Source: Patescibacteria group bacterium (GTDB lineage Bacteria > Patescibacteriota > Minisyncoccia > Phycocordibacterales > UBA9973). From it: 55,306 nt of DNA. The stretch spans positions 74,776-130,081 of the forward strand of contig JAZKBO010000001.1 of assembly GCA_040388575.1 (NCBI GenBank), written 5' to 3'. The notes under the pieces are model-generated. The model saw only the letters and a list, made by a program, of their open reading frames with translations, made no database searches and had not been told where the DNA came from. Of this stretch, positions 1-55,306 are shown piece by piece. Both the position numbers and the translations under genes were made by a program. How positions within the stretch are numbered: the first letter of the stretch is position 1; every line of letters begins with the position of its first letter.

Positions 1-1
1 T

Positions 2-259
2 GGAACAGAGTGCCCGCACTGCGAGCGGATGCATGTGTTGGTGGAAAGACTAGAAAAAGAGGAGAACTTAAAGATGGATCGTATTGAGGTCTGGCATAAC
101 AAAGATAATCAAAACCGATTAGTAGAGCTCGATAAGAATAGATGTGGGGGAGTGCCCTTTTTCTACAACACGGAAACGAATGAATGGATCTGTGGCGAGG
201 AAGAATACGATAAATTTAAAGAGTGGGCTAAGGGAGGGAAGGGACATCAAGAGTCATAG
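2..259 (+). CDS. thioredoxin-fold / glutaredoxin-like protein, 5' end cut by window edge
   Basis: Frame is open from nt 2. CPHC redox motif at nt 11-22 and a GVPFF motif. Stop TAG at 257-259. Confidence 0.6.
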   Translation, partial: GTECPHCERMHVLVERLEKEENLKMDRIEVWHNKDNQNRLVELDKNRCGGVPFFYNTETNEWICGEEEYDKFKEWAKGGKGHQES

Positions 260-293
260 GTAATCTAGGTTCGTTTAATCCGTCTTATATTAT

Positions 294-1091
294 ATGTCTA
301 TAATTGAAGTAAAAAATTTAACTAAAAAGTTCGGCGATTTTAAAGCAGTGGATGACATATCTTTTTCTGTTGAGGGCGGTAAAATATTCGCTTTTTTGGG
401 GCCAAATGGGGCCGGCAAAACTACTACTATTAAAATGCTCACAACACTTTTAACCCCAACAGCGGGTGAGGTGAAAGTAAATAATTTTAATCTTAAAAAA
501 GAGCGTGACAATGTCCGTAAATCCTTCGGCATAGTTTTCCAAGATCCATCGCTCGATGATGATCTCTCTGCGTATGAGAATATGGAATTCCATGCAATTT
601 TATATGGTGAAGGCAAAGCTGTGCGTAAAGTGCGTATAGAGGAGCTTTTAAAATTAGTGGATCTATGGGACAGGAAGGATGATTATGTTAAAACTTTCTC
701 CGGTGGCATGAAGCGCCGGCTAGAAATTGCCCGCTCGCTTATCCATACCCCTAAAATAATTTTCTTAGATGAGCCTACGGTTGGCCTTGACCCTCAAACC
801 CGCAATCATATCTGGTCCTATGTGGTAAATCTCTCAAAAAAGGAAGGAGTTACAGTTTTCCTTACTACCCACTATATGGAAGAGGCAGAAAAAATGGCAG
901 ACAAAGTTGCCATTATCGACCATGGCAAAATTATCGGTGCAGGTACACCTGAGGAACTTAAAAATAAAACCCAGACTAATTCATTAGAGGATGCATTTTT
1001 AAAATTAACTGGGGATGCCATTCGTCCCGATGAGGCAAGTTCACTAGACACTTTACGTTCACATGCCCGAATGTGGGGCCGTAAGAGATAA
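294..1091 (+). CDS. ABC transporter ATP-binding protein (ABC-2 / DrrA-like exporter)
   Basis: Walker A GPNGAGKT, signature SGGMKRR, Walker B IIFLDEP. Followed 10 nt later by an ABC-2 permease. Confidence 0.9.
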   Translation: MSIIEVKNLTKKFGDFKAVDDISFSVEGGKIFAFLGPNGAGKTTTIKMLTTLLTPTAGEVKVNNFNLKKERDNVRKSFGIVFQDPSLDDDLSAYENMEFHAILYGEGKAVRKVRIEELLKLVDLWDRKDDYVKTFSGGMKRRLEIARSLIHTPKIIFLDEPTVGLDPQTRNHIWSYVVNLSKKEGVTVFLTTHYMEEAEKMADKVAIIDHGKIIGAGTPEELKNKTQTNSLEDAFLKLTGDAIRPDEASSLDTLRSHARMWGRKR

Positions 1092-1101
1092 ATAAAAATA
1101 T

Positions 1102-1848
1102 ATGAACGCAATATACGTACTTTGGATACGACAACTTAAAAAATACGGGAGATCTATGCCGCGCATCATCGGCTCCTTGGGACAGCCAGTACTCTTCCTA
1201 TTAGTTTTCGGCTTCGGCTTCGGCTCTATCTTCTCTAAAGCAGGGCAGGGGAATTATATTCAATTCTTAGCTCCGGGTATCGTGGCGATGGCGGTAATCT
1301 TTACAGCAATATTTGGCGGCATTGAGCTCATTTGGGACAGGCAGTTCGGATTTTTAAAAGAAACCATGGTGGCACCGGTATCACGCTTCAATATAATGCT
1401 AGGGCGTACATTGGGCGGAGCTAGTGTGTCGGTAATTCAAGGGATAGCCGTTCTTATTATTTCTTTTTTAGTTGGGTTTAGAATTCATAATATTTTAATG
1501 CTGATCCCGGCAATAGTATTTATGTTTTTAGCTGCGTTCTTCTTCACTGCGCTAGGCACCACTATTGCTTCTAAGCTCACCGACATGCAGGCATTTCCGA
1601 TTATTATGAACTTTCTAGTTATGCCACTCTTCTTCCTCTCTGGCTCCATCTTTCCGCTTGATACTGCACCTAAGGCTCTCCAGATCCTGGGTCGAATAGA
1701 TCCACTATCTTATGCTATCGACGGGTTACGATATTCCTTTTTGGGAGTTTCAGTCAATAATCCTTGGACGGATATTTTAGTGCTACTTGGATTTTCTATA
1801 GTCATTGTTTTTATTGGCAAATACTTCTTCGAAAAAATGGAAGCGTAA
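1102..1848 (+). CDS. ABC-2 type transporter permease
   Basis: 248 aa with about six hydrophobic spans. Immediately downstream of the ATPase. Confidence 0.85.
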   Translation: MNAIYVLWIRQLKKYGRSMPRIIGSLGQPVLFLLVFGFGFGSIFSKAGQGNYIQFLAPGIVAMAVIFTAIFGGIELIWDRQFGFLKETMVAPVSRFNIMLGRTLGGASVSVIQGIAVLIISFLVGFRIHNILMLIPAIVFMFLAAFFFTALGTTIASKLTDMQAFPIIMNFLVMPLFFLSGSIFPLDTAPKALQILGRIDPLSYAIDGLRYSFLGVSVNNPWTDILVLLGFSIVIVFIGKYFFEKMEA

Positions 1849-1923
1849 TTTAACATTTTTGTATGATACAATAAGTGTACTCTGGATACAGATAAAAAAA
1901 TCAAAATATCCGAATTTTTACTT

Positions 1924-2865
1924 GTGTTATTAACAAGCCTTTTTTTGTTTATTAACACATCAGCTCTTTTAGACATTGGATGGGGTAGGGCTCAAAATTT
2001 TGAACTAGGGTGGATATTTTTAGGGCCTTTAATGATATTAGAATCAATAATATTGTCTCTAGCAGCCTTGGCATATCTACGTTATGTCCTAAAAGCAAAC
2101 AAAAACCCTATAATTGTTTTCTGGTGCCTTTTTTCTTCTTTTATTGTAGATTTTACATTTATATTTTTTACCGATCACTACCACAGTCCTTTTCCCATAG
2201 ATTCTAATCCTTTTCTGTCGCTGAATATTATTATAATAACCGCGGCAGTTATTCTCACTGCAGTCTTCTCTTTAATTTCTCTCAGAAAAGACGAACTTTT
2301 ATCAAAAAAATTTAAAAACAAACTCATCCTCGCAATAATATGTTTTGTAATTTACTTTGCTGGTGTGTTAGCTTATTCTATTCACTATCGCATTACAACA
2401 GAGGAGGCAAATAATATTGCACAGGAAATTGTCGATAAAAGCAAAGCCAAAGATCAGCAAGATTGGAATGATGCACTATCGTCAGGATTTAAGGTTGCTG
2501 TGTTGCTAAATGGTAAATCAATACCTAATGCGGAATTGTATTATAGAATAACTCGACGAGATAAAACTATTACGGATAATAAATATATCTATAATATTGA
2601 TAATGAAGGCGACGGTCTCGCTTTAGAAAACGACAGAATGCCCCCAGGTGATTATATAATTGCTCCAATTATCGGAAACGAATGTGATGCTTATGCTATT
2701 TCGGCCCTTGGTAAAAACCCAAATCTTGACGTTAATAAATTAAATTTTAGAGGACCGTATTATATTGGAAGTAAAATTTTAAATTTAAATATCGACATAA
2801 GTAATGCAGAATACCAAATTTTATTAAAAATGCAACCCCCACACCCCTGTAAATACGGATACTAA
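1924..2865 (+). CDS. hypothetical polytopic membrane protein with soluble C-terminal domain
   Basis: 313-codon ORF from GTG 1924; the first ATG is at 2032, so the start is uncertain. Five or six TM segments, then a Cys-containing domain. No family recognised. Confidence 0.5.
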   Translation: MLLTSLFLFINTSALLDIGWGRAQNFELGWIFLGPLMILESIILSLAALAYLRYVLKANKNPIIVFWCLFSSFIVDFTFIFFTDHYHSPFPIDSNPFLSLNIIIITAAVILTAVFSLISLRKDELLSKKFKNKLILAIICFVIYFAGVLAYSIHYRITTEEANNIAQEIVDKSKAKDQQDWNDALSSGFKVAVLLNGKSIPNAELYYRITRRDKTITDNKYIYNIDNEGDGLALENDRMPPGDYIIAPIIGNECDAYAISALGKNPNLDVNKLNFRGPYYIGSKILNLNIDISNAEYQILLKMQPPHPCKYGY

Positions 2866-2891
2866 AAAAGCCCCCATCTGGGGGCTTTTTT
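2864..2891. terminator. bidirectional rho-independent terminator
   Basis: Stem GCCCCC (2870-2875) / GGGGGC (2880-2885) with loop ATCT, flanked by an A6 run and a T6 run. Lies between convergent genes. Confidence 0.75.
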
Positions 2892-2904
2892 ATTGGAGAG
2901 AATA

Positions 2905-3102
2905 TTATGCGCGTTGAACGTTCACAGCATTCAATCCCTTTGGAGATTCCTCTGTTTCGAAAGAAACAGCATCACCTTCCTTGAGCTCGTCAAAAGTAAC
3001 GCCTACAAGAGAATTTGAGTGAAAGAATAAATCTTTCTGCAAACCTTCGCCTGTGATAAAGCCGAAACCTTTGTCTGTCAATCTTTTTATTGTACCAGTC
3101 AT
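2905..3102 (-). CDS. cold-shock protein (CspA family)
   Basis: 65 aa with KGFGFI (RNP1-like) and FFH (RNP2-like) motifs. A ~130 nt untranslated region lies upstream. Confidence 0.9.
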   Translation of the reverse strand: MTGTIKRLTDKGFGFITGEGLQKDLFFHSNSLVGVTFDELKEGDAVSFETEESPKGLNAVNVQRA

Positions 3103-3232
3103 TGAGTTTTTTATATTTAGTTAGTAATTACAAATAGATGTACCTAAGAAATCGACTCTTCCTCCACCTCACTTTGTCTTACAAGTATAGCATATTGGGT
3201 ATTAAAAGTCAAGCACTATTTCCTGGCAGTTT

Positions 3233-3646
3233 CTATGGTGTCAAAGGGGCAGGTCTTATCTGCACAGATTCGGCATTGATGCTACCGTCAGTATTTGGAG
3301 TTCCAGTAATGATTACTGTTGTGCCAGTAACAAGGTCGGCAGCGGTGCCATCAACCGACTTCATTATTTTTGTGCTAGGTCCAAAGAAAACTATTTTCGA
3401 GCCGCCGCCTGGGAGGCTTATAGTCATGCTTTTGTCGTCTTTAGAAATAATTTGGCCGAATGTATTGCCTCCCATACCTCGTCCACCACCATTCATCCCA
3501 CCAAATTGAGCTGTCCTATTCATTCCACCCAAGCGCATCATGTTGGCAGCTGTTACCTTACTTTTGCCATAATTCATTCCAATAAAAAACGCTACAACTG
3601 CAACTACTACCAACAAAACAAACGGAACCATTTTTTTATTTTGCAT
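3233..3646 (-). CDS. hypothetical secreted/membrane-anchored Gly-rich protein
   Basis: 137 aa. N-terminal TM/signal (VPFVLLVVVAVVAFFIG), then a GGMN/GGGRGMGG low-complexity stretch. Last gene of the efflux operon. Confidence 0.5.
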   Translation of the reverse strand: MQNKKMVPFVLLVVVAVVAFFIGMNYGKSKVTAANMMRLGGMNRTAQFGGMNGGGRGMGGNTFGQIISKDDKSMTISLPGGGSKIVFFGPSTKIMKSVDGTAADLVTGTTVIITGTPNTDGSINAESVQIRPAPLTP

Positions 3647-3669
3647 AATTCTTTTTTATTAATTAATAA

Positions 3670-4878
3670 TTATTCATAACGCAATGCATCAATAGGATTT
3701 AACATTCCAGCACGCCGGGCAGGGTAGTAGCCGAAGATGATTCCAATACCGGCTGACACACCGAAGGCTAGGAAAATGGACATGAGTGACACCTGAGTCT
3801 CCAAAATACCCAGATGAGTTATCGCAAAACATATCAGCCAGCCCAAAATTATTCCTATGCCGCCACCGATAAAGGTCAGCATTACAGCTTCAACTAAGAA
3901 CTGGGTATTAATATCTTTGCGTTTTGCCCCAATGGCTTTACGGAGCCCAATCTCCTTCGTTCGTTCAGTTACAGTAGTGAGCATCATATTCATAATGCCA
4001 ATGCCGCCCACGAGGAGTGAGATTGATGCAATAGCCGCCAAGACTAGGGTGAAAGTATCTATCACGGTGCTCAGTGTACCCAAAATATCTTCTTGTGAAA
4101 TAATTGAAAAATCTGCTTCCGCCACATTGTGTTGGTTGAGGAGGGCCTCTGTAGCTAGTTCTTTAACATCCGCCATCTGATTTTTATCAGCCACCGAAAC
4201 AGCAATCATAGAAAGGTAGTCATCTCCGGAAAGTATTTTTTGCATTGTAGAAAGCGGCACGAAGATCATGTCGTCTGGTCCAGAAAATCCCGCGCCTCCT
4301 TTAGATGCCAAAAGTCCAACTACCGTAAAGTTAACCTTATTTATTCGAACAGTTTTTCCAAGTGGGTCCTGATCCATAAATAAATCCGTAGCCACTGTCG
4401 CGCCTAGGACTGCTTGTCGGCCAATACTGCGATCATTGGCATCCGAAATAAAAGTTCCTTCTGCCAAGTTTATATTGTGTACTACAGCATAATCAGCCAC
4501 GACGCCCGTGGTGGTGGTATTGGTATTATTGCCCTCGGCAACGATTTGGAACCGTCGGGAGTCTTCCGGCGATACTGCAGCCACGCCGTCTATCGCGCGC
4601 AAGATATCGACGTCCTTATTCTTTAGTGTCTGGGCACTACCTCGCCCCGAGGAAACAATTCCTCGCCCTGGCTGGACTATGCCCGGAAGGATTGTAAGCA
4701 AATTGGAGCCCAGTCCTTCGATGCTCGTCTGAATTGAAACCTTAGCTCCATTACCAATCGAGACCATCGCAATCACTGAAGAAATGCCTATGATAATCCC
4801 CAGCATAGTTAGGCCGGAACGCGCTTTGTTGGCGGAAAGGGATCTATATGTTTCATTGAAAATGTCTCTTATTTTCAT
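3670..4878 (-). CDS. ABC transporter permease, MacB/FtsX family
   Basis: 402 aa: N-terminal TM, a large periplasmic domain, and a C-terminal FtsX-like 3-TM bundle. Its start overlaps the ATPase stop by 4 nt. Confidence 0.9.
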   Translation of the reverse strand: MKIRDIFNETYRSLSANKARSGLTMLGIIIGISSVIAMVSIGNGAKVSIQTSIEGLGSNLLTILPGIVQPGRGIVSSGRGSAQTLKNKDVDILRAIDGVAAVSPEDSRRFQIVAEGNNTNTTTTGVVADYAVVHNINLAEGTFISDANDRSIGRQAVLGATVATDLFMDQDPLGKTVRINKVNFTVVGLLASKGGAGFSGPDDMIFVPLSTMQKILSGDDYLSMIAVSVADKNQMADVKELATEALLNQHNVAEADFSIISQEDILGTLSTVIDTFTLVLAAIASISLLVGGIGIMNMMLTTVTERTKEIGLRKAIGAKRKDINTQFLVEAVMLTFIGGGIGIILGWLICFAITHLGILETQVSLMSIFLAFGVSAGIGIIFGYYPARRAGMLNPIDALRYE

Positions 4879-5582
4879 ATATTTTTTATTATACGTTTCG
4901 TATGAGTAGTTTTATCTTCGATCAGTTTTCCGTCTTTTATGTATAAAATTCTGTCAGCGTGTTCGGCTACGTCTTGTTCGTGTGTAATTAAAATTATTGT
5001 GCGCCCCAACTCTTTATTTAATCTTTGAAATGTACCGATAACTATGTCGCCAGTTTTGGAATCCAAATTTCCTGTTGGTTCGTCCGCTAGTATGAGCGAT
5101 GGGTTATTTACCAAGGCTCTAGCGATTGCCACGCGCTGGATCTGTCCGCCGGATATTTGGTTCGATAAATTATGAAAGTGTCCTTCATCTAGGCCTGCGG
5201 AGTGCAGCGCACTCTTGGCACGGGTTTCTCGCTCTTCCATATTCACCCCAGCATATACCAGGGGGAGCATGACATTACGTAATACTGTAGTTCGTGGGAG
5301 TAGATTAAATGACTGAAATACGAAGCCAATTTTATCTCGGCGGATATCAGCCAGCTCATCATCCGAAAGGGTAGAAACATCTTTACCGTCTAGTAGATAG
5401 GTTCCTGAAGTGGGGCTATCGAGCGCCCCCAGCATATGCATCAAGGTCGATTTACCAGAACCAGATGGCCCCATGATTGCTACAAACTCGCCATCAGCAA
5501 CTGTGAAGGAAACACCGTTCAATGCGTTGAATTCCACATCACCAGTCTTGTAAGTTTTTGTAATATTTTTCAGTGTAATCAT
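4875..5582 (-). CDS. ABC transporter ATP-binding protein (MacB/LolD-like)
   Basis: Walker A GPSGSGKST, signature LSGGQIQR, Walker B LILADEPTGNLD. Confidence 0.9.
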   Translation of the reverse strand: MITLKNITKTYKTGDVEFNALNGVSFTVADGEFVAIMGPSGSGKSTLMHMLGALDSPTSGTYLLDGKDVSTLSDDELADIRRDKIGFVFQSFNLLPRTTVLRNVMLPLVYAGVNMEERETRAKSALHSAGLDEGHFHNLSNQISGGQIQRVAIARALVNNPSLILADEPTGNLDSKTGDIVIGTFQRLNKELGRTIILITHEQDVAEHADRILYIKDGKLIEDKTTHTKRIIKNI

Positions 5583-5608
5583 TTGTCGATCATTAAATTT
5601 TACGAATA

Positions 5609-7273
5609 TTAATTAGCTCGGAACGTTCCTCCTCTTGCGCCACCAGCCGCTCCTCCAGTAGTTGCTCGAGTAGGGGAGCCAAAGAGACTAGGGGCAGCAG
5701 CAGTTACAGTGGTGCCCGAAATAGTCCTGGTGACAATTTCATCACCTTCATTTATTCCAGAGATAATTTCTGTTGCCGAATCATTTGAGATCCCGATCTC
5801 GACTGGAACTTTATTTGGGGCAATAAGGGATATAGAACCAATCAGGCCATCAGTTGGTGGAACAAGCGGTGCATCGAACATCTCTACGTAGTGCTGCCCG
5901 CCTTGGGACTTTACAGCGCTATTTGGAACTTCCAGCACATCTTGTTTCATGTCGGTAATTACTGCCGCGGACACACTCATGCCTGTTTTTACCCTACTAT
6001 CTTCAGTATCGAAATTTATTTTGACATCATAAGTAACTACGCCTTGGGATACGGTGCCAATCGGGTCAATCTCAGTAACCTCGCCTGAAATAGTTAGATC
6101 TGGAATTGCGTCGAAGGTCAAAGTTGCCTTTTGGCCTACTTTTATTTTAGCCACATCCACTTCATTGAGTGAAATTAGTGCTAGTTGTTTAGGGGTAACC
6201 AAGCTAGCTACAGCGGTGCTAGTGCTGACACTATCACCCTTCTTTAAATCTAAACCTGCAATAGTGCCTGCGTATGGCGCCCGGAGGAAATAATCTGCTA
6301 ATTTATCCTTGGCATCCACTAGCGCATTTTCTTTTTGAGTAACTGCAAGCTCCGCGCTTTGCAAATCTAAATCAGTATTTTGTGATGTATCTTTAGTATT
6401 CTCAATATTTGTCCCGGCTGCAAGTAACGCTGTTTGATGCCCATTTACGGTGTTGATATATGTTGTAAGAGAGCTTTGTTCTTGTGAAAAAGCGGAACCA
6501 CTACTAGAATGCTCTGACATGTAATCTACAAAAGTAATCATATTTTTTAGGGTATCAGATAGGATCTGGGTTGTTATGTAAGTTTGCTTAATGATATTTT
6601 CAATATCAGCCTTCGGGGAATTAATTGAAAGAGCGGTGTAAGCCTCTCTGCTTTTTTTAAATGATGAATTAGCTAAAAAGTATGAGGATTCCGCTTTCGT
6701 TCTATAGTCTCGTGCAGTACTAGAGACAATACCCGCAGCATTGTCTGACAAGGCTGTTTCATCTAATATATCCTCAACACCAGTAACTATAGATGGTAGA
6801 TCTAAAAAAGTGTCTGAGACAGCACTAAAACCATCATTGTATGCCTTAAGAGCATCCGCAGATAGATTTGCTTCGGAATTAGTAATTTTGAATTTTTCCA
6901 GCGCAAGCTTGGCACTAGTTAGGCTCGCGTCCGCATCTCTAACAGCCTTCTGTGCATCACTCGGATCAATTTCTATAATTAATGCCCCAGCACCTACCTG
7001 GTCGCCATTTTTTGCACCGATATATACTATGTCTCCAGAAGCTTTAGCCTTGAGGTCTATTTGATTAACGTCGGAAACTTGGCCTGTGCCCGAGACGGAG
7101 GCCACGATTGTACCCTTCTCTGCTTTTGCAGTAACATAGCGATTTTCTCCTGCAGTGCTAGTCACTTTCTTATACGTATAATAACCACCACCAAGAATTA
7201 CTAGTATTAAAATCCCACTGGTTATTTTGTGAGCCAGGGCGAACATTTTTATTTTACTAAATATATTTGTCAT
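5609..7273 (-). CDS. HlyD/MacA-type periplasmic adaptor (membrane fusion) protein
   Basis: 554 aa: N-terminal TM, lipoyl/barrel-sandwich-like segments around a long coiled-coil insert, and a Gly-rich tail. Operon context with a MacB-type pump. Confidence 0.8.
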   Translation of the reverse strand: MTNIFSKIKMFALAHKITSGILILVILGGGYYTYKKVTSTAGENRYVTAKAEKGTIVASVSGTGQVSDVNQIDLKAKASGDIVYIGAKNGDQVGAGALIIEIDPSDAQKAVRDADASLTSAKLALEKFKITNSEANLSADALKAYNDGFSAVSDTFLDLPSIVTGVEDILDETALSDNAAGIVSSTARDYRTKAESSYFLANSSFKKSREAYTALSINSPKADIENIIKQTYITTQILSDTLKNMITFVDYMSEHSSSGSAFSQEQSSLTTYINTVNGHQTALLAAGTNIENTKDTSQNTDLDLQSAELAVTQKENALVDAKDKLADYFLRAPYAGTIAGLDLKKGDSVSTSTAVASLVTPKQLALISLNEVDVAKIKVGQKATLTFDAIPDLTISGEVTEIDPIGTVSQGVVTYDVKINFDTEDSRVKTGMSVSAAVITDMKQDVLEVPNSAVKSQGGQHYVEMFDAPLVPPTDGLIGSISLIAPNKVPVEIGISNDSATEIISGINEGDEIVTRTISGTTVTAAAPSLFGSPTRATTGGAAGGARGGTFRAN

Positions 7274-7280
7274 ATAAATT

Positions 7281-7715
7281 TTACTTGTTTATTTTTAATA
7301 ATATCTTTTTTTGCAATGTTAAATACGTGCGAAGATCCTTTTCACTAAGGGCGCCAAATAATATAGTCATCTTTTTTAATCTGCGTTTTTTAAAGTCGAC
7401 GACACGTTGGTGGCCTTTAGTAGATAGTTCCAAGTGAAGAGCCCGGCGGTCCTTTGAATTTGCCTTACGTATTACATAACCCTTGTGTGCGAGCCCATCC
7501 ACCAGCTGGGTAGTGGCACTTGATGAAATATTTAGCATTTTTGCTATTTCCTTAATCCCGATATTTTGATTTTGATGAATGATCGCCAAAACAAAGAGTT
7601 GAGAGTGGGTGATGCCGTCCTTTTGGTTGTGCAGGATGTTTTTAACATGCATCTTGCCTCGCATGGCATGAGAGTTGGCTGTTATCTCTTCAATTAATTT
7701 TTTTCTATTTGACAT
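7281..7715 (-). CDS. MarR family transcriptional regulator
   Basis: 144 aa winged-HTH pattern (ISSSATTQLVDGLAHKGYVIRKANSKDRR). First gene of the efflux operon. Confidence 0.85.
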   Translation of the reverse strand: MSNRKKLIEEITANSHAMRGKMHVKNILHNQKDGITHSQLFVLAIIHQNQNIGIKEIAKMLNISSSATTQLVDGLAHKGYVIRKANSKDRRALHLELSTKGHQRVVDFKKRRLKKMTILFGALSEKDLRTYLTLQKKILLKINK

Positions 7716-7746
7716 AAGATATTTACTAAGAATATCGAAATTTCTA

Positions 7747-7758
7747 ATACTTAAGTAT
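7747..7758. promoter_or_regulatory. perfect 12-nt palindrome ATACTTAAGTAT, candidate MarR operator
   Basis: Self-complementary 12-mer that overlaps the -10 box / start region of the marR-efflux promoter. Confidence 0.4.
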
Positions 7759-7785
7759 CTTAATCAATTTAGATACAAATGTCAA
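7757..7785 (-). promoter_or_regulatory. sigma70-type promoter of marR-efflux operon
   Basis: Read on the minus strand: TTGACA (7780-7785), 17-nt spacer, TAAGAT (7757-7762). Confidence 0.5.
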
Positions 7786-7786
7786 C

Positions 7787-7819
7787 AAAACGCTCCACCC
7801 GGGAGGGGAGAAGCGTTTT
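7787..7819 (-). terminator. terminator hairpin after the large surface-protein gene
   Basis: AAAACGCT (7787-7794) pairs with AGCGTTTT (7812-7819) around a GC-rich inner stem. A T-rich run follows on the minus strand. Confidence 0.6.
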
Positions 7820-7844
7820 GTGGGGGTATACTGCTTAGCTTATA

Positions 7845-10394
7845 TTAGTGTTGGACAGGGGTGATGACTACTGGAGTAGGCGTAGGCTTTTTCATTGCTT
7901 GCTTAGCCAATACAAGGAGTATAAGGATAAGAATAAGTAGCAATAACCAGCCGAATAGGGAATTAGGTAGGAAGCCTGCACCGAAAGCAAATGCTCCAAG
8001 TGTTGAGCCATCAGTGTAAGTGCTGTGTTTAGAATATGCTAGAGCGTCTCCAGTAACACCATTTGGACTGGTGTAGACCATCTGGGCTACGATAACCATC
8101 AAGCCATCATTTTCAATAAGGTTGTCAGTCTTAAACACAAAGGCAAGCTTTCCTTCATCAGCTACTTTTAAGGTGCCGATATCAAATGCCAGAGTGTTCT
8201 CGTCATTCTTGATGTCGCCATCTGTTGCTGCCTGGAAGCTCATGCGTTTTGGTAGTACCACTTGAAGCACTACATCACGTAGAGTCTCACCAGAAATGTT
8301 TTTCCATGCTACCTTACATTCACGACGTTCATTAGCAGTTACGAATTCTGAACCGCAGTCTATGGTAAGCATTACTAGAGAGTTTTCACCTGTTGTGCGA
8401 TTTACAATGGTAGTAGTACGCACTACGTTAGTAGAAGCTCCAGCCACTATGCCAACAGGGGTAACAAAGCTCAAAATATTACCGTTACTTCTCCAATCAG
8501 CATTTTCTGCTACTGCACGGAAGTAGTAAACTCTGCCAGCGTTTAGTCCTGTTATTGTTTGTAGGTTGCGGAATGAATCATTGGTAACATTTACAGCAGC
8601 AGTTCGGTTGCCTAATGCCGTACTGGTACCCCATTCAAACCAAGTGTCGGCATCATCGTTTGTGTCAGAGAGAACAAGTGAATTTAGCTCTGCAGTAGAA
8701 CTAGTGACGCCAGTTGCTGGAGTCGTGGTTGCAGTAATTGAGTTTGAGAAGTTGTCATTATTGCCGTTACCATTGTCCCCAGTTCGGAATGAGAGTACGC
8801 TGCCATTGTCGGTATCTTGATCATTCTCTGCAACTGCACGGAAGTAATAAGTAGTGTTATTGCGTAGGCCTGTTATGCGCTCGTCGAAAGTATCTGTACC
8901 AGAGCCAGTTGATTGATCGCCTGTTTCTTTACTAAGATTATTTCGGTCGGTGCCCCACTCGAACCATGCGCGAGTACCCGAGCCATTGCCATCAACTTCA
9001 CCACGTAGAGTAGCGCTAGTTTGAGTTATGTTGGTAGCACTTTTAGTAGTTACGTCCGGTGCATCACCATTGTTGCTATTGCCGTTGTCATCAGTCCTAA
9101 AGGAAATAATACTTCCTTCATCACTACCTTCATCATTTTCAGCTACAGCTCGGAAATAGTAAGTAGTGTCTCGATCGAGTCCGGAAATATGAGAGTTGAA
9201 AGTGGTTGTGCCTGAGCCAACTGATCGCTGTGATGTAGTTTCATTTAAATCATTTCGATTATCACCCCATTCAAACCAAACATTAGTAGAAGAGCCATTG
9301 CCGTCAACTTGGCCATTTAATGTTGCGCTGGATGTAGAGATGCTTGTTGCACTCTTTGTAGTAACTGTTGGGGCGTCATTACTGTTACCGCCACCGCCAC
9401 TATTGTCTGGGATTTGGCTTACTATATTGGTAATGGTGGTGTTATTGGAGTTGATTACATTATTGTTTGAATTGTTTAAGATATTTGAATCAATAGAGTT
9501 GCTTATAGTATTGTTTGTATTATTTACAACATTAGAGTTACTGATTACAGGAGCAGGAGCTGCCGTAACGCAATCAGAAGAATTGAAGTACTCGTAGTTG
9601 TCGAACAATATACCATCAGCCAAAGCCCAAATTTGGTAAGTATTCCCATTCTTAATTGAAGCTGGAGTGCTCATAGAAAAGGAATGGTTGCTCGAGTTGG
9701 TAGTTGTAGTGCCTACTACACTTACATTACTCATATTTGGAACTCCGTTATATATCGAAACAGTTACTGAAGAAGAAGGGGAGTTAGTGTTATAAACTGA
9801 ACCACTAATAGTAGAACAGCTAACATTGTAATTACCACTCATTGGGTTAGTGTTAGATGGTGCTGAAGCCGGAGTTGGAGTTGGAGTAGGTGTTGGGGTC
9901 GGAGTAGGTGTTGGTGTAGCACAGCTAGGAGTTTTGAAATTCATTAGATCTCCGCGCATGGTACTGCCGTTAGAACTCGCTACTGCTCGCCAGTAGTAAG
10001 TAGTATTTTGACTAAGGCCACTAATAGTTGAGTGGTAGCTAGAATTGGATGTGAAAGTTTGTCTAGATGTAGATAAACCTAAAGAAGAAGTATTGCCCCA
10101 TTCAAACCAAGCACTAACTGTGGCATTTTGGGCAAAAACTGCACCGTAAAGTGTAGCACTGTCGCAGTGGCTAACTACATTTTGGGAATCAGTAGAAGCA
10201 GTCGAAGGAGTAACTGAGGTATCTGGGCTGGTATACATACCCTTAACTGAGTCAGTATAAGTATAATCAGTTGCAGTATCATAGGAGGTGTAAGAAGGAT
10301 CCTTATACTGTGCGTATGAAATATTAAAAGCGCCTGCAAAAAGACCAACGGATATTGCAAGGGCGGACAGAAACATTTTTGTATTCTTATTCAT
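7845..10394 (-). CDS. large surface protein with four Fn3-like WFEWG...YYFRAVA modules, (TP)n linker, Asn-rich tract and C-terminal TM anchor
   Basis: 849 aa: signal peptide, repeated ~100-aa modules, TPTPTPTPTPTPTPTP linker, a CARDB/DUF11-like C-terminal domain, then the hydrophobic anchor WLLLLILILILLVLA. Confidence 0.8.
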   Translation of the reverse strand: MNKNTKMFLSALAISVGLFAGAFNISYAQYKDPSYTSYDTATDYTYTDSVKGMYTSPDTSVTPSTASTDSQNVVSHCDSATLYGAVFAQNATVSAWFEWGNTSSLGLSTSRQTFTSNSSYHSTISGLSQNTTYYWRAVASSNGSTMRGDLMNFKTPSCATPTPTPTPTPTPTPTPASAPSNTNPMSGNYNVSCSTISGSVYNTNSPSSSVTVSIYNGVPNMSNVSVVGTTTTNSSNHSFSMSTPASIKNGNTYQIWALADGILFDNYEYFNSSDCVTAAPAPVISNSNVVNNTNNTISNSIDSNILNNSNNNVINSNNTTITNIVSQIPDNSGGGGNSNDAPTVTTKSATSISTSSATLNGQVDGNGSSTNVWFEWGDNRNDLNETTSQRSVGSGTTTFNSHISGLDRDTTYYFRAVAENDEGSDEGSIISFRTDDNGNSNNGDAPDVTTKSATNITQTSATLRGEVDGNGSGTRAWFEWGTDRNNLSKETGDQSTGSGTDTFDERITGLRNNTTYYFRAVAENDQDTDNGSVLSFRTGDNGNGNNDNFSNSITATTTPATGVTSSTAELNSLVLSDTNDDADTWFEWGTSTALGNRTAAVNVTNDSFRNLQTITGLNAGRVYYFRAVAENADWRSNGNILSFVTPVGIVAGASTNVVRTTTIVNRTTGENSLVMLTIDCGSEFVTANERRECKVAWKNISGETLRDVVLQVVLPKRMSFQAATDGDIKNDENTLAFDIGTLKVADEGKLAFVFKTDNLIENDGLMVIVAQMVYTSPNGVTGDALAYSKHSTYTDGSTLGAFAFGAGFLPNSLFGWLLLLILILILLVLAKQAMKKPTPTPVVITPVQH
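8480..9375 (-). repeat. three tandem ~312-324 nt coding repeats (Fn3-like modules 2-4)
   Basis: The WFEWG-coding 14-mer CCCCA(T/C)TC(A/G)AACCA recurs at 9265, 8953 and 8629. A fourth, more diverged copy is at 10096. Confidence 0.75.
9868..9918 (-). repeat. (Thr-Pro)8 coding microsatellite-like tract
   Basis: GGAGTTGGAGTTGGAGTAGGTGTTGGGGTCGGAGTAGGTGTTGGTGT on the plus strand. Confidence 0.8.
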
Positions 10395-10525
10395 ATTGTG
10401 TGACCTCTTTGCAGAGGTAAATAATTATTAATAAAGTAAAAAATTGACATTCTTTACTCTACGAAATCATCAATACATAATTCATGACTTTGTAGAGTAG
10501 GAAACGTGAGGGGATTGACCCAGCA

Positions 10526-10540
10526 CGTTTCCCGGAAACG
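10526..10540 (-). terminator. palindromic hairpin just downstream of the cassette A ORF
   Basis: CGTTTC-CCG-GAAACG, 11 nt beyond the stop. No T-run, so terminator function is uncertain. Confidence 0.3.
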
Positions 10541-10550
10541 ATGCGAACGC

Positions 10551-11216
10551 TTAGTACCTGATCCAGTTGTGCGTCGCGATGACGCTCACCACCGCAAACG
10601 TACTGTCATGGTCACGAGTGGCCATGATGATCGCAGTGGTGCCGCCGGCGACCGCGCCAGCGATGAGGAAGTTGCGGACCTTGTGCGACTTCGAGGTGGC
10701 GACGGATGGAGTGAAGTCACGGCCATCTTTGCCGTTCTTTCCATCACGACCGTCCTTGCCGTCCTTCCCGTCAATGCCGTCTTTTCCATCCCGGCCGTCA
10801 CGTCCAGCAAGACCAGCAATCATGAGTGGCGCGGGTTTTGGGAACCAGTCAGAGCGTACGGGGTTTCCGCAACCGTAGACCCAGAGGGCCTTTCCCGTTG
10901 CCTTGTCGACCACCACGGGTACGCCAGGGTAGGCGATACAGGTGACGTCCTTGCCGTTGCCAGAACCATAGGTGATCTTCTGATCCGCTGCGTTGATCAC
11001 CAGGGCTTCCGTTTCCGGGTTGATCTGACGGTTCTTGTTCACTGGGTCGGCACCGACATTGCAGCGGTTGATCGAGGCTGCCTGCGCTGCCGGCTTGGTC
11101 TGGTCGAAGCTCACCCCAGCCGTAGCCGAGTCGAACTTGTCGTTGGTTTCCGCCGCCGCCGTCGTGGCGAGGGTCAGGAGCGCGATGGCCACAAGGGCCG
11201 TTAGCATTTTCTTCAT
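10551..11216 (-). CDS. secreted collagen-like repeat protein with C-terminal TM anchor (foreign composition)
   Basis: 221 aa. Sec-type signal MKKMLTALVAIALLTLATTAAA/E, eleven consecutive G-X-Y triplets (GLAGRDGRDGKDGIDGKDGKDGRDGKNGKDGRD), and the hydrophobic segment FLIAGAVAGGTTAIIMA. GGAGG lies 6 nt before the ATG. Confidence 0.75.
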   Translation of the reverse strand: MKKMLTALVAIALLTLATTAAAETNDKFDSATAGVSFDQTKPAAQAASINRCNVGADPVNKNRQINPETEALVINAADQKITYGSGNGKDVTCIAYPGVPVVVDKATGKALWVYGCGNPVRSDWFPKPAPLMIAGLAGRDGRDGKDGIDGKDGKDGRDGKNGKDGRDFTPSVATSKSHKVRNFLIAGAVAGGTTAIIMATRDHDSTFAVVSVIATHNWIRY

Positions 11217-11313
11217 ATGCGGCCTCCTCTAGGCCATGTCAGTGTGCTTTCCCGCCTCTATTGACGAGCAGGGGAGATTGTTGTTACAACCCCACCTGTA
11301 GTTCCTATTTACG

Positions 11314-11341
11314 ATTATAGCAGATTACAAAAAAATGTCAA
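11314..11341 (-). promoter_or_regulatory. near-consensus promoter driving cassette A
   Basis: On the minus strand: TTGACA (11336-11341), 16-nt spacer, TGcTATAAT with the hexamer at 11314-11319. Implies a ~90 nt leader. Confidence 0.55.
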
Positions 11342-11381
11342 GTACCCCGTAGACAAAACAGGGAGGTATGTTTTTGTGATG

Positions 11382-11453
11382 TGCCCTCACCAGGAATCGA
11401 ACCTGGATCGCAAACTCCGCAAGCTCGCATTCTATCCATTAAACTATGAGGGC
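11382..11453 (-). tRNA. tRNA-Arg, anticodon GCG
   Basis: Manual cloverleaf: acceptor GCCCTCA/TGAGGGC, T-arm CCAGG-TTCGATT-CCTGG, anticodon loop TTGCGGA. 4-nt variable loop and no encoded CCA. Confidence 0.7.
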
Positions 11454-11481
11454 AATATTTTATTGTTTTTTTAGATTAGCA

Positions 11482-11946
11482 CTAAAATCCGAGCGAATCA
11501 ATTATTTTCTCAGATGTCGGCTCCTTCATTTCTTCTTCGATAATATTTTTAGAAACAAAAACTTCACGAATTTGCTCAGCTGACTCGGGGTGGATCGGTA
11601 CACTGATGATCGGCATAAAAAATCTACTGGATTTAATAAAAAGCTTAGGATCAATTTCTTTCCGTACCCAGAAGGTGGAAATAGTTTCATAAGGGTAGAG
11701 GTGAGTGCCCATTTTTAATCCCTTTTCATTTAATTCATAAAAAACAGTGTCGGGCTTTTTAATCGCAAAAAATCCAAGGAGTACCCCGCCTAAAATAACT
11801 AAAACGGCAAAAAAATAATTGCTATAAATAATTGAGGTGATGGCCGCCGCAAAGATGATAACACCGAGAGCCCAGAACCAATCATTGCTGCGATCCTTCT
11901 CTTCATATTCGAGCGCGGACCATTGTAGAGTTTGATTGCTATCCAT
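11482..11946 (-). CDS. hypothetical membrane protein (two TM segments plus soluble domain)
   Basis: 154 aa with hydrophobic hairpin WFWALGVIIFAAAITSIIY...FAVLVILGGVLLGFFAI. No family recognised. Confidence 0.6.
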   Translation of the reverse strand: MDSNQTLQWSALEYEEKDRSNDWFWALGVIIFAAAITSIIYSNYFFAVLVILGGVLLGFFAIKKPDTVFYELNEKGLKMGTHLYPYETISTFWVRKEIDPKLFIKSSRFFMPIISVPIHPESAEQIREVFVSKNIIEEEMKEPTSEKIIDSLGF

Positions 11947-11988
11947 ACAATAATTATATCAAATAGACAGTTTAAAACAATTAACTCC

Positions 11989-12016
11989 TTGAATTCTGGC
12001 GATTTCTTGGTATAGT
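11989..12016 (+). promoter_or_regulatory. promoter for tRNA-Ser / ruvX transcript
   Basis: TTGAAT (11989-11994), 16-nt spacer, TATAGT (12011-12016). The tRNA starts 13 nt later. Confidence 0.45.
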
Positions 12017-12028
12017 TTGCATACCAGA

Positions 12029-12113
12029 GGAGGCGTGGCAGAGTGGTCTATCGCACTTGTCTTGAAAACAAGAGTGCCGCAAGGCACCGTGAGTTCGAAT
12101 CTCACCGCCTCCG
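12029..12113 (+). tRNA. tRNA-Ser, anticodon TGA
   Basis: Acceptor GGAGGCG/CGCCTCC, anticodon loop CTTGAAA, long variable arm GTGCCGCAAGGCAC, T-loop TTCGAAT. Confidence 0.85.
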
Positions 12114-12114
12114 C

Positions 12115-12510
12115 ATGAGATTTTTGGGCATTGATTATGGAACAAAGAGGGTAGGCATAGCCATCTCGGACGAGGAAGGTAAGTTAGCCTTTCCAAAAGA
12201 GGTGTTAATGAATGACGATAATGTGCTAACCAAGCTAGGGAAGATTATAGAGAGTGAAAATATAACCGAAATAGTAATCGGGGAATCTACAGATTTGGTA
12301 GGAAAGGATAACAAGGTTGCTAAAGAAATTGAAAATCTAATCAAGGAGCTTACAGTTAAATTTTTCATACCTATCCACAAACAAAAAGAATTTTTTACTT
12401 CAGTGGAGGCCCGCAGGTATGGCAATAGCGATGGTGATGTGCGAAAATCTGTAGATGCATCCGCTGCAGCTTTAATTCTACAAAGATATTTGGATAAGAT
12501 AAATAACTAA
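12115..12510 (+). CDS. ruvX: Holliday junction resolvase-like RuvX (YqgF)
   Basis: MRFLGIDYGTKRVGIA N-terminus. The ORF-track start at 12043 would overlap the tRNA, so it is trimmed to ATG 12115, 1 nt after the tRNA discriminator base. Confidence 0.85.
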   Translation: MRFLGIDYGTKRVGIAISDEEGKLAFPKEVLMNDDNVLTKLGKIIESENITEIVIGESTDLVGKDNKVAKEIENLIKELTVKFFIPIHKQKEFFTSVEARRYGNSDGDVRKSVDASAAALILQRYLDKINN

Positions 12511-12511
12511 T

Positions 12512-12841
12512 ATGATAAGCATAGATGACTTTCAAAAAATTGAATTAAGGGTGGGGAAAATTCTATCTGCAGAGAAGGTGCCAGAGACAGACAAACTTCT
12601 AAAACTCTCAGTGGACATGGGTGAGGCAACACCCAGGCAGATTATTTCAGGAATTTCCTTATATTTTCCAGATTGTGCGGTGCTTGTGGGTAAAAAATGT
12701 ATGTTCGTGGCCAACCTTGAACCCCGAGTAATCCGGGGGCTTGAAAGCCAAGGCATGATTCTAGCTGTTTCCACTGAGGATGGTGATTTTTCCCTCCTCG
12801 AGCCTAGAGATGTTATCCCGACAGGGGCTAGGGCTAAATAA
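12512..12841 (+). CDS. tRNA-binding domain protein (CsaA / EMAP-like)
   Basis: 109 aa. The pattern FQKIELRVGKILSAEKVPETDKLLKLSVDMGE...QIISGI is typical of the MetRS C-terminal / CsaA OB fold. Confidence 0.8.
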   Translation: MISIDDFQKIELRVGKILSAEKVPETDKLLKLSVDMGEATPRQIISGISLYFPDCAVLVGKKCMFVANLEPRVIRGLESQGMILAVSTEDGDFSLLEPRDVIPTGARAK

Positions 12842-12882
12842 GCGTAGCAGTAAAAAACAGAATACAGTATAATACTGTATAT

Positions 12883-13959
12883 ATGTCTAGGAATTTATTT
12901 AATAGATTTTTTCCGACACCAAGATTCCTAATGGCGCCTTCCTTCGGATTAGATATTTCTGATGAATCTTTAAAGTTCGTGGAATTAATCCCAGCCAAGA
13001 GTGGAATCAAGATAGGCCGCTATGGTGAACGTAAAATCCCAGCAGGCATTATTGAGTCAGGTAAAATAAAAGACCCGAAGAAACTAGGAGAAGTTTTACT
13101 ATCACTTCAAAAAGAAGAGGGGATACGCTTTGTGCGGGTGTCCTTACCTGAAGAACAAGTATATTTGTTTCGGCTAAAACTAGATAAAAAGGGTTTAGAG
13201 AATGTCCGCGAGGCTATTGAGCTCTCGCTCGAGGAGCACGTGCCTATTCCTGCCCAGGATGCGATATTTGATTATGAAATATTGGGCGAGAATGATCAAA
13301 GTCTGGACTTGGAGGTGGCTGCAATCCCCAAAAACGTGATTGAAAATTATTTATTAGTCTTTCGAAATTCAACCCTATCTGTCCAGTCATTCGAGCTCGA
13401 AGCGCAGGCAATATCGCGAGCCGTGATAAAGAAGGGTGATATGGAGACGTATATGATAGTAGACTTCGGGCAGACACGGACTGGAATTTTTATAATTTCG
13501 CGCGGAGTGGCCGTCTTCACCTCAACGCTAGACCTCGGTGGAGCAACCCTTTCTCAGATGATCCAGAAGAATTTTAATATTGATAAGGAAGCGGCGGAAA
13601 AAATGAAAATGAAATTCGGGTTAGAGCGCAATATGAAAAATAAAGAATTGTTTTCTGTACTTCTTAATACCGTATCAGTTTTGCGCGATGAAATTGCTAA
13701 GAATTTTCTATACTGGCAAACCCATAAAGATGAAGAAGGCAATGATCGTCCAGCGATAACAAAAGTTATTCTTTGTGGCGGGGATGCCAACCTCATTGGC
13801 CTAGCTGAATATCTATCCATCAGTATTAAAAATAAAGTAGAAGTGGCTAATGTTTGGTTAAATATCGTCGACACACAAAAGCATATTCCAGAAATTACAT
13901 TTAATCGCTCTCTTGCCTACGCGGCGGCCTTCGGACTAGCACTAGGAGACTTCGAGTAA
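12883..13959 (+). CDS. pilM: type IV pilus assembly protein PilM
   Basis: 358 aa actin-like ATPase fold pattern (GLDISDESLKFVEL..., VDFGQTRTG, CGGDANL). Followed by PilN/PilO-like genes. Confidence 0.8.
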   Translation: MSRNLFNRFFPTPRFLMAPSFGLDISDESLKFVELIPAKSGIKIGRYGERKIPAGIIESGKIKDPKKLGEVLLSLQKEEGIRFVRVSLPEEQVYLFRLKLDKKGLENVREAIELSLEEHVPIPAQDAIFDYEILGENDQSLDLEVAAIPKNVIENYLLVFRNSTLSVQSFELEAQAISRAVIKKGDMETYMIVDFGQTRTGIFIISRGVAVFTSTLDLGGATLSQMIQKNFNIDKEAAEKMKMKFGLERNMKNKELFSVLLNTVSVLRDEIAKNFLYWQTHKDEEGNDRPAITKVILCGGDANLIGLAEYLSISIKNKVEVANVWLNIVDTQKHIPEITFNRSLAYAAAFGLALGDFE

Positions 13960-13963
13960 ACAT

Positions 13964-14506
13964 ATGATTAATCTTATCCCCAATGAGGAAAAAAAGAGTA
14001 AGGTTAAGGATTTTTACTTCCGCTTGTTAGTAACATCCTTTATGGTCGTGGCAGTTTCCATGCTAGTTGCTTCCGCGGCTATTTTACCAGCTTTCTTTTT
14101 TTCCTTGGTCAAAAAAAATCTTACTGATTCAAAATTAGCTGCACAAAAGAGTGAACCCTTGCCAGCTTTAGACCAGAAGACCTTAGACGAGGTTAAGGAC
14201 CTAAATACTAAACTTAATTTAGTAGAAAAAACACAAAAAAATAAATATTCAATTTCTCAAAAAATAATTAACGAAATTGTCGCAGAAAAAATGAGCGATA
14301 TTAAAATCACCCAAATTTTATATCAGAGCGACCCTGCCAAAGGTAAAACTGTGACCATAGGCGGTACAGCATCTTCCCGAGAGCGGTTGCTTTTATTCAA
14401 ACAAACCCTAGCGGATAATGTAGCTTTCAAAAAGGTTGACTTACCCATTTCTAATTTCGTTAAGGGGTCCGATATTAAATTTTCTATAAATTTAGTTCCT
14501 GCCTAA
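13964..14506 (+). CDS. pilN: PilN-like pilus assembly protein
   Basis: 180 aa with a single N-terminal TM then a periplasmic domain. 4 nt after pilM. Called mainly by architecture and position. Confidence 0.55.
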   Translation: MINLIPNEEKKSKVKDFYFRLLVTSFMVVAVSMLVASAAILPAFFFSLVKKNLTDSKLAAQKSEPLPALDQKTLDEVKDLNTKLNLVEKTQKNKYSISQKIINEIVAEKMSDIKITQILYQSDPAKGKTVTIGGTASSRERLLLFKQTLADNVAFKKVDLPISNFVKGSDIKFSINLVPA

Positions 14507-14507
14507 A

Positions 14508-15062
14508 ATGGAAAATAAATTCAAAAAATTTAAAAAGGTACCTCTAATTGTTTCTACAATTTTACTTATTACTTCGTGCTCGCTTTTCATTTACTTATAT
14601 CAAAATACTCAAAAGAACGATCAAGTTTCAAGCGACCTCGAAAAGCAATTGAAAGATGAGGCAAGTAAACGCGAAGAGGTAAAGTCCCTTGACCGTATGC
14701 TAAAAAGCATGGAAGGCGAGAGAGCAACACTCGATAGCCACTTTATTGTTGGGGCGAGCTCGGATGCAGTTCCTTTCCTTAATATGCTTGAAACTTTGGC
14801 CCCAAAAGTAGGAGCTGAAGCCGCAGTTGCCTTGGTGGATGCGCCTAAAGATAATAGCGGCCTAGTGGTCGGAGTAAATGTGCAAGGATCATTTGAGTCG
14901 CTTTATAAATTCATAACTTTACTTGAAAACGCACCATATGAACTCGACGTCCTGTATGTTGACCTTGAGCGGGGCCAAGAGACAACATCAGCGGACGGGG
15001 TAGAAGCTCCAGTCAAATGGTCAGCAGTAATTAAGGTTAAACTTTTAAGTTTTGTCCCCTAA
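14508..15062 (+). CDS. pilO: PilO-like pilus assembly protein
   Basis: 184 aa with an N-terminal TM, a coiled coil and a C-terminal domain. 1 nt after the pilN-like gene. Called by position. Confidence 0.5.
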   Translation: MENKFKKFKKVPLIVSTILLITSCSLFIYLYQNTQKNDQVSSDLEKQLKDEASKREEVKSLDRMLKSMEGERATLDSHFIVGASSDAVPFLNMLETLAPKVGAEAAVALVDAPKDNSGLVVGVNVQGSFESLYKFITLLENAPYELDVLYVDLERGQETTSADGVEAPVKWSAVIKVKLLSFVP

Positions 15063-15069
15063 AATAATC

Positions 15070-15378
15070 ATGAATTTAAAATTCCCTAAAATTAAAAAAA
15101 CTTTCAGGAAAGGTGGACTCCATACTAACCCAGACGTGTATTGGGATATTATGCAAGCGGCAGCATTTATATTAGTGGTGTCTTCTTTTATTTTTGGATT
15201 TTATCTTTTCCGTAAAATTGATCGAGAATTTATTACTATCAATGATGATTCAAATAGCCAGATAAAACTAATCGGCAAGGAAAGAATTGATAAGATCCTC
15301 CAGTATTTTGCAGATAAGGAAAAAAATTCTAATGAAATACTAAATTCTCCCTCGCCCATCATTGACCCCTCTAAGTAA
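15070..15378 (+). CDS. small membrane protein at end of pil cluster
   Basis: The ATG at 15070 is preferred over the overlapping TTG at 15052. One TM (AAAFILVVSSFIFGFYLF). No family recognised. Confidence 0.45.
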   Translation: MNLKFPKIKKTFRKGGLHTNPDVYWDIMQAAAFILVVSSFIFGFYLFRKIDREFITINDDSNSQIKLIGKERIDKILQYFADKEKNSNEILNSPSPIIDPSK

Positions 15379-15390
15379 AAATGGTAATTT
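15362..15390 (+). promoter_or_regulatory. promoter for tRNA-Val/tRNA-Arg/rluA-like transcript
   Basis: TTGACC (15362-15367), 17-nt spacer, TGgTAATTT with the hexamer at 15385-15390. tRNA-Val starts 9 nt later. Confidence 0.45.
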
Positions 15391-15398
15391 AACCTTAT

Positions 15399-15471
15399 GC
15401 GCGCTTAGCTCAGTTGGTAGAGCGCTTCATTTACACTGAAGATGTCGGGGGTTCGAGTCCCTCAGCGCGCA
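15399..15471 (+). tRNA. tRNA-Val, anticodon TAC
   Basis: Acceptor GCGCGCT/AGCGCGC, D-loop AGCTCAGTTGGTAGAGC, anticodon loop TTTACAC, T-loop TTCGAGT. Confidence 0.9.
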
Positions 15472-15486
15472 CATGACGTCCACCAT

Positions 15487-15561
15487 GCCTTCGTAGTTCA
15501 ATGGATAGAACAGGGCTCTTCTAAGGCCTTGATGTAGGTTCGATTCCTACCGAAGGCACCA
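15487..15561 (+). tRNA. tRNA-Arg, anticodon TCT (encoded CCA)
   Basis: Acceptor GCCTTCG/CGAAGGC, anticodon loop CTTCTAA, T-loop TTCGATT, then ACCA. Confidence 0.85.
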
Positions 15562-15562
15562 G

Positions 15563-16225
15563 ATGAAAATAAAAGTTTTATATGAGGACTCAAATATTTT
15601 TGCTATCGACAAGCCGTCAGGTATTATGGTGCACCCAGATGAGCGAAGTAAAGAAAAAACGATTTTGGATTTATTTATTAAAAAATATCCGAAAGTTGAG
15701 GTGGTCCATCGTTTAGACAAAGATACTTCCGGAGTGATGTTATTAGCAAAAAATAAAAAAGCACATGAATTTTTGAAGCATCAATTTCAAGAGCGGACAA
15801 TAAAAAAGATTTATAATGCTATTGTTTCGGGCTCGGTGAAGCACGACAGGGGAATAATAAATAAGCCAATAGGTCGCAGCCCAAAGGATTTCCGCCGTTG
15901 GCTAGCCGGCAGGGGAGCTCGAGGTGAATTGCGAGACGCAGTTACCGACTATAAAGTTTTAAAAAGATTTACTGATAAAGGAATTAAATTTACTTACTTG
16001 GAAGTTAAGCCCAAAACCGGCCGCACACATCAAATCCGGGTCCATATGAAATTCCTAAATCATCCAGTTGCCTGCGACCCCCTTTATAATCCTGATAGCC
16101 CCAAGCCTACTGGCTTTAAGCGCCTGGCGCTCCACGCCGCGTCTATAGAATTCAAAAATCTAGCCGGCAAGACTATAAAAATAGAATCACCATTACCGCT
16201 TGAGTTTAAAAAAATCCTCAAATAA
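15563..16225 (+). CDS. RluA-family pseudouridine synthase
   Basis: Catalytic motif HRLDKDTSGVMLLAK and GRTHQIRVH. The ATG begins 1 nt after the tRNA CCA end. Confidence 0.85.
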   Translation: MKIKVLYEDSNIFAIDKPSGIMVHPDERSKEKTILDLFIKKYPKVEVVHRLDKDTSGVMLLAKNKKAHEFLKHQFQERTIKKIYNAIVSGSVKHDRGIINKPIGRSPKDFRRWLAGRGARGELRDAVTDYKVLKRFTDKGIKFTYLEVKPKTGRTHQIRVHMKFLNHPVACDPLYNPDSPKPTGFKRLALHAASIEFKNLAGKTIKIESPLPLEFKKILK

Positions 16226-16272
16226 CTTCGTTTGCCATAAAAAACCTTTTGTGCTAAAGTGTTTTTACTATT

Positions 16273-16692
16273 ATGGCAAGTGATATAGCAAGTAAAATTA
16301 AATTTAGTCCAGTAGATATTGATGCCCGTAAGAAGCTGGATTTCCGAGCTGGGGACAATGTCCGCGTCTGGTCTAAAATTCCTGAAGAAAAGGGTAAATT
16401 CCGCCTCCAGGCATTTGAGGGCACAGTCCTCGGCAGGAAACATGGTGCAGAATCAGGTGCAACCTTTACTGTTCGTCGCATAGCTTCCGGAGTAGGAGTT
16501 GAAAGAATTTTTCCATTATTTTCCCCAATGGTAGATAAAATTGAAATTGTTAAGAGGTCTAATGCTCGCCGCAGTAAGCTCTACTATATTCGAACTAAAG
16601 CTATTAAAGATGTCCGCCGTAAGATGCGTTCCTCAGTAGGTAGTGCAGAAGCTGAAGTTGAGGCGGCGGAAGTCAAAGTAGCAACCGAATAG
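16273..16692 (+). CDS. rplS: 50S ribosomal protein L19
   Basis: FRAGDNVRV...RLQAFEGTVLGRK...TFTVRRIASGVGVERIFPLFSP...KLYYIR. Has a C-terminal acidic extension. Confidence 0.9.
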   Translation: MASDIASKIKFSPVDIDARKKLDFRAGDNVRVWSKIPEEKGKFRLQAFEGTVLGRKHGAESGATFTVRRIASGVGVERIFPLFSPMVDKIEIVKRSNARRSKLYYIRTKAIKDVRRKMRSSVGSAEAEVEAAEVKVATE

Positions 16693-16711
16693 TTTGCTAT
16701 AATCTAATTAA

Positions 16712-16795
16712 GCGCGGGTGGCGAAACTGGTAGACGTACTACCTTGAGGTGGTAGCGCTCGCAAGAGCTTGGGAGTTCGAGTCTCCCCCCGCGCA
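16712..16795 (+). tRNA. tRNA-Leu, anticodon GAG
   Basis: Acceptor GCGCGGG/CCCGCGC, anticodon loop TTGAGGT, long variable arm, T-arm GGGAG-TTCGAGT-CTCCC. TGcTATAAT (hexamer 16698-16703) lies just upstream. Confidence 0.85.
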
Positions 16796-16804
16796 CAAGT
16801 TTAG

Positions 16805-16832
16805 TTGATTTTTAAATAAAAAGTGGTATTCT
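16805..16832 (+). promoter_or_regulatory. promoter driving cassette B
   Basis: TTGATT (16805-16810), 16-nt spacer, TGgTATTCT with the hexamer at 16827-16832. Confidence 0.45.
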
Positions 16833-16881
16833 TTTACCGGACACGTCTACGGATAGATAATTCATTTGACGGAGGTACACG

Positions 16882-17091
16882 ATGGACCAGCGTACAAGGA
16901 TAGTCGAAAACCAGTGCGCCAAGCACTACGGCACGGCGATTCTGGCCCGCCCGCCCCACCACATCGAGGAGCCCACCACGGCGCCGAAAAGCGTCGCCAC
17001 GGCGGCTGCGAAGAAGCCGACGACCCTCGAGAAGTTCAGCGGTCCGCCCGACCTTCAGCCGATCTCCAGTTCGGATCCGCGATGGAAGTGA
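16882..17091 (+). CDS. hypothetical 69-aa ORF B1 (may be non-coding)
   Basis: GGAGG (16871-16875) lies 6 nt before the ATG. The product is Pro/Ala-rich with no recognisable fold. High GC makes chance ORFs likely. Confidence 0.3.
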   Translation: MDQRTRIVENQCAKHYGTAILARPPHHIEEPTTAPKSVATAAAKKPTTLEKFSGPPDLQPISSSDPRWK

Positions 17092-17291
17092 AGCAGGCGG
17101 CCGCCAAGCAGCTCAACCTACTCGCCGTCGGGGAGCCATCATCATTCACTCCACCGCGCCGACCCACACCTTCACTCCAGACACTCAATCTGCGGCGGGA
17201 TGTGTGTATCGAGCTCGCCCGGCGACGTCGCCGAGCACAAATTGCGGCCCGACTCGCCCTCAAGCGCGCCGAACGCAACAGTCAGTCGTAG
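17082..17291 (+). CDS. hypothetical 69-aa ORF B2 overlapping B1 by 10 nt (may be non-coding)
   Basis: ATG at 17082 sits inside the end of B1 (..GCGATGGAAGTGA..). Very basic C-terminal helix ELARRRRRAQIAARLALKRAER. No independent SD. Confidence 0.2.
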   Translation: MEVKQAAAKQLNLLAVGEPSSFTPPRRPTPSLQTLNLRRDVCIELARRRRRAQIAARLALKRAERNSQS

Positions 17292-17299
17292 TCATCATC

Positions 17300-17340
17300 G
17301 CGCCGGCCGCGGATCTTTTCCAAAAAAGATCCCCCGGCGC
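17300..17340 (+). terminator. 16-bp GC-rich composite stem-loop closing cassette B
   Basis: GCGCCGG/CCGGCGC outer stem and GGATCTTTT/AAAAGATCC inner stem with loop CCAA. No T-run follows. Confidence 0.45.
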
Positions 17341-17351
17341 GAAAACGTTTA

Positions 17352-17360
17352 TGGTAGAAT
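17352..17360 (+). promoter_or_regulatory. extended -10 element TGgTAGAAT for leaderless msrB
   Basis: The hexamer ends 6 nt before ATG 17367, so the predicted start site coincides with the start codon. Confidence 0.45.
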
Positions 17361-17366
17361 ATAAAT

Positions 17367-17735
17367 ATGACTGAGGAAGAATTTAAACAAAAATTAACGC
17401 CCGAACAGTATAGAGTATTACGCGAGAAGGGGACCGAGATGCCTGGTACTGGCAAATATTTACATGAAAATAAGGACGGCACCTATGAGTGTATGGCGTG
17501 CGGTAATCCGCTTTTTACATCGGATGCTAAATTTGATTCTGGTACCGGCTGGCCATCATTCGATCAGGCAATTCCTGGCGCAGTGGAGGAGCATACCGAT
17601 AATACTTTAGGCATGGAACGTACAGAGATACTTTGCGCTCGGTGTAAATCCCACCTCGGGCATGTATTTAATGATGGACCAACGAAGACAGGCAAGCGCT
17701 ACTGCACTAATTCAGTGTGCTTAGACCTAAAGTAA
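17367..17735 (+). CDS. msrB: peptide-methionine (R)-S-oxide reductase
   Basis: CxxC...CxxC zinc motifs (CMACGNPLF, CARCKSHLGHVF), GTGWPSF, catalytic RYCTNS. Confidence 0.9.
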   Translation: MTEEEFKQKLTPEQYRVLREKGTEMPGTGKYLHENKDGTYECMACGNPLFTSDAKFDSGTGWPSFDQAIPGAVEEHTDNTLGMERTEILCARCKSHLGHVFNDGPTKTGKRYCTNSVCLDLK

Positions 17736-17741
17736 TAATTT

Positions 17742-18200
17742 ATGACTTTTTCAAATGACATTTTACTGCGTATAGCCATATTTGTTCTGGCCGTCTGTGG
17801 ATTTTTTGTAGCAAAGCATATCCGTAATCATAAAAAGTCCGGCAAGGTTTTGGTCTGTCCACTTAATATGGATTGTCACGGCGTGGTACATAGCGATTAC
17901 TCAAAATTTTTTGGTATACCGGTAGAAGTTATGGGTATGATTTATTACGGATTTATTTCCATTGCTTATTTGCTTTTCATCTTCATTCCGAATGATTTGC
18001 CGAATTTATTGATAGGAATTATGGCACTTACTTCCATCCTAGCTTTTTTATTTTCAGTTTATCTTATAAGTGTGCAACTTTTTGTGTTAAAGAAAGGCTG
18101 CTATTGGTGTTTTGTTTCCGCCTTTTTTTGTATTTTGATTTTTATTTTCACACTAATGTCTTATAATTTTGCACAAATAATGCAATTTTTCCATCGATAA
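17742..18200 (+). CDS. vitamin K epoxide reductase (VKOR) family protein
   Basis: 152 aa, 4-TM. Loop cysteines VCPLNMDC and active-site CYWC in the last TM. Confidence 0.75.
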   Translation: MTFSNDILLRIAIFVLAVCGFFVAKHIRNHKKSGKVLVCPLNMDCHGVVHSDYSKFFGIPVEVMGMIYYGFISIAYLLFIFIPNDLPNLLIGIMALTSILAFLFSVYLISVQLFVLKKGCYWCFVSAFFCILIFIFTLMSYNFAQIMQFFHR

Positions 18201-18244
18201 AAAGTGGCAATTACAGGCCTTTTTTGCTATAAATAGCAATACAT

Positions 18245-18320
18245 GGTGCCCATGGTGTAACGGTTAACACAGAAGCTTGTGGAGCTTTTAATTCGGGTTC
18301 GATTCCCGATGGGCACCCCA
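18245..18320 (+). tRNA. tRNA-His, anticodon GTG (G-1 and encoded CCA)
   Basis: An extra 5' G pairs with the discriminator C. Anticodon loop TTGTGGA, T-loop TTCGATT, terminal CCCA. Confidence 0.85.
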
Positions 18321-18324
18321 TAAA

Positions 18325-18756
18325 ATGCTTTCAAAAAATATTAAAAAAACTGCGGAAGTATCTAAGGTATTTCTGAATCGAATCCTTAAAGATACAAAAC
18401 AAAAAGGCGCCCTTGTCGTGGCCCTCTCGGGGGATTTAGGTGCGGGTAAAACCGCTTTCACTCAAACGTTTGGTAAACATCTGGGCATAAAAAATAAAAT
18501 GAGCAGCCCGACTTTTGTACTCATAAAAAAATACCCAATCAAACTTAAAGACTATAAATACTTTTTTCACCTAGATGCTTATCGTCTAAAGAATGAAAAG
18601 GAACTCCTGCATTTAGGATGGGATGAAATTATTAAGGATAAGGAGCATATAGTTTTCATTGAGTGGCCGGAGAATGTAGCCAAGGCAATACCGCGTGGCG
18701 CAAAGCGAGTAAAAGTTACTACTAACAAGGAAGGACATCGCAAGTTTAAATATTAG
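18325..18756 (+). CDS. tsaE: tRNA t6A biosynthesis protein TsaE
   Basis: P-loop GDLGAGKTAFTQ and SPTF motif. The ATG is 4 nt after the tRNA-His CCA. Confidence 0.85.
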   Translation: MLSKNIKKTAEVSKVFLNRILKDTKQKGALVVALSGDLGAGKTAFTQTFGKHLGIKNKMSSPTFVLIKKYPIKLKDYKYFFHLDAYRLKNEKELLHLGWDEIIKDKEHIVFIEWPENVAKAIPRGAKRVKVTTNKEGHRKFKY

Positions 18757-18769
18757 CTTGAATTTTAAT

Positions 18770-19267
18770 ATGTGGAACGACCCAAACATTGTAAAAGTAA
18801 TTAAGGAGGGAGGCATAGTAGTGATGCCTACTGATACTGTGTATGGCCTGGTGGGGGGCGCTCATGATTCCAAAGCCATAGAGAGAATATATCAAATAAA
18901 AAATAGACAAAAGGATAAAAAATTAATTAATCTAATTTCAGACTGGAGTGAGACGCAAAAGTGGGGTATCGATTCTTCGAAATTTAATATTCCCGTGTAC
19001 GACTCGCCGACAACATTTATTTTAGACGGTATATCTTTTCGGGTACCGCAGAGTAGTGAATTAATAACTCTCTTAAAACAAACTGGGCCACTGGTCGCAC
19101 CATCGGCTAACCCTGAGGGCCTACCACCTGCAAAAAATATTATGGAAGCAAAAAAATACTTTAGTGATAAGGTGGATTTATATATAGATGGGGGCGAGGT
19201 TGTAGGTAAAGCTTCCGAGGTTATTAGGCTAGAAGCTGATGGTACGGTGACAATTCTTCGGGCATAG
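18770..19267 (+). CDS. L-threonylcarbamoyladenylate synthase (TsaC/YrdC/Sua5 domain)
   Basis: PTDTVYGL and SANPEG motifs. The start is either ATG 18770 or TTG 18758. Confidence 0.8.
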   Translation: MWNDPNIVKVIKEGGIVVMPTDTVYGLVGGAHDSKAIERIYQIKNRQKDKKLINLISDWSETQKWGIDSSKFNIPVYDSPTTFILDGISFRVPQSSELITLLKQTGPLVAPSANPEGLPPAKNIMEAKKYFSDKVDLYIDGGEVVGKASEVIRLEADGTVTILRA

Positions 19268-19305
19268 AATTTTTACATTTCTTATGGTATAATGTTTCTA
19301 TAAAT

Positions 19306-19836
19306 ATGGCTCAACATCACATATCATTTTTGCAAAAATTGTTTGGTGAAAACGAAGACTCTCGCAAAAGAGTTTACCGCAGCATGAAGGCTAAGGCAGA
19401 TGCCAAGAGGACTGTGATAGAAAAAATTGCAGATCAAATGACATCTAACTTCGGCACCATGACATTCTTGGTTTTTAATGTGATTTTATTTATTGTTTGG
19501 ATAGTCATCAATACTGGTCAGATAAAAGATGTTCATCCATTCGACACTTTCCCATTCAATTTATTGACGATGATCGTTTCACTTGAAGCTATTATCCTAG
19601 CTATCTTCGTGCTTATCTCTCAAAACCGCACCGCCAAAGTAGATGATCTGCGCGAGGAAACACATCTCCAGCTTAACCTAATTGCCGAGCGGGAAATTAC
19701 TAAAATTATGAAAATGGTGGCGTTACTCCTGGAGAAACAAGGCATCGATATTTCACAAGATCCAGAACTTCATAAAATGTTACGTCCAGTTAGTGAAGCA
19801 GAGATCGAAAGGAGATTAGAAAAAGAAATTTTGTAA
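19306..19836 (+). CDS. DUF1003-type membrane protein
   Basis: Two TM segments and the SLEAIILAIFVLISQNR motif characteristic of DUF1003. TGgTATAAT (hexamer 19288-19293) lies upstream. Confidence 0.7.
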   Translation: MAQHHISFLQKLFGENEDSRKRVYRSMKAKADAKRTVIEKIADQMTSNFGTMTFLVFNVILFIVWIVINTGQIKDVHPFDTFPFNLLTMIVSLEAIILAIFVLISQNRTAKVDDLREETHLQLNLIAEREITKIMKMVALLLEKQGIDISQDPELHKMLRPVSEAEIERRLEKEIL

Positions 19837-19839
19837 TTT

Positions 19840-20853
19840 ATGGACATACTCTCCAATTATGATTTAACTAAGTTAAATACTTTCGGCATTGCTGCTCGAG
19901 CCAAATTTTTCGTAGAAATTAAGAGTGAAGAAGATTTACAAGAACTTTTCAAAACTTCGGAATTTAAAAATAATAAAAAATTATTCCTCGGCGGCGGCAG
20001 TAATATTTTATTGACTGGTGACTTTGATGGTTTGGTTATTGTTAATAAATTGAAAGGGATTGCTCTTGTGGAAGAGGATGAAAAAAATGTATGGGTAAGA
20101 TCCATGAGCGGTGAAGTTTGGCATGATTTGGTGAATTTTGCAGTGGGGAGGGGCCATTGGGGCATTGAAAACCTGGCTTTTATACCAGGTACTGTCGGTG
20201 CCGCCCCGATGCAAAACATCGGTGCCTATGGGGCAGAACTGGCGCAGGTTTTAGAAAATGTCGAAGCCATCTGCATAGAAAACGGTGAGAAAAGAATACT
20301 TAGTAAGGAGGAATGTAAACTAGGTTATCGAGACAGCATATTTAAAAATGAGCTTAAAAATAAATATTTTATTCTAGCGATAACTTTAAAGTTGAGCAAA
20401 GTTGAGCAAAAGAATCTTAACTACAAAGTCTTACAGGAACATCTAGAGAAAAATAAAATAGAGGTTAAAACTCCTAAAGATGTTAGTGAAGCCGTAACCG
20501 CTATAAGAAAGAGCAAGCTCCCGGATCCAGCGGTCATCGGAAACGCTGGCAGCTTCTTCAAAAATGTCTTTGTCGATAAAAAAAAGTTGGAGGAATTATT
20601 GAAATCCTACCCGGATGTGCCTTACTTTAATGAAGGCGAAATGATAAAAATACCATCGGCTTGGCTTATTGAACAATGTGGCTGGAAGGGCAAGCGGGTG
20701 GGGGATGCAGGGGTACATGACCGGCAAGCCTTAGTATTGGTAAATCATGGCGGGGCAACTGGGGCCCAGTTACAACACCTTGCAAAGGACATAATCGATT
20801 CAGTTTTTGAAAAATTTGGACTTAAACTTACCCCAGAAGTCAATTTGATTTAA
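19840..20853 (+). CDS. murB: UDP-N-acetylenolpyruvoylglucosamine reductase
   Basis: FAD-binding GGGSNIL, then the AGSFFKNP-like and C-terminal MurB pattern. Confidence 0.9.
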   Translation: MDILSNYDLTKLNTFGIAARAKFFVEIKSEEDLQELFKTSEFKNNKKLFLGGGSNILLTGDFDGLVIVNKLKGIALVEEDEKNVWVRSMSGEVWHDLVNFAVGRGHWGIENLAFIPGTVGAAPMQNIGAYGAELAQVLENVEAICIENGEKRILSKEECKLGYRDSIFKNELKNKYFILAITLKLSKVEQKNLNYKVLQEHLEKNKIEVKTPKDVSEAVTAIRKSKLPDPAVIGNAGSFFKNVFVDKKKLEELLKSYPDVPYFNEGEMIKIPSAWLIEQCGWKGKRVGDAGVHDRQALVLVNHGGATGAQLQHLAKDIIDSVFEKFGLKLTPEVNLI

Positions 20854-20879
20854 GGTGTCTCCAGTGTATAATAGAATAT

Positions 20880-21680
20880 ATGCAAACAGAATACATAAAA
20901 AATTTATATAGAGTCGGACTTACATTATTAGTGATTCTTTCTTTGTTTTTTGCAGTTAAATTGCTTAGTGAGTGGCGTGCTTATGGCATGATGGGATCAA
21001 ATGACTCTAACACTATTACGCTTTCCGGTCATGGCGAGGTAACTGCTGTGCCTGATATAGCATCGGTTTACTTTACAATTGAGTCTAGTAAAGCCACCCA
21101 AGGTGCATCTAGCGATGAGGTTAATACTAAAACCAAAAGCATTCTGGATTTCTTGAAATCGAGCGGCGTAGCGGATAAAGATATTAAAACTGAAAATTAT
21201 TCCTCATATCCTAAATATTCTAGTATCGCACCTTGCCCTATGTATATTAATTCCTCCGGTATCATGCCTCCTTGCAGGCAAGGGGAGTCTAAAATTATTG
21301 GCTACACAGTTTCTCAAAATATTAGCGTAAAAATCCGCAAGGCGGACGATGTTTCCAAAATAATTGATGGTATCAATAAAATTGGTGTAACAAATATGTC
21401 TGGGCCTAACTTTACCATTGACGATGAGGATGCACTTAAAGCAGATGCTCGCAAGAAGGCTATTGATGATGCTAAGACTAAAGCAGATGAATTAGCCAAG
21501 GAACTCGGAGTACATCTAGGCCGAGTGGCTAACTTCAGTGAGAATGGTAATTACCCTGTAATGTATGGCAAAGCAGTAATGGCTATGGATAGTGCAGGTT
21601 CTGCCCCAGTTCCAGCCCAAATCCCTAAGGGCGAGAATACTATTAGCTCGGATGTCACTATAACCTACGAAATAAGGTAG
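20880..21680 (+). CDS. SIMPL (DUF541) domain periplasmic protein
   Basis: N-terminal TM, then ITLSGHGEVTAVPDIASVYFTIE and a C-terminal ENTISSDVTITYEI pattern. TATAAT (20867-20872) ends 7 nt before the ATG. Confidence 0.75.
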   Translation: MQTEYIKNLYRVGLTLLVILSLFFAVKLLSEWRAYGMMGSNDSNTITLSGHGEVTAVPDIASVYFTIESSKATQGASSDEVNTKTKSILDFLKSSGVADKDIKTENYSSYPKYSSIAPCPMYINSSGIMPPCRQGESKIIGYTVSQNISVKIRKADDVSKIIDGINKIGVTNMSGPNFTIDDEDALKADARKKAIDDAKTKADELAKELGVHLGRVANFSENGNYPVMYGKAVMAMDSAGSAPVPAQIPKGENTISSDVTITYEIR

Positions 21681-21712
21681 GAATTGACTTTATAAGGAAA
21701 AAGAGTAATATT

Positions 21713-21740
21713 AAAAAAGCCCTTGAAAGGGGGCTTTTTT
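21713..21740 (+). terminator. rho-independent terminator after SIMPL gene
   Basis: AAAAAAGCCCTTGAAAGGGGGCTTTTTT. Confidence 0.7.
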
Positions 21741-21748
21741 AAAATAAA

Positions 21749-21934
21749 ATGTCAAAAATCACTCAATATTTGAAGGAAACAAGAGCGGAACTCAAGCATG
21801 TGATCTGGCCATCAAGGAGCCAGACTATTTACTATACCCTTATTGTTATTGTGCTTTCCGGACTCATCGCTTACTTTCTAGGAGTTTTTGATTACCTTTT
21901 CTCCACTGGACTAGGAAAAATACTTTCACTTTAA
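21749..21934 (+). CDS. secE: preprotein translocase subunit SecE
   Basis: 61 aa, ETRAELKHVIWPSR plus one TM. Directly precedes nusG. Confidence 0.85.
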   Translation: MSKITQYLKETRAELKHVIWPSRSQTIYYTLIVIVLSGLIAYFLGVFDYLFSTGLGKILSL

Positions 21935-21937
21935 TAT

Positions 21938-22483
21938 ATGTCAAAACAAGAAACCGAAGGACAAAGAAGTTGGTACGCTATTCATACTTATGCCGGGTAT
22001 GAAAATGTTGTTCTTCGTAATTTACGCCAGCGCATAGACTCCCTTGGCATGAATGATAAAATTTTCAACGTTATAGTACCAATTGAAAAGAAAATAAAAA
22101 TCAAAGGTGGCAAGCGTGTGGAAGTAGAGGAAAAGATTTATCCTGGTTACGTACTTGTAGACATGGTAGTTACCGACGATTCTTGGTACGTTGTGCGCAA
22201 TACCCCCAGAGTTACTGGCTTCGTAGGTGCAGGGGTTAACCCAGTGCCCCTCAAGAAAGAAGAAGTAGACTTTCTTTTCAAGAAAATGGATGCAGGTACT
22301 GCTAAACACAATATCGATATGGAGATAGGTGAGAGCGTGATCATTGTGGACGGTCCATTTAAGGACTTGGAGGGCAAGGTAAACACAGTAGATCAAGAGC
22401 GCGGCAAGGTTAAGGTTTTGGTTTCAATGTTCGGCCGCGAAACTCCAGTCGAGCTCGACTTCTTGCAAGTTAAGAAACTTTAA
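21938..22483 (+). CDS. nusG: transcription termination/antitermination factor NusG
   Basis: WYAIHTYAGYEN N-terminus and a KOW motif (VIIVDGPFKDLEGKV). Confidence 0.9.
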   Translation: MSKQETEGQRSWYAIHTYAGYENVVLRNLRQRIDSLGMNDKIFNVIVPIEKKIKIKGGKRVEVEEKIYPGYVLVDMVVTDDSWYVVRNTPRVTGFVGAGVNPVPLKKEEVDFLFKKMDAGTAKHNIDMEIGESVIIVDGPFKDLEGKVNTVDQERGKVKVLVSMFGRETPVELDFLQVKKL

Positions 22484-22508
22484 GTTAATGTAGGAAATAT
22501 ACAAATTT

Positions 22509-22931
22509 ATGGCAAAGAAAGTTACCAAAAAAATCAAACTACAAATCCAAGCTGCTAAGGCAACCCCTGCGCCGCCACTTGGGCCTGCGCTCGGACAAGC
22601 GGGTATCAACATTGGGGACTTCGTCACTAAATTTAACGCTGCTACCAAGGATATGGCAGGAGACAAAGTTGGTGTGGCTATTACTGTGTATGAAGACAGA
22701 ACCTATGACTTCGTAGTTAAGACCCCACCAGTTACTGGCCTTATTTTAAAGGCTGCTGGGGTAGAAAAAGGCTCTGGTAATCCAAAAACTACTAAAGTTG
22801 GCAAAATAACTAAAGCTCAAGCACTTGAAATTGCTAAAAAGAAAATGAAGGATTTCAATTCTAAAGATGATGCAGGTGCTATCGCCATCGTAGCCGGCTC
22901 CGCTCGAAGCATGGGGATCGAAGTGAAATAA
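22509..22931 (+). CDS. rplK: 50S ribosomal protein L11
   Basis: [26 protein letters not shown]... Confidence 0.95.
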
Positions 22932-22935
22932 AGCA

Positions 22936-23943
22936 TTGTCACTACCTTATCTAACTAAACTCGTAATCAAATTGGCGCCAAAGGTTGGCGCCAGAGTTGT
23001 TTTAGAGCCTGAATGGGGGATAGCGGCGCAGATAGTGTATAAAAATGGCGTTACTAGATCACTCCGGTATCTTTCCTTGGATTTAAATCACATTGCATCT
23101 GCTGACATTGCTAAAGACAAGGGCTATGCGAAATTTTTCATAAAAAAACTAGGTTATCCGGTTGCGGATGGCGTCACAGTTCTTAAAGACTCCTGGGCCA
23201 AGGCTATTAAAAGTAAAAAGAATATTTTATATGCAATTAGATATGCCGCGCGCGCTGGCTACCCGCTCATTGTAAAGCCAAATAGCCTAAGCCAAGGCTT
23301 TGGAGTAGCTCTCGTATCGAATAATAAAGAATTACGCCAAGCACTAAGCCAAATTTTTAAAGAAGATAAAATCGCGATTCTTGAAAAATATTTACCGGGC
23401 AAGGACTATCGCATTGTAGTGCTTGATAGCGATGTAATCTCCGCCTATGAACGCATTGCGCTGTCAGTAGTGGGGGATGGTAAACACTCGATACTTTCAT
23501 TATTGAAGACAAAACAAAATAATTTTATTAAATCCGGCCGCGACACCAGGATAAACTTCGCTGATGCTCGCATGAAGTTAAAATTACAAAAACAAAGTTT
23601 AACTTGGAAAAGTATCATACCAAAAGGCAAGAAAATATATCTTTTAGACAATGCCAACCTCTCTACTGGAGGGGATTCAGTGGATGTAACTAACACAATT
23701 CACTCCGGCTTCCGCAAAATTGCCATTAACCTTACTCGCGAGATGGGTCTACGTATTTCTGGGGTAGATATAATGGTTACTAGGGGAAACATAACGGAAG
23801 ATCCCAAAAAGTGTAAATATTATATTATTGAAATCAATGCGGCACCTGGCCTTGACCATTATGTGACCACCGGCGCCAAGCAAAAGAAGATTGTGGAGGC
23901 AATGTATTTGAAGGTGCTGAAAGCACTTGGAAAAAAAGATTAG
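22936..23943 (+). CDS. ATP-grasp ligase resembling the cyanophycin synthetase (CphA) ATP-grasp domain / RimK-type enzymes
   Basis: TTG start 4 nt after the rplK stop. Motifs IAKDKGYAK, PLIVKPNSLSQGFGV, VVGDGKHSI, NLSTGGDSVDVT and IIEINAAPGL. No Mur-ligase-like C-terminal half. Confidence 0.7.
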   Translation: MSLPYLTKLVIKLAPKVGARVVLEPEWGIAAQIVYKNGVTRSLRYLSLDLNHIASADIAKDKGYAKFFIKKLGYPVADGVTVLKDSWAKAIKSKKNILYAIRYAARAGYPLIVKPNSLSQGFGVALVSNNKELRQALSQIFKEDKIAILEKYLPGKDYRIVVLDSDVISAYERIALSVVGDGKHSILSLLKTKQNNFIKSGRDTRINFADARMKLKLQKQSLTWKSIIPKGKKIYLLDNANLSTGGDSVDVTNTIHSGFRKIAINLTREMGLRISGVDIMVTRGNITEDPKKCKYYIIEINAAPGLDHYVTTGAKQKKIVEAMYLKVLKALGKKD

Positions 23944-23961
23944 AGGGAGTATATTTAAGAA

Positions 23962-24459
23962 GTGAAAAAGATCCAATCTAAATACCAAAGGCCGTCCTGG
24001 GATGAGTACTTTATGGGCATGGCAAACTACGTGGGCACTAGGGCTACTTGTGACCGGGGCAGGAGTGGCTCTGTAATCGTTAAAGATAAAAAGATAATTT
24101 CTACTGGCTACGTTGGGTCACCACCTGGGCTGCCACATTGTGATGAGGTAGGCCACGATATGCAAATGGTGACAAATGAAGACGGCACTACGTCTAATCA
24201 CTGTATTAGAACAATTCATGCGGAGCAGAACGCAATGATTCAAGCAGCTCGTTTTGGGGTGGCGCTAGAAGGGGCTACTATTTATTGCAAAATGGTACTC
24301 TGCCATGTCTGTGCTAAACTAGCAATATCGGCAGGAATTAAAAGAGTTGTGGCCGAAAAGGATTACCACGCGAGCACTCGAAGTAAGGAAATGTTGAAGA
24401 AGGCTGGAGTAAAGTTAGAAATTTTAAATAAAGTAGTAGAAAAATATACAAAACAATAA
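23962..24459 (+). CDS. dCMP deaminase (ComEB-type)
   Basis: GTG start. RPSWDEYFM N-terminus, zinc motifs HAEQNA and a PCxxC-like CHVCAK. Confidence 0.85.
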   Translation: MKKIQSKYQRPSWDEYFMGMANYVGTRATCDRGRSGSVIVKDKKIISTGYVGSPPGLPHCDEVGHDMQMVTNEDGTTSNHCIRTIHAEQNAMIQAARFGVALEGATIYCKMVLCHVCAKLAISAGIKRVVAEKDYHASTRSKEMLKKAGVKLEILNKVVEKYTKQ

Positions 24460-24462
24460 TTT

Positions 24463-24792
24463 ATGGTTGACCTAAAAGCTTTACAAGTAGAAGTAATAAG
24501 AAATAAGAAAGAGAAGGGTTTCAACATGACCGACACAGCTTTAGAATTTTGCCGTGCTCATGAGGAACTCTCAGAAGCATTTTCTAAATTCAATAAAAAT
24601 GAAAAGGGTGTTGCCGAAGAATTTGCAGATGTCCTAATTTTTATCTTAGGAATGTGTGAACAAATGGGTTTTGACCTAGAAAAAGAATTAGTCAGAAAAA
24701 TTGAAATAAACAAAAATAGGAAATATAAAAAAGAAAAATCTCCAGATGGAAAAGATGTCTTTATTCGCGTTCGTACCCCCCTGGACCCTTAA
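24463..24792 (+). CDS. MazG-like nucleoside triphosphate pyrophosphohydrolase
   Basis: 109 aa with EELSEA...EEFADVLIFILGMCEQMGFDLE (EExxE/D pattern). Confidence 0.75.
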   Translation: MVDLKALQVEVIRNKKEKGFNMTDTALEFCRAHEELSEAFSKFNKNEKGVAEEFADVLIFILGMCEQMGFDLEKELVRKIEINKNRKYKKEKSPDGKDVFIRVRTPLDP

Positions 24793-25280
24793 ATTTTCTC
24801 ATAAACTGAAAAGATGTAATCAAAAGGATTCTCGGAATCCTTTGGGTTTTCTTCGTGAGATATTTCTTTCCAGATAGTTGGAAGAATTGCAGGGAAAAAA
24901 GCATCAGCTTCTTTGTCCTCTGCGTTTACATGTGTAATGTCTAGCCTGGTAGCGAACTCCATTGATTGCTTATAAATTTCCGCGCCGCCGATAATATAAA
25001 CTAATTCTTCAGTTTTTACTTTCTCTATTGCATCTTCTAACGAATGCACCACTTCAATTCCATCTCGCACATAACTTACATCACGAGTAATTACTATATT
25101 TCTACGTTTGGGCAGTGGGCCACCAGGCAGGGACTCGAAAGTCTTACGGCCCATTATCACGCTGTGCCCTCGAGTTTTATCCCTAAAATATTTCATGTCT
25201 GCCGGTAGATGGAAGAGCAGAGTATTACCCTTACCAAGTTCATTATTTTTACCAATAGCAGCAATGAGGGATAGAATCAT
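24789..25280 (-). CDS. folA: dihydrofolate reductase
   Basis: ILSLIAAIGKNNELGKGN...MGRKTFESL...IGGAEIY. Immediately downstream of thyA. Confidence 0.9.
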   Translation of the reverse strand: MILSLIAAIGKNNELGKGNTLLFHLPADMKYFRDKTRGHSVIMGRKTFESLPGGPLPKRRNIVITRDVSYVRDGIEVVHSLEDAIEKVKTEELVYIIGGAEIYKQSMEFATRLDITHVNAEDKEADAFFPAILPTIWKEISHEENPKDSENPFDYIFSVYEKI

Positions 25281-25283
25281 AAT

Positions 25284-26237
25284 TTATACAGCGATAGGAG
25301 CTTTAATGGCATCGTGAGGATTATAATCTACTAATTCAAAATCATCTATAGTAAAATCCTCAATTTTCATTTTAGCTGGGTTTATTTTCATCTTTGGCAT
25401 GGGCCTGATATCGGCGCGGCGAGAGAGCTGAAGAGCTACTTGGTCCATATGATTTAAATATAAATGCACATCACCACCTGTCCAAACAAATTCACCAGGC
25501 TTAAGCCCACAGATTTGCGCGATGATCATTGTGAAAATTGCATAGGAAGCAATATTGAAGGGGACACCTAAGAAGGTGTCACAGCTTCGCTGATAGAGCT
25601 GACAGGAAAGTTTGCCGTTAGATACATAAAATTGAAACAGGCAGTGGCAAGGTGGTAGGCCAGCTTTCGCCATCTCATCAATATCTGCCACATTCCACGC
25701 CGAAATTATGAGGCGGCGGGAGTCTGGATTTTTTTTTATTTGCTCTATAACAGAAGAGAGTTGGTCAATATGTGCCCCGTTTGGTGCCGGCCAGCTGCGC
25801 CATTGGTAGCCATAAATTGGACCCAAGTTGCCATATTCCTTAGCAAACATTTCGTCAGTTTTAATTTTTTCTATAAATTCCTTGATCCCCGTATTCCATG
25901 CATCCGATCCAGGAGCGGGAACTTCCATTTTATTTTTAATTAAATATGCCTTATATGGCCATTCATCCCAAATGTGCACACTATTATCCGCGAGATATTT
26001 TAAATTTGTATCGCCCCGCATGAACCACAGGAGCTCATGAATGATGGATTTTATCGGGACCTTCTTAGTTGTTAGGAGAGGGAAGCCGTCTTGCAGATTA
26101 AAGCGCATTTGGTAACCGAGCAGGCTTTTAGTACCAGTACCAGTGCGGTCGCTCTTTTGCACACCATTCTTCACAATGTGCTCAAGGAGGTCTAAATATG
26201 ATTCATCTACATGTTTACCCACAAGTTTACTTTCCAT
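25284..26237 (-). CDS. thyA: thymidylate synthase (ThyA)
   Basis: DRTGTGT, LPPCH..FQFYV and [12 protein letters not shown] motifs. Confidence 0.95.
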
Positions 26238-26274
26238 ATTTTTAGTATAACTTTTTCATTTACTCTCCACAAAG

Positions 26275-26303
26275 TTGACAAATTAAGGGGAAAATGCTAC
26301 TCT
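26275..26303 (+). promoter_or_regulatory. promoter of DEAD-box helicase gene
   Basis: TTGACA (26275-26280), 17-nt spacer, TGcTACTCT with the hexamer at 26298-26303. Confidence 0.45.
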
Positions 26304-26346
26304 TCTTATATCATTCTCACTACTTACATTTTGGGGATGACCCATT

Positions 26347-27612
26347 ATGTATAACAGCAACCCGGCTAGACCGAGTAAATTCGGCAGCCACACTTCTTTT
26401 AGGGCGAAACCTCGCTTTGGTGGAGGCAAATTTAATAATTCACGATCTCGCTTTAACGGAGGCAGAAGCGGTGGTAAATCTCGCGGTCAAAGAGGCGAGA
26501 GGATAGACTTTTCACGTTTCATAAAAAAAGCAATCCATGTGGAAGAGAAGCCTTATGTTTCTACCCACACATTTGCCGACTTTCCTTTTAACCCGCAACT
26601 TCATAAAAATATTACCTCCACCGGCTTTATCCATCCCCGCCCTATTCAGGACCAAGCTATACCATCCGTATTAAAAGGCATGGATGTTTTCGGCATGGCT
26701 AATACTGGTACAGGTAAGACCGCAGCCTTCCTCTTACCTTTGATTGAAAAGATTTCAAAAACTAAAGGCTTAAATAAACGCGAAACTGTGCTAATAATGG
26801 CGCCGACTCGTGAGCTCGCACTTCAAATAGAAAGTGATTTCAAAAAGCTCGCCTTCGGCTTCGGGATGTTTTCCGTGGCATGCGTGGGTGGCTTGCCAAT
26901 TAATAAACAAATTCGTGAAATTAAAATGGGAGTTTCTTTTGTAATCGGCACTCCAGGTAGACTCCGCGATCTTATAGACCAGAAAATATTAGACCTTTCT
27001 ACTTGCCACTCTGTGGTGCTAGATGAAGCGGATAGAATGCTGGACATGGGCTTTCGAGATGACATGGTGTATATAATCGGCAGGACAAATAAGGAACGCC
27101 AGACACTATTCTTTTCCGCGACACTTTCACCGGAGATTCGTAAACTTACCGAGCAATACCTCAAAGACCCTATTTTTATTTCCGTAATTTCTGGTGAAAC
27201 TGCTAAGAATATTGATCAGGATGTAGTGCGTTTCAAAACCAAAGAGGAAAAGTTAGAAAAGCTGCATGAAGTTTTAAATAAAGATGGATCCGATAAGGTG
27301 CTGATATTCCGTGAGATGAAGCACAGCGTGGACACTCTAGCTAAAGAGCTTGCCCAGCGTGGATTCAAAGTAGGCGGCATTCATGGTGACAAGCGTAGCC
27401 GCGAGCGTATCCGTATACTCGACTCTTTCAAGCAAGATAAAATAAATATACTTATTGCTACCGATGTGGCCGCGCGCGGGCTCGATATTCCAGACGTAAC
27501 ACATGTCATCAACTACGACGTACCACAAACCTATGATACTTACGTGCACCGCATCGGCCGTACCGGCCGCGCTGGCAAGAAGGGGACAGCCCTGACTTTT
27601 GTACCGGCGTAA
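26347..27612 (+). CDS. DEAD-box ATP-dependent RNA helicase with Arg/Gly-rich N-terminal tail
   Basis: ANTGTGKT, PTRELA, DEAD (VLDEADRMLD), SAT and HRIGRTGRAG motifs. Confidence 0.9.
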   Translation: MYNSNPARPSKFGSHTSFRAKPRFGGGKFNNSRSRFNGGRSGGKSRGQRGERIDFSRFIKKAIHVEEKPYVSTHTFADFPFNPQLHKNITSTGFIHPRPIQDQAIPSVLKGMDVFGMANTGTGKTAAFLLPLIEKISKTKGLNKRETVLIMAPTRELALQIESDFKKLAFGFGMFSVACVGGLPINKQIREIKMGVSFVIGTPGRLRDLIDQKILDLSTCHSVVLDEADRMLDMGFRDDMVYIIGRTNKERQTLFFSATLSPEIRKLTEQYLKDPIFISVISGETAKNIDQDVVRFKTKEEKLEKLHEVLNKDGSDKVLIFREMKHSVDTLAKELAQRGFKVGGIHGDKRSRERIRILDSFKQDKINILIATDVAARGLDIPDVTHVINYDVPQTYDTYVHRIGRTGRAGKKGTALTFVPA

Positions 27613-27626
27613 GATATAATTACGGC

Positions 27627-27860
27627 ATGAGCCCCGAAGACGCACCGAAACCATCTAGAAAAGAATTAGTAATAGATTTCAAAAAGGACAGCTTTATTGT
27701 TATTGGACTAAAGACCGCCATAAATAACGGTATGACTTTAGATGAGGCTGTCGCATCGCATCAAAAAGACATTATGGCTAACTCTCAAGATAATTTTATA
27801 CACTTAGCAGAGTTAGAAAAAGCTATACAGCAAATTAAATCGGAAATAGATAATAAATAA
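27627..27860 (+). CDS. hypothetical 77-aa protein
   Basis: ORF with TATAAT (27615-27620) ending 6 nt before the ATG (leaderless layout). No family recognised. Confidence 0.45.
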   Translation: MSPEDAPKPSRKELVIDFKKDSFIVIGLKTAINNGMTLDEAVASHQKDIMANSQDNFIHLAELEKAIQQIKSEIDNK

Positions 27861-27872
27861 AAAATACTCCAA

Positions 27873-28760
27873 GTGGAAAGTAAACCCAAAAAGATTTTAT
27901 ATATTGGAGGTGGGGTTTTAGCTGGAGTTTTTTCCGCTGGCGTTCTAGCCTCGCTACTTAAAGATGAAAAAATTTATGAAAAATTCGATGCAGTTTTTGC
28001 ATCGTCAGCTGGGGCAGTAGTGGGAGCATACTTTCTAGCCAACCAGCCAGAGGGCGCGACAATTTTTTACGATAGCCTAATTAAAGACTTTATTATGCCC
28101 ATGAATTTCTTTGGTGGTATGCGCGACCGACTCACCAATAGATTTATTCATGAAGTTCCTAGTGAAAATTTCAGAAATGCAGTTGATATTGAAAAGCTTT
28201 TTAAAGTTGTAAAAGAAGAAAATATATTAAATCTTATTGCTGTAAAAGAAAGAAATCTACCTCTATACGTAGATTTCCTAGACGTAAACGATTTTAAAAC
28301 AAAATTTGTCGATATATCCAAAAAGGATGACTTATTATATTGGCTAAGATGTGCGGTGAGTGCTGTGCCATATTATTATCCTGGCAAGACTTTATATATA
28401 GATGGAGGAATGGCAAGTTCATTTCCCTTAGAAGATATTGAAAACGTTTATCCCGATCATGATATTGTGGCCATCTTGAATATTATGCCGCAGAAATTTA
28501 TGCGTAGATTTCTAAAAGGCCTGACCGAAGGAGCAGTAGCATCCATAATGTATGGAGTGCGAATCTGGCCAGTTTTTCTAAAGCGCGACTATTTATTTCT
28601 AAGACAGATGCGCACAATTAAACAACACAAAAATCTAACAATTGTTTCGCCACCCAACTCACTAAATTTATGGCCCAATACTACAAATAGAAAAAAGCTC
28701 TTGCGAGCTTTTGAGGAAGGGAAGGTGGCAGGGGAGAAACTTTTAATTGAGCTTAACTAG
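27873..28760 (+). CDS. patatin-like phospholipase
   Basis: GTG start. Oxyanion GGGVLAG, nucleophile elbow ASSAG (a GxSxG variant), and catalytic Asp in YIDGGMAS. Confidence 0.75.
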   Translation: MESKPKKILYIGGGVLAGVFSAGVLASLLKDEKIYEKFDAVFASSAGAVVGAYFLANQPEGATIFYDSLIKDFIMPMNFFGGMRDRLTNRFIHEVPSENFRNAVDIEKLFKVVKEENILNLIAVKERNLPLYVDFLDVNDFKTKFVDISKKDDLLYWLRCAVSAVPYYYPGKTLYIDGGMASSFPLEDIENVYPDHDIVAILNIMPQKFMRRFLKGLTEGAVASIMYGVRIWPVFLKRDYLFLRQMRTIKQHKNLTIVSPPNSLNLWPNTTNRKKLLRAFEEGKVAGEKLLIELN

Positions 28761-28804
28761 CTTTAATCAGTCCAGCTTTGAGGAGGGTAGCATAGGCGCC
28801 ATTC
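28753..28804 (-). pseudogene. orphan 3'-terminal fragment of an rpmB (L28) gene
   Basis: The minus strand reads NGAYATLLKAGLIKAS*, against KNGAYATLLKAGLIKAQ* at the real rpmB end. 34 nt are identical, then 18 nt carry mostly synonymous differences. An in-frame stop 2 codons upstream shows it is only a fragment. Confidence 0.75.
28771..28804. repeat. 34-bp perfect direct repeat, copy 1 (TCCAGCTTTGAGGAGGGTAGCATAGGCGCCATTC)
   Basis: Identical to 32042-32075. Confidence 0.95.
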
Positions 28805-28860
28805 GGTTATCCCCAGTTTTCATTGTTATGTGGCGCATAGGGTGATAAAATTTAAGTAAT

Positions 28861-30966
28861 ATGAGCTTGAAGAAAATTATTTCTTCGCATCATCTAAAAT
28901 TCTCATTAATAGTTTTTGTTTTCGTAATTGTTTTTTCTTTTTCCAATTCGGTTTTTGCTGATGTTGGACAAGCTGTCTACACTGATTTTGATTCTGGTGG
29001 ACCACAAGCTACATTCGAAGCTTTCCTCGGGACAAATGGATCAGGAACCGCAACCGCTTTTACTTTTTATACTGATAATCCTACGGGGTGGACTACGGGG
29101 TCAGTATACACAGGTGGATTTATTAGTTTAACGGCTTGCGATAATGATGCCACGACAGAGTCATCTGGTGGTGGAACTAATTGCAATAATCGTACACGTC
29201 ATAATGTTAGTTACGGAACTGGAAGTATATCTGCAACCGGTAACTTCGTAACTGTTGATTTTGGAAGTGCGGATGTTACCCTTGATTCAAGTAAATATTA
29301 TATTTTTGTTTATTTTTCTGGCGCAGGCAATCCTTCTGGGAGTGGGTTTGGTGGTAGTTCCCTGGGGTTTACTTCGACAGCCAATTCTCATTGTCGTATT
29401 GCTTGTGTTTCCTTGCAGGATTATTACTGGAATTTAGTCGGTGCTAGTGGTTTGTATTTTCCCAATCATAGTCCGTATAGTGGTACACAGTATTTTGCAA
29501 CTTCCAACGGCACTACTGATATTACACCAGATGCTGGTTTCTACTCTTCATGTAATGGTTTAAATATTAGCATTCGTAATAATCCTCCAGATAGTCTTTG
29601 GGGCAATATTCATACCTTTTCTCCTCAAAACTCAGGCGCGATTACTATTAGTCCCTACAGCCATGCTCATGATCCAGGTGGACTACATCAGTTTATGATG
29701 GCTTGTGATGGTTCGGGCACTTTTCTTGACCCAGAAGCCTATATTCTCTATAACTATTCGAGCGGTGCTATTTCCGGCGTAACTGTTGACGTCTCTAGTG
29801 ATATCACTGATTCTACTACATGGCACAGCAACACTATTTATGTGGTACATGGCGACATTGAAATAACATATGGGGATACTCTAACTATTGAACCAGGCAC
29901 CCTTATTAAGTTTGACGAAGACAGCAGCCTGACAGTAAATGGAGTTCTGGATTCAGAGGGTGAGTTAAATCTAGATGGCTCACCAAAAAATATACTAATG
30001 ACTTCTATTAATGATGATGTTATTAGCGATACAAATAATGATGGTCCCTCAACTGGAAGTCCCGGTGAATGGAAGGGAATTGTAATTGGTTCGGGGGGTA
30101 GTGCTACCTTTGATTACACACGGATTTTTTATGGTGGACAATCTGGTGGCACAGAAGCAGAAATATATAATGATGGGGGAACTCTGTCAATTACTAATTC
30201 TGCAATTTCTTATGGCACAACATACGGAATTTATAACGATTCAGGAACAGCGACAGTCGCCACTACTGACATAAGTTTTCATGATTATGGAGTTTACTTA
30301 AACGGGGGCAGCGCAACCATTTCCAGTGCTAATAAAATTCACCAAAATAATTTATTTGGTATCTTTAACGATACTGTTTCCGAAATTAATGCTGAAAATA
30401 ATTATTGGGGAGACACAAGCGGTCCTTATAACGACCCTGAAAACCTATACGGTCTTGGTAATGCAATTTATGGTGATGTAGATTTTGACCCATGGAACAG
30501 TGATTCTAATTACATAACAAATGAAAGAATTCCTGAAGAATGTGGCGATTATAATGATTGCACTTCCGTGTATGATGATGTGGTTCTTTGGAAAAATTTA
30601 AATGTGGATTTGGAATGTTCCGATGCTCTAGCTGATGCGATAGATACATGGGAAGGAGTGGATAATGTAATAACTTTTACTGAAGAAAATTCTTCACCCA
30701 ATTTAGCTTTTGCAGAGCAGTCCCATGATGATGTTCCCTGGTTGGCGGAGTGGAACCCAGCGACTTCCCCTGATTCTATAATAATCAATGACTATTATGT
30801 TCCTAACGAGACCTGCGATCAAATGCAAAACTCCATTACTCATGAAATCGGACACGCCCTCGGTCTGAGCCATAGTTATACGGGCAATGTTATGTACTAT
30901 GCAGTAATACCACAAACCACCTTAGGACCACAGGATCTTTTAGATTATCATTATTTATGGCATTAA
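28861..30966 (+). CDS. secreted protein with parallel beta-helix repeats and a C-terminal metzincin zinc protease domain
   Basis: 701 aa: N-terminal TM/signal, repeated NxxG..I.N-type beta-helix segments, HEIGHALGLSH (HExxHxxGxxH) and a downstream Met-turn (NVMYY). Confidence 0.75.
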   Translation: MSLKKIISSHHLKFSLIVFVFVIVFSFSNSVFADVGQAVYTDFDSGGPQATFEAFLGTNGSGTATAFTFYTDNPTGWTTGSVYTGGFISLTACDNDATTESSGGGTNCNNRTRHNVSYGTGSISATGNFVTVDFGSADVTLDSSKYYIFVYFSGAGNPSGSGFGGSSLGFTSTANSHCRIACVSLQDYYWNLVGASGLYFPNHSPYSGTQYFATSNGTTDITPDAGFYSSCNGLNISIRNNPPDSLWGNIHTFSPQNSGAITISPYSHAHDPGGLHQFMMACDGSGTFLDPEAYILYNYSSGAISGVTVDVSSDITDSTTWHSNTIYVVHGDIEITYGDTLTIEPGTLIKFDEDSSLTVNGVLDSEGELNLDGSPKNILMTSINDDVISDTNNDGPSTGSPGEWKGIVIGSGGSATFDYTRIFYGGQSGGTEAEIYNDGGTLSITNSAISYGTTYGIYNDSGTATVATTDISFHDYGVYLNGGSATISSANKIHQNNLFGIFNDTVSEINAENNYWGDTSGPYNDPENLYGLGNAIYGDVDFDPWNSDSNYITNERIPEECGDYNDCTSVYDDVVLWKNLNVDLECSDALADAIDTWEGVDNVITFTEENSSPNLAFAEQSHDDVPWLAEWNPATSPDSIIINDYYVPNETCDQMQNSITHEIGHALGLSHSYTGNVMYYAVIPQTTLGPQDLLDYHYLWH

Positions 30967-30976
30967 TATAATATAT

Positions 30977-31111
30977 ATGTTACTAAAAAATAAATTATTT
31001 TTAATAATTCTGGGGATTTCATTGCTTGTTGTTGGAGGGATATATATTTATTACAACAAGTATTATAACGTAAATATTAAATCTCCTATTCCAGTGGAAT
31101 CAATTTACTGA
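30977..31111 (+). CDS. possible 44-aa single-TM peptide
   Basis: MLLKNKLFLIILGISLLVVGGIYIYY... lies between two larger genes and is below the ORF-track cutoff. 3 nt before the next ATG. Confidence 0.3.
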   Translation: MLLKNKLFLIILGISLLVVGGIYIYYNKYYNVNIKSPIPVESIY

Positions 31112-31114
31112 GTT

Positions 31115-31987
31115 ATGATAAAAAAAATAATAAAAAATAATATTTTCCAATCAACATCACTACTTTTTATTAGTGGAATAATATTATTTATTACTCTACA
31201 TAGTTACTTTAATAAAGCCCGGATTTTAGTACGAATCATACACCCTCAGTATGTAGCAGATTTTTCTGATGATCAAGTTTTGATGGGTGCATCACATAAT
31301 GTTTTTATTGGGAAAGTTATAGAGCGAGTCGGTACAAAAGAGAGGGGTATAGGCCCTGAAACCCAATTTAGCGTAGAAGTATTAGAAAACATAAAAGGAG
31401 ATTTAAAAGATACGGTGACAGTTGACCAAGCCGGAGGCTATAAGGATGGTGTGCTGTATGCTGTATCCGAAGAAGGTGGCAGTAACACAAAAACAAATAA
31501 AGAAAGTTTGTACCTATTGCAGCCAGGATCAACGTATCTTTTTGCAACAAGATACAATGAGAAGGAAAATTGGTATACACTCAACTCCTATCCAACTGCA
31601 AGTAAAGTTTTAGATGATGGTAGTATCTCGGACAATGCTCAACTAAAAACAATAGCTGATAATGATTCAAGAGTGCAAGCACTAAAGAATGCTTATTTAA
31701 ATGAGGTTCCATTAGACGCTGATTTAAAGAGTAACAATGCTTTAAATAGTTATGTTTCTGTGCAAGAAAAACTTAAAGGTCAGGAGGAAAGTAATCCAGA
31801 ACCTGACAAGAAGGAGGATACTGTAAGTCCTACTAAAGTAGACGAGACTCCAACTGATATGCCCGATCAAAATACCAATGCGCCTGATTCCGCGATGACA
31901 CCCTCATCTCCGGAAAATGATACTCAAAATCCGCCCGCAGAAGTGTCTAATCCTGACCCTATTGATTCAAATACCGTTTCACAATAG
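31115..31987 (+). CDS. hypothetical membrane-anchored protein with Pro/Asp/Thr-rich disordered tail
   Basis: 290 aa: N-terminal TM, a globular middle, and a low-complexity C-terminus. No family recognised. Confidence 0.6.
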   Translation: MIKKIIKNNIFQSTSLLFISGIILFITLHSYFNKARILVRIIHPQYVADFSDDQVLMGASHNVFIGKVIERVGTKERGIGPETQFSVEVLENIKGDLKDTVTVDQAGGYKDGVLYAVSEEGGSNTKTNKESLYLLQPGSTYLFATRYNEKENWYTLNSYPTASKVLDDGSISDNAQLKTIADNDSRVQALKNAYLNEVPLDADLKSNNALNSYVSVQEKLKGQEESNPEPDKKEDTVSPTKVDETPTDMPDQNTNAPDSAMTPSSPENDTQNPPAEVSNPDPIDSNTVSQ

Positions 31988-31995
31988 TCTTAAAA

Positions 31996-32026
31996 ATAAA
32001 AAACCCTCCGAGTGGAGGATTTTTTA
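31996..32026. terminator. bidirectional terminator between island gene and rpmB
   Basis: A-run, CCTCC-GAGT-GGAGG hairpin (32005-32018), T-run. Overlaps the rpmB stop. Confidence 0.55.
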
Positions 32027-32275
32027 TTGAGCCTTGATTAATCCAGCTTTGAGGAGGGTAGCATAGGCGCCATTCTTTTTCATGGTGCGTAGGCCGCGGG
32101 CGGAAACTTCTATATTTATTGATTTATTTAATTCAGGAATAAAAACCTTCTTCTTTTGAAGATTTGGGTATTTGCGGACCTTGCCGGTAGGGTTGAATTT
32201 AGTAGCACGAGTGCGGTTGGAATATCCGCCCCCGACTATTGAACCCATCTTTGTTATATCGCATATTTTAGCCAT
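32024..32275 (-). CDS. rpmB: 50S ribosomal protein L28
   Basis: MAKICDITKMGSIVGGGYSNRTRATKFNP... 83 aa. Confidence 0.9.
   Translation of the reverse strand: MAKICDITKMGSIVGGGYSNRTRATKFNPTGKVRKYPNLQKKKVFIPELNKSINIEVSARGLRTMKKNGAYATLLKAGLIKAQ
32042..32075. repeat. 34-bp perfect direct repeat, copy 2 (inside rpmB 3' end)
   Basis: Identical to 28771-28804. Confidence 0.95.
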
Positions 32276-32303
32276 TGCTGGATTATGTTATCATAAGAAA
32301 TGT

Positions 32304-32924
32304 ATGAGCGCAACCGATACAATTTTCTACATAATTATACTAATCATGTCCGTAGTGGTGCATGAAGTCTCTCACGGCTTCATGGCCGAGCGCTTTGGCG
32401 ACAAAACTGCCCGTTTTGCAGGAAGGCTCACACTAAATCCGCTCAAACACCTAGATATGTTCGGCTCAATAATTTTACCGGGGCTCCTAATTATTACGCA
32501 CGCACCATTCCTCTTCGGTTGGGCGAAGCCGGTGCCATATAATCCGAACAATTTGACCGATAAACGTTGGGGCGAGTTCTGGGTGGCAGCTGCTGGGATA
32601 CTCGCGAACTTTTTCATCGCAGTAATTTTCGGTTTAATCATACGCTTCAGTGCTAGCTTTGCATTGCCGGACTCATTTTATACGATAACTTCCACCATAG
32701 TCATAACCAACCTAGTTTTGGCATTATTTAACCTGGTGCCAATTCCACCGCTTGATGGCTCTAAAATACTCTTTACTTTTTTACCCAGATCTTTTTACGG
32801 GACAATGGCCGCTCTCGAGAGGTACTCCTTTATCCTGCTTATTCTATTTGTCGTTTATTTTTCGAATATTTTGTTCCCAATAATGGCGTTTCTTTTCCAT
32901 CTGATTGCAGGTATTGCAATTTAG
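32304..32924 (+). CDS. site-2 protease family zinc metalloprotease
   Basis: HEVSHG (HExxH) in TM1 and [12 protein letters not shown]. The ORF-track start 32172 overlaps rpmB, so it is trimmed to ATG 32304. Confidence 0.8.
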
Positions 32925-32942
32925 TTAACGAAATAGTATATT
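32914..32942 (+). promoter_or_regulatory. promoter of rpsL-rpsG
   Basis: TTGCAA (32914-32919), 17-nt spacer, TATATT (32937-32942). Confidence 0.4.
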
Positions 32943-32977
32943 ACAAGCCTAGTCCTTTAGGGGCTATTTTTTTGCAA

Positions 32978-33403
32978 ATGCCAACAATCAACCAATTAAT
33001 AAAGAAAAATAGAGTAAAAACCCATGCCAAGTCAAAGACAGTGGCTTTAGCGCGCGGATTCAACGTCCTTAAGAACAGGCCGATCTTTTTCCCAGCTCCC
33101 TTTAAGCGAGGAGTTTGCACTAAAGTTTCTACCACTACTCCTAAAAAGCCTAACTCTGCTCTCCGTAAGATAGCTCGTGTCCGCCTAACCAACGGCATGG
33201 AAGTTACTGCATACATCCCAGGTGAAGGACATAACTTACAGGAACACTCTGTGGTTATGCTTCGTGGTGGCCGTGTGAAGGACTTGATCGGAGTGCGTTA
33301 TCACATAGTCCGCGGTGTGCTCGATACCCAAGGTGTAGAGAAGCGCCGACAAGGACGATCTTTATACGGAAACAAGAGACCAAAGGAAGCGAAAGCGAAA
33401 TAA
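32978..33403 (+). CDS. rpsL: 30S ribosomal protein S12
   Basis: [10 protein letters not shown]...[10 protein letters not shown]... Confidence 0.95.
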
Positions 33404-33418
33404 CAAGATAAAAATAAG

Positions 33419-33889
33419 ATGCGAAGAAAAATAAAAGCTAGACAACCAGTTGCCCCAGACTTCATCTACAACTCTCAAAAGTTGGAGAAGTTTATTAACT
33501 ACATTATGTGGAGTGGCAAGAAGGAGACTGCACGCAAGGTAATGTATGCAACTTTTGATACCATTAAGGAAAAAACTGGTAACCCTAACCCACTAGAAAT
33601 TTTTGACCTAGCTATGCGCAACGCTGGCCCGATGACTGAAGTGCGCTCCAAACGTATCGGAGGTGCTAACTACCAGGTTCCTCGTGAGGTCCGCCCTGAA
33701 CGCCGTCAGGCTCTAGCTATGCGCTGGATCCGTGATGCTGCTCGTGGTGGCAAGGGTAAGCCTATGCATTTGAAACTCGCGGACGAACTTATTGCCGCTT
33801 CTAAAAACGAAGGTGCAGCTGTGAAGAAGAAAGACGACACTCACAAGATGGCTGAAGCCAACAAGGCCTTCGCCCACTTCGCTTGGTAA
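33419..33889 (+). CDS. rpsG: 30S ribosomal protein S7
   Basis: 156 aa with GKKETARKV... and ANKAFAHF at the C-terminus. Confidence 0.95.
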   Translation: MRRKIKARQPVAPDFIYNSQKLEKFINYIMWSGKKETARKVMYATFDTIKEKTGNPNPLEIFDLAMRNAGPMTEVRSKRIGGANYQVPREVRPERRQALAMRWIRDAARGGKGKPMHLKLADELIAASKNEGAAVKKKDDTHKMAEANKAFAHFAW

Positions 33890-33986
33890 TTTTGCTACCG
33901 CAAATTACCCTGAGCTTGTCGAAGGGTAGTCTGGGGATAAACTATTGCTATTATACGCACTAACGTAGTGGTATAATTTAGTGGCT

Positions 33987-34880
33987 ATGATCAACGCAGA
34001 TCTTTTGAACTATATCAAACAAGCACAGCTCTCTGGTAAATCTATCGAAGTTATCAAACAAGAACTCGCCACCGGCGGCTGGAATGCTGCGGATGTCGCT
34101 GAAGCACTACAAAGTCTTTCCGTTGGAGTTTCAGCGGTGACTCCTGCCATGGCCGCTACTGCTGGAGGTATGGGCATGAAAGCAATAATTACAATTCTGG
34201 TTTTAGTCGTACTCGCTGCAGGCGGCTATTTTGCGTATTCAAAATATAAACAACCAAGCGTCGAAGAAGTAAGTATTAACCAAGAACAAACTATGAATAC
34301 TCCAACACCAACTCCTGTTGCGCAAAACACAGAATCAATTCCTGCTCCGTTTACTTGTAAAGATATATTTACAGAGTCTGACTTTGTAAGAATAACAGGC
34401 AAAGGCGCTGCAGATTACAAAGTGGAAGAAAAAACAAGCGCAGCTGCAAACGCGGGCAATTCAGCCAACCTAACTTGTTCTTACACTAAACCCGATCCTA
34501 GTAAATCTGATCCAATTTCTTTTAACCTAACTGTTATTTGGTATCCAATAAATAACGTGGCGGAAACAGATCTTGAGGTTTCTACCGATGCCTTGGTACA
34601 GAGCGCAAAAAGTATGGCAGCAGGATTTCCAGACAGTGAAGCCAAGACCCAGCAGATGAATATTGCTAAAGTCGCGGTTCCGGGCGTGGGAGCTAAAGCA
34701 TACACACTGCAGAGTGGGAGCATGGGAGGGGGATGGCTCTTTTTTCTCAGCAGTAATAAAAAATATAATGTAATGTTTACGTATCTTGATTTTGCAAATT
34801 TGGGTAAGGCAAATAATGGAGCTTTGACTAAAGAAAAATTAATCGGCCAGACTATCGATGCGCATTTAAGTAAATATTAA
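33987..34880 (+). CDS. hypothetical membrane protein (small helical N-domain, TM, TP-linker, extracellular domain)
   Basis: TGgTATAAT (hexamer 33972-33977) lies 9 nt before ATG 33987; GTG 33981 is also possible. Paralogous TM-linker shared with the next gene. Confidence 0.6.
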   Translation: MINADLLNYIKQAQLSGKSIEVIKQELATGGWNAADVAEALQSLSVGVSAVTPAMAATAGGMGMKAIITILVLVVLAAGGYFAYSKYKQPSVEEVSINQEQTMNTPTPTPVAQNTESIPAPFTCKDIFTESDFVRITGKGAADYKVEEKTSAAANAGNSANLTCSYTKPDPSKSDPISFNLTVIWYPINNVAETDLEVSTDALVQSAKSMAAGFPDSEAKTQQMNIAKVAVPGVGAKAYTLQSGSMGGGWLFFLSSNKKYNVMFTYLDFANLGKANNGALTKEKLIGQTIDAHLSKY

Positions 34881-34902
34881 TTATCAGTAAATTAACTCAA
34901 GA

Positions 34903-35541
34903 ATGAACTCTAAACTAATCATATTTATCATCGCCTTGCTGGTCATAAGTGGTGGATACTTTGCATATTCAAAATATTACCAACCAAGTGTCGAAAAAAT
35001 AAATATTAACCAAGAACAAGCCATGAATAATACTCCAACACCTACACCCACTTACCCAGCAACTAATAAAAATCCATGTGACACCATAAAAGATCTTGGT
35101 GAAGGGTTTGTTCATCCCGAATATTCTAAAAATGGTGTTAAGGTAGGCCAACCCGAAAATTTCCCTGCCAACCTAATTCCTCCTGGCAGTACCGCGATGG
35201 AATACTACATAAGCTCTGAAAATAAGCAAAGAACTGAAACACTATTTTGTTCCCAAAATAAAGTCCTGGATATTATTGCCAATATGGAAAATACATTACA
35301 ATCCAACTCCTATAAAAAATCTGATCCTTGGCACAAAACAGCCACCGATGCCACATTTCGCTTCAGTGTAGAAGGCACCCATCGTTTTGTTGACGGCGAA
35401 CTTCTTGGGGGAGTGGTTACAATTATGGAAGTTAGGCAAGTACCTTTTGATTCAAATAGTCCCATTGTCGGTGTCTTAATAGATATTATTGTAGATCACC
35501 GATGCATATATGGCACTGGTGGGGTTAATACGTGTAATTAA
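34903..35541 (+). CDS. hypothetical membrane-anchored protein, partial paralog of preceding gene
   Basis: Shares GGYFAYSKY.QPSVE..INQEQ.MN.TPTPTP with the upstream gene (DNA 34951-35049 against 34221-34316). Confidence 0.6.
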   Translation: MNSKLIIFIIALLVISGGYFAYSKYYQPSVEKININQEQAMNNTPTPTPTYPATNKNPCDTIKDLGEGFVHPEYSKNGVKVGQPENFPANLIPPGSTAMEYYISSENKQRTETLFCSQNKVLDIIANMENTLQSNSYKKSDPWHKTATDATFRFSVEGTHRFVDGELLGGVVTIMEVRQVPFDSNSPIVGVLIDIIVDHRCIYGTGGVNTCN

Positions 35542-35556
35542 AAGTATAATAATTTT

Positions 35557-35751
35557 ATGGACATAATAAACAAAATTTTCTCAATGTTTAGTAAGGCGAA
35601 TAATGCCATGATGAAGGCGAACTCCATGCAGTACACTGTTAACCGGGCGGAAAGCTCATACAACAATATTTCTAAAGCACCGAGTAAGTGGAAAATGGTC
35701 ATTTACATCGTAATTGCGATTGTGGTTATCCTATACTTCATCTTTGGATAG
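35557..35751 (+). CDS. hypothetical 64-aa C-tail-anchored protein
   Basis: TATAAT (35545-35550) ends 6 nt before the ATG. C-terminal TM WKMVIYIVIAIVVILYFIF. Confidence 0.45.
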   Translation: MDIINKIFSMFSKANNAMMKANSMQYTVNRAESSYNNISKAPSKWKMVIYIVIAIVVILYFIFG

Positions 35752-35757
35752 GTCGCG

Positions 35758-35786
35758 TTGCAATAAAAAGGCTTTTGTTATATATT
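35758..35786 (+). promoter_or_regulatory. promoter of fusA
   Basis: TTGCAA (35758-35763), 17-nt spacer, TATATT (35781-35786). Confidence 0.4.
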
Positions 35787-35818
35787 ATCTCTAGCGCGTT
35801 TGGCGCTATTTTAATTAT

Positions 35819-37966
35819 ATGGAAAGAGATTACCCTTTAGAAAAAGTTAGAAATTTTGGAATTATCGCCCACATCGATGCGGGTAAAACTACCACGACCG
35901 AGCGTGTGCTTTTTTATACTGGCGTATCCCACAAAATAGGGGAGGTGCATGATGGGGAAACTACTACCGACTGGATGGAGCAGGAGCGCGAGCGCGGCAT
36001 CACTATTACTTCCGCTGCGGTTACCTGCTTCTGGACACCTACATATGATTTGAAAAATAAAGCCCTCAAGCACCGCTTCAACATCATCGATACTCCAGGA
36101 CACATCGACTTTACCGTAGAGGTGAAGCGTTCTCTTCGCGTACTCGATGGAGCAGTAGTAGTGTTCGACGGCGTGGCTGGAGTAGAACCACAATCTGAAA
36201 CAAACTGGCGCTATGCCGACGAGGCTAAAGTTCCACGCGTATGCTTCATCAACAAGCTCGACCGAACTGGTGCATCTTTCGAGCGTTCCTACAGCACAAT
36301 TCTGGAAAGACTCAACAAAAATGCTGTGCGCATGCAGATACCTATCGGATTAGAAGAGAAGTTCGAAGGTGTGGTGGACGTGCTCCGCATGAAGGCCTAC
36401 TACTTTGAAGGCGAGATGGGTAACACAGTTATCGAAAAGGAAATTCCTGCGGAAATGATGGCAGAGGCACAAAAATACCACAATGAGTTGATTGAAAAGA
36501 TTGTGGAGACCGATGACACCTTGATGACCGAGTACCTAGACGGTATGGTGCCCAATTTTGATACTTTAAAGAAAACTCTACGCAAAGCTGTAATTGATAA
36601 TAAAATCTTCCCAGTTTTTGCTGGTTCCGCTTTAAAGAACAAAGGTGTGCAGCTCGTGCTCGATGCGGTGGTAGATTATCTTCCAGCTCCGACTGACATC
36701 CCACCAATAGAAGGTATCAATCCAGATAACGATGAGCCAGCAGTGCGCCATGCCTCCGACGCAGAGCCTTTTGCAGCACTTGCTTTCAAAGTGGCGACGG
36801 ATCCATTCGTAGGGCAGATCATTTTCTTCCGCGTATATTCTGGAAAGCTTGCAGCTGGAAGTTATATTTACAACCCTCGAACTCGCAACAAGGAGCGTAT
36901 CGGCCGAATTCTACGAATGCACGCCAATGACCGTGAAGAAGTGAAGGAAGTCTTCGCTGGGGAAATCGCAGCTGCAGTGGGCCTTAAAGACACCATTACC
37001 TCGGACACTATTTGCGATGAAAATAATCCTATTGAATTAAACCGCATAGTCTTTCCAGAGCCAGTTATCTCACTGCGCATCGAACCTAAGACTAAGGCTG
37101 ACCAAGAAAAAATGGGTATGGCCCTCAACCGCCTTGCGCAAGAAGACCCAACCTTCAAAGTATCTACTGACCAGGAAACAGGGGAGACGATCATTGCCGG
37201 CATGGGAGAGCTTCACCTTGAAATTATTGTGGACCGCATGAAGCGTGAGTTTACGGTGGAAGCTAATGTGGGTAAACCCCAAGTAGCATACCGAGAGACC
37301 ATCAGTGGTGAAGCGGAAGCGGAAGGCAAATACATCAAGCAGTCTGGCGGACGTGGTAACTATGGCCATGTGAAGATCAAAGTTAAGCCGATGGAAGCAC
37401 TGACGAAAGAAGAGATTGAAGACCTACCGAAAAATACCAAGAGGTATTCTGACTTTGAATTCATCAACAATATCAAGGGAGGTGTTATCCCACAAGAATA
37501 CATTGCTCCTTGTGAAAAGGGCTTTAGGGAAGGACTCGATCGCGGAATCCTTGCAGGATTCAAAATGGTAAATGTTTCCGTAGACCTATGGGACGGAAGT
37601 TACCATGAAGTGGACTCCAACGAAATGGCTTTCAAAATTGCATCTTCAATGGCGGTGCAAGATGCCTGCCGATCTGCCCGCCCAGTAATCCTCGAGCCAA
37701 TGATGAAGGTGGAAGTGGTAACTCCAGAGAAGTTCATGGGTGATGTTACCGGCAACCTTTCTTCAAAGCGTGGACTCATCGAAGGTATGGAGGACCGCGG
37801 TATGAATAAAGTCATGCGCGCTATCGTACCGCTCTCTGAAATGTTCGGCTACATGACCGGCCTACGCTCAATGACTGAAGGAAGAGCATCTTTCACTATG
37901 GAATTCCTACGCTACGATACAGTGCCTAACAACGTAGCGGAAACAATCATCGCTGCGAGAAAATAA
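35819..37966 (+). CDS. fusA: elongation factor G
   Basis: 715 aa with [18 protein letters not shown] and all EF-G domains. Confidence 0.95.
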
Positions 37967-37971
37967 CCTAT

Positions 37972-38000
37972 TTGACTTATCCTTTTTAGGGTGCATAATT
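37972..38000 (+). promoter_or_regulatory. promoter driving cassette C
   Basis: TTGACT (37972-37977), then TGCATAATT (37992-38000). The -10 reads CATAAT or ATAATT with a 16 or 17 nt spacer. Confidence 0.4.
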
Positions 38001-38045
38001 AGATTTTAGGAACCACTCGATCTTCAAATAAGGAGAAACTCGACG

Positions 38046-38513
38046 ATGAAGAATTTTCGCGCGCTTTTCGAAGCGGAACTCGAAGGGACTGACGGCCAGG
38101 CGACGATCATCGGTGCGAGGGAGCTGTTGCCCACCAAGCACATTGACCCTCGTTTCGAAGCCATCCACAAGTCTGGGCCGGCGACACCGCCGACCAAGAT
38201 CCAGGTACAGGAGCTGGCTGTTAACGGAGAGCTCCTTGACCTTCTCCAAGACGTCTCCGCATTCGATACGCTGCCTTTCATGCAAAGCCAGATCGTCCAG
38301 GTTTGTCATCGGCACCCTGACTGGCTTCAGGCAAACGGAATGCCCAACCTCTTCCTTTGCAAGATGGGGGAGGCCAACTCGGACCTGTTTGTGGTCAGCG
38401 CCTTTCTGGACAACTGGAGCCGCTTCTTCTTCATGAGGCGCGAGCTTCATGAAAGGATTCTCTGGCGCGGGCGGCAGTTTCATCTCCGCTTCTTCTTCAA
38501 GGTGAGGCGATAG
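38046..38513 (+). CDS. hypothetical 155-aa cytoplasmic protein of foreign composition
   Basis: AAGGAG (38030-35) lies 10 nt before the ATG. No TM or signal and no family recognised. The odd Arg/Phe-rich C-terminus could reflect a frameshift. Confidence 0.5.
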   Translation: MKNFRALFEAELEGTDGQATIIGARELLPTKHIDPRFEAIHKSGPATPPTKIQVQELAVNGELLDLLQDVSAFDTLPFMQSQIVQVCHRHPDWLQANGMPNLFLCKMGEANSDLFVVSAFLDNWSRFFFMRRELHERILWRGRQFHLRFFFKVRR

Positions 38514-38526
38514 TCGCCCAAAATTA

Positions 38527-38567
38527 GGAGGGAATCAACCCTCCCATCCCCGGACCAAGGTTCGGGG
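38527..38567 (+). terminator. two tandem GC hairpins closing cassette C
   Basis: GGAGGG-AATCAA-CCCTCC (38527-38544) and CCCCGGAC-CAAG-GTTCGGGG (38548-38567). No clear T-run. Confidence 0.4.
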
Positions 38568-38601
38568 ATTACTCATTATATTCAAAGGTAATTATTCGGG
38601 T

Positions 38602-38629
38602 TTGACAATATACTTCAATCTGCTAATAT
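38602..38629 (+). promoter_or_regulatory. promoter of tuf (long ~160 nt leader)
   Basis: TTGACA (38602-38607), 16-nt spacer, TGcTAATAT with the hexamer at 38624-38629. Confidence 0.5.
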
Positions 38630-38794
38630 AACAATAACTGCACTTTTGGCAGTTTTTCTATTGCTTTTTTTGTAAAAATACTAAAAAAGCTAGATATTAT
38701 TAAGGTTTTTAACATCGTTAGTAATTAGGCCTTAGCGACTGGTTCTCGTACGCTGGGTCCTCATTATTAAGCCCGCCCAATTGGCGGAAATTAT

Positions 38795-39985
<1,191 letters not shown>

Positions 39986-40004
39986 TTAATCTAGCTTATA
40001 GTTC

Positions 40005-40424
40005 ATGGCAACAACAGAAACAAAAGTAAAAAAACCGAAAGCAAAAACTGCTGCTCCTAAAACTCCTAAGGCTTCTAAGATTTCTGCGAGGAAAGATAAG
40101 GCTGAAGGTGGTGAGGGTAAGGTAATATTGCGTATCCGAGTTCGTGCTTACGAGAGCAAGATCTTGGATGCCTCGGTCAAACAAATAATGGATACCGCTA
40201 CTCGCTATGATGCGAATATTGTGGGTCCAGTACCGTTGCCAACAGAAATAAAAAAGTACACCGTCAACCGCGCGTCTTTCGTTTACAAGAACACTCGCGA
40301 GCAATTCGAAATTCGCGTGCATAAGAGGTTGATCGACATCCATAATCCAAATCCAAAAACAATCGAAGCCCTCACCAACTTGTCACTTCCTTCCGGAGTC
40401 GACATCGACGTGAAGATGATGTAA
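40005..40424 (+). CDS. rpsJ: 30S ribosomal protein S10 with ~37-aa Lys/Ala/Pro-rich N-terminal extension
   Basis: The core ILRIRVRAYESKILD...RLIDI is preceded by MATTETKVKKPKAKTAAPKTPKASK... Confidence 0.9.
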   Translation: MATTETKVKKPKAKTAAPKTPKASKISARKDKAEGGEGKVILRIRVRAYESKILDASVKQIMDTATRYDANIVGPVPLPTEIKKYTVNRASFVYKNTREQFEIRVHKRLIDIHNPNPKTIEALTNLSLPSGVDIDVKMM

Positions 40425-40436
40425 CTATAATTTAAA

Positions 40437-41051
40437 ATGAAATTCATTTTGGCCACAAAAGAAAATATGATGGAATATTTCACCCCAGAAGGTGAGGTTG
40501 TTCCAGTGACCATCGTGAAAGCGGGTCCAATTACTGTTACCCGAGTATTTTCGAAAGACAAAGACGGTTATGATTCCGTACAAGTAGGCTTCGGCAATCA
40601 ATCCAAGCACAGAATCAACAAGCCAGAAGCTGGCGTCATGAAGGACGCACAGTATCGAACGCTCAAAGAATTCAGACTCAAAGTAACTGATAAAAGCGAA
40701 GCCAAAGTAGGTGATGTCATTGACGTCAGCGCCTTTGCTCCCGGAGACAAGCTCCAAGTTTCAAGTATTTCCAAGGGTAAAGGCTTCCAAGGTGTGGTTA
40801 AGCGCCATGGCTTTGCTGGTGGCCCACGAACTCATGGTCAGAAGCATTCTGAACGCGAGCCAGGTTCCATCGGCGGAGGTCTTCGAACTCATGTGCCGAA
40901 GGGTATGCGCATGGCTGGCCGCATGGGCTCCGACCGTATCACTCAAAAGAATTTGAAAGTAGTTATGGTTGATCCAGAAAATAATTTAATGTTGATCAAG
41001 GGCGCAATTACGGGCAAGCGTGGCACTCTGGTTGAGATAGTCGCAAGATAA
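40437..41051 (+). CDS. rplC: 50S ribosomal protein L3
   Basis: GKGFQGVVKRHGFAGGPRTHGQ motif. Confidence 0.95.
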   Translation: MKFILATKENMMEYFTPEGEVVPVTIVKAGPITVTRVFSKDKDGYDSVQVGFGNQSKHRINKPEAGVMKDAQYRTLKEFRLKVTDKSEAKVGDVIDVSAFAPGDKLQVSSISKGKGFQGVVKRHGFAGGPRTHGQKHSEREPGSIGGGLRTHVPKGMRMAGRMGSDRITQKNLKVVMVDPENNLMLIKGAITGKRGTLVEIVAR

Positions 41052-41055
41052 ATAT

Positions 41056-41754
41056 ATGGAAGCAAAAACCCCAACCAAAACTAAAGAGGCAATGAGCGCT
41101 AAGATATACGACCAAAAGGGTAAAGATGCCGGCAGTATTGATCTTCCAGCTAAAGTTTTCGGCGTGAAGTGGCGTGCTGACTTGGTCCACCAAGTAGTAG
41201 AGAGTATGCGCAGTAATAAGCGCGCAGGCACAGCGGACACTAAAGGCCGCGGGGAAGTGCGTGGAGGTGGCCGTAAACCTTGGAAACAAAAGGGTACCGG
41301 TAGAGCTCGTCACGGATCATCTAGAAGCCCTATCTGGGTAGGTGGAGGTGTAACTCACGGTCCACTTGCAGAGAAGAACTACAAGAGGAAAATTTCCAAG
41401 AAAATGCGAGCTCAAGCACTATTTTCCGTACTTTCAAAGAAGATGAAAGACGGGGAAATACTCTTCGTTGATTCTTTAAATATTACACCTATCAAGACCA
41501 AGACTGGCGTGCAGGTAGTAAATAGCTTGGCCAAGGTTTTGAAGTTTAACGCAGGATCTAGAAGTGTAAAGCCAAGAATCCTGACTGCTTTATATGAACG
41601 TAACCCAAATGCTGAAAAAAGCCTACGTAATATCCCAACTCTTGAAATAGCCTTTTTGAAAAATCTAAATCCACTAGATGTCCTTAATCACAAATACCTT
41701 TTGATCGAAAATCCAACAGAATCTGTTAAATTTTTAGAATCCCGATCCAAATAA
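41056..41754 (+). CDS. rplD: 50S ribosomal protein L4
   Basis: GGGRKPWKQKGTGRARHGS motif. Confidence 0.95.
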   Translation: MEAKTPTKTKEAMSAKIYDQKGKDAGSIDLPAKVFGVKWRADLVHQVVESMRSNKRAGTADTKGRGEVRGGGRKPWKQKGTGRARHGSSRSPIWVGGGVTHGPLAEKNYKRKISKKMRAQALFSVLSKKMKDGEILFVDSLNITPIKTKTGVQVVNSLAKVLKFNAGSRSVKPRILTALYERNPNAEKSLRNIPTLEIAFLKNLNPLDVLNHKYLLIENPTESVKFLESRSK

Positions 41755-41762
41755 AATAATTT

Positions 41763-42032
41763 ATGTCTACAATTATTAAAACCCCAAGAATTACCGAAAA
41801 AGCATCCAACCTCCTAGAAGGCCGGGTTTATACTTTTGATATTACGGGGAGCGCCAACAAAAATGAAGTCAAGAAAGCAGTTTTCGAAATTTATAAAGTC
41901 AAACCCGTTAAAGTCAATGTGCTCCGAGTGCCTAAGAAGAATACGATGGTGCGCGGCAAGACCTTTACCCGAGGCGGTGGACGCAAGGCATTTGTATATT
42001 TAAAAGAAGGGGATAAGATCGAGTTCATCTAA
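41763..42032 (+). CDS. rplW: 50S ribosomal protein L23
   Basis: 89 aa with IIKTPRITEKA...KAFVYLKEG. Confidence 0.9.
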   Translation: MSTIIKTPRITEKASNLLEGRVYTFDITGSANKNEVKKAVFEIYKVKPVKVNVLRVPKKNTMVRGKTFTRGGGRKAFVYLKEGDKIEFI

Positions 42033-42871
42033 TGAAAACATACAAACCGACAAGTAAATCCCGAAGACAAATGAGCCACGTTACCTACCGTGGAGTCTTG
42101 ACCAAGACCGAGCCGACAAAGGCGCTCCTTCATGGTTTCCGCCGTATGGTGGGCCGCAACAGTGCAGGCCGCATTACCATGAGGCACAAGGGTGGCGGAC
42201 ACAAGCGCCTCTACCGAGATGTCGACTTTTTATACAACAAGCATGATATCCCAGCTAAAATAACTTCAGTTGAGTACGATCCTAACCGTTCTGCTTTCAT
42301 CGGGCTCGCTATCTATAAAGATGGAGAGAAGAGGTATGTGGTGTTGCCGAAATCTGTAAAGCCAGGGGACTCTTTTATTGTTTCCGAAAAAGCGGAATTA
42401 AATCCTGGAAACAGATTACCACTCAAAAATATTCCAGTAGGAACTTTTGTTTACAATGTGGAGATCAAGCCAAAGGGTGGCGCTAAGATCGGCCGCTCTG
42501 CAGGAATCTTTGCTCAAGTAGTAGCGAATGCGGAAGGTTATACAAACCTGAAGATGCCATCGACTGAAGTGCGCAAAATAAATGAAAATTGCTGGGCGTG
42601 CGTAGGTACAGTTTCAAACGAAGAATATCATTTGCAAAATTTCGGTAAGGCTGGACGATCTCGCTGGAAGGGTATCCGCCCTACAGTACGCGGTACTGCC
42701 ATGAACCCAGTAGACCACCCATACGGTGGAGGTGAAGGCCGCCAAGGCCGAGGCACCAAGCGCCCTAAGACTATGTGGGGTAAAGTTACTGGTGGCAGGA
42801 AGACCCGCACTCCAAAGAAGTACTCAAACATTTTCATCGTTTCTCGAAGGAAGACTGGCAAGAAGGAGTAA
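42032..42871 (+). CDS. rplB: 50S ribosomal protein L2
   Basis: GRITMRHKGGGHKRLYR and RGTAMNPVDHPYGGGEG motifs. Confidence 0.97.
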   Translation: MKTYKPTSKSRRQMSHVTYRGVLTKTEPTKALLHGFRRMVGRNSAGRITMRHKGGGHKRLYRDVDFLYNKHDIPAKITSVEYDPNRSAFIGLAIYKDGEKRYVVLPKSVKPGDSFIVSEKAELNPGNRLPLKNIPVGTFVYNVEIKPKGGAKIGRSAGIFAQVVANAEGYTNLKMPSTEVRKINENCWACVGTVSNEEYHLQNFGKAGRSRWKGIRPTVRGTAMNPVDHPYGGGEGRQGRGTKRPKTMWGKVTGGRKTRTPKKYSNIFIVSRRKTGKKE

Positions 42872-42876
42872 AGTAT

Positions 42877-42904
42877 TTGCTTTATTCTCAATAAAGAATA
42901 GAAT
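42877..42904 (+). promoter_or_regulatory. promoter at left edge of cassette D
   Basis: TTGCTT (42877-42882), 16-nt spacer, TAGAAT (42899-42904). Confidence 0.4.
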
Positions 42905-42910
42905 TATTCA

Positions 42911-43069
42911 CCAGAGGTCCCCATGGAAATATTCCAAGGCGTTGACGATGAAGAGCATCTCACGCGCGACCCGCTCAGTAACTGCTGCGACGCGTATCTG
43001 TATGTTGCAGACTCACGCCGCCGCAAACGCCGAAGCTTCCGACACCATCGGAGCCCGGCGTTTTTTTTT
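42911..43069 (+). ncRNA. candidate ~160-nt GC-rich small transcript (promoter to intrinsic terminator)
   Basis: Bounded by the promoter at 42877-42904 and a strong terminator. The only ORF (42923..) has no stop before the terminator. Local hairpin TGGAA-ATA-TTCCA. No family recognised. Confidence 0.3.
43028..43069 (+). terminator. strong rho-independent terminator inside the rplB-rpsS gap
   Basis: CGCCG/CGGCG (43028-32 / 43056-60) plus TTCCGA/TCGGAG inner stem, 5-nt loop, followed by T9 (43061-43069). Confidence 0.8.
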
Positions 43070-43083
43070 ATTAACACTTTTAC

Positions 43084-43111
43084 TTGCGTAAAAATAAAAG
43101 AAGAATACACT
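43084..43111 (+). promoter_or_regulatory. possible internal promoter of cassette D second unit
   Basis: TTGCGT (43084-89), 16-nt spacer, TACACT (43106-11), in the AT-rich spacer right after the terminator. Confidence 0.3.
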
Positions 43112-43209
43112 TATTCTCAGATCGCAACCCGATCGGAAGGGGGACCGTCACAGAGGCAAGTCTCTATCCACGTTCGGTAAGTTCACAGTCACGTCACTCG
43201 GAGGTTCTC

Positions 43210-43458
43210 ATGCCAAGTCGTTTCAATGGCTGCTCAAGTCGGGATCACGAGGCGCACATGATGAAGGACGCCGCCGCCTTTGGCCGGCGCCCGGATCGTG
43301 TCCGTCATCTGTCGTTGGCGCCCACCACCAGGGTGGTGCCGCGCGAAGCGCCGCTCGTGTCGCTCCGACCGAAGGCTCCGCCGGACGCCGGGCAGGGAAG
43401 CATCAATCTCATGGCCGGGAACAACAGCAGTCGTGCGGCCGTGAGGGGGGTGATCTAA
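43210..43458 (+). CDS. hypothetical 82-aa ORF D2 (may be non-coding)
   Basis: GGAGG (43200-04) lies 5 nt before the ATG. The product is Arg/Pro/Ala-rich without a recognisable fold. Chance ORFs are likely at this GC. Confidence 0.3.
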   Translation: MPSRFNGCSSRDHEAHMMKDAAAFGRRPDRVRHLSLAPTTRVVPREAPLVSLRPKAPPDAGQGSINLMAGNNSSRAAVRGVI

Positions 43459-43523
43459 CTATCTCCCGCAGCGCTAACACCGTTGCGGGTCGCGTTCGAC
43501 CTTGCGTGTTTGCTTCAACATCC

Positions 43524-43542
43524 AGCTAACAACGTGTTAGCT
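43524..43542 (+). other. perfect 8-bp hairpin AGCTAACA-ACG-TGTTAGCT
   Basis: Seen directly. A second hairpin, CCCGCA...TGCGGG, is at 43465-43489. The GCTAACA heptamer occurs in both. Confidence 0.5.
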
Positions 43543-43551
43543 CTCGCCAAC

Positions 43552-43598
43552 CACCCGGTTCTCGACTTTCTGTCGGGACCCGGGTGTGTCTATTTTTA
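43552..43598 (+). terminator. terminator closing cassette D
   Basis: CACCCGG/CCGGGTG outer stem and TCGAC/GTCGG inner stem, followed by TGTCTATTTTTATTT. Confidence 0.6.
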
Positions 43599-43599
43599 T

Positions 43600-43627
43600 T
43601 TGACTTTCTAAGGGTATTTGCTATTAT
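43600..43627 (+). promoter_or_regulatory. promoter of rpsS and downstream ribosomal genes
   Basis: TTGACT (43600-05), 16-nt spacer, TGcTATTAT with the hexamer at 43622-27. Confidence 0.5.
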
Positions 43628-43676
43628 GAAGCCAAGCTCTTAGGGGCCTATTTTTATACTTGTTTAAGTTAACTAA

Positions 43677-44033
43677 ATGACCAGATCAATCAAAAAAGGC
43701 ATAAATACAGACGAAAGGCTCCTCAAAAAGATCGCCGGCAAAAACCCGCTCCAGACAGGTATGATCAAGACCTGGAACCGCGCCTGCCAAATCTCCCCAG
43801 AGATGCTTGGTTTTAATTTTGGCGTTTATAATGGTAAGACCCACATCGAAGTCCTCGTAACGGAAGACATGGTAGGGCACCGACTTGGCGAATTTTCACC
43901 AACTAAGAAATTCATTAAGCACGGCGGTAAGATGCAAAAGGAACTTGAACAGAAGAAGAAGGAAGCTGAAATAGCTCAAGCGCAGTCCGCAACAGTAGCC
44001 GCAACTGGCGCCGCTGCAGCTGCCAAAAAATAA
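43677..44033 (+). CDS. rpsS: 30S ribosomal protein S19 with Lys/Glu/Ala-rich C-terminal extension
   Basis: MTRSIKKG...VYNGKTHIEVLVTEDMVGHRLGEF, then a ~30-aa tail. Confidence 0.95.
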   Translation: MTRSIKKGINTDERLLKKIAGKNPLQTGMIKTWNRACQISPEMLGFNFGVYNGKTHIEVLVTEDMVGHRLGEFSPTKKFIKHGGKMQKELEQKKKEAEIAQAQSATVAATGAAAAAKK

Positions 44034-44052
44034 TATTGAATAATAAATTAGC

Positions 44053-44427
44053 ATGAAAGCATATTTACACAATTACAGACAAGCTCCTCGAAAAGTCCGC
44101 CTCGTAGCAGGACTCCTAAAGAAAAAGAGCGTACCGCAAGCCATTGTGGAATTGGATTTTCTAGCTAAGCGCGCAGGTGGCCCGATCAAGAAACTTTTAC
44201 TTTCAGCAGTAGCTAATGCCAAGCAAGTTGGTATAGAAAAGGAGAATTTAATGATCCAGGATTTGCGAGTGGATAAAGGTGTAACCATGAGGCGTATGAT
44301 GCCAGCAGCAATGGGCTCCGGTCACCGCATCAACAAGCGTACCAGTAATGTCACGCTAGTATTAGTCGAGAAGGTTGTGGAAGTTAAAAAGTCCAAGCAA
44401 GTATCTAAGTCAAAAGCAAAGAAATAA
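44053..44427 (+). CDS. rplV: 50S ribosomal protein L22
   Basis: 124 aa with RQAPRKVRLVAGLLKKK... Confidence 0.9.
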   Translation: MKAYLHNYRQAPRKVRLVAGLLKKKSVPQAIVELDFLAKRAGGPIKKLLLSAVANAKQVGIEKENLMIQDLRVDKGVTMRRMMPAAMGSGHRINKRTSNVTLVLVEKVVEVKKSKQVSKSKAKK

Positions 44428-44428
44428 T

Positions 44429-45109
44429 ATGTCAAAAATAGTTCACCCATATGCACATAGATTGGTAACCCTAAGAGACTGGAAGTCCCGCTGGTTTGCC
44501 GAACCTAAAAAGTACGTAGCTTACCTCAAGGGTGATGTGCTAATTCGCGAATGGTTGGAAAAAAAGCTCCGCGGGATGTATATCTCCACCATTGAAATCG
44601 AGCGCAGCCGTAAAGCTACTCGCTTTATCATCAAGACTTCACGCCCAGGGCTTATCATAGGCCGCAGTGGGGAAGGTGCAACTAAACTTAAGGAAGAAAT
44701 CCTAAAGAAGATGGACTACTTGAAGATACCTCGACCAGAAGACTTCAAACTTGAAATTGTAGAAGTTGGTAACCCAGAAGCTGATGCTGCTATCGTAGCG
44801 TACATGATCGCGGAAGGCTTGGAGAAGCGTATGCCTTACCGCAGAGTTATCAAGCAAGTAATAGAGAAGGTTATGACTGCCCGTGGGGTAGAAGGAGCCA
44901 GAATCGTCTTAGGTGGCCGCCTCGGTGGGGCTGACATTGCTCGTACGGAAGAGCTTAAGCGTGGTAGTATCCCGCTTCAGACTTTCCGCGCGGACATTGA
45001 CTTCAAGCGTGAACGAGCCACCCTTTCCTATGGTGTTATCGGCATCAAGGTTTGGATTTACCGAGGTAAGATTTTTGCGGATAAGAAAAACGTTGAAAAG
45101 CAAAGTTAA
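44429..45109 (+). CDS. rpsC: 30S ribosomal protein S3
   Basis: MSKIVHPYAHRLVTLRDWKSRWFA. Trimmed from ORF-track start 44375, which overlaps rplV. Confidence 0.95.
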   Translation: MSKIVHPYAHRLVTLRDWKSRWFAEPKKYVAYLKGDVLIREWLEKKLRGMYISTIEIERSRKATRFIIKTSRPGLIIGRSGEGATKLKEEILKKMDYLKIPRPEDFKLEIVEVGNPEADAAIVAYMIAEGLEKRMPYRRVIKQVIEKVMTARGVEGARIVLGGRLGGADIARTEELKRGSIPLQTFRADIDFKRERATLSYGVIGIKVWIYRGKIFADKKNVEKQS

Positions 45110-45118
45110 TTTAAATAT

Positions 45119-45544
45119 ATGTTAATCCCTAAAAAAGTAAAATTTAGAAAGTGGCAGACCAAGCGTATCAACAGGAAAATGATTACTCCTGATACTCGTG
45201 GCACCAAGCTTGCCTTCGGATCTTTCGGCCTTAAAGCCGAGACAGATGCCCGAGTTAAATCCATCCAGCTTGAATCTGCTCGCAAAGTTATAGCTCGTAC
45301 ACTTACCAAAGCTGGTAAATATTGGATTCGTGTTTTTCCAGACCGACCATACACTGCTAAGGCTGCAGAAGTGGGCATGGGTAAAGGTAAGGGTGACCCA
45401 CAGGGTTACTGCGTTGAAATTTTCCCTGGCCGCATTATTTTCGAAGTGGACGGAGTCGAAGAGAGTGTAGCGCGTGAGGCCTTGCGTAAGGCTGGCACCA
45501 AGCTCCCACTTAAGGGCCGCGTAGTTGCAAGACATAACAGATAG
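45119..45544 (+). CDS. rplP: 50S ribosomal protein L16
   Basis: MLIPKKVKFRKWQ... Confidence 0.95.
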   Translation: MLIPKKVKFRKWQTKRINRKMITPDTRGTKLAFGSFGLKAETDARVKSIQLESARKVIARTLTKAGKYWIRVFPDRPYTAKAAEVGMGKGKGDPQGYCVEIFPGRIIFEVDGVEESVAREALRKAGTKLPLKGRVVARHNR

Positions 45545-45557
45545 CACAATAAATAAC

Positions 45558-45755
45558 ATGGCAAAAGACAAGAAAGAAAACTTCAGAGATTTAAAGGAAG
45601 GTGAGCTAGAAAAGAAGCTGGCAGCTTTTCGTGAGGAAGTGCGCGTAAATAAATTCAAGAATGAAGGCGCAAAGTCCAAGAATGTTAAAGCTACAGGAGC
45701 ATTACGCAAACAAATCGCCAGAATATTAACTGTAATGAATGCCCCAAATAAATAA
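45558..45755 (+). CDS. rpmC: 50S ribosomal protein L29
   Basis: 65 aa with [23 protein letters not shown]. Trimmed to ATG 45558. Confidence 0.9.
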
Positions 45756-45756
45756 T

Positions 45757-46008
45757 ATGAAAAAGGAAGAGATAAAAGAGAATAAAGGAAATATTTTGAA
45801 GGGAGTGGTAGTATCTGACAAGATGGACAAGACTATCGTGGTTTCAGTATCGCGCTTCGTCAAGCACCCACTTTATGGTAAGTTTTATAAAATCAGCAAG
45901 AAGTACAAGGCACATGACGAGAGCAACAAGCATAAAGTAGGGGACCAAGTAGAAATAATCGAAACTCGCCCTATTTCAAAGGACAAGAGGTTCAAAGTTA
46001 AAGAATAA
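45757..46008 (+). CDS. rpsQ: 30S ribosomal protein S17
   Basis: [18 protein letters not shown]...[23 protein letters not shown]. Trimmed to ATG 45757. Confidence 0.9.
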
Positions 46009-46012
46009 TTAT

Positions 46013-46384
46013 ATGATTCAACCAAGAAGTTTAGTAAAAATTACAGACAACGCCGGAGGCACCATAGGAGGGGTGTTCAAAGTTTTAGGCTCTTCAAAGA
46101 AGCGATACGCAACTATTGGCGACCGAGTAATCATTTCCGTTAAAGTTGCTTCACCTCGAAAAATGGTCAAGAAGAAGGATGTGCATGAGGCCGTAGTTGT
46201 GCGCACTATGAATGCTTATCGCCGCAAGGATGGATCATATATTCGCTTTGACGACAACGCTGTAGTGATATTAGAAAAAGGCAAAATGGATCCAAAAGCT
46301 GGACGCGTATTCGGGCCAATTCCAAGAGAGCTTGCGGAGAAAGGATACCAGAAGATTATTTCTTTAGCGCCGGAGGTAATATAA
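46013..46384 (+). CDS. rplN: 50S ribosomal protein L14
   Basis: MIQPRSLVKITDNAGG... Confidence 0.95.
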   Translation: MIQPRSLVKITDNAGGTIGGVFKVLGSSKKRYATIGDRVIISVKVASPRKMVKKKDVHEAVVVRTMNAYRRKDGSYIRFDDNAVVILEKGKMDPKAGRVFGPIPRELAEKGYQKIISLAPEVI

Positions 46385-46398
46385 ACAGATTTAAATAT

Positions 46399-46617
46399 AT
46401 GAAGATCAAGAAAGGCGACAATGTAATAGCGATAGCTGGTAAGGACAAAGGCAAGAAGGGCAAGGTTGTCCGAGTTTTGGTGAGTGCGAACAAGGTTATC
46501 GTAGAAGGCCTCAACATGATGAAGAAGCATCAGCGTGCGAGGACCAGTAATGAAAAGGGCCAGATGATAAACAAGGCTATGCCGATACATGCATCCAACG
46601 TAAAGAAAGCCGAATAG
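46399..46617 (+). CDS. rplX: 50S ribosomal protein L24 (short form)
   Basis: MKIKKGDNVIAIAGKDKGKKGKV KOW motif. 72 aa. Confidence 0.9.
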   Translation: MKIKKGDNVIAIAGKDKGKKGKVVRVLVSANKVIVEGLNMMKKHQRARTSNEKGQMINKAMPIHASNVKKAE

Positions 46618-46649
46618 TTCGACAAGCTCACTACAAGTAATAAAAATAT

Positions 46650-47219
46650 ATGACTAAACATTTAAACGTAAAACAAAAAGAAGTAGAGGCATTTGAAAAG
46701 ATGAAAGGAGCATTTCATTATAAAAATGCCATGGCCGCACCAAAGATGAAAAAGGTGGTGATCAATGTTGGTACCGGTACCGCTGTTAAGAAAGATAAGA
46801 ACAAGAATGATGCTATTTCAGACCGCCTAGCTAAAATCTCCGGACAAAAGGCAGCTCTCCGTGGTGCTAAGAAGTCCATCGCATCCTTCAAGGTCCGCCA
46901 AGGCGAGCCTATCGGGGTAGTAGTAACACTAAGGGAGAAGAGAATGTATGCATTCCTAGAAAAGCTTCTAAACGTTGCTATCCCTCGTACTAAGGACTTC
47001 CGTGGTATCAATCGCTCTGTGGTAGATGACATTGGTAACCTTACCCTCGGTATTAAAGAGCACACCATCTTTCCAGAAACAGCAGATGAAGATATCAAGG
47101 ACGTTTTCGGCATGGCTATCACCCTAGTATCAAGCGCAAAAAACAAAAAAGAAGGCACTGCCTTCTTCGAACTCCTAGGAGTTCCTTTCAAAAAGGAAGA
47201 AGAGAGCAAGAAGAAGTAA
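46650..47219 (+). CDS. rplE: 50S ribosomal protein L5
   Basis: 189 aa at the canonical spc-operon position, with VVINVGTG and the FRGI...D.GN.T.GI.E pattern. Confidence 0.95.
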   Translation: MTKHLNVKQKEVEAFEKMKGAFHYKNAMAAPKMKKVVINVGTGTAVKKDKNKNDAISDRLAKISGQKAALRGAKKSIASFKVRQGEPIGVVVTLREKRMYAFLEKLLNVAIPRTKDFRGINRSVVDDIGNLTLGIKEHTIFPETADEDIKDVFGMAITLVSSAKNKKEGTAFFELLGVPFKKEEESKKK

Positions 47220-47220
47220 T

Positions 47221-47249
47221 TTGACTATAAAGCCTATTTCTGCTAGTAT
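47221..47249 (+). promoter_or_regulatory. internal promoter before rpsN with ~110-nt leader
   Basis: TTGACT (47221-26), 17-nt spacer, TGcTAGTAT with the hexamer at 47244-49. Confidence 0.45.
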
Positions 47250-47362
47250 CTAAGTACGGGAATGATGTTTCGGTTAATCCATTTTTCTCCTTATTTTTTC
47301 AAGCGATTGAGGGAATAAGAAAAAAAGTGAGATATTACTGGAGCTAAGTTCCTAATTTATAT

Positions 47363-47548
47363 ATGGCTAAAGCCTCAGTACTCGCACGAAATAGAAAGAA
47401 ACCAAAGTTCAGCACTCGGCAGAAAAACCGATGTTTTCGCTGTGGCCGCGGTAATGGCTTCATGCGTGACTTCGGCATTTGCCGTATCTGCTTCCGTGAA
47501 TTAGCTAACGAAGGAATGCTCCCAGGTGTTCGTAAGTCATCTTGGTAA
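47363..47548 (+). CDS. rpsN: 30S ribosomal protein S14, zinc-binding type Z
   Basis: 61 aa with CFRCGR...CRICFRE. Confidence 0.9.
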   Translation: MAKASVLARNRKKPKFSTRQKNRCFRCGRGNGFMRDFGICRICFRELANEGMLPGVRKSSW

Positions 47549-47557
47549 TTTAAATAT

Positions 47558-47944
47558 ATGGATTCAATCGCAAACATGATAATAATGATGAAGAACGCAG
47601 GGCTTGCCGGTAAGCCTACTGTTTCCATGCCACACTCCAAGTTAAAGAATGCAATTTTAGAATGCTTAAAGAAGGAAGGCTATGTGGCTGAAATTTCAAA
47701 GAGGGTTAAAAAAGGCCAGCCGGTACTCGAAGTAGAATTAGTCTACGTTGATAAAACACCTAAAATCACTGAAGCTGAAAGAATTTCCAAGCAGTCTCGC
47801 CGAGTTTATTTTGGAGTGAATGATATCCATAAGGTTAAGAATGGTTCTGGTTTGTTAGTACTTTCCACCCCAAAAGGTATTTTGTCAGGTCGCGATGCTC
47901 GCAAGGAGCAAGTCGGGGGAGAGGCTTTATTCAGACTTTGGTAA
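47558..47944 (+). CDS. rpsH: 30S ribosomal protein S8
   Basis: MDSIANMIIMMKNA... 128 aa. Confidence 0.95.
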   Translation: MDSIANMIIMMKNAGLAGKPTVSMPHSKLKNAILECLKKEGYVAEISKRVKKGQPVLEVELVYVDKTPKITEAERISKQSRRVYFGVNDIHKVKNGSGLLVLSTPKGILSGRDARKEQVGGEALFRLW

Positions 47945-47953
47945 AACATTTAT

Positions 47954-48487
47954 ATGAGTAAAATTGGTAAACAACAACTAGAAATTCCAGCAGGCATAAA
48001 AGTCACCCAAGAGGGCGAAGTTCTTACCGTTGTTGGACCAAAGGGCACCCTATCGAAGAATTTCCGCGATGATATCGCTATCACCATAACTCCTACCCTC
48101 ATTACTTTGGCCACCAAGCGCAATGATAAATTTTCCAAGTCTCTCTGGGGTACTTATGCTTCCCAAATAAAGAATATGATAGCCGGCGTTACCACTCCAT
48201 ACGTAAGGAAATTAATTTTGGAAGGTGTGGGCTATAAGTCTGAAGTTAAGGGCAAGGACTTTCATTTTGCTTTAGGATTTTCCCACCCAGTTGTTGTAAA
48301 AATTCCAGAAGGTATCACTGCTACTGCGGATAAGAACAATATCACCATCACTGGCGCTGACAAAGAAGTGGTAGGAGGCTTTGCCGCTTCCGTTCGAGCA
48401 CTCAAGAAACCAGAACCATATAAAGGTAAGGGTATGCGCTACGATGATGAGGTCATCAGACGCAAGCAGGGTAAGAAGACAGCATAG
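47954..48487 (+). CDS. rplF: 50S ribosomal protein L6
   Basis: MSKIGKQQLEIPAGIKV... 177 aa. Confidence 0.95.
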   Translation: MSKIGKQQLEIPAGIKVTQEGEVLTVVGPKGTLSKNFRDDIAITITPTLITLATKRNDKFSKSLWGTYASQIKNMIAGVTTPYVRKLILEGVGYKSEVKGKDFHFALGFSHPVVVKIPEGITATADKNNITITGADKEVVGGFAASVRALKKPEPYKGKGMRYDDEVIRRKQGKKTA

Positions 48488-48490
48488 TAT

Positions 48491-48832
48491 ATGAATAATA
48501 AACAAGACAAAAGAATAAGATTGAAAAAGAAGATCCGAGCTAAGATATTGGGTACCAAGGAGCGCCCACGCCTTTCCGTATTTCGATCTAACAAATTTAT
48601 ATACGCGCAGATCATTGATGATGCTACTGGTAAGACATTGGTGCAGGCGTCCGATGTGAAGGTGTCAAAAGGTACTAAAATCGCTCGCGCCCAGGAAGTG
48701 GGCAAGATGGTAGCCGAGGCTTGTAAGAGTGCCAAGATAGATAAAGTAGTTTTCGATCGCAATGGTTTCAAATACACCGGCCGCGTAAAATTAGTAGCTG
48801 ATGCAGCTCGCGCAGGCGGATTGAAGTTTTAA
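48491..48832 (+). CDS. rplR: 50S ribosomal protein L18
   Basis: [20 protein letters not shown]... Confidence 0.95.
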
Positions 48833-48840
48833 ATAAATAT

Positions 48841-49488
48841 ATGGATACACCAAATACAAAACCAAATACAGGCGCAGGTGCAAATATGAGCGGAAATAGA
48901 CCTACCCGAAATGCTTCTACAGGCGGGGACCGCAAGGGTGGTAGTAACCGCCGCGGTAGCTCTTTCAATAGACCTAAGCCAGAGTTCGACCAGAAGATTT
49001 TAAATATTCGCCGCGTGACTCGCGTGGTAGCGGGAGGCCGCCGCTTTTCATTCTCCGTTGCAATCGTTGCAGGAGACAAGAAGGGTTCTGTGGGTCTTGG
49101 CCTCGGTAAAGCAGGGGACACATCACTCGCTATCAACAAGGCCTTGCGCAATGCCAAGAAGAATATGGTCCGCCTGAAGTTGACCAAGACTATGTCCTTA
49201 CCTCATGAAGTTAATGCTAAATTCTCAAGTGCAAGAGTCGCCCTCATGCCTAACCGTGGCCGTGGGCTCGTAGCTGGGTCAGTAGTGCGCGACATCGTGA
49301 ACCTAGCGGGTATGAAGGATATTACTGGTAAGATTCATTCCAGTACAAAAAATAAATTAAACAATGCTAAGGCTGTAATGCTGGCCCTCGCCCCAATATC
49401 AGTAAAATATTCTAAGCCAATAGCTGAGAAAATAGTTATCGATAGTAAGGAAGTTGCGGTGCCGGAGCTTGAAGTAGTTAAAGAATAG
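48841..49488 (+). CDS. rpsE: 30S ribosomal protein S5 with ~50-aa Gly/Asn/Arg-rich N-terminal extension
   Basis: The core ILNIRRVTRVVAGGRRFSF... is preceded by a low-complexity extension. Confidence 0.95.
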   Translation: MDTPNTKPNTGAGANMSGNRPTRNASTGGDRKGGSNRRGSSFNRPKPEFDQKILNIRRVTRVVAGGRRFSFSVAIVAGDKKGSVGLGLGKAGDTSLAINKALRNAKKNMVRLKLTKTMSLPHEVNAKFSSARVALMPNRGRGLVAGSVVRDIVNLAGMKDITGKIHSSTKNKLNNAKAVMLALAPISVKYSKPIAEKIVIDSKEVAVPELEVVKE

Positions 49489-49505
49489 AAATAAAATAAA
49501 CTGAT

Positions 49506-49820
49506 ATGCAAATACATGATTTAAAAAGAACTCATAAGAATAAGAAGGACCGCATCGTAGGACGCGGTGGTAAACACGCTAAGACTTCCGGCCGAGGTGG
49601 CAAGGGTCAGACAGCGCGTGCCGGTAACAAGCGCCGCCCCGAACTCCGTGACATCATCAAGAAGTTGCCGAAGAATCGAGGTTATAATTTCAAAACTATT
49701 CATCGTCCAGTGCGCATTGCACCGGGGGAAATCCTTCCTACGGAGACTGGAGCTCATAAGAAGTTCTCCGCCATCAGGAAGCGCCTGGGGCTCAAGGGTG
49801 GTAAGATTGTGATAAGATAA
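49506..49820 (+). CDS. rplO: 50S ribosomal protein L15 (short, 104 aa)
   Basis: VGRGGKHAKTSGRGGKGQTARAG. Follows rpsE directly with no L30 gene in between. Confidence 0.85.
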   Translation: MQIHDLKRTHKNKKDRIVGRGGKHAKTSGRGGKGQTARAGNKRRPELRDIIKKLPKNRGYNFKTIHRPVRIAPGEILPTETGAHKKFSAIRKRLGLKGGKIVIR

Positions 49821-49832
49821 CATTAGACCCTG

Positions 49833-51104
49833 ATGAATACTTTTTGGACAAAAATGAAGTTAATGTGGACGGATAAAGTACTCCGCAAAAGAGTGCTGTT
49901 TGTCCTTTTTGCCTTGATTGTATTCAGGCTTTTGGCTGCTATCCCAATACCAGGCATTGATGCTGCAGCACTTAGCAGATTCCTATCCAATAACCAATTC
50001 TTTGGAATTCTAAACATCTTCTCCGGTGGCGGACTTTCTAACCTTTCTATCATCATGCTCGGCGTCGGGCCTTTCATTACTGCTTCCATTATCATGCAAC
50101 TTCTTACTATCATGATCCCGGCACTCAAGCGTATCTATAATGAGGAAGGGGAAGCTGGCAGAAAGAGATTCACTCAATACTCCAGGCTCTTAACTGTACC
50201 TCTAGCCGCTATTCAAGGCTTTTCACTTCTAGCAATTCTAGAGTCCCAGAGCATCTTGGTTAATTTAACTCCATTTGATCGTATTACTAACCTTATCATC
50301 GTTATCGCAGGAGGGATATTCCTCATGTGGCTCGGGGAATTGATGTCCGAGTTCGGTATTGGTAACGGTGTTTCACTCATCATCTTTGCCGGTATAGTTT
50401 CCAGAATTCCGACTGAATTAAATCAGCTTCTTTTTGCTTTCGATGCTTCCCAGATTCCATTACTTCTCCTCTTCGTTGCTATTGGTGCCCTAGTTATCGC
50501 TGGTGTGGTTATTGTTACGGAAGCTGAGCGGCCAATACCTGTTACTTATGCCAAGCGCGTGCGCGGCATGAAGATGTATGGTGGCGGCTCTACATATTTG
50601 CCACTGCGGGTGAACCAAGCTGGAGTTATTCCAATAATCTTTGCACTTTCGATTTTGCTTTTCCCGCAAATGATCGGTACGGCGCTATCGCATCTAAGTA
50701 ACCCTATTTTTCTTAAAATTTCTGCAGTACTCTTGTCCTTTACTCAGACATCAGTGCTTTATGCTGTCCTCTACTTCCTCCTCGTATTTCTATTTACATA
50801 TTTCTATACCGCGGTTACCTTCGATCCCGAAGCCCTTTCAAACAACTTGCAAAAAAATGGCGCCTTTATTCCAGGTATCCGCCCAGGTGCATCGACATCG
50901 GACTACATCTCGAAAGTCCTCAGCCGTATCACTATGCTCGGCGCAGTATTCCTAGGCCTCATTGCAGTCTTACCGCTCATAATGCGTGCAGTTACAGGCA
51001 TCACAGCAATTGCCCTCGGCGGTACCGCGCTCCTCATCGTTGTATCTGTAGTTCTAGACTTGATTAAAAAAGTAGATGCGCAAGTATCTATGCGAGAGTA
51101 CTAA
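49833..51104 (+). CDS. secY: preprotein translocase subunit SecY
   Basis: 423 aa, 10-TM pattern, with GIMPFITASIIMQLL-like and WLGELMSEFGIGNG motifs. Confidence 0.95.
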   Translation: MNTFWTKMKLMWTDKVLRKRVLFVLFALIVFRLLAAIPIPGIDAAALSRFLSNNQFFGILNIFSGGGLSNLSIIMLGVGPFITASIIMQLLTIMIPALKRIYNEEGEAGRKRFTQYSRLLTVPLAAIQGFSLLAILESQSILVNLTPFDRITNLIIVIAGGIFLMWLGELMSEFGIGNGVSLIIFAGIVSRIPTELNQLLFAFDASQIPLLLLFVAIGALVIAGVVIVTEAERPIPVTYAKRVRGMKMYGGGSTYLPLRVNQAGVIPIIFALSILLFPQMIGTALSHLSNPIFLKISAVLLSFTQTSVLYAVLYFLLVFLFTYFYTAVTFDPEALSNNLQKNGAFIPGIRPGASTSDYISKVLSRITMLGAVFLGLIAVLPLIMRAVTGITAIALGGTALLIVVSVVLDLIKKVDAQVSMREY

Positions 51105-51110
51105 TTCACT

Positions 51111-51677
51111 TTATTTATTTTGCCACTCCTTGTATTTGGCAACGATTTCATTAACAACCTCTCCAAGGTTGTTTTTGTTTGTATCAATGACTAAGTCGAA
51201 CTGATTTTTTTCAGCATTGTTTATTTTATATAGATCCCAATAACGCTTCTGCTCACTTTCGAAGCGTTCACTCATTTCTTGGTAAACACCTTCGGGGGTA
51301 GTGGCCGTCTGGCTCTGCATTCTTAAAGGATTGTTTTGTAGATCATTTGTTATTCTATCTTTAGCAATTTCTGGCGGTAGATCAAGATAAACTTTAAATG
51401 ATTCCGGTATCCAATGGAATGCAGTGCGGGAGTCAATCACTAATCCCTTTTTCTCTCGCATGTCTTGGAGTTTTTTGTCAGTCATTTCATCGATGCTTGT
51501 ATCTTTCTCGGCGCGTTTATTAAGCTCGTTAACTGTTAAGCCTAGTTCGAGCCCCACTTGGCGGAAAAAGTCACCAGAAGAAAAATGCTGATAACCAAGA
51601 GCTTCAGCGACTTTTTTGGCAGTGCTGGATTTACCGCTGCCAAGACCACCGCAAATAGTAATAATTTCTTTTTTCAT
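51111..51677 (-). CDS. cytidylate kinase-like NMP kinase (short, archaeal-type CMK family)
   Basis: P-loop ICGGLGSGKSSTAKKVAEALG. Trimmed from ORF-track start 51809 to the ATG at 51677. Confidence 0.7.
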   Translation of the reverse strand: MKKEIITICGGLGSGKSSTAKKVAEALGYQHFSSGDFFRQVGLELGLTVNELNKRAEKDTSIDEMTDKKLQDMREKKGLVIDSRTAFHWIPESFKVYLDLPPEIAKDRITNDLQNNPLRMQSQTATTPEGVYQEMSERFESEQKRYWDLYKINNAEKNQFDLVIDTNKNNLGEVVNEIVAKYKEWQNK

Positions 51678-51686
51678 AATTTGTGG

Positions 51687-51693
51687 TATTATA
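51687..51693. promoter_or_regulatory. overlapping divergent -10 boxes shared by cmk-like gene and adk
   Basis: Plus strand: TGgTATTAT (hexamer 51687-92), 7 nt before adk ATG 51700. Minus strand: TGtTATAAT (hexamer 51688-93), 10 nt before ATG 51677. The intergenic gap is only 22 nt. Confidence 0.45.
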
Positions 51694-51699
51694 ACACAC

Positions 51700-52299
51700 A
51701 TGCAAGGCAGTAATAATGGGCAAACATTCGTATTTTTCGGTATCGTGGGCTCTGGCAAAGGGACCCAGATAAAGCTCCTGCAAGAGTTCCTGAAGGCTAA
51801 GGATGGCATGGGGCAGGTGGATGCTTACCCTGGGAGCGAGTATCGAAAGCTGGCAGCCTCTGGAAATTACACTGGGGAGCTTTTAAAAGACTCATTGACT
51901 CGGGGACACCTACAGCCGGACTTTCTAACAGATGCCCTCGTCACAAATATTTTGATTCCAAATATGGCCCCGGAGAAGCATTTGATTTTCGACGGCTATC
52001 CACGTACATTGTTGCAGTCCGAGAACCTGGAAGAAATGGTAGATTTCTACCTAAGGAAAGATGTAAAAGTTATTTACATCGAAGTTGGTAAAGAGGAAGC
52101 GATGAAGAGGAATCTACAGCGCGGCCGAGCCGATGATACTCCAGCGGGGATAGAGAAGAGGTTCGATGAATATATGACCAAAGTTATCCCAGCAATGGAT
52201 TATTTTAAAAATAGAAAGAACTACACTATGTACACTGTTAATGGCGAGCAGGGGATGGAGGATGTGCATAAGGATATTATTAAGGCACTTGGATATTAA
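51700..52299 (+). CDS. adk: adenylate kinase
   Basis: FFGIVGSGKGTQ P-loop and FDGYPRT motif. Short LID with no zinc cysteines. Trimmed to ATG 51700. Confidence 0.85.
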   Translation: MQGSNNGQTFVFFGIVGSGKGTQIKLLQEFLKAKDGMGQVDAYPGSEYRKLAASGNYTGELLKDSLTRGHLQPDFLTDALVTNILIPNMAPEKHLIFDGYPRTLLQSENLEEMVDFYLRKDVKVIYIEVGKEEAMKRNLQRGRADDTPAGIEKRFDEYMTKVIPAMDYFKNRKNYTMYTVNGEQGMEDVHKDIIKALGY

Positions 52300-52300
52300 T

Positions 52301-52933
52301 ATGGAAGAGAAAATTATTATTTCCCTAGGCGGGTCACTCATAATCCCGGAAGAAATTGATGTGGATTTTTTGCGTAATTTCAAAGACGTTATTTTTGAGC
52401 AAGCAACAAAAGGCAAAAAGTTTTATATTATCACCGGTGGTGGTAAAGTTTGCAGGAAGTACCAAGCCGCAGCCAAGGAGCTTGGAAATCCAACGAATGA
52501 AGAATTAGATATGATTGGAATTCGCGCCCTTAACCTTAATGCGGAGTTGGTGCGGACAATATTTAAAGGTAATGACAATGTGGTTGTGTATGGCGCCGAC
52601 AAACCCGGCAGTAGCACTGACCTCGGCGCAGTTATGCTCGCCAAAGAAAATGGCGCCAAGCAAGTAATTAATTTATCCAATATTGATTATGCCTACGATT
52701 CTGACCCGAAAATAAATCCAAGCGCAAAAAAGATTGAAAATATTTCTTGGGCGGAATATCGCAAGCTCATACCTGTAGAATGGAACCCAGGCTTGAGTAC
52801 TCCTTTTGACCCTATCGCATCAGCTATGGCAGAGAGTGAAAGGATAGAAGTGGCGATACTCAATGGTAAAAATATTTCAAATTTATCCAAGTGTTTGAAT
52901 GGTGAAGAATTTTTAGGAACCAAGATAAAATAG
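52301..52933 (+). CDS. pyrH: UMP kinase-like amino-acid-kinase family protein (archaeal-type PyrH)
   Basis: IIISLGGSLI, ITGGGKVCR and GSSTD motifs. Trimmed to ATG 52301, 1 nt after the adk stop. Confidence 0.7.
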   Translation: MEEKIIISLGGSLIIPEEIDVDFLRNFKDVIFEQATKGKKFYIITGGGKVCRKYQAAAKELGNPTNEELDMIGIRALNLNAELVRTIFKGNDNVVVYGADKPGSSTDLGAVMLAKENGAKQVINLSNIDYAYDSDPKINPSAKKIENISWAEYRKLIPVEWNPGLSTPFDPIASAMAESERIEVAILNGKNISNLSKCLNGEEFLGTKIK

Positions 52934-52942
52934 AAAAATAAA

Positions 52943-53710
52943 ATGGGAGTAATAATTAAAACTAAAGAAGAAATTGAAATTCTACGCGAGGGCGGTAAGC
53001 GCTTGGCTACTGTGCTGTATAAAGTGAAGGCTAAAGTGAAGGCTGGGGTTTCAACAAAAGATTTAGATGATTACGCTTTTAAGCTCATCACTGATATGGG
53101 TGATGTGCCTGCTTTTTTAAATTATCGTCCGGAGGGCGCATCAACACCCTTTCCAGCATCATTATGCACTTCAGTAAATGATGAAGTAGTGCACGGCATT
53201 CCAAGTCCGGATCGCATTCTAGAAGAAGGCGACGTTATTTCAATTGATCTAGGCCTCAAACATAAAGGGCTCTTTACCGATATGGCGCTGACCGTACCAG
53301 TGGGGGAAGTGGGGCCCGGGGCAGCTAAACTGCTGAAAGTAACCGAGCAAGCCCTGGACGTGGCTATAAATGCAGCCGAAGCCGGTAATAGCACTGGGGA
53401 CATCGGGCACGCGGTGGAGAGCTTTGTGGCTGGCAAATACGGTATTGTAGAGGTTCTAGCAGGCCACGGAGTGGGTAAGGCCATCCATGAGGACCCTTTT
53501 ATTCCCAATTTTGGTAAGGCAGGCAAGGGCGCAAAATTGGTTCCTGGTATGGTCATCGCGCTCGAGCCCATGTTAAACAACGGCACGAAGAATGTAACGC
53601 TGGATGACGACGGCTACACCTTCCGCACTGCGGACGGCAAAAAAAGCGCTCACTTCGAACATACTATCCTCATCACTGAAAATGGCCCCGAGGTTTTAAC
53701 TAAAATTTAG
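52943..53710 (+). CDS. map: type I methionine aminopeptidase
   Basis: VVHGIP, DLG, GHGVG and LEPM metal-ligand pattern. Confidence 0.95.
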   Translation: MGVIIKTKEEIEILREGGKRLATVLYKVKAKVKAGVSTKDLDDYAFKLITDMGDVPAFLNYRPEGASTPFPASLCTSVNDEVVHGIPSPDRILEEGDVISIDLGLKHKGLFTDMALTVPVGEVGPGAAKLLKVTEQALDVAINAAEAGNSTGDIGHAVESFVAGKYGIVEVLAGHGVGKAIHEDPFIPNFGKAGKGAKLVPGMVIALEPMLNNGTKNVTLDDDGYTFRTADGKKSAHFEHTILITENGPEVLTKI

Positions 53711-53731
53711 TTTTGTTGTATAATTGGGTGA

Positions 53732-55306
53732 ATGAATCCTTCCTTTTCTATTAAGGAAATGCCGAAATTTAAGAACCCTGAAGAGGAGTTGAATTATTTG
53801 CGCGCGCACGTGGCCAAGCGTGAAGAGGAGTTGATAGACAAGGGCCACTTTGAACACGCACAAAATGCAGCGCGCGATGTGATGCTGGAGTATAGTGATA
53901 TCCCCAAGAGGGAGGTGCTACATAAAGACCACATGCTGACGGATAAAGAAGAGAAGGGTATTGTCCTTGAGCTTAAACCCGAGCCGCATGATTCCGTTAT
54001 GGAGGAATTATTGGGAATAGTTATTACCAAAGGTGTGCGTAATGCGCTGGGGGTGGTGGAAGCGATGGGTAACCCGCACATTGATGATGACTTTCACCGT
54101 ATTTTAATTCAGTATCTTAAAACCGGGCAAATAAGCTTCGACTTCAAAGAAGGCTCACCGATGTATAAGTCCCTCAACATGACGCTTTTTGAAATTACCT
54201 TGCCGCCGCCGGAGGACGATGCTGATAAATCAAAAGGTTTCAAAGAATTTATCGGCGCCATGGAGCAGTTCTATGCCGGCATGCAATCCATCTCTATCGG
54301 CCGCAATAACGAGAAGGAAAATTATTTTACTTTAGAAGTTGCTCTCTCCAACGACAGCGATCAAGTAGTAGTCTACGCTGGGATACCGAACACTCACATT
54401 TCACTTTTTGAAAAGCAGGTTCTGGCCTTTTACCACAATGCCAAGATTCATGACGTTAAAGATGACTACAATGTCTTCAATAAAGAAGGTGGCTCGGCCG
54501 GAGCCTATGCAAGGTTTACGCAGCGTGCAGTTTTACCGATCAAAACCTACGACAACATCGAGCATGATCCGATGAATACTATTTTAAATGTCTTTTCTAA
54601 ATTACAAACAGTGGGGGAGGGGGCAGCGATCCAGCTAGTGGTAGCTCCTGCTGGAGATAAATTTATAAATGAATTCCATATTATCCTCGATGATGTTAAA
54701 GATGGCACTTCCGTCAAACATGCAGCGGATAATTTTTATAAATTCAGTCACGCCTTTGCCAAAGTGGGCAAGGAATTAATATTTGGTACCCCCAGGAGGA
54801 CCGAAGAAAAAAGTGACAAAAATATGAAGGGTCGCCGGGCCGTGGATGAGGGTGCCGCGGAGAAAATTGGGAATAAAATAAAAAGTACCATCATGAAAGC
54901 TAACATAAGGGTTATTGCCTCCGGCCCTACTGAGGATCGTGCACGGGCAATCCTACAAGAAATTGAATCATCCTTCAATCAATTCTCCGAGGCAGCTAGC
55001 AACTCTTTCATTTTCGAGCAAGCCAAGGGCAGCGATTTGAAAAGGTTATACCATGATTTTTCCTATCGTACTTTCGTTAACGATAAAATGATGCCGATGA
55101 ATTTGAAAGAGCTGGCCTCTGTATTCCACTTTCCAGTTGGTATTGGCAGCCAGCCGCAACTCAAGGAAGCTAAGGCCGGCATCGCGCCCGCACCGCCGAC
55201 GCCGTGCGGTGACGGCGTCAGCGGTGCGCTGCCCATACCACTTGCCGCCGCCACGGACTGCCGCCGCACGAGTGTGCTGCGCAGGTTGCTAGCGCGTACG
55301 ACGGGT
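53732..55306 (+). CDS. large conserved hypothetical protein, N-terminal part; resembles the region upstream of the ATPase core in VirD4/TraD-HerA-like proteins. 3' end runs off the window.
   Basis: Open frame of 525 codons from ATG 53732 with no stop (not in the ORF track because it is unterminated). LKELASVFHFP motif. The last ~40 codons change composition abruptly. Confidence 0.6.
   Translation, partial: MNPSFSIKEMPKFKNPEEELNYLRAHVAKREEELIDKGHFEHAQNAARDVMLEYSDIPKREVLHKDHMLTDKEEKGIVLELKPEPHDSVMEELLGIVITKGVRNALGVVEAMGNPHIDDDFHRILIQYLKTGQISFDFKEGSPMYKSLNMTLFEITLPPPEDDADKSKGFKEFIGAMEQFYAGMQSISIGRNNEKENYFTLEVALSNDSDQVVVYAGIPNTHISLFEKQVLAFYHNAKIHDVKDDYNVFNKEGGSAGAYARFTQRAVLPIKTYDNIEHDPMNTILNVFSKLQTVGEGAAIQLVVAPAGDKFINEFHIILDDVKDGTSVKHAADNFYKFSHAFAKVGKELIFGTPRRTEEKSDKNMKGRRAVDEGAAEKIGNKIKSTIMKANIRVIASGPTEDRARAILQEIESSFNQFSEAASNSFIFEQAKGSDLKRLYHDFSYRTFVNDKMMPMNLKELASVFHFPVGIGSQPQLKEAKAGIAPAPPTPCGDGVSGALPIPLAAATDCRRTSVLRRLLARTTG
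55185..55306. other. GC-rich terminal segment E (compositional switch inside a CDS)
   Basis: From roughly 55150-55200 to the window end the sequence is visibly GC-dominated (GCCGGCATCGCGCCCGCACCGCCGACGCCG...), unlike the 1.4 kb of the same ORF before it. Confidence 0.7.

Follow-up and report, generated by a model that had tools for sequence, protein, structure and literature searches.

The window analysed here comprises 55,306 nt, and within it the ribosomal protein genes rplB and rpsS are separated by a spacer of 805 nt (42872-43676), lying between the rplB stop at 42871 and the rpsS start at 43677. Both genes and all features described below are on the + strand. The 279-aa ORF rplB (uL2; 42032-42871) closes the upstream ribosomal transcription unit, and its product shares 84-92% identity with rplB at 80 Nomurabacteria/Paceibacterota loci. 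The 118-aa ORF rpsS (uS19; 43677-44033) is the first gene of the downstream unit and has no SD sequence; its product shows 75-95% identity among relatives. With a GC content of 0.53 compared to 0.44 in the flanks, and a maximum of 0.73 at 43300-43399, the 805-nt spacer is indeed as GC-rich as an initial annotation of this DNA had claimed. The two promoter/SD/ORF-like units that this annotation had placed in the spacer could also be recognised in the sequence (42877-43180 and 43084-43458).

Unit 1 begins with a promoter-like sequence read from the DNA (P1, 42877-42904) of the form TTGCTT (42877-42882)-N16-TAGAAT (42899-42904), which fits the recurrent cassette-promoter motif TTGC[ATG]T[TA]...TA[TAG][AT][AC]T. 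P1 and the corresponding P2 of unit 2 both stayed under the threshold of a generic sigma-70 scan, with three of six matches in the -35 hexamer. An SD sequence (GAGGT, 42914-42918) and an 85-codon ORF with its ATG at 42923 follow (42914-43180 as a whole). The ORF (42923-43180) is not closed before the terminator T1 and reads across it, which agrees with the early description of an ORF passing through the terminator without a stop. Neither Pfam nor PHROG gave a match for this ORF, the composition of which is 16% K+R and 13% D+E, and the region 42905-43075 folded with a z of -2.8; the ORF is probably truncated, decayed or non-coding. T1 itself (43026-43069), the first terminator after rplB, consists of a 14-bp interrupted stem and T9. 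Its stem-loop (43026-43062) was calculated at -18.5 kcal/mol with a z of -4.06, a value equalled by 0 of 200 shuffles, and the T9 run (43061-43069) abuts the stem directly, 157 nt past the rplB stop. In a heuristic scan of the window's spacer T1 was the sole hairpin with a T-run. The suggested strong sense-strand intrinsic terminator was thereby supported by sequence and folding (-18.5 kcal/mol, z -4.1, then T9), with the correction that the stem has 14 interrupted pairs and not 11 bp. T1 is thus predicted to be a canonical intrinsic terminator.

Unit 2 starts with the promoter-like P2 (43084-43111), TTGCGT (43084-43089)-N16-TACACT (43106-43111), assigned from sequence, which is a weak match to the consensus and is not conserved elsewhere. 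The leader at 43100-43215 has no more structure than its shuffles (z 0.24). Downstream of P2 comes GGAGG (43200-43204), ideally spaced to the ATG at 43210 of an 82-codon ORF (ORF82; SD and ORF together 43200-43458). The GC content of ORF82 (43210-43458) by codon position is 0.65/0.57/0.77 and its composition is 16% K+R and 7% D+E, as against means of 25% and 9% for the slot ORFs of relatives. Its length is unremarkable for 66-70% GC; other frames are also open for 59-143 codons. Three hairpins were found after ORF82, at 43465-43489 (-15.4 kcal/mol), 43524-43544 (-8.3 kcal/mol) and 43550-43588 with a tail to 43599 (-26.1 kcal/mol, z -6.7), the last being terminator-like and termed T2. The 151-nt tail after ORF82 (43455-43605) folded with a z of -5.75, so that the three hairpins and T-rich tail reported earlier were reproduced. 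The T2 stem is followed by UGUCUAUUUUUAUU, in which the U-tract lies about 4-9 nt away from the stem and a five-U run starts 7 nt past it; T2 is less canonical than T1 and was missed by the simple terminator scan. From its sequence, unit 2 appears to contain every element of the small-gene cassettes found in relatives.

Between T2 and rpsS lies P3 (43600-43627), an extended -10 promoter of the rpsS unit with the sequence TTGACT-N13-TTTGCTATTAT, assigned by consensus and conservation. Read as TTGACT-N16-TATTAT with an upstream TG it has 10/12 consensus matches and ranks in the top two of the promoter matches over 12 kb. A hairpin with a U-run, GCUC-UUAG-GGGC then UAUUUUU (43636-43655), comes directly after it. 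No fewer than 60 of 68 spacers of relatives contain the P3 motif in its strict form, typically 56-110 nt from rpsS, and the letters TTG, TTTG.TA and AT were invariant across the matching spacers. This conservation bears out the separate rpsS promoter that had been claimed for the window. An alignment of the P3 leader from 38 distinct sequences had 91.7% of its cells paired, and one pair covaries from A-U to G-C in 5 sequences. Compared to the clade consensus AAGCUCGUUAGGAGCUUUUUGUUU, the window's own leader hairpin is weakened, with 4 pairs left and -4.5 kcal/mol.

The spacer could be compared with a second assembly (L081), which is 100% identical to the window over 42872-43060 and over 43051-43676. 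If rplB and rpsS were truly adjacent in the source DNA, as considered in the initial annotation, the spacer would be an artefact; L081 reproduces the insert instead. It departs from the window exactly past 43060, at the junction of T1 with its T-run. The window reads ...GGAGCCCGGCG -> TTTTTTTTT at this point, and the alternative join is ...GGAGCCCGGCG -> GACCACCATCGTGCG. In L081 a first copy of the T1 stem has no T-run after it, and 153 nt with 92-97% identity to a membrane-protein gene of soil contigs (55-61% GC) stand at the junction, where the 10-nt repeat GAGCCCGGCG and an N10 gap flank them. The L081 scaffold contains two N10 gaps in all, as well as a tuf patch with 25 mismatches in 130 nt, and its foreign fragment may be a scaffold chimera. 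The insert itself did not match any of 12 GC-rich soil contigs (L082-L093).

Searches for known families were negative at all levels covered. Rfam gave nothing relevant at gathering score for the whole window or for 9 related loci, and at E<=10 the best match in 42700-43800 had 18.5 bits compared to a gathering score of 70, with no convincing E-value. No match to plasmids and phages was obtained for the insert at the DNA level, and exact 22-24-mers gave 0 matches for unit 1 in JGI metagenome contigs and 0 for ORF82 in IMG/VR. When all stop-free segments in the six frames of the insert were compared to Pfam no domain was detected, and a fragment of a known gene was rejected for all frames tested. 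ORF82 had no match in Pfam and PHROG, and a word-indexed search of ORF124/ORF82 against 5.8 billion proteins found no homologue. When 1.84 billion representatives were scanned exhaustively with HMMER, the sole real match of ORF82 was a 66-aa gene call of the same sequence, for which an exact look-up gave no record; two further, non-self matches were rejected as summed weak matches to repetitive proteins. A MITE or IS was rejected, as the boundaries of the insert lack terminal inverted repeats. The only direct repeat flanking the insert (12/14 nt) lies inside promoter-like sequence, and no transposase domain was found in any frame of the insert. An integron cassette was rejected as well, the two units sharing no attC-like sites; the hairpins of the insert have short, perfect, terminator-type stems (8-14 bp) that do not share a core, and its short repeats are at chance level.

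The initial annotation had regarded the window as an exception, a premise that did not survive comparison with 67 species-level relatives from the tiny, uncultured Ca. Nomurabacteria/Paceibacterota. In these, the rplB|rpsS gap ranges from 86 to 3841 nt when measured directly and from 98 to 3841 nt in an approximate estimate, with a median of about 529, compared to median gaps of -6 to 36 nt at the seven other junctions of the cluster, and a long and variable gap is hence the rule in the clade. At L002, L032, L062, L067 and L068 rplB is succeeded by housekeeping genes, and in several relatives the cluster is physically interrupted at this junction. Of 60 spacers analysed, 40 contain a hairpin with a T-run no more than 110 nt past the rplB stop, and 20 show a GC-rich hairpin with a T-run just 5' of the rpsS promoter, as at T2. 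Even minimal spacers of 86-130 nt carry P3 and its leader, most of them together with a terminator hairpin. The insert can thus not be held responsible for termination and re-initiation within the operon, as had been supposed. Because P3 and the leader are shared by 60 or more of the 68 spacers, the shortest ones included, the sequences point to the operon split at rplB|rpsS as an ancestral trait of the clade, within which the insert sits. The insert is this genome's own orphan filling of a fast-changing slot and not the cause of the split. A full-text literature search gave no description of an rplB|rpsS junction of this kind.

The content of the slot in relatives is strongly biased towards the sense strand. 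SD-ATG motifs were counted 62 times on the + and 18 times on the - strand (a 3.4-fold sense excess), spacer ORFs of at least 25 aa 44 and 15 times (mean 25% K+R and 9% D+E), and the cassette-promoter motif 13 times versus 0 in the spacers of relatives and the window's own, usually with an SD-ATG after it. The slot ORFs of relatives are 27-80 aa long and very K/R-rich. A motif LPxWx[RQK]R has 5 occurrences in 1.37 M six-frame residues, all in spacers and all on the + strand, and the LPxW profile search yielded 2 proteins only, both from the rplB|rpsS slot. A structured leader is common to cassettes with unrelated ORFs (13 pairs, 5 with compensatory changes). For the MCCRR ORF, differences between L028 and L049 at codon positions 1/2/3 were 9/9/25, corresponding to 16 synonymous and 11 non-synonymous codon changes; judged from these sequences, this ORF family of relatives is under purifying selection. 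Larger inserts in the slot carry AbiEii, an IS200-like Y1 transposase or a NUDIX gene. Between species with 84-92% rplB identity the slot content is fully replaced, and we infer that it is gained by horizontal acquisition and replacement, not by divergence.

The units of the window match this cassette plan, having a promoter-like site, SD, ATG and downstream terminator on the + strand. In sequence, 42872-43595 gave no match to other spacers, or to any further sequence compared, with blastn or tblastx, and the LPxWxRR and MCCRR motifs are absent from the window. The window's leader was rejected as a copy of the conserved cassette leader, as the covariance model R1 finds nothing in the window. 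Since the units have no sequence similarity to other spacers, they are assigned to the cassette class by their architecture. A strong SD was found in 3 of 59 long ORFs of the window, and each of its GC-rich islands (10551-11216, 16882-17091, 42923 and 43210) is equipped with one. In IMG/VR, ORF155 from the fusA|tuf island had no match. The two units are GC-rich and SD-led, host genes being almost never SD-led, and in these respects look foreign.

The observations are best explained, with a probability of about 0.62, by an S10 cluster that in this Nomurabacteria-type clade comprises two units meeting at a permissive rplB|rpsS slot, filled here by two foreign-like units. The first S10 transcription unit would end at an intrinsic terminator after rplB, and the second would start from P3, the conserved extended -10 promoter, followed by the short hairpin leader. 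What lies between the terminator and P3 would be a permissive slot with fast turnover, occupied in this genome by two small, sense-oriented, self-contained and foreign-like units. Unit 1 (P1, SD, ORF and T1) would be a truncated or decayed one, the T1 of which may now end rplB transcripts. Unit 2 would consist of P2, a leader of about 90 nt, GGAGG, ORF82 and three hairpins including T2. Both units would be transcribed and ORF82 translated, and transcription of rpsS would then proceed from P3, as in relatives. The T1 junction of this explanation is contradicted by L081, because that assembly diverges there.

Alternatively, the insert could be inert foreign DNA, captured for example from co-resident GC-rich bacteria and put in at a harmless site by illegitimate recombination, with promoter, SD and ORF look-alikes being incidental and not functionally expressed. 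Such an origin would agree with the orphan status of the insert at the DNA, protein and RNA-family level, with the total replacement of content between species sharing 84-92% rplB identity, and with an ORF in unit 1 that crosses a terminator; the 153-nt soil-gene fragment at the T1 junction of L081, if real, would directly exemplify such capture. However, that fragment may be chimeric (two N10 gaps, tuf mismatch patch), and a random bacterial gene fragment usually has a Pfam domain, which the insert lacks in any frame. The sense excess of SD-ATG, the 13:0 promoter motif, the structured leader and the purifying selection on an ORF in relatives also argue against inert DNA, and we consider it unlikely.

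Structured RNAs classically appear as GC-rich islands within AT-rich genomes, and the units might instead be non-coding RNA genes of about 160 nt to T1 and about 480 nt to T2, transcribed from P1 and P2, with the ORFs as by-products of GC-rich sequence. The z values of 42905-43075 (-2.8) and 43455-43605 (-5.75) would suit such genes, as would the missing stop ahead of the terminator in unit 1 and the orphan nature of ORF82. However, no Rfam match reached gathering score, the 43100-43215 leader folds no better than its shuffles, and the strong folding stems from a simple row of hairpins past a stop codon, which resembles a 3' UTR with terminator. The GC content of the ORF82 frame peaks at the third codon position, GGAGG is ideally spaced to its ATG, and the analogous units of relatives contain ORFs, of which one shows purifying selection. 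The searches also found no homologues of the window's units in which base pairs could covary, and we regard RNA genes as improbable. Finally, that the GC-rich segments are chimeric and rplB and rpsS really lie close together is hardly credible, for although L081 illustrates that foreign GC-rich sequence can come to lie in this very spacer in an assembly, two assemblies agree base for base over 42872-43060 and 43051-43676, 67 MAGs from many studies have expanded spacers of consistent architecture at the same junction, the two ends of the insert are AT-rich promoter and terminator sequence of native type, and the soil contigs L082-L093 do not match it.

Beyond the preferred two-unit cluster with its permissive slot, we tentatively raise the idea, with the odds clearly against it, that in Nomurabacteria-type CPR bacteria the slot houses a hitherto undescribed class of micro-gene cassettes with rapid exchange, of which the window's units are divergent or decaying members. 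Such a cassette would comprise a promoter of native type, in many cases a conserved and structured 5' leader, a strong SD within a genome otherwise poor in SDs, a K/R-rich protein of 27-80 aa and a terminator. The micro-proteins might act as accessory factors that bind ribosomes or nucleic acids, and their location would allow regulation together with ribosome synthesis.

The ribosomal protein cluster is regarded as the most stable bacterial gene order, and CPR phylogenomics uses as a backbone 16 ribosomal proteins expected on a single contig. A built-in operon boundary that acts in this clade as a hotspot for insertion and even chromosome rearrangement would bear on genome binning and alignment and on the organisation of ribosomal protein synthesis in the clade, and it would indicate where lineage-specific small proteins and leaders can be sought.

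Among known systems, integration hotspots or variable islets resemble the slot in their fixed site between core genes, species-specific content with complete turnover and occasional toxin-antitoxin or transposase genes (AbiEii, IS200-like). The slot differs from them in lying inside the ribosomal protein super-cluster, in fillings of mostly 0.2-1 kb, and in the dominance of tiny, basic ORFs that are SD-led and have a promoter and a terminator of their own; neither an integrase nor a recombination site was observed in it. Integron arrays likewise have short tandem units in one orientation, unrelated ORFs and rapid gain and loss, whereas the slot units have their own promoter and terminator and no common attC-like sites. 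Structured non-coding RNA islands share with the insert a GC-rich, well-folding intergenic segment (genome 40-44% GC), but the insert matches no family, follows an SD-ATG-ORF plan and has its structure mostly in terminator-like hairpins. The S10 leader of E. coli is autoregulatory and controlled by L4. The P3 leader resembles such leaders of ribosomal protein operons in placing a conserved hairpin with a U-run within about 8 nt of P3, ahead of the first ribosomal gene; it differs from the S10 leader in standing before rpsS and not rpsJ, in its stem of 5-7 bp and in having no Rfam leader match. The slot ORFs of relatives, being tiny, basic, K/R-rich and located among ribosomal genes, are reminiscent of bS22, bL37, bL38 and Thx, of which bL38, with 5.6 kDa, is likewise small and shares its operon with genes for ribosomal proteins (PMC11851116). 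In contrast to the lineage-wide conservation of these four, the slot ORFs are replaced between species, and ORF82 differs from them in being a mildly basic orphan.

We compared the rplB-rpsS junction across 80 species-level relatives (rplB 84-92% identical). In the 67 loci with both genes present the gap spanned 86-3841 nt (median about 529 nt); at the seven neighbouring junctions the medians were only -6 to 36 nt. A long and variable gap thus turned out to be the norm of the clade and not the exception that the initial annotation had taken it for. In the related loci L002, L032, L062, L067 and L068 the cluster is physically broken, with no rpsS within 4 kb downstream of rplB; what comes next there are housekeeping genes (proline biosynthesis, ComEC-like, superoxide dismutase, rodA-like, folD-like). 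A hairpin with a T-run lies at most 110 nt past the rplB stop in 40 of 60 spacers, and the shortest spacers (86-130 nt) hold little beyond the rpsS promoter and leader, preceded in most by a terminator hairpin. Termination and re-initiation are therefore older than the 805-nt insert of the window; the split of the operon is ancestral to the clade and was not, as had been proposed, caused by the insert, and the insert is located between pre-existing termination and re-initiation signals.

The 60-70 nt preceding rpsS are conserved nearly everywhere among the relatives and consist of TTGACW, 13 nt, TTTGCTAWTAT, about 8 nt, a hairpin AAGCTCGTTAGGAGCT and then TTTTTGTTT. This strict pattern is found in 60 of 68 spacers with invariant core letters, so that the separate restart promoter before rpsS, as first annotated, is strongly supported by conservation as the predicted rpsS promoter (P3, 43600-27, plus strand, TTGACT-N16-TATTAT with TG; among the top two promoter matches in 12 kb). 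About 8 nt past it follows the leader hairpin with a U-run AAGCUCGUUAGGAGCUUUUUGUUU, at 43628-43660 in the window and likewise in about 60 related loci, with 91.7% of cells paired and one pair covarying from A-U to G-C; the window copy is reduced to 4 pairs. rpsS has no Shine-Dalgarno (SD) sequence, and the conserved hairpin and U-run look like a candidate attenuator or ribosomal-protein leader. In loci L016, L026 and L045 a second conserved hairpin element, AGTCGCGCCAATAGGACGGTTGCGCGACATGATTTCGCTAAATCA, separates the leader hairpin from the start of rpsS.

The window is part of a Ca. Nomurabacteria/Paceibacterota (CPR) genome and has the gene order fusA, tuf, rpsJ, rplC, rplD, rplW, rplB (42032-42871), the spacer, rpsS (43677-44033), rplV, rpsC and onward; rplB, rpsS and the spacer elements described here are on the plus strand. 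GC content is 0.53 in the spacer vs 0.44 in the flanks, with a maximum of 0.73 at 43300-43399. All annotated elements were recovered at their positions. Unit 1 comprises P1 (42877-42904, TTGCTT-N16-TAGAAT), an 85-codon ORF (ATG 42923, to 43180, preceded by GAGGT) that passes through the terminator, and T1 (43026-43069). T1 is indeed strong (-18.5 kcal/mol, z -4.1, then nine T), but its stem has 14 interrupted pairs instead of the 11 bp described. It is the first terminator after rplB, 157 nt downstream, with none nearer, and in this one respect the window departs from the general pattern. Unit 2 comprises P2 (43084-43111, TTGCGT-N16-TACACT), a leader, GGAGG (43200-04), the 82-codon ORF82 (43210-43458) and three predicted hairpins (43465-89, 43524-44 and 43550-88). 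P1 and P2 are present but weak by generic consensus. The 151-nt hairpin tail after ORF82 has a z of -5.75; its T-rich end was also confirmed, but the U-tract of the last hairpin is offset from the stem. A direct repeat (12/14 nt) lies at both ends of the insert (42873-42886, GTATTTGCTtTATt; 43614-43627, GTATTTGCTaTTAT), and the tails of T1 (43060-43072) and the second predicted terminator T2 (43588-43600) are similar to each other, which may be chance or the trace of a duplicated terminator-promoter junction. The initial observation is confirmed and its interpretation partly supported. With a probability of roughly 0.6, an operon boundary here offers a permissive slot with fast turnover, and the spacer is the filling unique to this genome, composed of two small sense-oriented cassettes of foreign-like composition that resemble expression units, in which T1 would end the rplB transcripts and P3 would start those of rpsS.

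The filling (42872-43595) showed no similarity to other spacers, whole loci or the rest of the window, and no match among plasmids or phages, in JGI metagenome contigs or IMG/VR (exact words), in Pfam in any frame or in PHROGs. For ORF82, a word-indexed search of 5.8 billion proteins and an exhaustive HMMER scan of 1.84 billion representatives found no homologue; the one genuine match is a 66-aa gene call of this very sequence. Its translation is favoured by the ideal GGAGG-ATG spacing, a GC by codon position that peaks at 0.77 in position 3 and the same architecture as the cassettes of relatives; against it stand its orphan status, a length unremarkable at 66-70% GC, other frames open for 59-143 codons and an unstructured leader. 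Inert captured DNA is the best of the alternatives and nevertheless unlikely. Unit 1 is odder than unit 2, its SD-led ORF being still open at T1; that the units are non-coding RNA genes is more doubtful still, and the filling matched no Rfam family.

Of 59 long ORFs in the window, just 3 are preceded by a strong SD, and many have instead a TATAAT-like box 6-12 nt ahead of the ATG, suggesting mostly leaderless or very short-leader mRNAs. As strong SDs open the GC-rich islands at 10551-11216, 16882-17091, 42923 and 43210, the two units of the spacer are unlike the host genome. Outside the spacer, three GC-rich islands, 37973-38600 (fusA|tuf), 16800-17345 (tRNA-Leu|msrB) and 10551-11216 (adjoining tRNA-Arg), follow the same plan: a promoter-like site and an SD, then a GC-rich ORF and strong hairpins, and finally the next gene's native promoter. 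The fusA|tuf ORF (38046-38513) lies shortly before a conserved-type tuf promoter and comes with AAGGAGA, hairpins and a promoter-like site of its own; its 155-aa product (GC3 0.73, GC2 0.37) gave no Pfam, PHROG or viral match. The product of ORF 10551-11216 is secreted, contains collagen repeats and has PHROG matches of phage tail-fibre-like type.

An assembly artefact is very improbable, as a second assembly of the same population (L081, GCA_040384165.1; a 5.4-kb scaffold with identical rplB) reproduces the insert on both sides of the T1 junction. L081 is 100% identical to window 39180-43060, except for a mismatch patch at the 3' end of tuf and one N10 gap, and to 43051-44374. The sole disagreement within the insert is the link of the T1 stem to the T-run: past ...GGAGCCCGGCG (window 43060), L081 has an additional 153 nt, then an N10 gap, and resumes at GAGCCCGGCGTTTTTTTTT. 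This piece (L081 3885-4047, window 43060/43061), flanked by the 10-nt repeat GAGCCCGGCG, shares 92-97% identity with part of a gene for a ~238-aa membrane 'hypothetical protein'; this gene is carried by 12 contigs (55-61% GC) from soil or rhizosphere that otherwise have nothing in common with the window. It may be a scaffold chimera, the scaffold being visibly noisy, or a strain variant in which a neighbour's gene fragment was captured between 10-nt direct repeats; the insert is reproduced under either reading. The tuf patch (L081 650-780, window 39829-39958) has 25 mismatches in 130 nt, mostly three bases apart, within an otherwise identical 3.9 kb; either recombination took place here or the assembly switched between strains or species.

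In the part of the spacer that precedes the rpsS promoter, different species have almost no sequence in common except short palindromes and some modules of promoter and leader, but the slot organisation is regular. SD-ATG motifs are 62 sense vs 18 antisense (44 vs 15 with an ORF of at least 25 codons), and the ORF products average 25% K+R and 9% D+E. The promoter motif TTGC[ATG]T[TA]...TA[TAG][AT][AC]T, usually 7-66 nt ahead of SD-ATG, occurs 13 times sense, P1 included, and never antisense in the spacers. The peptide motif LPxWx[RQK]R was found five times in 1.37 million six-frame residues, only in spacers and only in sense; two of these five members matched DUF7239 below threshold (best E 8e-4). 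Judged by its substitutions between L028 and L049 (9/9/25 at codon positions 1/2/3; of the codon changes, 16 are synonymous and 11 non-synonymous), the 36-aa MCCRR micro-ORF, at least, is a gene under purifying selection.

Eight cassettes with unrelated small basic ORFs in seven genomes (L006, L010 with two copies, L017, L023, L028, L036 and L060) share a structured 5' leader with 13 pairs, five of them with compensatory changes: 5' arm GAAYCUGYUCUU, inner hairpin CCCAGCGNUGGG, 3' arm AGCAGRUUC, then GGAGG-AUG. A covariance model added two weaker copies (L066 5312-5365, L049 5702-5765) and none in the window; all are located in the slot and in sense. The leader matched no Rfam family and is a candidate new cis-regulatory RNA. 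Full-text literature searches found no prior description of the slot or its micro-gene cassettes. REP-like GC-rich palindromes (e.g. CCCCTTATCAGGGGAGG, TCCCCCTGACAAGGGGGA) are common to spacers of different species in either orientation (L003, L016, L018, L042, L060 and L066). Larger slot fillings in relatives encode an AbiEii toxin, an IS200-like Y1 transposase (L008 spacer, 866-1540) and a NUDIX gene.
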